Assembly (NCBI GenBank): GCA_013215875.1
Contig: JABSQK010000051.1
Coordinates: 1-32,559, forward strand
Direction of reading: 5' to 3'
Length of the DNA stretch: 32,559 nucleotides
From: Lentisphaeria bacterium
Lineage (GTDB): Bacteria > Verrucomicrobiota > Lentisphaeria > JABSQK01
The notes under the pieces are model-generated. The model was not told the DNA's origin. It worked only from the letters and a program-made list of their open reading frames with translations, and made no database searches. Shown in pieces: positions 1-32,559 of this stretch. How positions within the stretch are numbered: position 1 is the first letter of the stretch; each line of letters opens with the position of its first letter. A program made the position numbers and the translations under genes.

Positions 1-2
1 GT

Positions 3-1313
3 TATGCTGAGAGTGAAGACGGCATTCACTTCAAACCCAAACGTGTGGGTACATGCAAATACAATGGCAACACCCGCAACAACCTGGTCAGCTTTAGTGC
101 GGATCCGGATATCAGTGGTGGTATGGCAGGCGGTGGCGCTTCCGGTTTTCTCTATGACCCCATGGACAAGGACTTTCCATACAAGGTGGTGATACTGCGC
201 CGAAGCAGCATAGAGTCGCTCAACCCTGCAGTGCGCGCACGCTTTCCGAAGGCTGCGAAGACTATGGCCAGTCACTCGTCTTCCAATTGGTTTATCTGGG
301 GCGTGGGCAAGAGCAAGGACGGTTTTGAATGGCAGATGCCGGAGCATGATCACCTGCTCATCGATGAAGTGCCGGAAGGCCCGGTAATCCATCGTGCGCT
401 GGATGGCGGTTACGTGATTGGCAATCAGATGGTGAGTCCCACATCCAAACATGATGGCCGTCGCATTAAGGGCTGGTTAACATATGATCAGCAAACAGCA
501 CATCGCATTCCGGAATATGTTTTCTCTATGCCCGAATCTATGACCCGCTGTCGGACGGGTGAGATTGGTCCGGCCTGGAATAACTCGCACTGGGCGCAGA
601 ATCATGTGGGACTGGTGACGGCGCGCAAGGGACCAAGCATGATCGCACTGCACGGCACGCTCTATGGTGCATGGGCCGCCGAAACCTATGCGCAAGTCGC
701 GGACATCGGCCTGGCAGTAAGCGATACAGGTTACCACTTTGAACAGGTCTGGCCCTTCCGGCCCTTCCTGCGCCGCGGCGAAAGACAGGTCTGGGATTAT
801 GGCCTGGTCTGGCAGTGTGCCATGGAAGAGACCAGCGACAAAACGCTTTTCTATTACGGGGCCTCCAATCAAGGCAACGCCGCAGGTTCAGCTTATAACG
901 CGGGTGTCGGATATGTGGATAAGGATCGCTTTGGATTCCGCGCACTGCGCGTGAACCGCGATTACAGCGAGCCTAAGAAGCGGCGCGGCGAAGTCACACT
1001 ACAGCCCTGTGTCCTGCCCGAGAAACCTGAGCTTACGGTGAACTGTTCGCATCTTAGCCGCACGCGTACGGTCAGGGTAGAACTGCGACGACCGGACGGT
1101 AAGGTGATCCCTGGCTTCTCTTTTAAAAACTGCAGTCCGGTTTGCAAGGCAGGCATCCATCGGCCACTGCGATGGACAAACAAAAATGTTCGCACACTCG
1201 CCGGTAAAGAGGTCCAGATCGCGGTGGAACTCTTCTCCCCAGACTGCCAATTCGGTGAGCAGCAAAGTCCACGCGTTTATGCAATCTATACAAGTCAAAG
1301 GAAACGCTCATGA
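3..1313 (+). CDS. hypothetical protein, 5'-partial (possible beta-propeller/glycosidase-like)
   Basis: The frame is open from nt 3 with no stop, so the gene continues upstream of the window; the in-window GTG at 45 is only the first possible start. Stop TGA 1311-1313 overlaps the ATG of the next gene (ATGA). No motif confidently recognised. Confidence 0.55.
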   Translation, partial: YAESEDGIHFKPKRVGTCKYNGNTRNNLVSFSADPDISGGMAGGGASGFLYDPMDKDFPYKVVILRRSSIESLNPAVRARFPKAAKTMASHSSSNWFIWGVGKSKDGFEWQMPEHDHLLIDEVPEGPVIHRALDGGYVIGNQMVSPTSKHDGRRIKGWLTYDQQTAHRIPEYVFSMPESMTRCRTGEIGPAWNNSHWAQNHVGLVTARKGPSMIALHGTLYGAWAAETYAQVADIGLAVSDTGYHFEQVWPFRPFLRRGERQVWDYGLVWQCAMEETSDKTLFYYGASNQGNAAGSAYNAGVGYVDKDRFGFRALRVNRDYSEPKKRRGEVTLQPCVLPEKPELTVNCSHLSRTRTVRVELRRPDGKVIPGFSFKNCSPVCKAGIHRPLRWTNKNVRTLAGKEVQIAVELFSPDCQFGEQQSPRVYAIYTSQRKRS

Positions 1314-2446
1314 CAGAACAAACAACATTTGCTTTAATCGGTACCGGACGACTGGCGCAGTCACAACATCTGCCGAATTTAATGCGAGCACCGCATGTAA
1401 AATTACAGACAATTTGCGATACAAATGAAGAGCTGCTTGCTGCCATGCATGCCAAGTACCCGGTGCCGCAAGCCACGACCGATTACCGTGAAGTTCTGGC
1501 CGACCCGTCCATTCAAGCCGTAGTCATAGCGACCCGCGAGGACATGCAGGCCAAACTGACGATCGCAGCATTGGAAGCGGGAAAGCATGTTTATGTGGAG
1601 AAGCCACTGGCCAATACCAGTGAGGAATGTCAGGCTGTTGTGGATGCACAAAAACGCAGTGGCAAGCATGTGGCCTTGGGTTTGAACCGGCGTTTTGCGC
1701 CAGCTTACCGCAAGGCTCGCGAAGCAGTCATGGCACATGGCGGCGCTCACAACATTCATTACCGCATCTCTGAAACTGCCTGGCACTGGCATGATCCCAT
1801 GCGAAGCCGTGTCATTACCGAAGTTTGTCATATCTTTGATATTCTGCGCTGGTTCACCGATTCGGAGGTGAGCTCTGTCTACTGCATGGAAGCAAGAGAC
1901 GATGACGAAGCGTTTGCACTTCAGTTTGAGAATGGAGCCATAGCGACAATCATGAGCACAGGTTACAGCAGCACGGATCTGCCCAAAGAGCGTATTGAAA
2001 TAATCAGTGATACTGGGGGTGTCATTGTTGAGGAATTTGCAGAGCTTCGTACTTTTGGTTATTCGGACTTTGACCATGTCTATCGCTTTGCCGGTCATGC
2101 GCATCCGGACCAGGAGTGGACCCCGAAATATCTCTTGGCCCAGTCTGGAGCCGATGCGGTTCATGCTCTGCGTCGTATGGCTTGGGAGTTACAGGAAGAA
2201 GCTAAAGAGAATGTAGAAGATAAGAGCTGCTCCGCCCAGGATGTGCGGGATTATGTCAACACCCGAGTACCGATCTGGAATTACATGGGCGACAAGGGTT
2301 GGCTCTCAGCCGTGGATCATTTTGCTCAGTGCATTCTGGAAGGCCGCACGCCGGAGACGGCCACCGCTGAGGATGCATGGAAAGCCAGCTGCATTGCCCA
2401 TGCTGCAATCCGCAGTCGGGATGAGAAAAACATCGTGAAACTCTAA
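1310..2446 (+). CDS. Gfo/Idh/MocA family NAD(P)-dependent oxidoreductase
   Basis: N-terminal Rossmann motif [11 protein letters not shown], conserved EKPLA motif and ~378 aa length. AAGGAAA Shine-Dalgarno sits 6 nt upstream. Start overlaps the upstream stop (ATGA coupling). Confidence 0.85.
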
Positions 2447-2465
2447 ATCAACAGGACGAAAAATC

Positions 2466-3287
2466 ATGACCACTGTTCAAGTCACTGACACAGAAAAGGG
2501 AGAGATCCCGCAGAAGGGAAAAATCACCCACGGTTTGGTCTATGAGGTGAAAGCGAAGCTCTCAATCAAATTCACTTTGATCGAGCTACTTGTGGTGATT
2601 GCGATCATCGCGATCCTGGCGGCGATGTTGTTGCCTGTTCTCTCTCGGGCTAAAGATACTGCACGCAGCATACATTGTCTCAATAACCAGAGACAAATCG
2701 TCCTGGCAACCTTGATGTACGCTGACGACTGGGGTTCCCTGTTTAATGGTGACATCGTCATCAACACCCCCGGCAATCATCCCGAGGGCGAGAGTGTCAT
2801 GTGGTTCGCATACAACTCCTTCGATATTGGAAGAGACGTGTGGATCTGCCCCTCTCATCCGGACAGACGGCTTCCAGATGCTGAGTCATGGTGGCAGAAC
2901 GCGACACGCAGTTGGCCCCATTACGCACCGAACTTTGGCGGCGCATTAGGTACGATGTCGGTTGGCGATAAGCTGAAAATCGCTGGTTGGTACCACAGGG
3001 AAAACACGGTAAACCCGCTCCCGGCGATACGCTTATCCATGCTGACGAGTCCCGCCAACATTATCGGCTGGGGTGACTCCTTTTCCCGTGACCGTTTATA
3101 TGACGACGGCAATCGCTTCTTTCTCCACTACCGCAATCCCCAATCTTACGGCATGCCATCCGATGTGCACATGGGGAAGGCAAACGTTTCGTTCCTTGAC
3201 GGCCACGCTGGTCAGATCCATGAGTCCCAGTGGCGCGAGACATACAACCCTAATGCAGCAAAAGAATACTGGTCTGTAAAAAAATAG
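2466..3287 (+). CDS. prepilin-type N-terminal cleavage/methylation domain protein with H-X9-DG motif (DUF1559 family)
   Basis: Class-III signal/pilin-like segment [24 protein letters not shown]-terminal H-X9-DG: [12 protein letters not shown]. The probable true start is GTG 2547 (giving [15 protein letters not shown], a typical short basic prepilin leader); ATG 2466 adds a 27-aa extension. Confidence 0.8.
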
Positions 3288-3297
3288 GACTAAAACT

Positions 3298-4149
3298 ATG
3301 ATCACTATTAAAAGTAAAGACATATCACAAGCCCGGCAAGTGAAAGCATCCTTGGATGCGCTGAGTCGGCAGAACATTCATAGAATGTTCGAGAGACTGA
3401 TTAAGAGACTAACTCTACGAGCGTTTACGCTCATAGAACTACTTGTGGTGATTGCGATCATCGCGATTCTGGCATCGATGTTGTTGCCGACGCTCTCTCG
3501 GGCATTAGAAATCGCGCGCAGCACACATTGTCTCAATAACCAGAAACAGATCGTCCTGGCGACGATGATGTACAGTGACGAAAATGGTTCCCTGTTCAAT
3601 TGCGAAATCGTCTTCAATACCCCCGGCAATCATACCGAGGGCGAGAGTGCCATGTGGTTCGCATACAACGCCTTCGATATTGGCAGAGACGTCTGGCTCT
3701 GCCCCTCTCACCCGGACAGAAAGCTTCCAGACTTCGCACCGTGGAGCATGAACGCCACACGCTCGTGGCCCCATTACGGACCGAACATGGGCGGTGAAAT
3801 CGGTGTCGCCTTGCCGGTTGATCAAAAGATGAGAATTGTTGGTTGGTACCACAGGGAAATCACAACACGCCCGGACCCGCTCCCGGCGATACGCTTATCC
3901 ATGCTGTCAGATCCCGCTGCTACCATCGCCTGGGGTGACTCCTTTTCCCGTGACCGTTTATATGACGACGGCAATCGTTTCTTCCTCTACTACCGTGCCC
4001 CTCGACCTTACGGTATGCCGTCTGATGTGCACATGGGGAAGGCAAACGTCTCGTTTCTTGACGGCCACGCAGCTTCGGTCCATGAGAGCGAGTGGAGCGA
4101 GACGTACAACCCTAACGCAGCTAAGGAATACTGGTCTGTAAAAAAATAG
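3298..4149 (+). CDS. prepilin-type N-terminal cleavage/methylation domain protein with H-X9-DG motif (DUF1559 family)
   Basis: [23 protein letters not shown] pilin-like segment and H-X9-DG ([12 protein letters not shown]). About 85% nt identity to the preceding gene over the mature region, indicating tandem duplication. Alternative start ATG 3385 gives [20 protein letters not shown]. Confidence 0.8.
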
Positions 4150-4159
4150 AACTAAAACT

Positions 4160-5149
4160 ATGATCACTATTAAAGTCAAAAACACAGCCAGGAGAGTCCT
4201 TTGGGTCTCGAAGGCGATAGACAATCGGGTAGGGACTAACCATGAAGCCCAACCTGTACAGACTAGGGAGATACACCGGCAGATCATTCGGAGAATGTTC
4301 GAGAGGAAAAGTAAATGTTTGACATTTACTTTAATCGAAACACAAGCTCTCTCCTTGAGAGCGTCAGGTCGGCAAGTTGTTCTCCGAACAACTGAGAGAC
4401 TCGTTCGGAGAGCGTTTACGCTCATAGAATTACTCGTGGTTATCGCCATTATTGCTATTTTGGCGAGTATGCTGTTGCCTGCTTTGAGCACAGCCCGGGA
4501 GGCTGCCCGCAACATTCAATGTGTGAATAATCAGAGGCAGCTGGCAATTGGAACGATCCTGTATCTTGAAACCTACGAGGTCCTGCCGGATCATCAGACC
4601 CTGGTTGAGACTGCCAACAGCTCCGAACAGATCATGGGTTTCGCTGCCAAGTGGTTTGATTTGGGTGCCGGAGTCTGGGCCTGTCCGTCAAATCCACGGG
4701 CCGGTGAGATTGTGAAATATGCTGGCGGAGACAACTGGAATGCCTGTCGTATCTACACCAACTACTCGCCCAACACGGGCGGGTATGATACATGGACGCC
4801 TAACACTCCTGAAAGCTATATGAAACGTTTTGGCTGGTATCACGCTCAGCGTGTTTACGGGCCGGAGTATTTTATGCCTTTGGTTCGTATAAGTACTTTG
4901 ACCTCGCCCGCGAACACCATTGCCTGGGGTGATGTGGAGAGCTGGGTTGATCTATTCGGCAGCAGTAACAATAACCGCTACTGGTTGATGTACGACTACT
5001 ACGGCGGGCGCGGCTATGTGGGTAACTATCATCGTGGCCGGGGCAACAGCAGTTTCATGGATGGCCATGTCGAGACCTATCATTTCACTGAATGGCTCTC
5101 TACCTACAATCCGGATGCGATTAAGGATTACTGGAGCGTGCAGAAATAA
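4160..5149 (+). CDS. prepilin-type N-terminal cleavage/methylation domain protein with H-X9-DG motif (DUF1559 family), divergent paralog
   Basis: [25 protein letters not shown] segment. C-terminal H-X9-DG: [12 protein letters not shown]. Shares the start context (actaaaactATGatcactattaaag) and an RMFER leader block with gene 3298. Unusually long leader (~85 aa from ATG 4160, 47 aa from ATG 4295) that contains a second degenerate FTLIE copy. Confidence 0.75.
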
Positions 5150-5249
5150 TGAACGGATACACGATGCAAGACAACTTTGCATACCCGGCCTTAGCTTTCG
5201 CAGCTGACGGTTTTAATCACTTTTTAACTACAAACAGAAAGAATCAATA

Positions 5250-7235
5250 ATGACAATACAAAAATATTCTCTTGGCAATCTTGAATTCGATTTCGATGAC
5301 TTGAGCGGCCAGATACTTAAAGTACATGACAGCTCGCTTGATATGACGGTTATAGAATTTGATGCCGGTCATGAACTGGAAATCAATAAGCATGCGCTTC
5401 CTCTGCGACTGAGCGACCAGGACGAATCCAAAAACGCCGATTTTCCCGATCCCGCCTGGCAATGCAATTTGCAAGGCAGCAGCTATAGCAGCGCAGGTGC
5501 CGGTTGGGCATTTAATGTATTTCGGCAGGTGGTTGTTGGGTCAGCCTGCAAGCCGACAGGCAATCATTTGAACGCTCCAAACTGTCTTCATATTCGCTAC
5601 CGTCTTGAGCGAAAAGTAATGGATAAATATGACACCGACGTTCCACTCTTTTCCAATAAACGGCCGATGCAAGTGCCGCTCTGGCTGGATACCATCGGTA
5701 CGCTCTGTGCAAAAACAGACTGGTTCGGAGCGGATACTAAAATGATTGCTGCTCATATGCCAGGGGCGGGTCCGCGTTCACATGTAAGCCTGGAAGAGGG
5801 AGCCCCCGACGAAGTAACTGAACATCTTTGGAATATGTTCCGGCGAACGCATCCCGGCGTGCAGCTTATTCCCGGTGCCATCTACACCCACCCGGATGGC
5901 CGCTGGTTATGGATAACCGCGCAGCGACCAACGGTTGGTATGCATTGGGATTTTAATGCGAGCAGCCAAAAGGCCCAGTTTGAATACCATGCACGCCTGA
6001 CTCCTGCTGACGTTGTTCATACCCCTGAAGTCAGTCTGTATTGGGGAACCGGAGGCGAAGCAGAAATGTTTGCGCGTTTGAATGACGCATTTATTGCATA
6101 TGAAGAACCACCGAAATGGTGGTGGAATACCTGCTGGCATTGGATGAATTGGTGGTGCCATCGGGAAAATGGCATTGATGATATGGCCGATCATGCGGAA
6201 TATTTACATGAGAAACTTGGCTTGACCGGTTTTGGCCTGATGCTTCATGACCTGCGCCCGGGCTCCTGGGATTGTTCGGCTTCCGGCCTGCGCCCCAGTC
6301 CGCATCTTGGTGGCGATGAAGCCATCCGCCGCTTTGGCGAACGGGTGAAATCGTTTGGCGGAAAAATATTTATATGGATGCCTTACCTTGGACTCGGTGA
6401 ACCCAGTCTTGATATTCGACCCGACTGGGTTGTCCGTGGCGAAGACGGGCGTCCCTTTGAAACGTACGGCATTGGTTCATTCGATCTCTACCAGGGACTT
6501 AACTTTGGGCATCCCGAGGTCCAGGACTACTATCTCGAGTGGATCAAACGGTATATAACAGAGTACCAGATTGATGGCATATTTTGGGATTGTGGCGGTA
6601 CGCCTTCGCCGCCTGATATTTCTTCACCTGAGACGCGCTCATTTCAGCGATTTCCCTCAGAGAATATGACAGCGGGTTATCGCTTCATGGAAAAAGTCAT
6701 GTTGGCCGGCCGTTCCTATTCAAAGGATTTCTTTATGTGGCATGAAGCCTTCAATGCAGACCTTCCGGGAATGGGCTATGGCAGCAGCAAGGGCGATGAC
6801 GGCTTTATCGCCAAGCTTAATCGTTATGGTAAAAAGCGCTTAGTGTATCGTTCGAAATCCACGTACGATCTTTACGGTGGATTCCCCAGAATTATTCCAG
6901 AACAGGATTCGGGCTTTGAAAAGCGACCGGTTTCGCTCGAAACGTATAAGCCTGTGATTGAAGATAAGATGAATCAGTGGCTGGTAAACTTTGTGAAAGA
7001 GAATGGTGTGCGTGATGCACAATGGGTTGCGAATGGCGTGTCTTACTGTGCTGGTCATATTGTCACCGATCCCGCCGATCAACCCTATGAAGTAACCATA
7101 CCCCGGTGGATGACTGAAGCCAAAAAACTTGTGAATGTGTTTACTAACGAAAGCATAAAACCTTCAGGCGAAAATGAATCAGGGACAACGTTTATTTTGG
7201 AAGGAAAAGCAGCCTATGCAGTACAGCAGGACTGA
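5250..7235 (+). CDS. hypothetical protein, putative TIM-barrel glycoside-hydrolase-like
   Basis: 661-aa ORF with no signal peptide. Segment GHPEVQDYYLEWIKRYITEYQIDGIFWDCGG resembles glycoside-hydrolase-like (GHL) families; family not assignable by eye. Confidence 0.55.
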   Translation: MTIQKYSLGNLEFDFDDLSGQILKVHDSSLDMTVIEFDAGHELEINKHALPLRLSDQDESKNADFPDPAWQCNLQGSSYSSAGAGWAFNVFRQVVVGSACKPTGNHLNAPNCLHIRYRLERKVMDKYDTDVPLFSNKRPMQVPLWLDTIGTLCAKTDWFGADTKMIAAHMPGAGPRSHVSLEEGAPDEVTEHLWNMFRRTHPGVQLIPGAIYTHPDGRWLWITAQRPTVGMHWDFNASSQKAQFEYHARLTPADVVHTPEVSLYWGTGGEAEMFARLNDAFIAYEEPPKWWWNTCWHWMNWWCHRENGIDDMADHAEYLHEKLGLTGFGLMLHDLRPGSWDCSASGLRPSPHLGGDEAIRRFGERVKSFGGKIFIWMPYLGLGEPSLDIRPDWVVRGEDGRPFETYGIGSFDLYQGLNFGHPEVQDYYLEWIKRYITEYQIDGIFWDCGGTPSPPDISSPETRSFQRFPSENMTAGYRFMEKVMLAGRSYSKDFFMWHEAFNADLPGMGYGSSKGDDGFIAKLNRYGKKRLVYRSKSTYDLYGGFPRIIPEQDSGFEKRPVSLETYKPVIEDKMNQWLVNFVKENGVRDAQWVANGVSYCAGHIVTDPADQPYEVTIPRWMTEAKKLVNVFTNESIKPSGENESGTTFILEGKAAYAVQQD

Positions 7236-7442
7236 CACGTTATGACAAAAAATAAACAAACGTTGAATGAACTAAGCAGTCTGTCTGGAAAGATTGTGCT
7301 GGTGACAGGATGGCCGACCGCTGGTGACAGGAGAAGAGGCCTCGCAGTCCCTCAAAGTCGCTGAGTTGGCGATAGGTCGGATTAAAAATAAATGTTAACT
7401 TATCAAAAATATTTTTTAATAAAAATTAATCAGGAGTAATAT

Positions 7443-8408
7443 ATGAAAATTGGAATCGTTGGTTGCGGTGGAATCGCTCGCGCCCATGTTAATGCCTACC
7501 AGGCAAACAACGCAGAACTCGTCGCGTTTTATGACAGCTTTGCTGAATCTGCAAAATCATTTAGTGAGGAGTTAGGCGGACAAGCTTATGACTCAATAGA
7601 CGATATGATCGCAAGCGGAATCGATGCGGTTAGCATCTGTACGCCGCCAGTCGCCCACACCGATAACGTCCTGCCATTTCTCGATGCCGGCATTCCTGTT
7701 CTATGTGAAAAACCCATCGAGCTGAATGGTGAACGTGCTGCCGCTCTCACAGAAAAAGTGAACGCATCGAATACACTCTTCATGACGGCATTCTGCCATC
7801 GTTTTCACCCACCTGTCATCAAGCTAAAAGAAATTATTGATTCCGGTGAATTAGGTGATCCAATTCTCTTACGAAACTTCTTCGGCGGCTATATGAAACT
7901 GGAAGGCGATCATCGTATCAAACCTGAAATATCGGGCGGCGGTTGCATGATTGACCATAGCTGTCATGCTGTTGATCTCTTTCGCTTTCTGGTTGGTGAA
8001 CCGACCACAGTGTCAGCTGTCACTGCTGATGTTCAAAATATTCCAATTGAAGACCTGTCTGCCTTCAGTCTTAAAATCGGTAACAGCATCATTGGTAGTT
8101 TTAACAGTACTTATTCCATTCCTTTCTGCCGCAATACAGTGGAGTGGATGGGGTCCAAAGGCTCTGCTGTAATCAACTATTCCAAGTCGGTTGAAGGGGA
8201 ACTTCTCGTCGCGAAAGATGATCAGGGCTGGACAGCCGTCGACTGCGCTGATATGCCAGAACGCTTCACAGGCGAAATTACCTACTTCCTCGACTGCGTT
8301 AAATCCGGAACCACACCGTCTATAACTGCCAACGACGGTCTGGCTGCTAATCGCATTGTCGATGCACTCTACCTTTCGGAGGCAGAAAACCGGATCGTTA
8401 AGGTCTGA
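7443..8408 (+). CDS. Gfo/Idh/MocA family NAD(P)-dependent oxidoreductase
   Basis: MKIGIVGCGGIARAHV Rossmann N-terminus and EKPIEL motif. Strong Shine-Dalgarno cAGGAGtaatat before the ATG; AT-rich upstream region. Confidence 0.85.
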   Translation: MKIGIVGCGGIARAHVNAYQANNAELVAFYDSFAESAKSFSEELGGQAYDSIDDMIASGIDAVSICTPPVAHTDNVLPFLDAGIPVLCEKPIELNGERAAALTEKVNASNTLFMTAFCHRFHPPVIKLKEIIDSGELGDPILLRNFFGGYMKLEGDHRIKPEISGGGCMIDHSCHAVDLFRFLVGEPTTVSAVTADVQNIPIEDLSAFSLKIGNSIIGSFNSTYSIPFCRNTVEWMGSKGSAVINYSKSVEGELLVAKDDQGWTAVDCADMPERFTGEITYFLDCVKSGTTPSITANDGLAANRIVDALYLSEAENRIVKV

Positions 8409-8545
8409 TGGGGATGTGTCATGTGCTTTACTTATCAGACATCCGGTTCATCAGCGATGATCGGCAAATGGATAGACGCAGTCGCTGGGAAGGAACAATA
8501 GCTAATGGTTAATTCTTGTACCCGTTATTCCCTGAGGAACATGTT

Positions 8546-9658
8546 ATGACATTAAATACCGATTTTCACAAGCAAGCCAAGTGGCGCACCAGGCGTCTGA
8601 TTATGAACAATGATGGCGACGACGGACGGGTGGATCCTGCGCCATCAATCGATGGGTTTCTCGACCGCAGAACCAGTGCCCTGGGCGAATCAAAAGTGGA
8701 CAGTATTTTCTACTGTGCCGATGCCTTCACCTGTGGCAATCCGGATTTGCCGCCCAGGGATTACGATCCTCTAGAAGAGATGGTCCGCTGGTGTCGGGGG
8801 CATGACCGTGAGATATTTTATTCCATGCGCATGAACGACCAGCACGATGCAGGTTGGGAACGCATGATGCCATGGAAAGAAGCACATCGGGACTGGCTCA
8901 TGAATATCAAAGACGGCTACCCGAAGTGGAGCTGGTCGATGATCGATTACAGCATCGAAGGTGTTCGCGACAAGGTTTTTGAAAGCCTGGAGAGTTTTGC
9001 TAGCGGATATGACGTGGACGGGCTGGAATTAGATTTTTGCAGACACTTCTGCCTCTTCCGCTCTCAGATGAAAGGCGAGCCTGTCACGCAGGACGAACGC
9101 GATTTGATGACTGATCTCATGAGGCGTGTGCGCACCATGACCCGGGAAATTGCGGACCGACGCGGGAAGCCGATGCTGATTGCCTTGCGACTTTTCGACG
9201 ATGTGGACTACTGCCGCGAGGCCGGCATCGATCTCGGCTTATGGCTCGAGGAGGGACTGGTCGATTTGATAACGAGTGGTGACTACTTCAAGCTGCGACC
9301 CTGGAGCGACTGGGCAGCTCTGGGCAAACAATATGATCTACCCGTTTATGCCTGCCTTGAACCGCGCCGCTTCCCGTTGGCTGGTATCAAAGGACAGGAG
9401 ATTATCGAGGGGGAAGCCAATCTTCCCTGTTGGCGGGGCGAGGCCCTAAGTGCCTGGCGGGCCGGCGTCAACGGGATCTATACGTTTAACCGCTTTGACT
9501 CAAGGGACCCGCTTTTTAGTGAACTACACGATCCGGAGCTTTTGGAGAGACTCGAACACGTGGACATTGAAACCTTCTCCGGCGGGGTGGAAACCCACTA
9601 CTTCGACCCGGGTTTCTGGATCAAGGGTGGCCGTCGCTTTTTAAAGGATGATATTTAA
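8546..9658 (+). CDS. hypothetical protein, putative glycoside-hydrolase-like TIM barrel
   Basis: ORF track starts at TTG 8516, but ATG 8546 is preceded by GAGGAA at -7 to -12. DVDGLELDFCRH-type segment reminiscent of GHL families. Stop is immediately followed by the ATG of the next gene. Confidence 0.55.
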   Translation: MTLNTDFHKQAKWRTRRLIMNNDGDDGRVDPAPSIDGFLDRRTSALGESKVDSIFYCADAFTCGNPDLPPRDYDPLEEMVRWCRGHDREIFYSMRMNDQHDAGWERMMPWKEAHRDWLMNIKDGYPKWSWSMIDYSIEGVRDKVFESLESFASGYDVDGLELDFCRHFCLFRSQMKGEPVTQDERDLMTDLMRRVRTMTREIADRRGKPMLIALRLFDDVDYCREAGIDLGLWLEEGLVDLITSGDYFKLRPWSDWAALGKQYDLPVYACLEPRRFPLAGIKGQEIIEGEANLPCWRGEALSAWRAGVNGIYTFNRFDSRDPLFSELHDPELLERLEHVDIETFSGGVETHYFDPGFWIKGGRRFLKDDI

Positions 9659-10612
9659 ATGAATAAGAAATCAAAAATAACTCGTAACGGAATTGGTCTT
9701 CACTCTGTTTTTTACAGCACCTTTTCTGTTTTTCTTTCTTCTCACAACAACGCTTTAAACGACAGTTCCCGCGCTAAGTCCAGGACTACTCAAGGTTTCA
9801 CGCTCATCGAACCATTAGCTCGTTTACGAGCGGCCTGCTGTCAGATTAGTCGCTTGCGACTGATCGATAAGCGAGTGAAGATAAGGTTTACCCTTATAGA
9901 ACTCCTGGTCGTAATTACTATCATCAGTATTCTTGCAGCGATGCTTCTGCCAGTTCTATCCAAAGCGAGGGAGGCAGGGCGCAGCGCTTATTGTCTGAAC
10001 AACAATAAGCAGATCGTACTGGCAACGATACAATATGCCGACGATTATGATGACAGGCTTTTTCAACAATTTATGTTGAGAATTACCTACAGTAACAACG
10101 GTGAATGCCCTATGTGGTTCGCTTATAATGAGTTCGATATTGGAAAAGACCCCTGGATATGCCCCTCACACCCGTACCAGCGGCTTAAGGGGCAGGCGAA
10201 CTGGGATATGGGTGACACCAAGACGTCCGCGCATTACGCACCTAACCTCGGTGCGGCCCCCTCCCATTCGGAATCCGTTGAAGAAAAGCTTAAGAAAGTG
10301 GGCTGGTTCTACGGTGCCCCACTTAATGAAGCCAACCCTATACGTGCGATGAGAATGAACCGCATGAGTGATGCCTCGAAGACTATCGGCTGGGGCGATA
10401 TCTACTCCCCCAACAGATCCTATACCGACGGCGGCGCCACCTGGGCCCTGAAGTACACCGGTCCCTGGATAACCGGTATACCATCGGATCTTCACTCTGG
10501 TCAGGCAAATGTCTCCTATCTCGATGGCCATGCGGAGAAAATTCACGAGGTCGAGTGGAGCCCCTACATAAATCCGAATGCTGCTGCTGAGCACTGGTCG
10601 GTAAGCAAGTAG
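9659..10612 (+). CDS. prepilin-type N-terminal cleavage/methylation domain protein with H-X9-DG motif (DUF1559 family)
   Basis: [24 protein letters not shown] segment and H-X9-DG ([12 protein letters not shown]). In-frame GTG 9875 would give the canonical leader [14 protein letters not shown] 9659 adds a 72-aa extension containing a degenerate GFTLIEPL copy. Confidence 0.75.
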
Positions 10613-10692
10613 TGCTTGCTGAATAATCAGTTTGTCCAGCTGCTTGACAATCCATTTATAAACAGAGACATAATGTTAAAGTTAAAATTGAC

Positions 10693-12015
10693 ATGAATGA
10701 CAACGAACATCCTGACAGACTGAAGCGAACCCGGTTCTTGCTTCTTACCGTTCCCTCCTTTGAACTCTGCTTTGCTTACGCCACAGAAAGCGCTTTGCTG
10801 ACCGGTTGCGCTCTTATGCTTGGGGCTAGCGGCTTTCAAATTGGTCTTTTGGGTTCTGCTCTCTGGATGGGGCGCCTTGGGGTGATTGCTGCCCCTTTCC
10901 TAGTGCGCTTGACCGGTGGCCGGCGCCGGCCCCTTCTCTTGATACTGACAGCTCTGCGCTATCTCTTCTGGCTTCCCATTGTATTGCTGCCAATATTAAG
11001 GCCGGAGGGGGCTGTCTGGTACATGCTATTGTTTATCACCCTGGCCAGCTTGTGCGCAGCGCCGGCCTCAGTTCTGCAGACGTCGTGGACGGTGGCAGTT
11101 GTACCCAAAGATGATCGCAACCGCTTCAGTGGTTCGCAATCAGCCCTTATGCTGATTGCAGCGATTATCATGTGCCCACTGGCAGGTTACCTTATCGACT
11201 CTGTCGGTCATGAAAGGGGTTTCTCCCTCGTCTTTGCTATTGGCATTGGAATTGGACTTGTCGCAATGATCTGGTACTACCTGGCCCATGACCCAGGCCT
11301 GGCCGATAATTCCATGCCAAGCTTGTCAGAACAAGTACGTTCCGCTTTGTCCCGGCCTCTCTTTCGCCGGTTCATGGTGTTTTACGCGTTGCAGGCGATG
11401 GCCCTCACAGCCATTATCTTTTCCATAAACCTGATCTATCTCAAATTTCTCGGCCTTAGCTTCGTCTTTATCACCTCCTGGATGGCTATCGGTAAAGTAG
11501 GCAAGATGGTGTCCTGCTACCTGAGTGGCAGGGCCAGTAGCCGTTTTGGAGCGCTTGCCAACCTTAAGGTCGGCAATTTTCTGCTCTGCCTTTCGCTCTT
11601 GCTAATGTTCGTGGCCCAACCGGAAACACTATTTATTGTGCCGGTTTTCCTGGTGCTTTTCAATTTTTTCGATGGCTGCGTCGATGTGCCGCAAAATGTC
11701 CTGATTATGAACTGGGGAAACCAGGAAGAGCCGACAGTAGACCTTAGCATTCTCACGGTGGTTGCTGCACTGGGTGGGATGCTTGGGCCATTTGCTGGGG
11801 GATTGCTTGTTGAATTACTGGAGGGATCCTCGTGGTCATTCGGCTCCTATGTTTTCCTGCCGTACCATCTGGTTCTGGCCGGAAGCATGGGCGTGATGTT
11901 TCTTGCAATGCTTTTTCTGCCGCGTACGCGTGACGCCAATGAGAGACCAACCCTGGCTCTGGTCCAGGCGGCGTTCAGACCGTTAACGTTTATGCGAGAA
12001 ATTCTGCGACGATAG
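10693..12015 (+). CDS. MFS-type transporter
   Basis: 440 aa with about 12 predicted hydrophobic helices and an MFS-like arrangement (GRLG loop after TM2). Confidence 0.65.
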   Translation: MNDNEHPDRLKRTRFLLLTVPSFELCFAYATESALLTGCALMLGASGFQIGLLGSALWMGRLGVIAAPFLVRLTGGRRRPLLLILTALRYLFWLPIVLLPILRPEGAVWYMLLFITLASLCAAPASVLQTSWTVAVVPKDDRNRFSGSQSALMLIAAIIMCPLAGYLIDSVGHERGFSLVFAIGIGIGLVAMIWYYLAHDPGLADNSMPSLSEQVRSALSRPLFRRFMVFYALQAMALTAIIFSINLIYLKFLGLSFVFITSWMAIGKVGKMVSCYLSGRASSRFGALANLKVGNFLLCLSLLLMFVAQPETLFIVPVFLVLFNFFDGCVDVPQNVLIMNWGNQEEPTVDLSILTVVAALGGMLGPFAGGLLVELLEGSSWSFGSYVFLPYHLVLAGSMGVMFLAMLFLPRTRDANERPTLALVQAAFRPLTFMREILRR

Positions 12016-12123
12016 TGTAACGATCGGCGATGACGGGGGAATACTGACAGTGGACGTGAACACGTGCATTGTTAGCGACGACGAGGTGAAGACCTGGGAA
12101 GGGGACGAATGTATGAGGGCAGC

Positions 12124-12933
12124 TCAAGGGAGGAAGTAGTTCGTCCCGCCGTTGTTCAGGTAGTCAAGATAGAGATTAATCATGTCTCCCGCCTTCATGT
12201 TCTCCACGTGCATATCCGTATAGGTGTAGTTGGCGCTGCCGTTATGGACAATGCGGGCCTCCAACAGCCAAGGGAAAGAACCATTGGTTGGGTCGAGCAG
12301 CTCTTTGGGTTTGATCGCTCCCCAGAAGTCAGCAGTGTCCCAGATATGGATCTTCATGTCGTCATCATATGTGGGCTTGCGAGCAGTAACATTACCGGAC
12401 GTGCCGTCCAGGCCGGTCAGGGTGAAGGTCTCATCGTCGCCGCTTTGGATCAGCGTGTAGTTCTGAGCCATATTGGAGTCCCAGTTCTTGCCCTTGGCTT
12501 CCGGGCAATGTTTAACGTCGTAGGTGCCGAAGTAGGACTCCGAAATTCCGCCGGCGTACTTCCAGCCCTTCACGCCCCAGTCAGGGCTGGTGTTGTCGAA
12601 CCCTGTCTTGTTCCAGTAGAGGTATCGGACCGAGGGGATCCAGCCTTCATGGTCGTCCATGTAGAAGTTCAGAGCTAGAGCCTGTTGCTTCTTGTTGCTC
12701 ATGCAGATCACCACCTTAGCCTTGGCCTTGGCATTGGCCAGGGCCGGTAGAAGCATGGCCGCCAGAATCGCAATGATTGCAATGACCACCAATAACTCTA
12801 CGAGCGTGAACCTTCTGAGTTTACCTTGCCTTTCAATCATGCTTCGCATAATTTGCCGGCCGCCCGCTCGCAAGCGAGCTTGTGGGTGAAATGCGGCTCT
12901 GCTAGCCGCTGCTTCAGACGAAATTTTTTTCAT
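12124..12933 (-). CDS. prepilin-type N-terminal cleavage/methylation domain protein, H-X9-DG-like (degenerate: H-X9-DM)
   Basis: [30 protein letters not shown] pilin-like segment. C-terminal HNGSANYTYTDM aligns to H-X9-DG with G replaced by M. GGGAG Shine-Dalgarno 9 nt upstream of ATG 12933. Shorter alternative starts MRSMIERQ or MIERQ are possible. Confidence 0.7.
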   Translation of the reverse strand: MKKISSEAAASRAAFHPQARLRAGGRQIMRSMIERQGKLRRFTLVELLVVIAIIAILAAMLLPALANAKAKAKVVICMSNKKQQALALNFYMDDHEGWIPSVRYLYWNKTGFDNTSPDWGVKGWKYAGGISESYFGTYDVKHCPEAKGKNWDSNMAQNYTLIQSGDDETFTLTGLDGTSGNVTARKPTYDDDMKIHIWDTADFWGAIKPKELLDPTNGSFPWLLEARIVHNGSANYTYTDMHVENMKAGDMINLYLDYLNNGGTNYFLP

Positions 12934-12952
12934 ATTAACGATCTCCCAAGTT

Positions 12953-12973
12953 GTTAATTCGCAGTGAATTAAC
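12953..12973 (-). promoter_or_regulatory. perfect 8-bp inverted repeat GTTAATTC-N5-GAATTAAC in the 5' UTR/promoter of gene 12124-12933; candidate operator
   Basis: The palindrome lies between a putative sigma70-like promoter (TTGACA at 13004-13009 on the minus strand, 16-nt spacer, TATATT) and the Shine-Dalgarno and start codon. Confidence 0.3.
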
Positions 12974-13030
12974 CATTTCTAAATATAATATAAAGGGTCT
13001 TATTGTCAAGGTCTGTGAGCAGAAATGCCA

Positions 13031-13378
13031 TCACCAGAAATCGCCTGTGTACCCACCCCAGGGCTCTGTATAATCTGGGTGGGCTGTATCCGTCACATTC
13101 CATTTACTGTCTTGGTAGCTGCCGAACGGCCGCAGCAGCGTCGGATCTCTGGCTACCTTGGTGAAGACCGACCCATCGGCAAACATGGCGTTGTAGCCGT
13201 ATCGATTGTGCACCACATAGTCGTATTTCAGTACGCCGCTCTTTACTACGCCATTCGGTACGCCGCAGGCAACTAATGCTCGGGGAAAGGACATATTAGC
13301 GCCGCTTACCCGTGCCAGCCAAGTTTCTGTCCAGGAGAGGAGAGACCCGATAGTTGTTGAAGTCCGATTGTGAGAATG
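13031..13378 (-). pseudogene. C-terminal remnant of a prepilin-type H-X9-DG (DUF1559) protein
   Basis: Stop-to-stop frame encodes ...VHNRYGYNAMFADGSVF..., the classic DUF1559 C-terminal NxxFxDGSV motif (H-X10-DG here). No FTLIELL N-terminus and no in-frame start upstream; the frame is closed by TGA at 13379-13381. Confidence 0.5.
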
Positions 13379-13664
13379 TCACAGGCCAATCCCAAACGGC
13401 AGCAGGAGACTGGCTGTCAACCACCAGTCCGGGAGATCCCTGGTACTTTGGCGCACGTGTCCAGTAGCAGGTTTAAGGAATCCAGTATCGCAGCCCATAT
13501 TACTCTGGCCAAGGGTGAACGAACGAAGTGAGCTTGCAGAGCTTGCAGCAAATATTCTCTAGAGCTACTTTTATCATTCCTGTATTGATAACAATCAGCT
13601 CGGTATTACCTTTCTGAACACCAAGCAAAGAAAGCAAATACGATATTAAAAATGGGAGCATCTT

Positions 13665-14432
13665 ATGAAAGAGAGACTATTTACCATCATTTTTTGTTTA
13701 TTGGCCTTAGGAGTTTCAGCTGACACGGACAAAAAACCTAAGCCTAGAGCAATACTACTTTCAAGCATTATTAAGGATCTGGCTGAACTTGAAATAAAAA
13801 ATGTCGAGATTAATGCCACGACCCTTCCTGAGCTTATGAAGCAATTGGGGAACGGGGTGAAACCATTCGGGGAAAAACATCCCGATTTTGCGGTCATCAT
13901 CGATAGCTCCGGGCCGAAATTTAAAGTGGTCTTCAAAGCCGATCGAATCCATTTCATTGACCTGTTGAATATAGTATGTCATCAAGCGAAGCTGATGTGG
14001 TCCATTGGTCCCGGTGGCCTTGTCATTCGGCCGCAAGTTGTATACAATGATCGAATAATTACAGAAGACGATGAGCGATCACTGCCAGATGAAGGCGATG
14101 AATTATCACTGCCAGATGAAGGCGATGAAATAGTGAAAGAAGAAAAAAATAAGCCAAAGCAAAAAGCATTTGGCAAGCGATCTGCAAAAGATCCTATCGT
14201 TGTGAATGTTTTCGAAAAAGGGAAAATGTTGGTAATGGGTAAGGCTATAAGTGAAAAACAATTGTTAACAATGCTCAAAAAGGCGAAAAAAGAATATTCA
14301 AAAGTATCAGTCATAATTCGCGGGGATAAAAAAGCAAATTGGAAAAATATAGCCACTGTTATGAATGCTTGTTCAGGAGCAGGCATTGACAGAGTTAGCT
14401 CTACAGTTGAAGTTGATGCAGAAGATAAATAA
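13665..14432 (+). CDS. secreted/periplasmic protein with ExbD/TolR-like C-terminal domain
   Basis: N-terminal signal/anchor MKERLFTIIFCLLALGVSA. C-terminal ~70 aa (VSVIIRGDKKANWKNIATVMNACSGAGIDRVS) matches the ExbD/TolR periplasmic domain pattern. Internal tandem SLPDEGDE(L/I) repeat. GGGAG Shine-Dalgarno upstream. Confidence 0.6.
   Translation: MKERLFTIIFCLLALGVSADTDKKPKPRAILLSSIIKDLAELEIKNVEINATTLPELMKQLGNGVKPFGEKHPDFAVIIDSSGPKFKVVFKADRIHFIDLLNIVCHQAKLMWSIGPGGLVIRPQVVYNDRIITEDDERSLPDEGDELSLPDEGDEIVKEEKNKPKQKAFGKRSAKDPIVVNVFEKGKMLVMGKAISEKQLLTMLKKAKKEYSKVSVIIRGDKKANWKNIATVMNACSGAGIDRVSSTVEVDAEDK
14079..14132 (+). repeat. 27-bp tandem repeat x2 (26/27 identical), in frame, encoding SLPDEGDEL/SLPDEGDEI
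   Basis: tcactgccagatgaaggcgatgaatta followed by tcactgccagatgaaggcgatgaaata. Confidence 0.8.
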
Positions 14433-14451
14433 GCTACCTTGACCCTGTCTT

Positions 14452-15870
14452 CTACCTTCTCTTCTTTTTGCCTTGTTTGCGCTTTTGTTTTTTCTTTTTG
14501 CGCAGCTCTTTTTTCTTTTTGGCGGATATTTGTCTGTCTGGTGCGATGGAGATATTGCCATCTTCGTCCATGTGCTGGGCCATCTTGCCCATTTGCGACA
14601 TGATACCTTTCATGTCGTTGAAGCGTTTGATGAGCTGCTGGACTTCGAGTAGAGGGCGACCAGCGCCTTTGGCTACACGCTGGCGACGGGCATTGCTGCG
14701 CATGAGCTGGGGTTGTTCGCGTTCTTCAGTGGTCATGGAAAGCACAACGGCTTCGACATATTTGAGCTGATCTTCATCGACATCGGCGCCACCCATCATT
14801 TTCTTTCCACCGGGCAGATAACTCATTATTGAATTGAGTCCACCCAGCTTGCGCACCTGTTTGATCTGACTGAGAAAGTCATTGAAATCAAACTTGTTCT
14901 TAAGCATTTTCTCTTCAAGCTTTTTCGCTTCGTCTTCATCGATCTGACCCTGGATATTATCCACCAAAGTGGCAACATCGCCCATACCGAGTATACGGTC
15001 GGCCATACGGTCGGGATGGAAGTTTTGCAGTTCCTCCATCTTTTCCCCAATACCGATAAACTTAATCGGTTTGCCAGTAACTTTGCGCATGGACAGTGCT
15101 GCACCACCACGGGCATCACCATCGAGTTTGGTGAGCACGATACCGGTAATATCGAGTGCCTGGTTGAAATGATCGGCGACAGAAACCGCTTCCTGCCCGA
15201 GGGCGGAATCGGCGACCAGGAGAATTTCGCTTGGATTGAGAATCTGTTTTACACTAACAAGTTCCTGTACCAGATCGTCGGCAATTTGCAAACGGCCCGC
15301 TGTATCAAAGATGAGTACATCAAAGCCATTGTGTCGCGCATAAGCGCGTGCTTCATTTGCCAGTACGACTGGGTTTGCACCTTCGCGCATGGCAAAGACT
15401 TCTATGTCGATTTGTTTACCGAGCGCTTCGAGCTGGTCAATCGCTGCTGGCCGCATTAGGTCGGCCGCAACAAGCAATGGTTTTTTATTGAGTGTCTTTT
15501 TGATGTGCAATGCGAGCTTGGCAGAGGTGGTTGTTTTACCCGCTCCGTGCAGACCCACCATCATAATGCTGGCGGGAAATTCTTTGAATTCGAGCGGCAC
15601 ATTTGCTTCGCCCATGAGCGAGACAAGGTGTTTGTGCACCACGCTCTTGGTCATTTGCCCGGGATTTATCCCTTTCAAGACACGTTCGCCGAGGCACTCC
15701 GCTTTGACTTCTGAGATGTAGTCTTTGACAATTTTAAAGTTCACATCCGCATCGAGCAGGGCCATGCGAATTTCGCGCATGGCATCGTCGATATTGGCTT
15801 CCGAAAGGGTGCCTTTGCCCGTCAGGTTGCGAAATGTTAAATCGAGTTTATCCGTTAAATTTTCAAACAT
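14452..15870 (-). CDS. ffh: signal recognition particle protein Ffh
   Basis: N domain, GTPase G domain (GLHGAGKTTT P-loop, DTAGR) and M domain. Lys/Arg-rich C-terminal tail of ~30 aa. AGAGGAA Shine-Dalgarno inside the galK 3' end. Confidence 0.95.
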   Translation of the reverse strand: MFENLTDKLDLTFRNLTGKGTLSEANIDDAMREIRMALLDADVNFKIVKDYISEVKAECLGERVLKGINPGQMTKSVVHKHLVSLMGEANVPLEFKEFPASIMMVGLHGAGKTTTSAKLALHIKKTLNKKPLLVAADLMRPAAIDQLEALGKQIDIEVFAMREGANPVVLANEARAYARHNGFDVLIFDTAGRLQIADDLVQELVSVKQILNPSEILLVADSALGQEAVSVADHFNQALDITGIVLTKLDGDARGGAALSMRKVTGKPIKFIGIGEKMEELQNFHPDRMADRILGMGDVATLVDNIQGQIDEDEAKKLEEKMLKNKFDFNDFLSQIKQVRKLGGLNSIMSYLPGGKKMMGGADVDEDQLKYVEAVVLSMTTEEREQPQLMRSNARRQRVAKGAGRPLLEVQQLIKRFNDMKGIMSQMGKMAQHMDEDGNISIAPDRQISAKKKKELRKKKKQKRKQGKKKRR

Positions 15871-17046
15871 CTATAGTTCCTCTACAGTTGCACCATCACC
15901 GATTGCGCAGATCATGACCTGCGGTATCTCGCCAGTGTGTGCTTTTATATAGCTCTCGAGATTATCTTTATAATCCCCGGCTTTTTCTTTATCTACCAGG
16001 TGTATTGATATACCACCAAAACCGCCACCACTCAAGCGCGCCCCGTAAAATCCGTCGAGGGCTTTTCCCGCGTCTACCAGAATATCGAGCTCCGGGCAGC
16101 TGTTTTCAAAATTATTTTTACTGCTTTCATGAGAGGCATTGAGTAAGCGACCAAAGCTGGTGAGGTCATTTTGCTTCAGCGCTTCTTCCGCAGCATGGAC
16201 ACGATCGTTTTCCCCGAGGATATGGCAAGCTCTGCGATAGCTTAAAATATGCATGGACGCTTTGGCGTCATCCAATTGCTGTTGATCCGCATCGCGCAGA
16301 AAGGGCACATTGAGAACTTTTGCGGCATCGATGCAGCGTTCATGGCGTTCATTGTATTCCTCAGTGAGGTCGTGTTTTACATGACTGTTGGTGACAACAA
16401 AGACCGCACTGTCAGGTGCGTCGATGGTCTCCACTTCGAGACTGCGAAAATCTGTTTTTACAAAGGCATTTTTCTTGCCCATGAGCGATGTGAATTGATC
16501 GAGCAAACCGGTGTTGACGCCAATATAATTGGCTTCGGAGCCCTGGCCGATACGGGCCCATTCGCTGTTTTCCAGTTCAATGCCATAGAGTTTGCCAATG
16601 CCAAGAGCAAAGGAAATTTCCAGTGCAGCGGAACTGCTCATGCCGGCCGAGAGCGGCACATCGCCATCGAAGAATGCATCGAAGCCCGCAAACTCGAACG
16701 CGCGTTTTTGCATTTCGACAATGACCCCTTTTACATAATTGCACCAGTCGCCGGGGATGGCATCGCCAATGGCATCGAGGGAAAATTCGGCTGTGAGATC
16801 GAGCGATGGATTGTGTATGTTTACCATGCGGTCATCGCGCTTTGCCAGTGCTACAGTGGTGCCAAGGTCAACTGCCGCACTGATAACAAAGCCTTCATTA
16901 TAGTCCGTGTGATTACCAAGAATCTCTAGCCTGCCTGGCGCACTGGACAGTACCGTAGCTGCGGAATTATACCTGGATTTGAATCCGTCAATAATTGTGT
17001 TTTTATCAATCATAGCGTACACTAAATTCATACGGGTTTTTGTCAA
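15871..17046 (-). CDS. galK: galactokinase (GHMP kinase family)
   Basis: APGRLEILGNHTDYNEGFV matches the galactokinase signature (GRVNLIGEHTDYN). GHMP ATP motif PLSAGMSSSAAL present. Stop TAG abuts the ffh ATG (TAGATG). Confidence 0.8.
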   Translation of the reverse strand: MTKTRMNLVYAMIDKNTIIDGFKSRYNSAATVLSSAPGRLEILGNHTDYNEGFVISAAVDLGTTVALAKRDDRMVNIHNPSLDLTAEFSLDAIGDAIPGDWCNYVKGVIVEMQKRAFEFAGFDAFFDGDVPLSAGMSSSAALEISFALGIGKLYGIELENSEWARIGQGSEANYIGVNTGLLDQFTSLMGKKNAFVKTDFRSLEVETIDAPDSAVFVVTNSHVKHDLTEEYNERHERCIDAAKVLNVPFLRDADQQQLDDAKASMHILSYRRACHILGENDRVHAAEEALKQNDLTSFGRLLNASHESSKNNFENSCPELDILVDAGKALDGFYGARLSGGGFGGISIHLVDKEKAGDYKDNLESYIKAHTGEIPQVMICAIGDGATVEEL

Positions 17047-17047
17047 T

Positions 17048-17080
17048 AAAAAAGCCGGGCTGTAAACAACCCGGCTTTTC
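17048..17080 (-). terminator. rho-independent terminator downstream of the isomerase gene
   Basis: Minus-strand read: AAAAGCCGGG ttgtttacag CCCGGCTTTT followed by TTATT (T-tract mainly the TTTT stem arm plus TT). Confidence 0.5.
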
Positions 17081-17098
17081 AGAATTTTTCGTTGCTAA

Positions 17099-17854
17099 TT
17101 ATTGAGCGAGTTCGCGCATTTTATTGACACATTCGGTCAATGCGGGAACAGGTGCTTCAACATCGGCTTCATATTCGATGACAGCCATGCCATCGAAACC
17201 AATTTCGTTTAGTTTGTCAACAAATGCAGGCAGATCGAGCGTGCCTGTACCAACGACAACATCCTGCCACTGGGCATTTGATTCAAAAATAAAGTCTTTG
17301 TAATGAACCCCAAAGATAGAGTCTTTAAATTCTTCTAGCCATTGTACGGGGTTTCCTCTTGCTGGGCCGATTTGCATGCACCAGGCAGTATCGAGACAAA
17401 TGCCGATTTCGCCATCGCCCAAACTGATGAGCTCTGTCATCACATCTGGTGAACCACCAAACATGTAACCACCATGGGTATGAATGCCGACTTTAATACC
17501 AAATTCTTTGCATAATGCAGCAGTCGCTGGAACTGCTTCGCGAAATGTGCCAACAGTGAAATGTGCTGAAATGTGCTTTGCACCGGCGATTTGAGCACAC
17601 TCAAACCATTTGCGTTCCACTTCTGCATCGCCAGTAAAGGTCTGTACACCAATAGAGACAATGTTAACTCCGGCATCTTCATAAATTTTTACCACGTCTT
17701 TCCACGCTTCCACATCATTAAAATCTGCGTGGATCCCGCAGATTTCGATGCTGCTTACACCTATTTCTTTTACTTTCGCCGCGACTTCATGGTTGTCTGT
17801 GAAATGACGGAAGCAGTAACTCTGCACGCCAAAATTCATTGATGCTTGTGACAT
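17099..17854 (-). CDS. sugar phosphate isomerase/epimerase (xylose-isomerase-like TIM barrel, AP endonuclease 2 family)
   Basis: Typical family length and composition. Start chosen at ATG 17854 (MSQASMNFGV) because AGGAGAT sits 7 nt upstream; the track's 17899 start is an unsupported extension. Confidence 0.8.
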   Translation of the reverse strand: MSQASMNFGVQSYCFRHFTDNHEVAAKVKEIGVSSIEICGIHADFNDVEAWKDVVKIYEDAGVNIVSIGVQTFTGDAEVERKWFECAQIAGAKHISAHFTVGTFREAVPATAALCKEFGIKVGIHTHGGYMFGGSPDVMTELISLGDGEIGICLDTAWCMQIGPARGNPVQWLEEFKDSIFGVHYKDFIFESNAQWQDVVVGTGTLDLPAFVDKLNEIGFDGMAVIEYEADVEAPVPALTECVNKMRELAQ

Positions 17855-18099
17855 ATTTATATCTCCTGGTTTAAATTTCACAAAGGCAAGACAGTACACA
17901 TTGCGAGGGAAGGTTCAAGGGATTAGACGTAAGGTTCAAGGTTTTAAAGGAACAAGAAATAAGGACAAGAAAGAGTGTTAAATTGAATTCTTAATTCGTC
18001 AAATTAGAGAAATTCGTTGATAGAGTTTTTGTTTTTAATGCATTATCTTCGATATTCCAAAAGCTCTTTAAGAAGTAAAAGTGTAAGATTGGATATTCG

Positions 18100-19248
18100 T
18101 TACATTTGTTCGTTGCCGGAGCCGCCGCCCCATTCTTTTTGCATAAACTCGATCATCTCTTCTTCTGAAGGGCGGTGTTGTTTATACATTTCCTGAAAGA
18201 GCAGGGAGTCGAGAATAGTGATAGCCACCATTGCTTCTACTACGGGTACTGCGCGTGGAGTAATGCAGGGATCGTGGCGACCATGCACTTCGATGGTATC
18301 ATCTTTTTTATCGACAGTGACCGTGTCCTGTTCTGTGGCAATGGACGCAGGCGGGCGTACAGCCGCTCTGATAATAATGTCTTCGCCATTTGAGATTCCA
18401 CCGTTTATGCCACCGGAATTATTTGATTTTGTGCGGATGCGTCCGTCTTCCATGTAAAATTCATCATTGAACTCATGGCCGAACATGCCAACACAGTCGA
18501 AGCCAATGCCAACTTCAAATCCCTTGATTGCACCAATGGACATGACGCCATGGGCAAGTTTTGCTTCGAGCTTGTCAAATACCGGGTCGCCGAGACCTGG
18601 AGGGCAATTGCGCACATGCACTTCAACAACACCGCCAACAGAATTTTCATCTTTTTGGGCTGCCTGGATGCGTTCAATCATCTCATCCATGACAGAGAGG
18701 TCTGGGGTGCGCACAATGTTTTCAGGTGTTTCGATAATATCGTAATCAACCGATTTGGCTTTAATGCCGGCAATTTCCCGAGAAAATCCGACAACGCTCA
18801 CACCGTAATGCTGCAGCACTTTCTTTGCGACAGAACCAGCAGCAACACGTGCTGCAGTTTCGCGGCCGGATGCACGGCCACTGCCGCGCCAATCGCGCAA
18901 GCCGTATTTGGTAAAGTAACTGAAGTCTGCATGGCCGGGACGAAATTTATGCTTGATATCGAGATAGGCGGAGGGTTCCTGATTGTTATTGCGAATCATC
19001 AGGGTGACAGGTGGGCCCATTGTTTTGCCATCGAAGACACCGGAAACGATTTCGATTTTATCTGATTCTTTCCTAGGTGTGGAGACCTTGCTTTGCCCGG
19101 GCCTGCGACGGTCCATATCTACCTGTATTTCGGCTTCACAAATCTCGATATTCGGGGGTACGCCCTCGACAATCACACCAACGGCGCGACCATGGCTTTC
19201 TCCAAATGTCGTAACTTTAAATATTGTACCAAAGGAACTTCCTGGCAT
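18100..19248 (-). CDS. aroC: chorismate synthase
   Basis: [33 protein letters not shown]-terminal signature and conserved core. GGAG Shine-Dalgarno upstream. Confidence 0.95.
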
Positions 19249-19322
19249 CTCTAACTCCTAAATAATCTCACTAAATAAAATGAGCCCAAACTCTATTCCT
19301 TAACACTTAAATGTCAATAAAT

Positions 19323-19784
19323 TCAGCCCTGCGACTTTTTCTCTTCAAGATAGTCGAGCACACAATCCATAAGATGTGGCTTGCTTAAGGCGTCTTCCAG
19401 GCTGACAAATTCTGCCCAGATGATTTCGCGCATATCAATTTGCAGGTCTGGGGCTTCATCGAGGTACAGTTCATAGAGGCAGGTGATATTGCGTGTCGTC
19501 TTTGAGGGGATTTCTTTGATAAATTTGAGTTGCTCAGTCGTTGCAGTGATGTGCGCTTCTTCGTACAGTTCACGAACGGCAGCATCGATATAGCTCTCGT
19601 TGCGGTCGACCATACCCCCCGGAAAGCCAAAATCGCGCTTATAAGAGGTCCTTAACAGCAGGATTTTTCCATCATACCAAACACCGACGAATGTCCCTCT
19701 GCTGGAAATTCGCAGGATTCTCCAGGCAATGATGGCTCCGATATATAAAACTTTGAAAACACAGCGATAGAGAAAATTGAGCAT
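19323..19784 (-). CDS. NUDIX hydrolase
   Basis: NUDIX box GGMVDRNESYIDAAVRELYEEAHI (Gx5Ex7REUxEExGU). Confidence 0.8.
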   Translation of the reverse strand: MLNFLYRCVFKVLYIGAIIAWRILRISSRGTFVGVWYDGKILLLRTSYKRDFGFPGGMVDRNESYIDAAVRELYEEAHITATTEQLKFIKEIPSKTTRNITCLYELYLDEAPDLQIDMREIIWAEFVSLEDALSKPHLMDCVLDYLEEKKSQG

Positions 19785-19877
19785 TCCAGACTATAACGTA
19801 AAAGAAGAAAGAAAAAACTAATTCCTTCGTTTGATTAAAAAAACTGTGAAAAGCCAGTTGGAACCGGTTGATTTCCA

Positions 19878-20237
19878 ATGACTTTTCTAGTATGTTCCAA
19901 GTCTGTCAAACAACGGGAGATAGTAAGTATAATGCTCAGAGAGCTCTGCGAGATCGCCATTTCAAAGCCCATGCTGATTTACACAATTCCAGCGGGGCTC
20001 AGCATCATCTATTGGATCGTCACCATTTGCGGAATATTTAGTTTTGACGGGGTTGTGGATGGGGCGGTTGACGGGCTTGTAGATGGGGCGGTAGACGGCG
20101 TGGTTGATGGCCTTGTTGATGGCCTTGTTGATGGTGCGGTAGACGGGCTTGTTGATGGCGCAGTGGATGGTGTGGTTGATGGGGCAATAGATGGGGCAAT
20201 AGATGGGGGCGCTGATTTGATTGCAGCGCTGATTTGA
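19878..20237 (+). CDS. small membrane protein with 14 tandem D-G-[AVLG]-[VIA] tetrapeptide repeats; probable N-terminal module of a split NfeD gene
   Basis: One hydrophobic helix (LSIIYWIVTICGIFSF), then (DGVV/DGAV/DGLV/DGAI)x14. Third codon positions vary synonymously, which supports real coding. Stop TGA lies inside the second copy of a 17-bp tandem duplication. Confidence 0.5.
   Translation: MTFLVCSKSVKQREIVSIMLRELCEIAISKPMLIYTIPAGLSIIYWIVTICGIFSFDGVVDGAVDGLVDGAVDGVVDGLVDGLVDGAVDGLVDGAVDGVVDGAIDGAIDGGADLIAALI
20046..20213 (+). repeat. 14 tandem 12-bp units GAY-GGN-NNN-NNN, coding, frame-preserving
   Basis: Direct reading of the sequence. Minus-strand ORFs over this region are repeat artefacts. 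Confidence 0.85.
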
Positions 20238-20244
20238 TTGCAGC
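20211..20244 (+). repeat. perfect 17-bp tandem duplication GCTGATTTGATTGCAGC x2
   Basis: The two copies are identical and adjacent. Because 17 is not a multiple of 3, the duplication shifts frame between ORF 19878-20237 and ORF 20234-20755. Confidence 0.9.
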
Positions 20245-20755
20245 ACCTCCTGGTGCGTCTGTGATGTATAAGGTGTGCAACTTAATAAACCTGGGCATGG
20301 TGCCGGCAACCATTGTATTAACCCTGCTTGTTTGGAAAATGTGGCTCATAGCCCTTTTTGGCACTTATTACTTTGGTGCAGCACTGGGAGCCAGCCTGCC
20401 CGCAATCGGCGTCTTTCTGATAATCTTCTTTATCAGCCTGATCATCGCATTCATCCTTACCATCGCAACAACATGGCCAATCAAAAAACTTTTTCAAAAA
20501 GGAGTGACTTATCATGGTCGGGAGCACTTGATAGGTGGCGAGTGTGTAATAACTTCTAGTGGTGTAGATAACTCATATGGCAGAGCAGAAGTCGCTATTG
20601 GCGGTTCACCAATTATTATAGATGTGGTGTCAGATGAAACTTTTAAGAAAGAAGACATGGCAAGAATCGTTCTGTACAATAAAGTGAAAAATACATATAC
20701 AATTGAAACTATAAATAAGGAGAGTGGTAATGGCAATATTTTATCGGAAAATTGA
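20234..20755 (+). CDS. NfeD family membrane protein (TM segments plus C-terminal OB-fold)
   Basis: Two or three TM helices, then an OB-fold region GECVITSSGVDNSYGRAEVAIGGSPIIIDVVSDETF typical of short NfeD/YuaF-like proteins. No Shine-Dalgarno before any candidate start (TTG 20234, ATG 20264, ATG 20297); CCTCC lies upstream. Overlaps the flotillin start. Confidence 0.7.
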   Translation: MIAAPPGASVMYKVCNLINLGMVPATIVLTLLVWKMWLIALFGTYYFGAALGASLPAIGVFLIIFFISLIIAFILTIATTWPIKKLFQKGVTYHGREHLIGGECVITSSGVDNSYGRAEVAIGGSPIIIDVVSDETFKKEDMARIVLYNKVKNTYTIETINKESGNGNILSEN

Positions 20756-22754
20756 GCAAGGTAAGGCCTTGATCATTAGTGGCTTGGGTAAACCGAAAGT
20801 TAAATTTAGTGGAGCGATTGTCAATCCATTTCTGGATAAAGTCGAAGTTATGGATATCTCCGTGAAGACAATTGAGATTGACCGTCGTGGGAAAAATGGT
20901 TTGATCTGTAAGGATATGATTCGCGCGGATATCATTGTCTCCTTTTATATACGTGTGAATGCTACCGAAGAAGACGTCAAGCAAGTTGCAAGTATGGTGG
21001 GTTGTGAACGTGCATCGGATATTAATACTCTGGAAACACTCTTCTCGGCAAAATTCTCCGAAGCTTTAAAAACTGCCGGAATTCGAATGGATTTTGTTGA
21101 GCTTTTTGATAACCGGGATCAGTTCAAAGAAGAAATCATCAAGGTCATCGGTTCAGATCTAAATGGTTATTCTCTGGAAGATGCTGCCATCGATTATATC
21201 GAACAAACACCGCTTGATGCGCTTGATGAAGACAACATGCAGGACTCCGAAGGTATTCGCAAGATCACCGAGATTACCTCAAAGAAGCACATCCTTACCA
21301 ATGAATTTGAAAAGGACGAAGAAAAAGAAATCACCCGTAAAAATGTTGAAACCAAAGAGACGATTTACGAATTGGAACGCCAGCAGGCAGAAGCCGAAGC
21401 CAAACAGTTACGGGAAATTGCCACTGCCCAGGCGCGCGAAGAATCACTGACTGCTCAGGTCCAGGCCGAAGAAAGGTTAAAAGCTGAGACAGCCGAAAAG
21501 AAAACCGAAGAAGAACTGGGCATAGTCGAAGAAAATAAACGCCGTGCCATAGAGCTTGCTGCAAAAGGCCGCGAACGCGAGATTGGTGTGGAATCGGAAC
21601 GTGTCGAACAGGCTCGTGAGCTGCAAGCTACAGAACGCGAACGCCTGGTTACTATCGAACAATGGCGCAAAGATAAGGACGTGGAAGTCGAGAAAAAAGC
21701 GATTCAAGAAGTGATTCGCGAACGTGTCGCACTCGAACGCTCCGTGGCAGAAGAGCAGGAAAAGATTAAAGACGTTGAAAAAATTGCGGATGCCGAACGT
21801 ACCCGCCAAGCGGATGTAATCATTGCCGAAAAAGATGCTCAGGAATTATTGGTAAGAGAAACTGTAGAGGCTGAAGCAAAAGAAATTGCCGCCAAGTTTA
21901 TTGCCAATGAAACGGTGATACTTGCTGAAGCAGATAAAAAGCAGGCCGAACATGAAGCCGAAGCTGCCATGGTGCGAGCCGCTGCAAAAATCAAAGTGGA
22001 AGCTGCCGACGGTATGGCAAAAGTGGAAGTGGAAAAAGCCGAAGCCGAAGCCATTGAGCTAAAAGGTAGAGCTGAAGCTATTGCCTTGCGTGAAATAAAA
22101 ACTGCCGAAGCGGATGGTACACTAGCAAATGGTACAGCAGAGGCAAAAGCGAAAACAGCAATGTATAACAGCGATGCCGAGGGTACCACAAAAATCGGAA
22201 CCGCAGATGCACATGCAATGGCTGCTAAGTTCGAAGCAGATGCAAATGGAATCAACCAAAAAGCGGATGCCATGAAAAACTTCGACGGTGTTGGTCGTGA
22301 ACATGAAGAATTCAAACTCGAACTGAACCTGGAAGAACGCATTAAGATTGCTGAGATCGATAAGGATCGTCAGGTTGCGGAATATCAGTCTGAGATCATG
22401 GGCGAAGCAATGCGCAGTGCCGATATCGATATCGTTGGTGGCGATGGCGTGTTCCTCGACAACTTCTTTAAGTCAATCACCCTGGCAAAATCAGTTGATG
22501 CCTTTGTGGATGAAAGTGCAGTTGCTAAAGGCTTCATCGACGGTGAAAACAAAATTGGCGAACAGCTTAAAAACCTGATTGGTGCAGAGGGTCTAAAAGC
22601 CGCAGATATTAAAGACTTGACCGTCTCTGCTCTGCTGGCAAAACTGGCACTTGAAGGAAAAAAGGAAAGCACCCGGAAAGTGGCAACAAGCTTGCAAGAG
22701 CATGTCAGCGCAATGGGTTTACAAGATCTAATGGCAATGTACCTCGCTAAGTAG
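20730..22754 (+). CDS. flotillin-like SPFH/Band-7 domain protein with long coiled-coil
   Basis: N-terminal SPFH domain (AIFYRKIEQGKALIISGLGKPKVKF...), then ~300 aa of E/A/K-rich coiled-coil. AAGGAGA Shine-Dalgarno 6 nt before ATG 20730. Classic NfeD-flotillin operon partner. Confidence 0.85.
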   Translation: MAIFYRKIEQGKALIISGLGKPKVKFSGAIVNPFLDKVEVMDISVKTIEIDRRGKNGLICKDMIRADIIVSFYIRVNATEEDVKQVASMVGCERASDINTLETLFSAKFSEALKTAGIRMDFVELFDNRDQFKEEIIKVIGSDLNGYSLEDAAIDYIEQTPLDALDEDNMQDSEGIRKITEITSKKHILTNEFEKDEEKEITRKNVETKETIYELERQQAEAEAKQLREIATAQAREESLTAQVQAEERLKAETAEKKTEEELGIVEENKRRAIELAAKGREREIGVESERVEQARELQATERERLVTIEQWRKDKDVEVEKKAIQEVIRERVALERSVAEEQEKIKDVEKIADAERTRQADVIIAEKDAQELLVRETVEAEAKEIAAKFIANETVILAEADKKQAEHEAEAAMVRAAAKIKVEAADGMAKVEVEKAEAEAIELKGRAEAIALREIKTAEADGTLANGTAEAKAKTAMYNSDAEGTTKIGTADAHAMAAKFEADANGINQKADAMKNFDGVGREHEEFKLELNLEERIKIAEIDKDRQVAEYQSEIMGEAMRSADIDIVGGDGVFLDNFFKSITLAKSVDAFVDESAVAKGFIDGENKIGEQLKNLIGAEGLKAADIKDLTVSALLAKLALEGKKESTRKVATSLQEHVSAMGLQDLMAMYLAK

Positions 22755-22911
22755 CGAGGCAGTTAATAGATTCTAGTTAATAGTTTATAGCAAAAGAGGA
22801 CCAGGGACCAGTCAAGAAAATTGAAGGTTGATCGTTTAGTGTAAACGTATACAGTAAACAAATACCAGACTGGTCTGTCCCAACTATCAACCAATAACTA
22901 TGAACTAATAT

Positions 22912-24972
22912 TCATCGTCTGATATCGTAATAGAGCACAGCATCGTCGTCGTCTTTCAGTGAATTTGAAAGAAAGTCTTTTGTGAGTTGTTTATTTCTAT
23001 CTACTGGTTCGAGCACGAGTTGGACAGTTTTTCCAATCGTCAGTTTAGCAATTGGCAGAATCTTTTTTTCCTTCATCACCCAGTGTAGCACGCGAATCTT
23101 TTTACCTTTGTATTTTCCTGAATTTACTTTGTCGACACTGTATTCAAATACGGCGAGCTCCTGGAAATAGGGTTTGATTTCATGATAGGGTTGAATGGCT
23201 GATTTTGCCAGAAGTTTGGCGCTTATCTTGAGCAGGGGAACTTTCTTGCGCTTGCTGATAGATGACTTGAAGTTTTTATAATTTCGCAGGGCAGTTTTGC
23301 CGGTCATAAATTTACTATTAACAACGACACCTTCTATGAGACCATCCCAATTATTCTTGCGACCGGGACTGCTGCCGAATACAAGTTCTGTTCCCTTCCA
23401 GCTGCCGAAACCGCCTTTGAGGGAATTAATCATTTTGGCAGTACGGCCGTTTTTAAAGCAAATCAACGTACCTGATTTGTATGTGATGATGATGTGGTAC
23501 CGTTTTGCAGTCAGTTTAAACAGTGGAATCCAGGCCTTTTCTTTCCCGGCAGTTGCCATGGAAAAGTAGAGCAGATTCTTTTTTTGTGCGAGGATAAAAT
23601 CCTGGCTGCCTTGTTTGTTGGTATTGGACATGATCTCAGCGTAGTCTTCGCCTTTTAGCTTGAGAGCGGCGGGCGTGATAAATAATTCGAGTGAGAATTC
23701 GCCGCTCTTTTTGCATGCCGATAATATATGAGCACCGGCACCTTTAGTGAAGAATGAGCCACCACGTGCATCCATGACATAGTTGTGATTTAGGTCTGCC
23801 AGGTCGCGCAGTGTAAGACCGAAGCCTTCGATTTTGATGCCCTGTTTATTGTAGACCAGTGCATCGTTTAATTTTCCGGTGGGCCAAAGAAAAAGTGCCC
23901 TGGGACTGACGGCACGATACCATTTACTTTTTTTAATGAGCTTAACCCGTTTCTTTTTAACTGGCCTTTTGGATGATGGTTTTGCTTTGCTAATTTTTTT
24001 AGAAGCCGCTGATTCAATCCAGGCATGAGCGGAGGTATCAAAAAATTGGCCTTTGCTAACTTGGACCCATTTTTCGACCTTATTGAATTCTTTGTCGAAA
24101 CGACCCAGGAAAACATTGCAGCCTTTTGTATATTTAAGCGTGTTTGGAAAGGGTCCGACAACAGTCATGAACTGCAAATGTGTAGACCACTTGGGATTCC
24201 AGTATTCACCGCCGCCATTGGGCGTGACAGTCATGGAACGGGCGCCACCGCCACCGGGATTATACATGGTGATCGTTCTATGGTTGCCGACCATGTGAAA
24301 AAATCGATAACTGTTGTCGGGAGCAATATAGGCGTTGCAACCGCTGCCATACGCTGTCCATTTCAAGGCTTTGGTCTCAGCAACGCCAACACGGGGCCAG
24401 GCAAACTCGCCGCCCATGCGGGTTCCGTCTTCTGAAGTGCTGATCCGCAGGGTGATTAGTTTTGATGTTCCTTTTGGCCAGACCACTTCTTCTTTTTTTG
24501 GATTGTCAATCTTGATCCGGATCATTGACCCACCGTATCCATTCCGCATCACATACAACCATTCTTTTTTATCCTTGGGATCTACAGAGGTGCATAGGCC
24601 ATATGAGCCGGAGGTAACAACCTTGTCGTTCTTACCATTCCAGTCGACAACATGAACCTGGTCCCCATCTCCACTATAAATTACACGCTCTCCGTCACGG
24701 GTTAAAAAAGGTACGGAAGCACGTATGGGTCCTTTGACCAAGACACGCTCTTTACCATCTTTGGTATCAAAACACATGATACTGTAGACGGAGTGATGCC
24801 CATCCGGCACCCCTTTACCCTCTACTACAGATCTCAGCCAGACGACTTTCGTATGTGCCCCTTCCGTCATTTCAAGGATTGCTTTTGTAAGGTCGTCTGC
24901 AGCGTTGGCGGAGCCCAAAGATATCAGGGCGAGTAAACTAATAACAAGAAATTGATCTGTCCAAGTCTTCAC
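22912..24972 (-). CDS. secreted protein, N-terminal beta-propeller-like region plus C-terminal LamG/concanavalin-like domain
   Basis: Signal peptide MKTWTDQFLVISLLALISLGSANA. Lys-rich linker (KKKRVKLIKKSK). Segment ...NNWDGLIEGVVVNS resembles LamG-fold proteins. Confidence 0.55.
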   Translation of the reverse strand: MKTWTDQFLVISLLALISLGSANAADDLTKAILEMTEGAHTKVVWLRSVVEGKGVPDGHHSVYSIMCFDTKDGKERVLVKGPIRASVPFLTRDGERVIYSGDGDQVHVVDWNGKNDKVVTSGSYGLCTSVDPKDKKEWLYVMRNGYGGSMIRIKIDNPKKEEVVWPKGTSKLITLRISTSEDGTRMGGEFAWPRVGVAETKALKWTAYGSGCNAYIAPDNSYRFFHMVGNHRTITMYNPGGGGARSMTVTPNGGGEYWNPKWSTHLQFMTVVGPFPNTLKYTKGCNVFLGRFDKEFNKVEKWVQVSKGQFFDTSAHAWIESAASKKISKAKPSSKRPVKKKRVKLIKKSKWYRAVSPRALFLWPTGKLNDALVYNKQGIKIEGFGLTLRDLADLNHNYVMDARGGSFFTKGAGAHILSACKKSGEFSLELFITPAALKLKGEDYAEIMSNTNKQGSQDFILAQKKNLLYFSMATAGKEKAWIPLFKLTAKRYHIIITYKSGTLICFKNGRTAKMINSLKGGFGSWKGTELVFGSSPGRKNNWDGLIEGVVVNSKFMTGKTALRNYKNFKSSISKRKKVPLLKISAKLLAKSAIQPYHEIKPYFQELAVFEYSVDKVNSGKYKGKKIRVLHWVMKEKKILPIAKLTIGKTVQLVLEPVDRNKQLTKDFLSNSLKDDDDAVLYYDIRR

Positions 24973-25142
24973 GATATTCCCATGTTTTGGCGAATTGTTA
25001 CTCAGTTTGTACGAATGAATGTGTTGTAAAAAGACTGAATTAACGAATCTGAATACATCTGAAAGTTTTTAATTCGCGTTTTATTTTAAATTAATACGTG
25101 AAGGTTTGAATGCAAGACAGGGTGCAGATCTTTTGTTTGAAC

Positions 25143-25182
25143 GAAATTTAAAAGAGAAAAGGCAGCCAAATTGGCTGCCTTA
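25143..25182 (-). terminator. rho-independent terminator of xylA
   Basis: Minus-strand read: AAGGCAGCCA att TGGCTGCCTT (10-bp stem) followed by TTCTCTTTTAAATTT. Confidence 0.6.
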
Positions 25183-25203
25183 ACGTTTATTAAATTGATT
25201 GGT

Positions 25204-26514
25204 CTAGATATAGGTATTTACAATATTTTCCAGGTATTCTTGGCGACCACTGCGTAGTTCGGGCTCGCCAGAACTGAGTACTTGTGCATCGAGTTCATCA
25301 AAGCTACAAGTTCCTGCAAGGATTGATTTACCCAGCTCAGAATCCCAGCTTGAGTAGCGATCGGCGATTTCAGCATCTAAGGCACCATCATCAATAATTT
25401 GCTGGGCAATTAAGAGACCGCGGGCAAATGTATCCATGGCACCAATGTGAGCATGGAAGAGATCGACAGTATCTGTAGAGGCACGACGCACTTTCGCATC
25501 GAAATTAAGACCGCCTGAACCGAGACCACCTTGCTTTTGAATAATCATCATGGCATAGACTGCATCGTAGAGATTTGTTGGGAACTGGTCTGTATCCCAG
25601 CCAAGCATGACATCGCCGCGGTTAGCATCGACACTGCCCAGCAATCCGGCATTTGAAGCAATTGCCAGTTCGTGCTCAAATGTGTGGCCGGCTAGGGTTG
25701 CATGGTTGGCTTCAATATTAAGTTTGAAATGGTCGATCAGGTCGTATTCGCGCAGGAACGAAATAACGGTTGCGGAATCGTGGTCGTATTGATGTTTTGT
25801 GGGTTCGCATGGTTTTGGTTCAATAAGGAACTGGCCAGTAAAACCAATTTTCTTTTTGTAGTCCACAGCCATTTGAAGAAAGCTTGCGAATGAATCGAGC
25901 TCTTGCTTGAGGTTTGTATTAAGCAGTGTGTCGTAGCCTTCACGACCGCCCCAGAATACGTAGTTTTCGCCACCAAGTTGGGCAGTTGCATCCATGGCAT
26001 GTTTAATTTGTGACGATGCAGTAGCAAAAACACCCAGATTTGAACTCGTTCCAGCACCACAGGCATAACGTGGATGAACAAACAAACAAGCGGTTCCCCA
26101 TAGCAACTTGATACCGGTTTCATTTTGCTTCTTCTCTGCAAGGGCGACCACGTGGTCGAGATTTTTGCATGATTCAGCAAATGTGTCGCCTTCAGGGGCG
26201 ATATCGCGGTCATGGAAACAGTAGTAATCGACACCCAGCTTTTGGCAAAATTCAAAGTTTGCATCGAGGGTCATTGCAGCGATTTCGAGTGGACTACTGC
26301 CCTTATCCCAAGGACGATCATAGGTACCCACACCAAACATGTCTGCACCAGACCCTTTATATGTGTGCCAATATGCCACGGCATAGCGTAGGGTTTCACC
26401 CATTGTTTTGCCGGCAACGACCTGGTCTTTATTGAACCACTTATATGCCAGTGGATTTTTTGAATCCGGCCCTTCATATGTTACAACGTCTTTTACCTCA
26501 GTGAAATAGTCCAT
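25204..26514 (-). CDS. xylA: xylose isomerase
   Basis: Full-length match to XylA architecture (FEGPDSKNPLAYKWF..., conserved WGGREG, metal-binding His/Glu/Asp residues). AGGAG sits 8 nt before the second ATG (26514); the first ATG (26520) is only 2 nt after it. Confidence 0.93.
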   Translation of the reverse strand: MDYFTEVKDVVTYEGPDSKNPLAYKWFNKDQVVAGKTMGETLRYAVAYWHTYKGSGADMFGVGTYDRPWDKGSSPLEIAAMTLDANFEFCQKLGVDYYCFHDRDIAPEGDTFAESCKNLDHVVALAEKKQNETGIKLLWGTACLFVHPRYACGAGTSSNLGVFATASSQIKHAMDATAQLGGENYVFWGGREGYDTLLNTNLKQELDSFASFLQMAVDYKKKIGFTGQFLIEPKPCEPTKHQYDHDSATVISFLREYDLIDHFKLNIEANHATLAGHTFEHELAIASNAGLLGSVDANRGDVMLGWDTDQFPTNLYDAVYAMMIIQKQGGLGSGGLNFDAKVRRASTDTVDLFHAHIGAMDTFARGLLIAQQIIDDGALDAEIADRYSSWDSELGKSILAGTCSFDELDAQVLSSGEPELRSGRQEYLENIVNTYI

Positions 26515-26712
26515 TTCCATAACTCCTAGAATTTAAATTTATCGGTTTACTAAAGAGCTGAACATTACGAGGATTTGGGTGTTTTTCAATAGTGAGGGTT
26601 TGAATAATTGAGAATTGGCCGGGCGGTCTTGAATAGAATGCATGAAAGAGCTTGAAAAAAGCATGTTTTGGCAATAAATTACTAGTATCATTTGAATCAA
26701 AGGAATCGAATT

Positions 26713-27591
26713 ATGAAACAACGACTATTTTTGCTTGCTTTACTTTACAGTTTTTCCGGTTTTGCATACATGGAAACTACCCGCCTGATTAAAATAAATG
26801 AAAATGGCAGTGGGTTTATACATTTAAGAGTTCTGGTGAATTCGGAAGTTGTTGGAGAAGGGAAACCGATCTTTAACCAAAAACAACTTAGAGCAGCAGC
26901 AGCTCAGCTTGGTTCCGGTTGCACGCTGGTTGCCGCCAAGGAAGTAAAACGCGGCAAAGGCAAATGGTATGGCTTTATTGCAAAATACTCATTTTCAAAT
27001 ATTCGCAAAATCACCATTCAAGCGGATGAGATCATCGATATGTCAAAACTAGGTGGAGATGAAGAGGGCGAAGAGGCTGAAGAAGAGGAAGAATTTTATG
27101 ATGAAGAGGAAGAGGACGAGGATGAAGGAGATGAGGACGATGAAGATTTCGCTTTAGAGGGCATCAGCTGGACATTCCATTTCACTCAAGGCGAAGTCAA
27201 CATATTAAAAATCAATCCTAATGGGTTTGTCATCGAACAAGGCGGAGAAGATGACTTTGAAGAAGATGACGAAGACGACGAAGAACTTGGAGAAGATGAC
27301 GATACAGAGGACTTTCTAGATAAACAGCGTGGTCATCGAAATGTCATCTACATACAAATGCAGAGTGAAAAAGTCGATATTGCAAAAAGAGAATTTATTG
27401 CTTCTGATGAGCACCAGAATACCATCATACTTTACGATGAGCAATGGGATACGCTTGCGACAAATGAAAAAGCCCGTGCTATTCTTCAAACATCCGGCAA
27501 CAGAGCCGGCTTAAAGGGCCTTCAAGGCTTTCGTGGTATTTCCGAAAAAATCGAGATTACTTTCGGTGGGGAAGAGGAAGACGCCGAATAA
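26713..27591 (+). CDS. secreted highly acidic low-complexity protein
   Basis: Signal peptide MKQRLFLLALLYSFSGFA. Two poly-Asp/Glu tracts (EEEGEEAEEEEEFYDEEEEDEDEGDEDDEDF and EDDFEEDDEDDEELGEDDDTEDF). AAAGGAA Shine-Dalgarno before ATG 26713; track start TTG 26692. Confidence 0.6.
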   Translation: MKQRLFLLALLYSFSGFAYMETTRLIKINENGSGFIHLRVLVNSEVVGEGKPIFNQKQLRAAAAQLGSGCTLVAAKEVKRGKGKWYGFIAKYSFSNIRKITIQADEIIDMSKLGGDEEGEEAEEEEEFYDEEEEDEDEGDEDDEDFALEGISWTFHFTQGEVNILKINPNGFVIEQGGEDDFEEDDEDDEELGEDDDTEDFLDKQRGHRNVIYIQMQSEKVDIAKREFIASDEHQNTIILYDEQWDTLATNEKARAILQTSGNRAGLKGLQGFRGISEKIEITFGGEEEDAE

Positions 27592-27593
27592 TA

Positions 27594-28715
27594 ATGTCTG
27601 CCAGACTTATTTACGCAGACAGTGAATCATCTCCCGATATGCTTTATGCATGCGGAATTTTTGTACCCGATTCCTTTTTGTGGATGGACCTGGATGGCAA
27701 ATCTGTCGTGGTTGTCAGTGCGCTTGAATACGCCAGAGTAAAAAAATTCCTTGCCAAAAAAGCCGAAGTTATCAGTTTTTCAGAGTTAAAAGAACGGTAT
27801 GATTTAAAGACTTTAAGCCCTGCAGATCAAATTGCCGCACTTGCCAAAAAGCACTTTAAACGACGCTCATTTAAAGTTCCATATAATTTTCCTGCCGGCT
27901 TAATGGATGAGCTGGCAAAAAAGCACAAAATAAAACTGCAGCCGGTAAAAGGCTATTTTTTCCCCGAGCGCGAATTTAAAACAGCCAAAGAAATTCGCCA
28001 TCTTAGTGACGGCGTGAAACTTGCCGAAGCGGGTATGTATGTCGCTTTCGACATTCTCAAGAAAGCAAAAATTCGCGGGACTAAATTAATCTGGAATAAA
28101 AAGGAACTCACTGCGGATATATTGCGCGGCGAGATCGACGCGCACATTTCACGGCTTGGCGGCCTGCCCGCACATACAATCGTTGCTCCTGGAAAAGAGG
28201 GCGCAGATCCGCACAATGTCGGACACGGTCTCATTCGCCCACACCAGCCAATCATCATCGATATTTTTCCCCGTGTTATGAACACAGGCTATTTTGGTGA
28301 CTTAACCCGTACGGTGGTAAAAGGGACTGCCAATGATATTACCTGGAAAGCATTCAATGCAGTAAAGGATGCGCGCGACTCGGCGATTGCCCAATTAAAA
28401 GACGGTGTGCTGTCGAAGACCATACATCAAGGCGTGGTTAGCTGTCTAGAGTCCCATGGCTTTGAGACGGATTCCAAAGTGGCAAAACCCTATGGCTTTT
28501 TTCACAGTACGGGACACGGGCTTGGCCTGGAAATACATGAGCAACCCCGACTTAGCAATGTGAATGTGCGCATGCGAAAAGGCCATGTGGTGACCGTCGA
28601 ACCCGGACTCTATTACCCAAAATGGGGTGGCTTGCGCCTCGAAGATGTGCTGGTCGTTACGAAGCATGGCTGCCGCAACTTAACCACAGTCGATACCTTT
28701 TTGGAAATAAAATGA
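27594..28715 (+). CDS. M24 family Xaa-Pro aminopeptidase (aminopeptidase P/prolidase-like)
   Basis: Creatinase/prolidase N-terminal domain plus M24 C-terminal domain with HGLGLEIHEQP. Confidence 0.85.
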   Translation: MSARLIYADSESSPDMLYACGIFVPDSFLWMDLDGKSVVVVSALEYARVKKFLAKKAEVISFSELKERYDLKTLSPADQIAALAKKHFKRRSFKVPYNFPAGLMDELAKKHKIKLQPVKGYFFPEREFKTAKEIRHLSDGVKLAEAGMYVAFDILKKAKIRGTKLIWNKKELTADILRGEIDAHISRLGGLPAHTIVAPGKEGADPHNVGHGLIRPHQPIIIDIFPRVMNTGYFGDLTRTVVKGTANDITWKAFNAVKDARDSAIAQLKDGVLSKTIHQGVVSCLESHGFETDSKVAKPYGFFHSTGHGLGLEIHEQPRLSNVNVRMRKGHVVTVEPGLYYPKWGGLRLEDVLVVTKHGCRNLTTVDTFLEIK

Positions 28716-29488
28716 CCACCCCGGTTTGTCTGACGATTGCAGGTTCTGACAGTAGTGGCGGTGCGGGCATACAGGCGGATCTGCGAACATTTAATTACTT
28801 TAAGTGCTATGGGACCTCGGTTATTACGGCTCTCACAGCACAAATCCCCAGAAAACTTAGCGCCATTGAAGCGGTTTCAGAAACTCTGGTTGCGCAGCAG
28901 CTCTCCGCAGTGTCATCCTTGAATATTTCAGCGGCAAAGTGCGGCATGCTATTAACAAAGCCGATCATTCTATGCATCGTAGAAGCAGTGAAAAATGCCG
29001 ACTATCCTTTAATCGTGGATCCTGTTATGATTGCCTCTTCCGGCAAGCGACTGCTCGAAGAAAATGCTGTTGATGCACTGGTGAATGATTTGTTGCCCCA
29101 GGCAAAACTGATTACCCCGAATATTCCGGAAGCAGAAATAATTGTAGGAAAAACACTGGCATCCTTAAATGAGATCGAAGCAGCAGCTTTGGCATATTCA
29201 GAAACAGGCCCGGCAATCTTGATAAAAGGCGGCCATGCGACCGATAAGGATGCTGTCGATGTATTAGCGGTAAAGGGCGAGCTGACCCATTTTGTGGCAG
29301 AGCGTTTGGAGATTGCTGAAAGCCATGGCACTGGCTGCACCCTTTCTGCAGCCATTACTGCGAACCTTGCACTTGGGCACTCGCTTCCTGAAAGCATACA
29401 AATCGCCAAAGACTTTGTTTATAAGAGTCTGCAAAACATACAGCAGATTGGTGATGAAACATTTGCTTTGTATCCGCCGGAAAAGTGA
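28712..29488 (+). CDS. thiD: hydroxymethylpyrimidine/phosphomethylpyrimidine kinase (ThiD/PdxK family)
   Basis: VCLTIAGSDSSGGAGIQADL signature. ATG 28712 overlaps the upstream TGA (ATGA coupling); the track's 28622 start is an out-of-context extension. Confidence 0.85.
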   Translation: MTTPVCLTIAGSDSSGGAGIQADLRTFNYFKCYGTSVITALTAQIPRKLSAIEAVSETLVAQQLSAVSSLNISAAKCGMLLTKPIILCIVEAVKNADYPLIVDPVMIASSGKRLLEENAVDALVNDLLPQAKLITPNIPEAEIIVGKTLASLNEIEAAALAYSETGPAILIKGGHATDKDAVDVLAVKGELTHFVAERLEIAESHGTGCTLSAAITANLALGHSLPESIQIAKDFVYKSLQNIQQIGDETFALYPPEK

Positions 29489-31318
29489 CTATTCAACAGT
29501 AACGGATTTGGCCAGATTGCGTGGCTGGTCGATGTCTTCGCCGCGCTCTTTTGCCACATAGTATGCCAGCAGTTGCATGGCCACAGTAGCTGTAATCGGC
29601 ACAATGTATTTTGACGACGCGGGTATTTCGATAAGATCTTTTGTGTAGGACGCCAGGCTCTTATCACCCTGTGTGGCGCAGATAATGACCGGTGCTTTAC
29701 GTGCCAGACATTCTTCAATATTGCCAATCGTTTTATCTTTTCCATCGATATCCGCGGCCAGTGCAACTACCGGAAAATTTTCATCGAGCAGTGCGATTGG
29801 GCCGTGTTTCAGTTCGGCTGCATGATAGCCTTCGGCATGATGATAGGAGATCTCTTTAAGCTTTAATGCCGCTTCAAGTGCCACTGGGTATTGATAACCG
29901 CGGCCAATAAAAAACCAGTTTGTGGCATGGGCCCAGCGTTTGGCAATTTTTTCAATCTTTTTGGATTGTTTCAAAACCGCATCGATGTACTCGGGGATTT
30001 TTTCGATTTCGTTGATAAGTTCTGCCGCATCCGTGTAGGTATAGCGCCGGGCCCGGGCAAATTTTAGAGCCATCATTAACAGGACAGAAACCTGGCAGGT
30101 AAATGCCTTGGTTGAGGCTACCCCGATTTCCGGACCAGCATGCAGGTAAATTCCGCGCCCGGATTCTCTGGAAATGGTTGACCCGACAACATTGCAAATG
30201 GCCGCAACTTGCGAACCCTTTAACTTGGCTTCTCGCAACGCGGCTAAACTATCGGCTGTTTCACCGGATTGGCTGATAATCAGACAGAGGGTTTCCGCAT
30301 CAACAAGCGGATTCCGGTAGCGAAATTCGGCCGCTTGTTCAACTTCCGTTACCAGCCCGGCAAGATCCTCAAGGTAGTATTCGCCAATAAGGCCGGCATT
30401 TAAGGAGGTGCCGCAAGCGGCAATGATAATGCGTTTAATTGTCACCAGATCCTGGGCATCCATATTGAGTCCGGAAAGCAAGGCACTGTTGTTCACATGG
30501 TCGAGGCGGCCGCGAATGGCATTCCCTACTGCCTCAGGTTGCTCAAAAATTTCCTTCAGCATAAAGTGCTCATAGCCGCTTTTTTCAGCGGCGCTGAAGT
30601 CCCAGTCCACTGTGTCGATTTCGCGGCTGATTGGCACATTTTCCTGATTGCGAATTTCTACATTACTGGCTGTTACAATCGCGATATCATTGTCATTAAG
30701 GAAAATGACCTGTTTTGTGTGCGATACGATGGCGGATAAATCACTGGCTATAATGGATTCGTTCTCGGAAATACCAATGACAATTGGACTGCCATTGCGA
30801 ACAGCGACGATTTTATCTGGTTCATCACTGGCAATCACGGCCAGGCCATAGGCACCCACAAGCATTTTAACTGCTGATGCTACTGCCGCCACTAGGTCGC
30901 CATCATAGAGTTGTTCAATCAAATGAGCAATGACTTCACTATCCGTTTCAGACTGAAATTTGCAGCCTTTAGCCTCAAGATTACTCTTAAGTGCCTTGTA
31001 ATTTTCAATAATTCCATTATGGACAACGGCAAATTTTCTGTTTGTACTGAGGTGTGGATGGGCATTTGCCTCACTTGGCAGGCCATGTGTGGCCCAGCGT
31101 GTGTGCGCAATTCCGACCTGGGACTCATCAATAGAGGACTTTTCAATGAGGCTGTTGAGCTCTTTTACCTTGCCTACTGCCTTATAATCAGAGATCGTCG
31201 ATTTATGGATACAGGCGATTCCCGAAGAGTCATATCCACGGTACTCAAGCCTCTGTAAACCACTTATAAGTAGTGGTATACAGTTTTTTGAGCCAATATA
31301 GGCAACAATTCCACACAT
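29489..31318 (-). CDS. glmS: glutamine--fructose-6-phosphate aminotransferase
   Basis: Canonical MCGIVAYIG N-terminus (catalytic Cys2), glutaminase domain and two SIS domains, ~609 aa. The track's upstream 10-aa extension is rejected. Confidence 0.95.
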   Translation of the reverse strand: MCGIVAYIGSKNCIPLLISGLQRLEYRGYDSSGIACIHKSTISDYKAVGKVKELNSLIEKSSIDESQVGIAHTRWATHGLPSEANAHPHLSTNRKFAVVHNGIIENYKALKSNLEAKGCKFQSETDSEVIAHLIEQLYDGDLVAAVASAVKMLVGAYGLAVIASDEPDKIVAVRNGSPIVIGISENESIIASDLSAIVSHTKQVIFLNDNDIAIVTASNVEIRNQENVPISREIDTVDWDFSAAEKSGYEHFMLKEIFEQPEAVGNAIRGRLDHVNNSALLSGLNMDAQDLVTIKRIIIAACGTSLNAGLIGEYYLEDLAGLVTEVEQAAEFRYRNPLVDAETLCLIISQSGETADSLAALREAKLKGSQVAAICNVVGSTISRESGRGIYLHAGPEIGVASTKAFTCQVSVLLMMALKFARARRYTYTDAAELINEIEKIPEYIDAVLKQSKKIEKIAKRWAHATNWFFIGRGYQYPVALEAALKLKEISYHHAEGYHAAELKHGPIALLDENFPVVALAADIDGKDKTIGNIEECLARKAPVIICATQGDKSLASYTKDLIEIPASSKYIVPITATVAMQLLAYYVAKERGEDIDQPRNLAKSVTVE

Positions 31319-31483
31319 GTCTAAAAATACTCCATTTAACGGATTCACCCTAATTTACTTATAATTGACAGTAAATGCAAGAGAAGGCGCTTTTTAAAAT
31401 TATGCTAATTTCCTTGCAGGAGGCCTGTTTTTTATTAGTTTAAACCGCGAATAAGACAAAAACTAAAATAAGGAGAGGGTAGT

Positions 31484-31969
31484 ATGGAATTATTTAATAT
31501 GTTTGTAGCTCAGGAAGCTGAGAGTGGTGACGGTGGAATAGCAGGTATGATAGCAGGTGCGATGGCAGCATTAGGAGCAGCTCTGGCAATACCAGCAATA
31601 TTGATGATTGTTATAATTATCGCTATGTGGAAAATATTTGTAAAAGCAGGGCGACCTGGCTGGGAATCAATTATTCCCATTTACAACACATACATATTGA
31701 CTTGCGAAATAGCAAAAAAACCCATTCTGTTTTTCATTCTCACGTTAGTACCCTGTGTGAATATTATTGCGGCGATCATCATCTTAATAGAAGTTGCCAA
31801 GAAATTTGGTAAGAGCACAGGCTTTGGTATAGGAATGGTAATTGTTCCATTCATATGTATACCAATGCTTGGTTTTGGCTCGGCTGCATACGAAGGCGGC
31901 GATGGCGGCGGCGAAGTAGAAGCTGCTGAAGAACCTGCTGAAGAAGCAGAAGCTGACGAAGAAGAGTAG
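31484..31969 (+). CDS. small polytopic membrane protein (DUF5684-like) with acidic Gly/Glu/Ala-rich C-terminal tail
   Basis: Conserved WKIFVKAGRPGWESIIPIYNTY block and about 3 TM helices. AAGGAGAGGG Shine-Dalgarno. Paralog of gene 32038-32442. Confidence 0.6.
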   Translation: MELFNMFVAQEAESGDGGIAGMIAGAMAALGAALAIPAILMIVIIIAMWKIFVKAGRPGWESIIPIYNTYILTCEIAKKPILFFILTLVPCVNIIAAIIILIEVAKKFGKSTGFGIGMVIVPFICIPMLGFGSAAYEGGDGGGEVEAAEEPAEEAEADEEE

Positions 31970-31994
31970 TATTTAAAGACTAACAATTTGTGAA

Positions 31995-32025
31995 GAGCCG
32001 GGCTTAGGTCCGGCTCTTTTTTATT
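31995..32025 (+). terminator. rho-independent terminator
   Basis: GAGCCGG gcttaggt CCGGCTC followed by TTTTTTATT. Confidence 0.6.
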
Positions 32026-32037
32026 CAAGGGAAAACC

Positions 32038-32442
32038 ATGCAAACAACGACAGGATCTGGTGCAGAAGCATTTGTTTTTGTAATCATTGTCATTTATATT
32101 GCCATCATTGCCTTTGCAGTGCTTGCGTCCATTTTTATGCTTATTGCCTGGTGGAAAATGTTTGTGAAGGCTGGACGACCCGGCTGGGAGGCAATAGTTC
32201 CCTATTACAACATTTACGTTTTGTGTTGTGAAATAGCCAAGCAGCCTGTATGGGTGTTTATACTGTGCATCGTTCCCTGCGTAAATATTGCCGGTATGAT
32301 TCTGCTCTACATAAAAGTTGCAGAACGATTTGGCAAAGGTCCAGGATTTGCAATTGGTTTGATTTTTCTGCCGTTTATATTTTTTCCTATCCTGGGTTTT
32401 GGGGATGCGGAATACGATTTTGAAGTTCCCCCCTTTTTGTAG
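32038..32442 (+). CDS. small polytopic membrane protein (DUF5684-like), paralog of 31484-31969
   Basis: WKMFVKAGRPGWEAIVPYYNIY block, ~55% identical to the upstream paralog over the core. Lacks the acidic tail. Ends 9 nt before a transposase stop. Confidence 0.6.
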   Translation: MQTTTGSGAEAFVFVIIVIYIAIIAFAVLASIFMLIAWWKMFVKAGRPGWEAIVPYYNIYVLCCEIAKQPVWVFILCIVPCVNIAGMILLYIKVAERFGKGPGFAIGLIFLPFIFFPILGFGDAEYDFEVPPFL

Positions 32443-32450
32443 ACAAAGGG

Positions 32451-32559
32451 TTAAGCGACCTTTACGTTTGATTTCTTCTTTTCATATTCATTAGGACTTA
32501 ATCCTTCAGCATAAGAATGTGGTCGATATGAATTGTAAAATAACTCAATATACTCAAAT
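32451..32559 (-). mobile_element. 3' end of an rve/DDE integrase-type transposase (IS3-like), partial at the window edge
   Basis: Minus-strand frame from the window edge reads FEYIELFYNSYRPHSYAEGLSPNEYEKKKSNVKVA*. The YNxxRPHSxxxxLSPxEYE motif is the conserved C-terminus of IS3/IS481-type transposases. Confidence 0.55.

Follow-up and report, generated by a model that had tools for sequence, protein, structure and literature searches.

A flotillin (SPFH) gene of the YqiK-like type occupies positions 20730-22754 on the forward strand of the window, by which we mean the whole 32,559-nt stretch of Lentisphaeria DNA that was analysed. Its 674-aa product has a Pfam Band_7 match (E 2.7e-7) and 30% identity to E. 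coli YqiK (E 2e-38), and the NCBI name for it is flotillin family protein. Directly upstream and in the same orientation lies an NfeD-like coding region that is divided between two open reading frames, the end of the second being overlapped by the flotillin gene by 26 nt, and the locus is thus of the yqiJ-yqiK type, an operon in which the gene for an NfeD2-class membrane protein is followed by a flotillin gene. The flotillin gene has its own Shine-Dalgarno sequence, AGGAG at 20718-20722 (forward strand), 7 nt before its ATG at 20730, and its translation should therefore not depend on the gene upstream.

The point of division is marked by a 17-mer, GCTGATTTGATTGCAGC, that stands on the forward strand in two adjoining copies, 20211-20227 and 20228-20244, with no further occurrence on either strand of the whole window. 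The duplicated unit is bordered by a 2-nt GC microhomology, and the perfect period-17 run covers 36 nt, 20209-20244 (TRF: 2.1 copies, 100% match, score 72). The chance expectation for a perfect 17-nt tandem duplication is about 1.9e-6 per window, and none of 100 Markov shuffles contained a perfect tandem duplication with a unit of at least 17. The length of the unit is not divisible by 3, and copy 2 contains a new stop, TGA 20235-20237, together with a TTG at 20234-20236 that overlaps it (TTGA). An earlier note on this DNA had described the perfect back-to-back duplication, had placed the stop of the upstream ORF within copy 2 and had read the two ORFs as one when a copy is taken away, and all three points were borne out: the ORF called mechanically at 19878-20237 terminates at this TGA, and removing one copy in silico yields a 286-codon frame that is open through the junction, with the same reading, ...DGGADLIAAPPGASVMYKVCNLINLGMVPATIVL..., that the note had given. 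A second tandem repeat in the window, at 14064-14129, has a 27-nt unit that is in frame by its length (TRF: 2.4 copies, 89% match).

The real start of the upstream ORF is most likely ATG 19932 and not ATG 19878, because the first residue of the homologues aligns with M19; the gene caller picks the equivalent ATG on a near-identical contig from another assembly (L003, described below), and a Shine-Dalgarno-like GGGAG lies 12 nt before it on the same strand, at 19915-19919. From this start the N-terminal fragment (19932-20237, forward strand) would have 101 aa, comprising a TM helix with a conserved LYW-type motif and a tetrapeptide-repeat linker and ending in GADLIAALI before the stop. The linker, which in this family is acidic and varies in length, is encoded by a 165-nt periodic array on the forward strand at 20044-20208, in which TRF finds periods of 12, 24 and 48 nt and which translates into about 13 (V/I/L)-D-G-(A/V/L) tetrapeptide repeats.

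The C-terminal fragment (20234-20755, forward strand) can be read as 173 aa from TTG 20234 or as 163 aa from ATG 20264, which lies 27 nt downstream of the TTGA overlap with the preceding stop. It carries an LNLGxVPxT motif, two long putative TM helices and an NfeD-type OB-fold domain, and is annotated as hypothetical protein HRT89_03655 (NQZ67145.1, 173 aa). Most long ORFs of the window have AGGA, GGAG or AGGAG 6-10 nt before a plausible start. For the C-terminal ORF we found no canonical Shine-Dalgarno sequence, only GGTG before ATG 20264, and CCTCC stands just after copy 2, at 20246-20250, all of which agrees with the earlier remark that the NfeD ORF lacks a ribosome-binding site of its own. 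A promoter and terminator scan of 19700-22950 gave nothing above shuffled expectation, and no promoter-like site was found in that scan between the duplication and the C-terminal ORF.

When the repaired 286-aa sequence was used as a query, the 173-aa product of the window itself and more than 30 homologues of 220-317 aa were returned, the homologues covering 85-92% of the query and aligning collinearly across the junction. All 29 aligned homologues are single proteins built to one common plan: an N-terminal hydrophobic helix bearing the conserved motif (L)YW, followed by (hydrophobic)-D-G-A tetrapeptide repeats, then a short variable linker and a conserved LxLGxVPxT motif, and finally two long hydrophobic helices, an RP(L) motif and a beta-rich domain. 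The N-terminal fragment aligns with the N-terminal ~40% of these 29 single-ORF proteins, and removal of the lesion restores a collinear, full-length alignment to uninterrupted homologues. The tetrapeptide repeats are present in every aligned homologue in varying number, and the junction maps to the variable linker. Of 12 columns conserved in the family, the repaired protein retains 10, a measure of decay that has to be read against strains differing by only about 0.1%, and the N- and C-terminal halves are otherwise intact.

For the repaired protein, Pfam and NCBIfam returned low-complexity noise only (TrAA12, Yae1_N, FliH), Pfam scans of each half did likewise, and a sequence-profile search of PDB chains returned repeat-driven noise only, the NfeD identity being established by fold comparison and not by that search. 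In the AF2 model a five-stranded OB-fold beta-barrel is predicted at the C-terminus, preceded by hydrophobic helices at 138-164 and 170-206 with pLDDT>90; the repeat linker is modelled at pLDDT 45-55, and the junction lies within segment 98-115, at pLDDT<50. The Pfam NfeD model (PF01957) matched neither the window protein nor any of 30 family members even at E<=0.1. The window protein matched neither YqiJ_N (PF21001) nor YqiJ_OB (PF07290); among the 30 relatives, 10 gave sub-threshold YqiJ_N matches (best E 1.7e-4) and none matched YqiJ_OB. For E. coli YqiJ, which is composed of YqiJ_N plus YqiJ_OB, the two models give 58 and 54 bits. Comparison of the family profile with E. coli YqiJ by hhalign gave 93.5% probability and E 2.2e-7; the 126 aligned columns begin at the LNxG motif (LNxGxxPA), run through the membrane helices and reach into the OB domain. 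The NCBI name of one relative (P0032) is "DUF1449 family protein". We therefore file the split gene as a remote YqiJ-like protein of the NfeD2 class and not as a Pfam member; the label NfeD, which the earlier note had used, holds at the level of fold and operon and does not extend to the Pfam NfeD and YqiJ models.

The single ORF is also the norm in relatives at a much larger scale. When 1.84 billion cluster representatives were searched with the family profile, 3564, 2080 and 1003 matches were obtained at E<=1e-3, 1e-10 and 1e-30, respectively. The best 150 of these are all 220-354 aa long, almost all of them match from end to end, and none is split. With the flotillin as probe we obtained 88 orthologous loci with upstream sequence. 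In 80 of them one ORF, matching the family profile at both of its ends, lies just upstream of the flotillin; two are cut by contig ends, two have a long single ORF with a divergent N-terminus, and four lack a profile match upstream, one of these having just 200 nt of upstream sequence. The two-ORF split of the window occurs at none of the 88. Flotillin orthologues of 55, 49 and 42% identity start within 6-16 nt of the ends of three intact homologues, P0004, P0007 and P0010. The single ORF is the ancestral state. Of the proposal that a novel repeat-NfeD fusion gene had very recently been disrupted, the frameshift disruption thus stands, the homologues being uninterrupted, and the novelty does not, since a repeat joined to an NfeD-like core in one ORF is the standard architecture in more than 1000 50%-identity clusters at E<=1e-30.

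The family spans Planctomycetota, Verrucomicrobiota, Bacteroidota, Myxococcota and Acidobacteriota, where it is paired with long flotillins, and its members conserve, between TM1 and LNLGxVPxT, a linker of (hydrophobic)-D-G-A repeats whose copy number varies. In relatives the YqiJ-like-flotillin pair has further genes of membrane stress or scaffolding as neighbours. At one locus (L004:2470-3842) two tandem PspA/IM30 genes lie beside the YqiJ-like-flotillin pair, and at another (L006:1813-3216) the neighbour is a second pair, a classical NfeD (PF01957) with a Band_7 protein of the stomatin type. The closest GTDB relative found, Lentisphaeria bacterium ALOHA_ZT_20 (L015, JAKVBE010000014.1), has a flotillin that is 60% identical to that of the window and bears a 26-residue N-terminal extension. 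Upstream of this flotillin (region L015:1300-3000) there is no NfeD/YqiJ-like gene; a divergently oriented gene lies there, which we take, by eye from its sequence, to resemble NAD(P) transhydrogenase alpha (PntA). The absence of an adjacent partner in L015 indicates that partner loss occurs in this clade. Loci L056 and L100 are likewise without a detectable partner gene.

The junction of copy 1 with copy 2 is also present in three other assemblies, L002, L003 and L013, and thus in four of four with the window included, at least two further BioSamples being among the sources; none of the four has a one-copy allele. The cluster of the 173-aa product includes MCJ8330312.1, a partial protein of a second MAG, GCA_022969115.1, whose contig (L002) begins at window position 20218, within copy 1, and crosses the junction between the copies. 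Over 12.3 kb this contig and the window are 99.93% identical, nine SNPs separating them. L003 (ENA ERZ23488602, SAMN09765692) corresponds to window 19181-23313, from which it differs by 5 SNPs and, away from the duplication, by a 16-nt deletion; it has both copies followed by a 10-N scaffold gap. L013 (ENA ERZ23489796, SAMN09710611) is a 636-nt contig that contains both copies and both flanks with no gap; the SNP comparison with the window covers L002 and L003, L013 not having been compared base by base. The record prefix BOEU19-1 probably denotes, to judge from the name, the Station ALOHA 4000 m sediment-trap time series of Boeuf et al. 2019 (PMC6575173); the source samples, SAMN09765692 and SAMN09710611 among them, would then belong to PRJNA482655. 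The duplication is real in the DNA and common to several sampled populations.

Searches for the undivided form were made in protein and DNA collections. Neither the fused 268-aa nor the fused 286-aa protein has an exact entry in a collection of 15 billion proteins, and the search with the repaired 286-aa sequence did not return a near-identical fused protein. Exact-pattern scans of JGI metagenome and GTDB contigs, with patterns of one to about 2.8 copies plus both flanks, gave no match; they missed even the allele of the window itself, so that neither collection contains this organism and both are uninformative on alleles.

Several further differences among these assemblies deserve mention in their own right. 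All nine SNPs between L002 and the window fall in 82 nt, 25477-25558, with spacings in multiples of 3, within a minus-strand gene at 25204-26520 that is AP_endonuc_2/XylA2_C-like; such a pattern suggests either a short patch of recombination or, at third codon positions, a consensus drawn from mixed strains. The 16 nt deleted from L003, TGTCCCTCTGCTGGAA (window 19689-19704 against L003:505-520), have GAA microhomology at their flanks and fall in a NUDIX hydrolase ORF (19323-19784, minus strand), the called product being shortened to 96 aa, and this deletion is a second microhomology-flanked frameshift indel among near-identical strains. A contig end or scaffold gap lies within about 100 nt of the duplication in each of the three other assemblies: L002 starts at window 20218, the run of N in L003 (1051-1060, N10) corresponds to 20247-20277, and L013 ends at ~20136 and ~20771. 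L002 extends past the 3' end of the window (32559) into a gene for a 390-aa transposase (HTH_Tnp_1, rve, DDE; L002:12234-12537); an IS element probably interrupted the assembly at the point where the window stops.

The reading that we prefer overall, and consider probable though well short of certain, is that a lineage-specific slippage duplication has split a YqiJ/NfeD2-like gene and that the partner of the flotillin has thereby been lost or strongly reduced. The ancestral NfeD-like gene was a single ORF with about 268 codons, equal to 19932-20755 less 17 nt. In this deep-sea Lentisphaeria lineage its 17-bp segment, with the 2-nt GC microhomology, would have been duplicated in tandem, presumably by replication slippage. 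The event hit the disordered linker between the N-terminal TM helix with its tetrapeptide-repeat module and the TM2-TM3-OB core, and the extra 17 nt shift the frame and lead to a stop two codons later. The outcome would be the 101-aa N-terminal fragment and a C-terminal ORF devoid of a Shine-Dalgarno sequence, which could be made only via termination-reinitiation, at the overlapping TTGA or at ATG 20264, and flotillin would remain expressed from its own AGGAG and start.

As to the fate of the partner, we lean towards a young pseudogene or a crippled gene. The C-terminal ORF is preceded by no Shine-Dalgarno sequence and, from the duplication onwards, by no promoter-like site, the flotillin gene has its own AGGAG, and L015 is partnerless. 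Taken together, these observations favour loss or strong reduction of the partner over other outcomes. Against this, the TTGA overlap and ATG 20264 could permit coupled translation of the C-terminal half, and the two-copy allele is common to the populations of several samples and is therefore not strongly deleterious. Two halves that show no other decay fit a recent event, and they fit a split that still functions equally well; the strains diverge by only about 0.1%, and the intact state of the halves consequently says little. The type of mutation is an ordinary one, and neither the gene family nor the operon is new in kind.

Alternatively, the split might be functional, both pieces being made and reassembling in the membrane, with the C-terminal piece produced by reinitiation at TTGA or at ATG 20264. 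The cut lies in the lowest-confidence and length-variable linker, both ORFs are intact with their conserved residues retained, the allele persists across several samples, and the stop overlaps a candidate start, all of which would be in keeping with such an arrangement. However, the second piece would have to be translated without a Shine-Dalgarno sequence in a genome that uses them, TTG is a weak start, a split of this kind is seen at none of the 80 orthologous loci and in none of the best 150 family representatives, and the intactness of the halves is little informative at a strain divergence of about 0.1%. We regard this alternative as doubtful, if still the most serious of those considered here. 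The bolder proposition that the two-copy allele is no dead end, there being either a working two-piece NfeD-like protein obtained through TTGA reinitiation or a minority of one-copy revertants, acting as a low-frequency toggle in a particle-attached deep-sea bacterium, seems to us unlikely.

The earlier note had also raised the possibility of a reversible ON/OFF switch that works by recombination between the copies. In a switch of this kind the fused one-copy form (ON) and the split two-copy form (OFF) would be exchanged by slippage or recombination, and the flotillin partner would be modulated. Short tandem duplications can revert by slippage, and the contig breaks beside the site in the three other assemblies might reflect mixed alleles. 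These breaks could be due to the periodic array upstream, to low coverage or to copy-number heterogeneity, but the 165-nt array with its 12/24/48-nt periods explains them at least as well as mixed alleles would. Against a switch, moreover, all four assemblies are two-copy, neither one-copy DNA nor a fused protein turned up in the collections searched (the DNA scans being uninformative on alleles, as noted), the tract consists of two copies of a 17-nt unit and is not a hypermutable, multi-copy short repeat, and no recombinase or invertible-element features lie nearby. With no ON allele found, we judge a switch to be improbable.

The same note had allowed for an artefact of assembly; in that case, or with an artefact of sequencing, the genome would truly have one copy. 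The source is a metagenome-assembled genome, the site adjoins a repetitive array, and the other assemblies break nearby. The junction is nevertheless present in four assemblies of different BioSamples, two of which differ from the window by SNPs and one of these also by an indel. The longest internal repeat measures 19 nt in the two-copy form and 2 nt in the one-copy form, so that a de Bruijn graph with k of at least 21 would contain no cycle that could create a copy, which rules out that particular route, and an artefact is very unlikely. Least credible of all is that programmed ribosomal frameshifting or transcriptional slippage restores the full-length protein, for although overlapping ORFs in different frames do encode the halves of one protein, 20209-20244 has neither a slippery heptamer of the X XXY YYZ type nor a homopolymer run, the homologues are in one frame and need no frameshift, and the product would gain an insertion of 5-6 residues without counterpart elsewhere; lacking a slippery site and conservation, programmed frameshifting was rejected.

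By itself the finding is a minor one: a tandem duplication has shifted the frame of a conserved operon partner in a single lineage. For annotation it means that HRT89_03655 and the unannotated ORF upstream of it are best handled as one disrupted YqiJ/NfeD-like gene. It also offers a small natural experiment, in which the flotillin is intact although its partner of the NfeD type is split in the window and missing from a related Lentisphaeria MAG, a hint that this clade can do without the partner. A by-product of the analysis is a very large YqiJ-like (h-D-G-A)n family that current Pfam and NCBIfam models do not capture.

Among known systems, the locus resembles phase-variable contingency loci in that a repeat number sets the reading frame of a membrane-protein gene, and differs from them in having two 17-nt copies, no allele variation in four assemblies and no ON allele. 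With the short tandem duplications that arise by slipped-strand mispairing at microhomology and give split genes or young pseudogenes, it shares a perfect two-copy direct repeat, a 2-nt microhomology, a length that is not a multiple of 3, an immediate stop and uninterrupted homologues, and compared with ordinary slippage frameshifts it stands out only for its position in a disordered linker and its presence in several populations. The operon itself belongs with the conserved pairing of NfeD2 (YuaF/YqiJ) and SPFH2 (YuaG/YqiK) genes, in which YqiJ is the NfeD partner (Hinderhofer et al. 2009, PMC2636767). Compared with B. subtilis YuaF (NfeD2)-FloT/YuaG, YbbJ-QmcA and the PH1510/PH0471-stomatin pair, the window protein lacks a significant PF01957 match, and relative to YuaF and other NfeD-SPFH pairs it has an extra N-terminal TM helix and a repeat linker. 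The counterpart in E. coli is yqiJ-yqiK, a DUF1449/YqiJ inner-membrane protein with a flotillin, where yqiJ likewise lies upstream of yqiK, the gene order and orientation are those of the window, and the protein follows the same overall plan of TM helix, acidic linker, TM helices and OB fold. The window protein and its relatives fall below the Pfam gathering thresholds for YqiJ_N and YqiJ_OB, a long (h-D-G-A)n repeat takes the place of the short His/Asp-rich linker of YqiJ, and, in contrast to yqiJ, the gene in the window is interrupted by a frameshift.

Follow-up and report, generated by a model that had tools for sequence, protein, structure and literature searches.

A glycine-spaced tetrad array in a YqiJ-like flotillin partner of a Lentisphaeria bacterium, in a gene split by a 17-bp tandem duplication

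The window, that is, the whole stretch of 32,559 nucleotides of contig JABSQK010000051.1 (assembly GCA_013215875.1), contains a run of fourteen D-G-x-V tetrapeptides. The best explanation overall, to which we give a probability of roughly 0.7, is that this run is a coding array in a YqiJ-like flotillin partner, that it forms a zipper-like helix, and that its gene is broken here by a 17-bp duplication. The features of the region are as follows.

19915..19919, + strand: Shine-Dalgarno-like GGGAG, 12 nt 5' of the likely true start, ATG 19932
19932..20237, + strand: 5' fragment of the disrupted yqiJ/nfeD-like gene (13-residue N-tail, TM1, tetrad array, premature TGA)
19971..20039, + strand: TM helix 1, MLIYTIPAGLSIIYWIVTICGIF (AF2 helix; family-invariant Tyr-Trp pair)
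20046..20213, + strand: 14-unit tetrad array of 12-bp units encoding D-G-[A/V/L]-V (translation, Tandem Repeats Finder)
20209..20242, + strand: perfect 17-bp tandem duplication, GCGCTGATTTGATTGCA twice (Tandem Repeats Finder period 17, 2.1 copies, 100% match)
20234..20755, + strand: 3' fragment, GenBank hypothetical protein HRT89_03655 (LNxGxVP motif, TM2, TM3, OB-fold domain)
20306..20503, + strand: TM2-TM3 helical hairpin, TM2 at 20306-20395 and TM3 at 20402-20503 (AF2 helices)
20540..20710, + strand: C-terminal five-stranded beta domain, NfeD OB fold
20730..22754, + strand: YqiK-type flotillin (SPFH/Band 7) partner gene, with a strong AAGGAG upstream

Translation of 20046-20213 gave DGVV, DGAV, DGLV, DGAV, DGVV, DGLV, DGLV, DGAV, DGLV, DGAV, DGVV, DGAI, DGAI and DGGA, exactly the unit list of the first-pass annotation. 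Unit 7 is the same as unit 6, and unit 13 the same as unit 12; bases 1, 2, 4, 5 and 11 of the 12-bp unit are invariant (units 1-13; the degenerate unit 14 left out). Third positions vary synonymously, as had been claimed, at the Asp (GAT 10, GAC 4), Gly (GGG 8, GGC 4, GGT 2) and position-4 Val codons (GTT 6, GTA 3 and GTG 2 in 11 Val, beside two ATA for Ile and one GCT for Ala). Substitutions in the Asp and Gly codons are synonymous only. Tandem Repeats Finder reported periods of 12, 24 and 48 bp with scores of 69-162. The next-longest in-phase xGxx run in the six frames of the window has 3 tetrads, and 200 triplet shuffles gave xGxx runs of at most 5 and DGxx runs of at most 3. The run of 14 tetrads is far beyond chance.

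The array frame is the only one of the three plus-strand frames that is open across the tract, and all three frames of the opposite strand are open there. Minus-strand genes were rejected, because these frames are open merely for want of stop codons in the repeat. Homologues without conserved Asp-Gly positions would, according to the first-pass annotation, have marked a non-coding satellite; the aligned homologues keep the Gly periodicity, and the Asp-Gly positions are conserved columns. Apart from the open opposite-strand frames, which would suit an ORF arising as a by-product of a satellite, this reading has practically nothing left, since the homologue alignment had already refuted it: the protein is conserved in hundreds of homologues despite diverged DNA, the array's Asp and Gly codons are free of replacement changes, and the array sits at a fixed site in a conserved domain architecture. 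Judged from the sequences, the data support a protein-coding tract that is selected at the protein level.

Homologues align from the Met at 19932 (MLRELCEIAISKP... against MIDFLKFIISGP... of the homologue P0003), not from the upstream ATG at 19878, where the mechanical ORF of the 5' fragment (119 aa; 101 aa from the likely start) begins. This fragment aligns with residues 1-98 of the full-length homologues. The array follows directly on the hydrophobic helix TM1, as first described. TM1 was modelled as a helix by AF2 (residues 12-35/41) with a block-mean pLDDT of about 90 or higher; within it W28 is invariant and Y27 is 98% conserved. The 3' fragment, a 173-aa ORF whose last 26 nt overlap the flotillin start, carries the conserved L-N-x-G-x-V-P motif. 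AF2 placed TM2 at residues 120-149 and TM3 at 152-185; in the model from the deep alignment, most block means of pLDDT exceed 90. TM3 runs on into the basic stretch PIKKLFQKG. Three long hydrophobic helices (12-41, 120-149, 152-185) thus precede the OB domain, as in the NfeD group, and the C-terminal part is the soluble five-stranded OB-fold beta-barrel of NfeD/YqiJ-YuaF proteins. The array forms the loop between TM1 and TM2 of a three-TM protein with a C-terminal NfeD-type OB fold. An insertion of 56 residues at this site is unusual for an NfeD-type protein.

The setting beside NfeD and flotillin proposed by the first-pass annotation was also found. The yqiJ-like gene lies directly upstream of the flotillin gene, and its 3' end overlaps the flotillin start. 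The flotillin has an SPFH/Band 7 domain, which scores 31.2 bits with Band_7 PF01145 (cutoff 23.6), and after it a long coiled coil rich in Glu and Ala. Its alignment with E. coli YqiK begins at YqiK residue 27 and covers 420 residues at 30% identity (E 2e-38). The same gene order was seen at L002-L005, at L086 and at most of L006-L085 (most of 84 further related loci). These loci were collected with the flotillin as anchor; the YqiJ-like alignment offered no sufficiently conserved stretch. The YqiJ/YuaF-flotillin pairing and an extended operon with an AAA+ ATPase have been described (PMC2636767; PMC11237479). A scan for promoters and terminators around the operon gave fewer sites than shuffled controls, and a PADLOC scan of the repaired protein, its halves and the flotillin gave no defence-system match for the small protein.

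The neighbouring flotillin is atypical because it has no N-terminal TM or hairpin anchor, which nearly all its relatives have. The protein begins with MAIFYRK, opposite YqiK residue 27 and residue 44 of the L086 flotillin (61% identity), and 5 codons upstream there is an in-frame stop. Every other checked locus except L008 encodes a flotillin with 21 or more extra hydrophobic residues at its N terminus; L008 is the locus of a sister Lentisphaeria MAG, where the flotillin is likewise anchor-less and the yqiJ-like gene is missing. L086 is a syntenic comparator with an intact gene.

The small protein is a remote member of the YqiJ/YuaF ('NfeD2') group. Pfam and NCBIfam scans of the repaired protein and both halves gave no match to NfeD PF01957, YqiJ_N PF21001 or DUF1449, and the NfeD domains were reached by fold search. 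With hhalign, the 3' part matched E. coli YqiJ with 92.7% probability (E 4.3e-7, 124 columns). Pfam on 15 family members matched YqiJ_N in 6 (best E 6.4e-5) and NfeD in 1 (E 1.5e-3). A profile search (alignment A1) against PDB sequences was discarded, its sole match being a spurious one to the low-complexity (NGHM)n stretch of a pyridoxal kinase entry. The order of genes is that of E. coli YqiJ-YqiK and B. subtilis YuaF-YuaG(FloT), a small membrane protein and then a flotillin (PMC2636767; PMC11237479). As in YqiJ and YuaF, the hydrophobic helices lead into an OB-fold beta domain at the C terminus, and the window protein and YqiJ have in common an L-N-x-G-x-x-P motif ahead of TM2. In contrast, the TM1-TM2 loop of E. 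coli YqiJ has about 25 residues and no tetrad periodicity, and YqiK, unlike the window flotillin, has an N-terminal TM helix.

Full-length homologues have 229-312 aa and cover about 95% of the repaired protein, all with the array between TM1 and the LNxGxVP motif. The family comprises 3788 representatives at E<=1e-3 and 960 at E<=1e-30. In 147 parsed loops, at least 5 in-phase tetrads occurred in 79, at least 10 in 22 and at least 14 in 6; the list of the top 150 homologues is skewed towards array carriers because the search profile contained the array. The array is a common, length-variable hallmark (0-20 units) of a large unannotated YqiJ-like subfamily. The first-pass annotation had called the module undescribed. 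This holds for Pfam and for the literature searched, in which no model for the array and no paper with both NfeD and GxxxG were found; it does not hold for sequence databases, where the homologues are already present as hypothetical proteins.

In the tetrad profile (1187 units), position 1 is D in 40%, E in 36%, K in 5% and H in 4%, position 3 is A in 57%, and position 4 is A, L or V. The family consensus reads (D/E)-G-A-(A/L), with much Ala and Glu. In alignment A1, G56 and G60 never vary, and the Gly columns of A3 are 79-95% conserved. The median net charge of the 147 loops is -14 and reaches -29. Pro and Asn each make up about 0.02% of 4056 array residues, and Ser is nearly absent too. Of about 106 Lys residues at position 1, 84 have Glu at i+/-4. 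The loop is nearly absent from actinobacterial orthologues (no run above 6 tetrads among 80 genome loci), and some PVC orthologues have period-2 DxDx stretches in place of tetrads. The tetrad array is therefore not needed for the core function of NfeD and flotillin.

Since the unit is 12 bp, copy-number change stays in frame, and in-frame differences between relatives, foreseen by the first-pass annotation, were found. Where relatives of 45-87% identity differ by indels, most of these fall in the array, and their lengths are in most cases divisible by 4 (4+4; 4; 16+28 residues). The homologue arrays also have the 12-bp period, with DNA units diverged to about 67-70% identity and with different higher-order periods (24/36, 36/72/84 and 24/48 bp). 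These alignments indicate that the array changes mostly through gain or loss of 4-residue units. We suggest that slippage in the 12-bp DNA repeat, or unequal exchange there, would adjust the length of the array. A phase-variable simple-sequence contingency locus was rejected, the unit being divisible by 3.

The earlier description of the array omitted the early ORF stop and the frameshift. The array-bearing ORF stops 8 codons past the array, within the second copy of the 17-bp duplication, which shifts the frame so that the TGA at 20235-20237 sits in this copy. The duplication, given as lying 12 nt past the array, is a single event outside the periodic tract and splits the gene into the 5' ORF and the 173-aa ORF. 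Deleting one copy of GCGCTGATTTGATTGCA restores an ORF of 268/287 aa that aligns end to end with homologues. The GenBank annotation of the MAG covers only the 3' half of the gene, and no record of the frameshift was found. At 44 conserved columns the window protein departs from the consensus 18 times (about 8 of them shared with P0002 or P0003) and is the most divergent; the median is 5. By eye, no slippery heptamer for programmed frameshifting was seen across the duplication. No other split genes were seen among the checked window ORFs; the pair 27594-28715 and 28622-29488, considered as a broken gene, proved to be overlapping but separate and complete (M24 peptidase, ThiD). We infer that the duplication inactivated the gene recently, in a lineage where the module is being remodelled. 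The gene is probably decaying in the present organism, and its physiological importance there would therefore be limited.

It is unlikely, though worth weighing, that the duplication arose in sequencing or assembly, or is a minority allele, and that an intact 268-aa protein is made in the organism. Apart from the lesion, neither half contains a stop, and both align with homologues over their full length; the lesion adjoins a repetitive tract where errors are likelier, and the sequence is carried by a single MAG assembly. A metagenome scan for the junction with a 0-17 nt gap, corresponding to the intact or the duplicated allele, gave no match. In our judgement, however, a perfect 17-bp tandem duplication is typical of replication slippage and not of short-read assembly error. 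The remaining checked ORFs of the window are intact, and the anchor-less flotillin beside the gene and the loss of the yqiJ-like gene in the sister lineage together fit real decay.

A functional split has little to recommend it. Here the two polypeptides (TM1 with the array, and TM2-TM3 with the OB domain) would assemble, or the duplication would act as a reversible on/off switch. Slippage can revert short tandem duplications, and the downstream TTG start overlaps the upstream TGA stop (TTGA), which is compatible with translational coupling. Against this, the TTG is not preceded by a Shine-Dalgarno sequence, the duplication is a single event and not a hypermutable tract, and neither any of about 150 representatives nor the upstream genes inspected at related loci are split at this site. 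The gene is probably decaying in the present organism, and its physiological importance there would therefore be limited.

The sidedness of the array may be judged by topology rules. On average, the N-tail has 0.2 K+R, the 8 residues ahead of TM2 have 1.4 and the 20 residues that follow TM3 have 3.5. NfeD OB domains, like SPFH cages of this type, are on the cytoplasmic side (PMC11222466; PMC13086221). The array would accordingly be expected to face the cytoplasm together with the OB domain and the flotillin.

Both AF2 runs modelled the array as a single helix (residues 46-88/91) at low confidence, with a pLDDT of about 40-50 from 15 sequences and about 53-69 from 129 sequences. The Val-rich DGxV units of the window have a low helix propensity, and Asp-Gly typically occurs in turns. 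Moreover, a 4.0-residue period mismatches the 3.6 residues per turn of an alpha-helix; from geometry, a continuous stripe would need underwinding or a tight right-handed supercoil. We propose that the array would form a long, acidic, proline-free GX3 (glycine-zipper-like) alpha-helix. This step, drawn by analogy, is the weakest of the proposal. Inside the flotillin-NfeD ring, such helices would associate with one another or with adjacent subunits, in the manner of the FliH and Yae1-Lto1 repeats.

As a motif, the array belongs to a known kind, the long GX3/GxxxG repeat of FliH/YscL and Yae1/Lto1 (PMC2674601, PMC4523923). All matches of the array to curated models (Yae1_N, TrAA12, FliH) are below threshold. 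FliH/YscL proteins share with it Gly at every fourth residue over many contiguous units and a copy number that varies among orthologues. Their GxxxG repeats range from m=0 to 12, and growth in steps of a single 4-residue unit was proposed for them (Trost and Moore 2009, PMC2674601). These repeats are soluble, not transmembrane, are predicted to be helical and were proposed as helix-helix interfaces; very long soluble GxxxG arrays were considered rare (PMC2674601). Glu, Gln, Lys, Ala and Tyr abound in the FliH repeats, whereas the window array has only acidic residues at position 1, with hydrophobic ones at positions 3-4. In addition, YqiJ-like runs reach 20 units, beyond the FliH maximum, and their host is an integral membrane protein. 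Homology to FliH was rejected (NCBIfam model, 17 bits against a cutoff of 192), as was homology to Yae1/Lto1 (Yae1_N PF09811, 20.3 bits against a gathering cutoff of 27.5); both likenesses are at motif level only.

The deca-GX3 of Yae1/Lto1 spans 40 residues in ten GX3 units, and glycine mutations in it abolish formation of the Yae1-Lto1 complex (PMC4523923). Among experimental precedents for the role of a long soluble GX3 array, this pair is the best. Its members differ from the window protein in being eukaryotic cytosolic adaptors with a fixed ten units that are non-acidic. By analogy with such unrelated proteins, the array may have a role in self-association. Near-identical tetrads, [D/R/S]-G/A-A-V in at least 20 units, were also found as Gly-zipper_OmpA (PF13436) in the DUF6745 proteins P0017 and P0019. 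As these are unrelated bacterial proteins, the motif recurs in other families. They differ in host family, in having no flotillin context and in the alternation of Asp with Arg/Ser at position 1. PF13436 did not reach threshold on the YqiJ-like arrays.

Physical interaction or co-oligomerisation of the partners was demonstrated for S. aureus FloA and NfeD (PMC11222466) and for the E. coli QmcA-YbbJ SPFH-NfeD cage (PDB 8z5g; Tan et al. 2024, as reported in PMC13086221). QmcA differs in being of stomatin type (SPFH1) and not a flotillin, and YbbJ has no tetrad array.

A polyanionic loop that binds cations (Ca2+/Mg2+, transition metals or polyamines), in place of a packing helix, is a tentative alternative that we consider improbable. 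The first-pass annotation had already raised metal binding. Regularly spaced carboxylates, joined by His in some members, would serve to chelate cations, or to buffer them, where the flotillin cage covers the membrane surface. The strongly negative loops described above (median -14, to -29) speak for this, and 27/147 loops contain at least 4 His, with His replacing Asp/Glu at position 1 in some members (e.g. P0004, P0122). Polyangiaceae orthologues have short His/Asp-rich loops, the loop of E. coli YqiJ is DAHLDHYD, and polyamine enzymes are linked to related PspA/flotillin operons (PMC11237479). However, inspection revealed no match to a known Ca-binding repeat (RTX GGxGxDxUx and EF-hand DxDxDG absent), and Lys is tolerated at position 1, paired with Glu, which suits helix stabilisation better than chelation. 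RTX and EF-hand repeats had been considered and rejected: the array period is 4, not 9, and the EF-hand motif is absent because the third acidic position of DxDxDG is A/V/L. The cation-binding and helix models are compatible, and both could hold.

More doubtful is a disordered acidic spacer, or 'entropic bristle', in which only length and charge matter and the period is a relic of DNA slippage. The low AF2 confidence, the rapid turnover of units, the extreme variation in length and the absence of the array from some clades would fit such a spacer. Yet Gly at every fourth residue and hydrophobic positions 3-4 are kept across proteins less than 50% identical, roughly half of the residues are hydrophobic, and the Pro, Asn and Ser typical of disorder are nearly absent.

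The first-pass annotation had considered a beta-solenoid-like stalk, and this idea did not survive. A beta-solenoid or beta-roll is very improbable, despite the Val/Gly/Asp-rich composition with turn-forming Asp-Gly and the weak 24- and 48-bp super-periods reported by Tandem Repeats Finder. Both AF2 runs gave a helix, and the Ala/Glu-rich family consensus favours one. The super-periods differ among homologues, so no coil length is conserved, and the indels are single tetrads, not whole coils.

We therefore return to the zipper-like helix. In its boldest form, which we offer as a speculation with the odds well against it, the array, with up to 20 units, would surpass every other natural soluble GX3 zipper in length and would be bundled under the membrane within the flotillin cage as a polyanionic lining of tunable length that sets cage geometry or sequesters cations or polyamines. 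For its Gly and Asp stripes to run on unbroken, the array would have to adopt an unusual underwound helix, with about 4.0 residues in each turn, or else a tightly right-handed supercoil. Dozens of array copies, one per NfeD-like subunit, would be brought together in such a bundle.

The YqiJ-like subfamily is, after FliH/YscL, a second large prokaryotic family with very long soluble GxxxG arrays. For annotation, neither the family nor the array has a Pfam model, and members are labelled hypothetical. Proposed roles of NfeD partners in flotillin and stomatin cages are the promotion of oligomerisation and the stabilisation of clients (PMC11222466, PMC13086221). Arrays of 0-20 units that would face the flotillin provide a natural variant series for testing what the partner contributes to cage assembly. 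If the bundled zipper is true, the array would be a new structural element of bacterial flotillin microdomains.

The + strand translation of 20046-20213 matched exactly the 14 tetrapeptides listed in the first-pass annotation, and its placement of the array after a transmembrane (TM) helix was borne out:
19971-20039, + strand: hydrophobic helix, directly N-terminal to the array
20046-20213, + strand: tetrad array, translated as 14 tetrapeptides
Within the 12-bp unit, bases 1, 2, 4, 5 and 11 are invariant in units 1-13. The synonymous third-base variation that had been claimed was seen in the Asp codons, the Gly codons and the 11 Val codons of position 4, where two Ile and one Ala also occur; the third codon of the unit is Ala, Val or Leu in alternation. 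Only one of the three + strand frames, that of the array, is open across it. Tandem Repeats Finder reported periods of 12, 24 and 48 bp (scores 69-162). Outside the array, in-phase runs of xGxx (any tetrad with Gly second) reach 3 tetrads at most, whichever frame of the window is read, and in 200 triplet shuffles the longest xGxx and DGxx runs were at most 5 and 3, respectively. On the minus strand, 19962-20364 holds two ORFs of 115 and 108 aa. None of the three minus frames has a stop within the array, and one of them reads as a Pro-Ser-Thr-rich repeat. These ORFs have no support as genes, and the stop-free repeat gives open frames as a by-product. Elsewhere in the window, short GAA/GAG/GAC-rich tandem repeats (periods 6-21 bp) at 27060-27284 and 31891-31965 would encode Glu/Asp-rich low-complexity stretches within ORFs 26692-27591, which had no Pfam match, and 31484-31969. 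A 27-bp tandem repeat at 14064-14129 (2.4 copies, 89% match) lies in the ExbD/TolR-domain ORF 13665-14432, in the part that precedes the ExbD domain.

The array-bearing ORF has a mechanical start at 19878, its true start is likely the ATG at 19932 after GGGAG, and it stops at 20235-20237, within the second copy of a short duplication:
20209-20225 and 20226-20242, + strand: perfect 17-bp tandem duplication, GCGCTGATTTGATTGCA, found by Tandem Repeats Finder
20234-20755, + strand: downstream ORF of 173 aa, GenBank hypothetical protein HRT89_03655 of the Lentisphaeria MAG
The GenBank annotation of the broken gene covers the downstream ORF only. Deleting one 17-mer in silico brought both ORFs into one frame and gave a protein of 268 aa from M19. 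Full-length homologues of 229-312 aa span about 95% of this repaired protein. The joining of the ORFs and this coverage indicate that the ancestral gene was a single ORF.

The repaired protein had no recognised match among curated family models. A family profile of 15 sequences matched E. coli YqiJ (probability 92.7%, E 4.3e-7), in an alignment that takes in the L-N-x-G-x-x-P motif, TM2, TM3 and the C-terminal domain. Pfam YqiJ_N was weakly matched by six of the 15 family members, and NfeD by one. The gene 3' of the array gene encodes a flotillin:
20730-22754, + strand: flotillin gene, Band 7 domain over the Pfam threshold, 30% identity to E. coli YqiK (E 2e-38)
The YqiJ passages of PMC2636767 propose YqiJ and YuaF as divergent NfeD homologues and partners of flotillin-type SPFH2 proteins. 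Those of PMC11237479 describe a wider operon in which genes for a TM-band-7-flotillin protein and a YqiJ/YuaF-like 3-TM protein occur with one for a novel AAA+ ATPase. In many related loci, a small membrane protein gene is followed by that of a flotillin of about 700 aa and that of a giant protein of 1600-1870 aa, to which precomputed calls in two loci within L002-L005 assign DUF3686, DUF7902 and AAA domains. The giant protein lies 3' of flotillin in L002 (9056-12804), L005 (9290-12933), L008 (8049-13271), L010 (5523-10871) and most of L011-L085, and it presumably corresponds to the AAA+ ATPase called novel in PMC11237479. No paper among those searched has the term DUF3686. The yqiJ-flotillin gene pair and its operon are already known.

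An exhaustive search over 1.84 billion representatives, using a profile that included the array, gave 3788 proteins with E<=1e-3, of which 960 had E<=1e-30. The TM1-TM2 loop was parsed in 147 of the best matches. In this sample, which is biased to array carriers because the profile held the array, the loop had a median length of 74 residues and a median net charge of -14; in-phase xGxx tetrads numbered at least 5 in 79 loops, at least 10 in 22 and at least 14 in 6, with a maximum of 20. The 14 units of the window therefore stand at the long end of the distribution. Among 1187 tetrads, position 1 was D in 40%, E in 36%, K in 5% and H in 4%; position 3 was A in 57%, V in 12% and L in 10%; and position 4 was A in 36%, L in 20% and V in 15%. 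DG positions, on whose conservation in homologues the first-pass annotation had staked the module, are clearly conserved in this profile. Judged by sequence comparison, the DGxV array of the window is a Val-rich form of a (D/E)-G-A-(A/L/V) consensus and a feature of the family, not of this gene alone. In a flotillin-anchored sample of 80 genomes, which is free of the array-profile bias, tetrad arrays occurred in Victivallales, Myxococcota/Polyangiaceae and Acidobacteriota, some PVC members had period-2 DxDx stretches, and actinobacterial orthologues had very short acidic loops. Period-2 acidic stretches such as DFDVDGDMDADADAPD and DLDLDGDVGIDLDGDVDVDADIDV replace the tetrads in the orthologues at L006 5235-5888, L037 3564-4244 and L042 5231-5887, and the loops of the Polyangiaceae orthologues in L014 and L031 are short and rich in His and Asp. 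The loop was acidic in every case, with a clade-dependent periodicity. Three unrelated proteins (P0015, P0017 and P0019, two with a DUF6745 domain) carry arrays of 20-40 [D/R/S/E]-G/A-A-V tetrads, and Pfam scores those of P0017 and P0019 as Gly-zipper_OmpA. This suggests that the same kind of array arose independently in another family.

Between relatives at 45-87% identity, most indels fell within the array, and mostly in multiples of four residues:
P0002 vs the L010 orthologue: 4+4 residues
L044 vs L060: 4 residues
P0004 vs L034: 16+28 residues
One pair had an irregular gap of 15 residues. Two neighbouring pairs of units in the window, 6 with 7 and 12 with 13, have the same DNA sequence, which points to recent single-unit duplications. 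The in-frame copy-number change by slippage that had been suggested is supported by these indels and identical neighbours. The 12-bp DNA period recurs in homologue arrays (unit identity about 67-70%). Their higher-order periods differ (24/36, 36/72/84 and 24/48 bp), which indicates separate duplication histories and no conserved structural super-repeat.

Family-wide, the mean K+R count was 0.2 for the N-tail and 1.4 for the 8 residues ahead of TM2, and it reached 3.5 over the 20 residues that follow TM3. The cytoplasm is the side on which NfeD OB domains and SPFH cages of this type lie (PMC11222466; PMC13086221). From the charge counts and this orientation, we infer that the N-terminus lies outside and that both the array and the OB domain are cytoplasmic. 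Both AF2 runs drew the array as one continuous helix (residues 46 to 88/91) at low confidence, with pLDDT going from 40-50 to 53-69. Pro and Asn each make up about 0.02% of 4056 array residues. Gly is kept, and positions 3-4 remain hydrophobic, even where protein identity falls below 50%. In 84 of about 106 cases, Lys at position 1 has Glu at i+/-4, a spacing well known from salt bridges in helices. These features speak for an ordered helix and against a disordered linker. However, Val, Gly and Asp have a low helix propensity. The geometry also counts against a helical array: on a helix with 3.6 residues per turn, successive units of a 4.0-residue period would be offset by 40 degrees, and only an underwound helix or a tight right-handed supercoil would keep the stripe continuous.

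Among known motifs, the closest are the GxxxG repeats of FliH/YscL (m=0 to 12), called rare and proposed as helix-helix interfaces (PMC2674601), and the deca-GX3 motif of Yae1/Lto1, in which glycine mutations abolished complex formation (PMC4523923). Tan 2024, as cited in PMC13086221, describes QmcA-YbbJ as a ring of 26 SPFH:NfeD heterodimers. By analogy, we favour a mechanism in which the arrays of neighbouring YqiJ-like subunits would pack together, or onto flotillin, beneath the membrane. Cation binding is a live alternative or additional role: 27 of the 147 loops have at least four His, and His takes position 1 in some tetrads. The beta-solenoid proposed in the first-pass annotation was rejected; AF2 drew a helix in both runs, albeit at low pLDDT, and the higher-order periods differ between homologues. 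An RTX or EF-hand motif and a phase-variable SSR were also rejected as the identity of the array.

The state of the module was compared with that of L086, the locus of the intact homologue P0003, and L008, from a sister Lentisphaeria MAG:
19323-19784, minus strand: NUDIX hydrolase gene, divergent, adjoining the yqiJ-like gene, 39% identity to L086 396-1100
22912-24972, minus strand: likely secreted Laminin_G_3 protein, occupying the region downstream of flotillin
In L086, a divergent NUDIX gene, an intact yqiJ-like gene (250 aa) and flotillin follow in the same order, and the shared NUDIX neighbour indicates local synteny of the two MAGs. The giant protein is absent 3' of flotillin in both. 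L008 has kept the giant ATPase and lacks the yqiJ-like gene. The window flotillin (start region 20715-20790) begins MAIFYRK behind AAGGAG, with an in-frame stop 5 codons upstream, and has no N-terminal TM anchor. The L086 flotillin (2014-4134, 61% identity to that of the window) has a 43-residue N-terminal extension with a TM helix, and that of L008 (5890-7992, 60% identity) has a hydrophilic, Pro/Lys-rich N-terminus without an anchor; all other flotillins checked among related loci have a hydrophobic N-terminal extension. Both anchor-less flotillins co-occur with a broken or missing yqiJ-like gene. The window yqiJ-like ORF overlaps the flotillin gene by 26 nt, giving a C-terminal tail, INKESGNGNILSEN (20711-20755), not found in P0003, its closest intact relative. 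One possible origin of this tail is a deletion in which the former stop codon, the spacer between the two genes and the 5' segment coding for the flotillin TM helix were lost. No other family member diverges as far at conserved columns as the window protein (18 departures in 44 vs a median of 5), about 8 of its departures being shared with its nearest relatives. The other window genes checked were intact, and a metagenome scan for the junction of the 17-bp duplication gave no match. In our reading, the frameshift is genuine and recent and inactivates the gene, in a lineage remodelling its yqiJ-flotillin module; an assembly artefact is a less likely alternative. This copy of the array gene is probably defunct.

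The first-pass annotation had called the module undescribed, which holds in part. Long GX3 arrays are already known as a motif, and the array is widespread in the family. However, the array that this large YqiJ-like subfamily carries in its TM1-TM2 loop, acidic and variable in length, is captured by no Pfam model. No paper among those searched has NfeD together with GxxxG, and PMC2636767 and PMC11237479 do not mention the array in their passages on YqiJ. Overall, the array is a real, fairly widespread feature. With its mechanism proposed by analogy, it could help to dissect NfeD-flotillin assembly.
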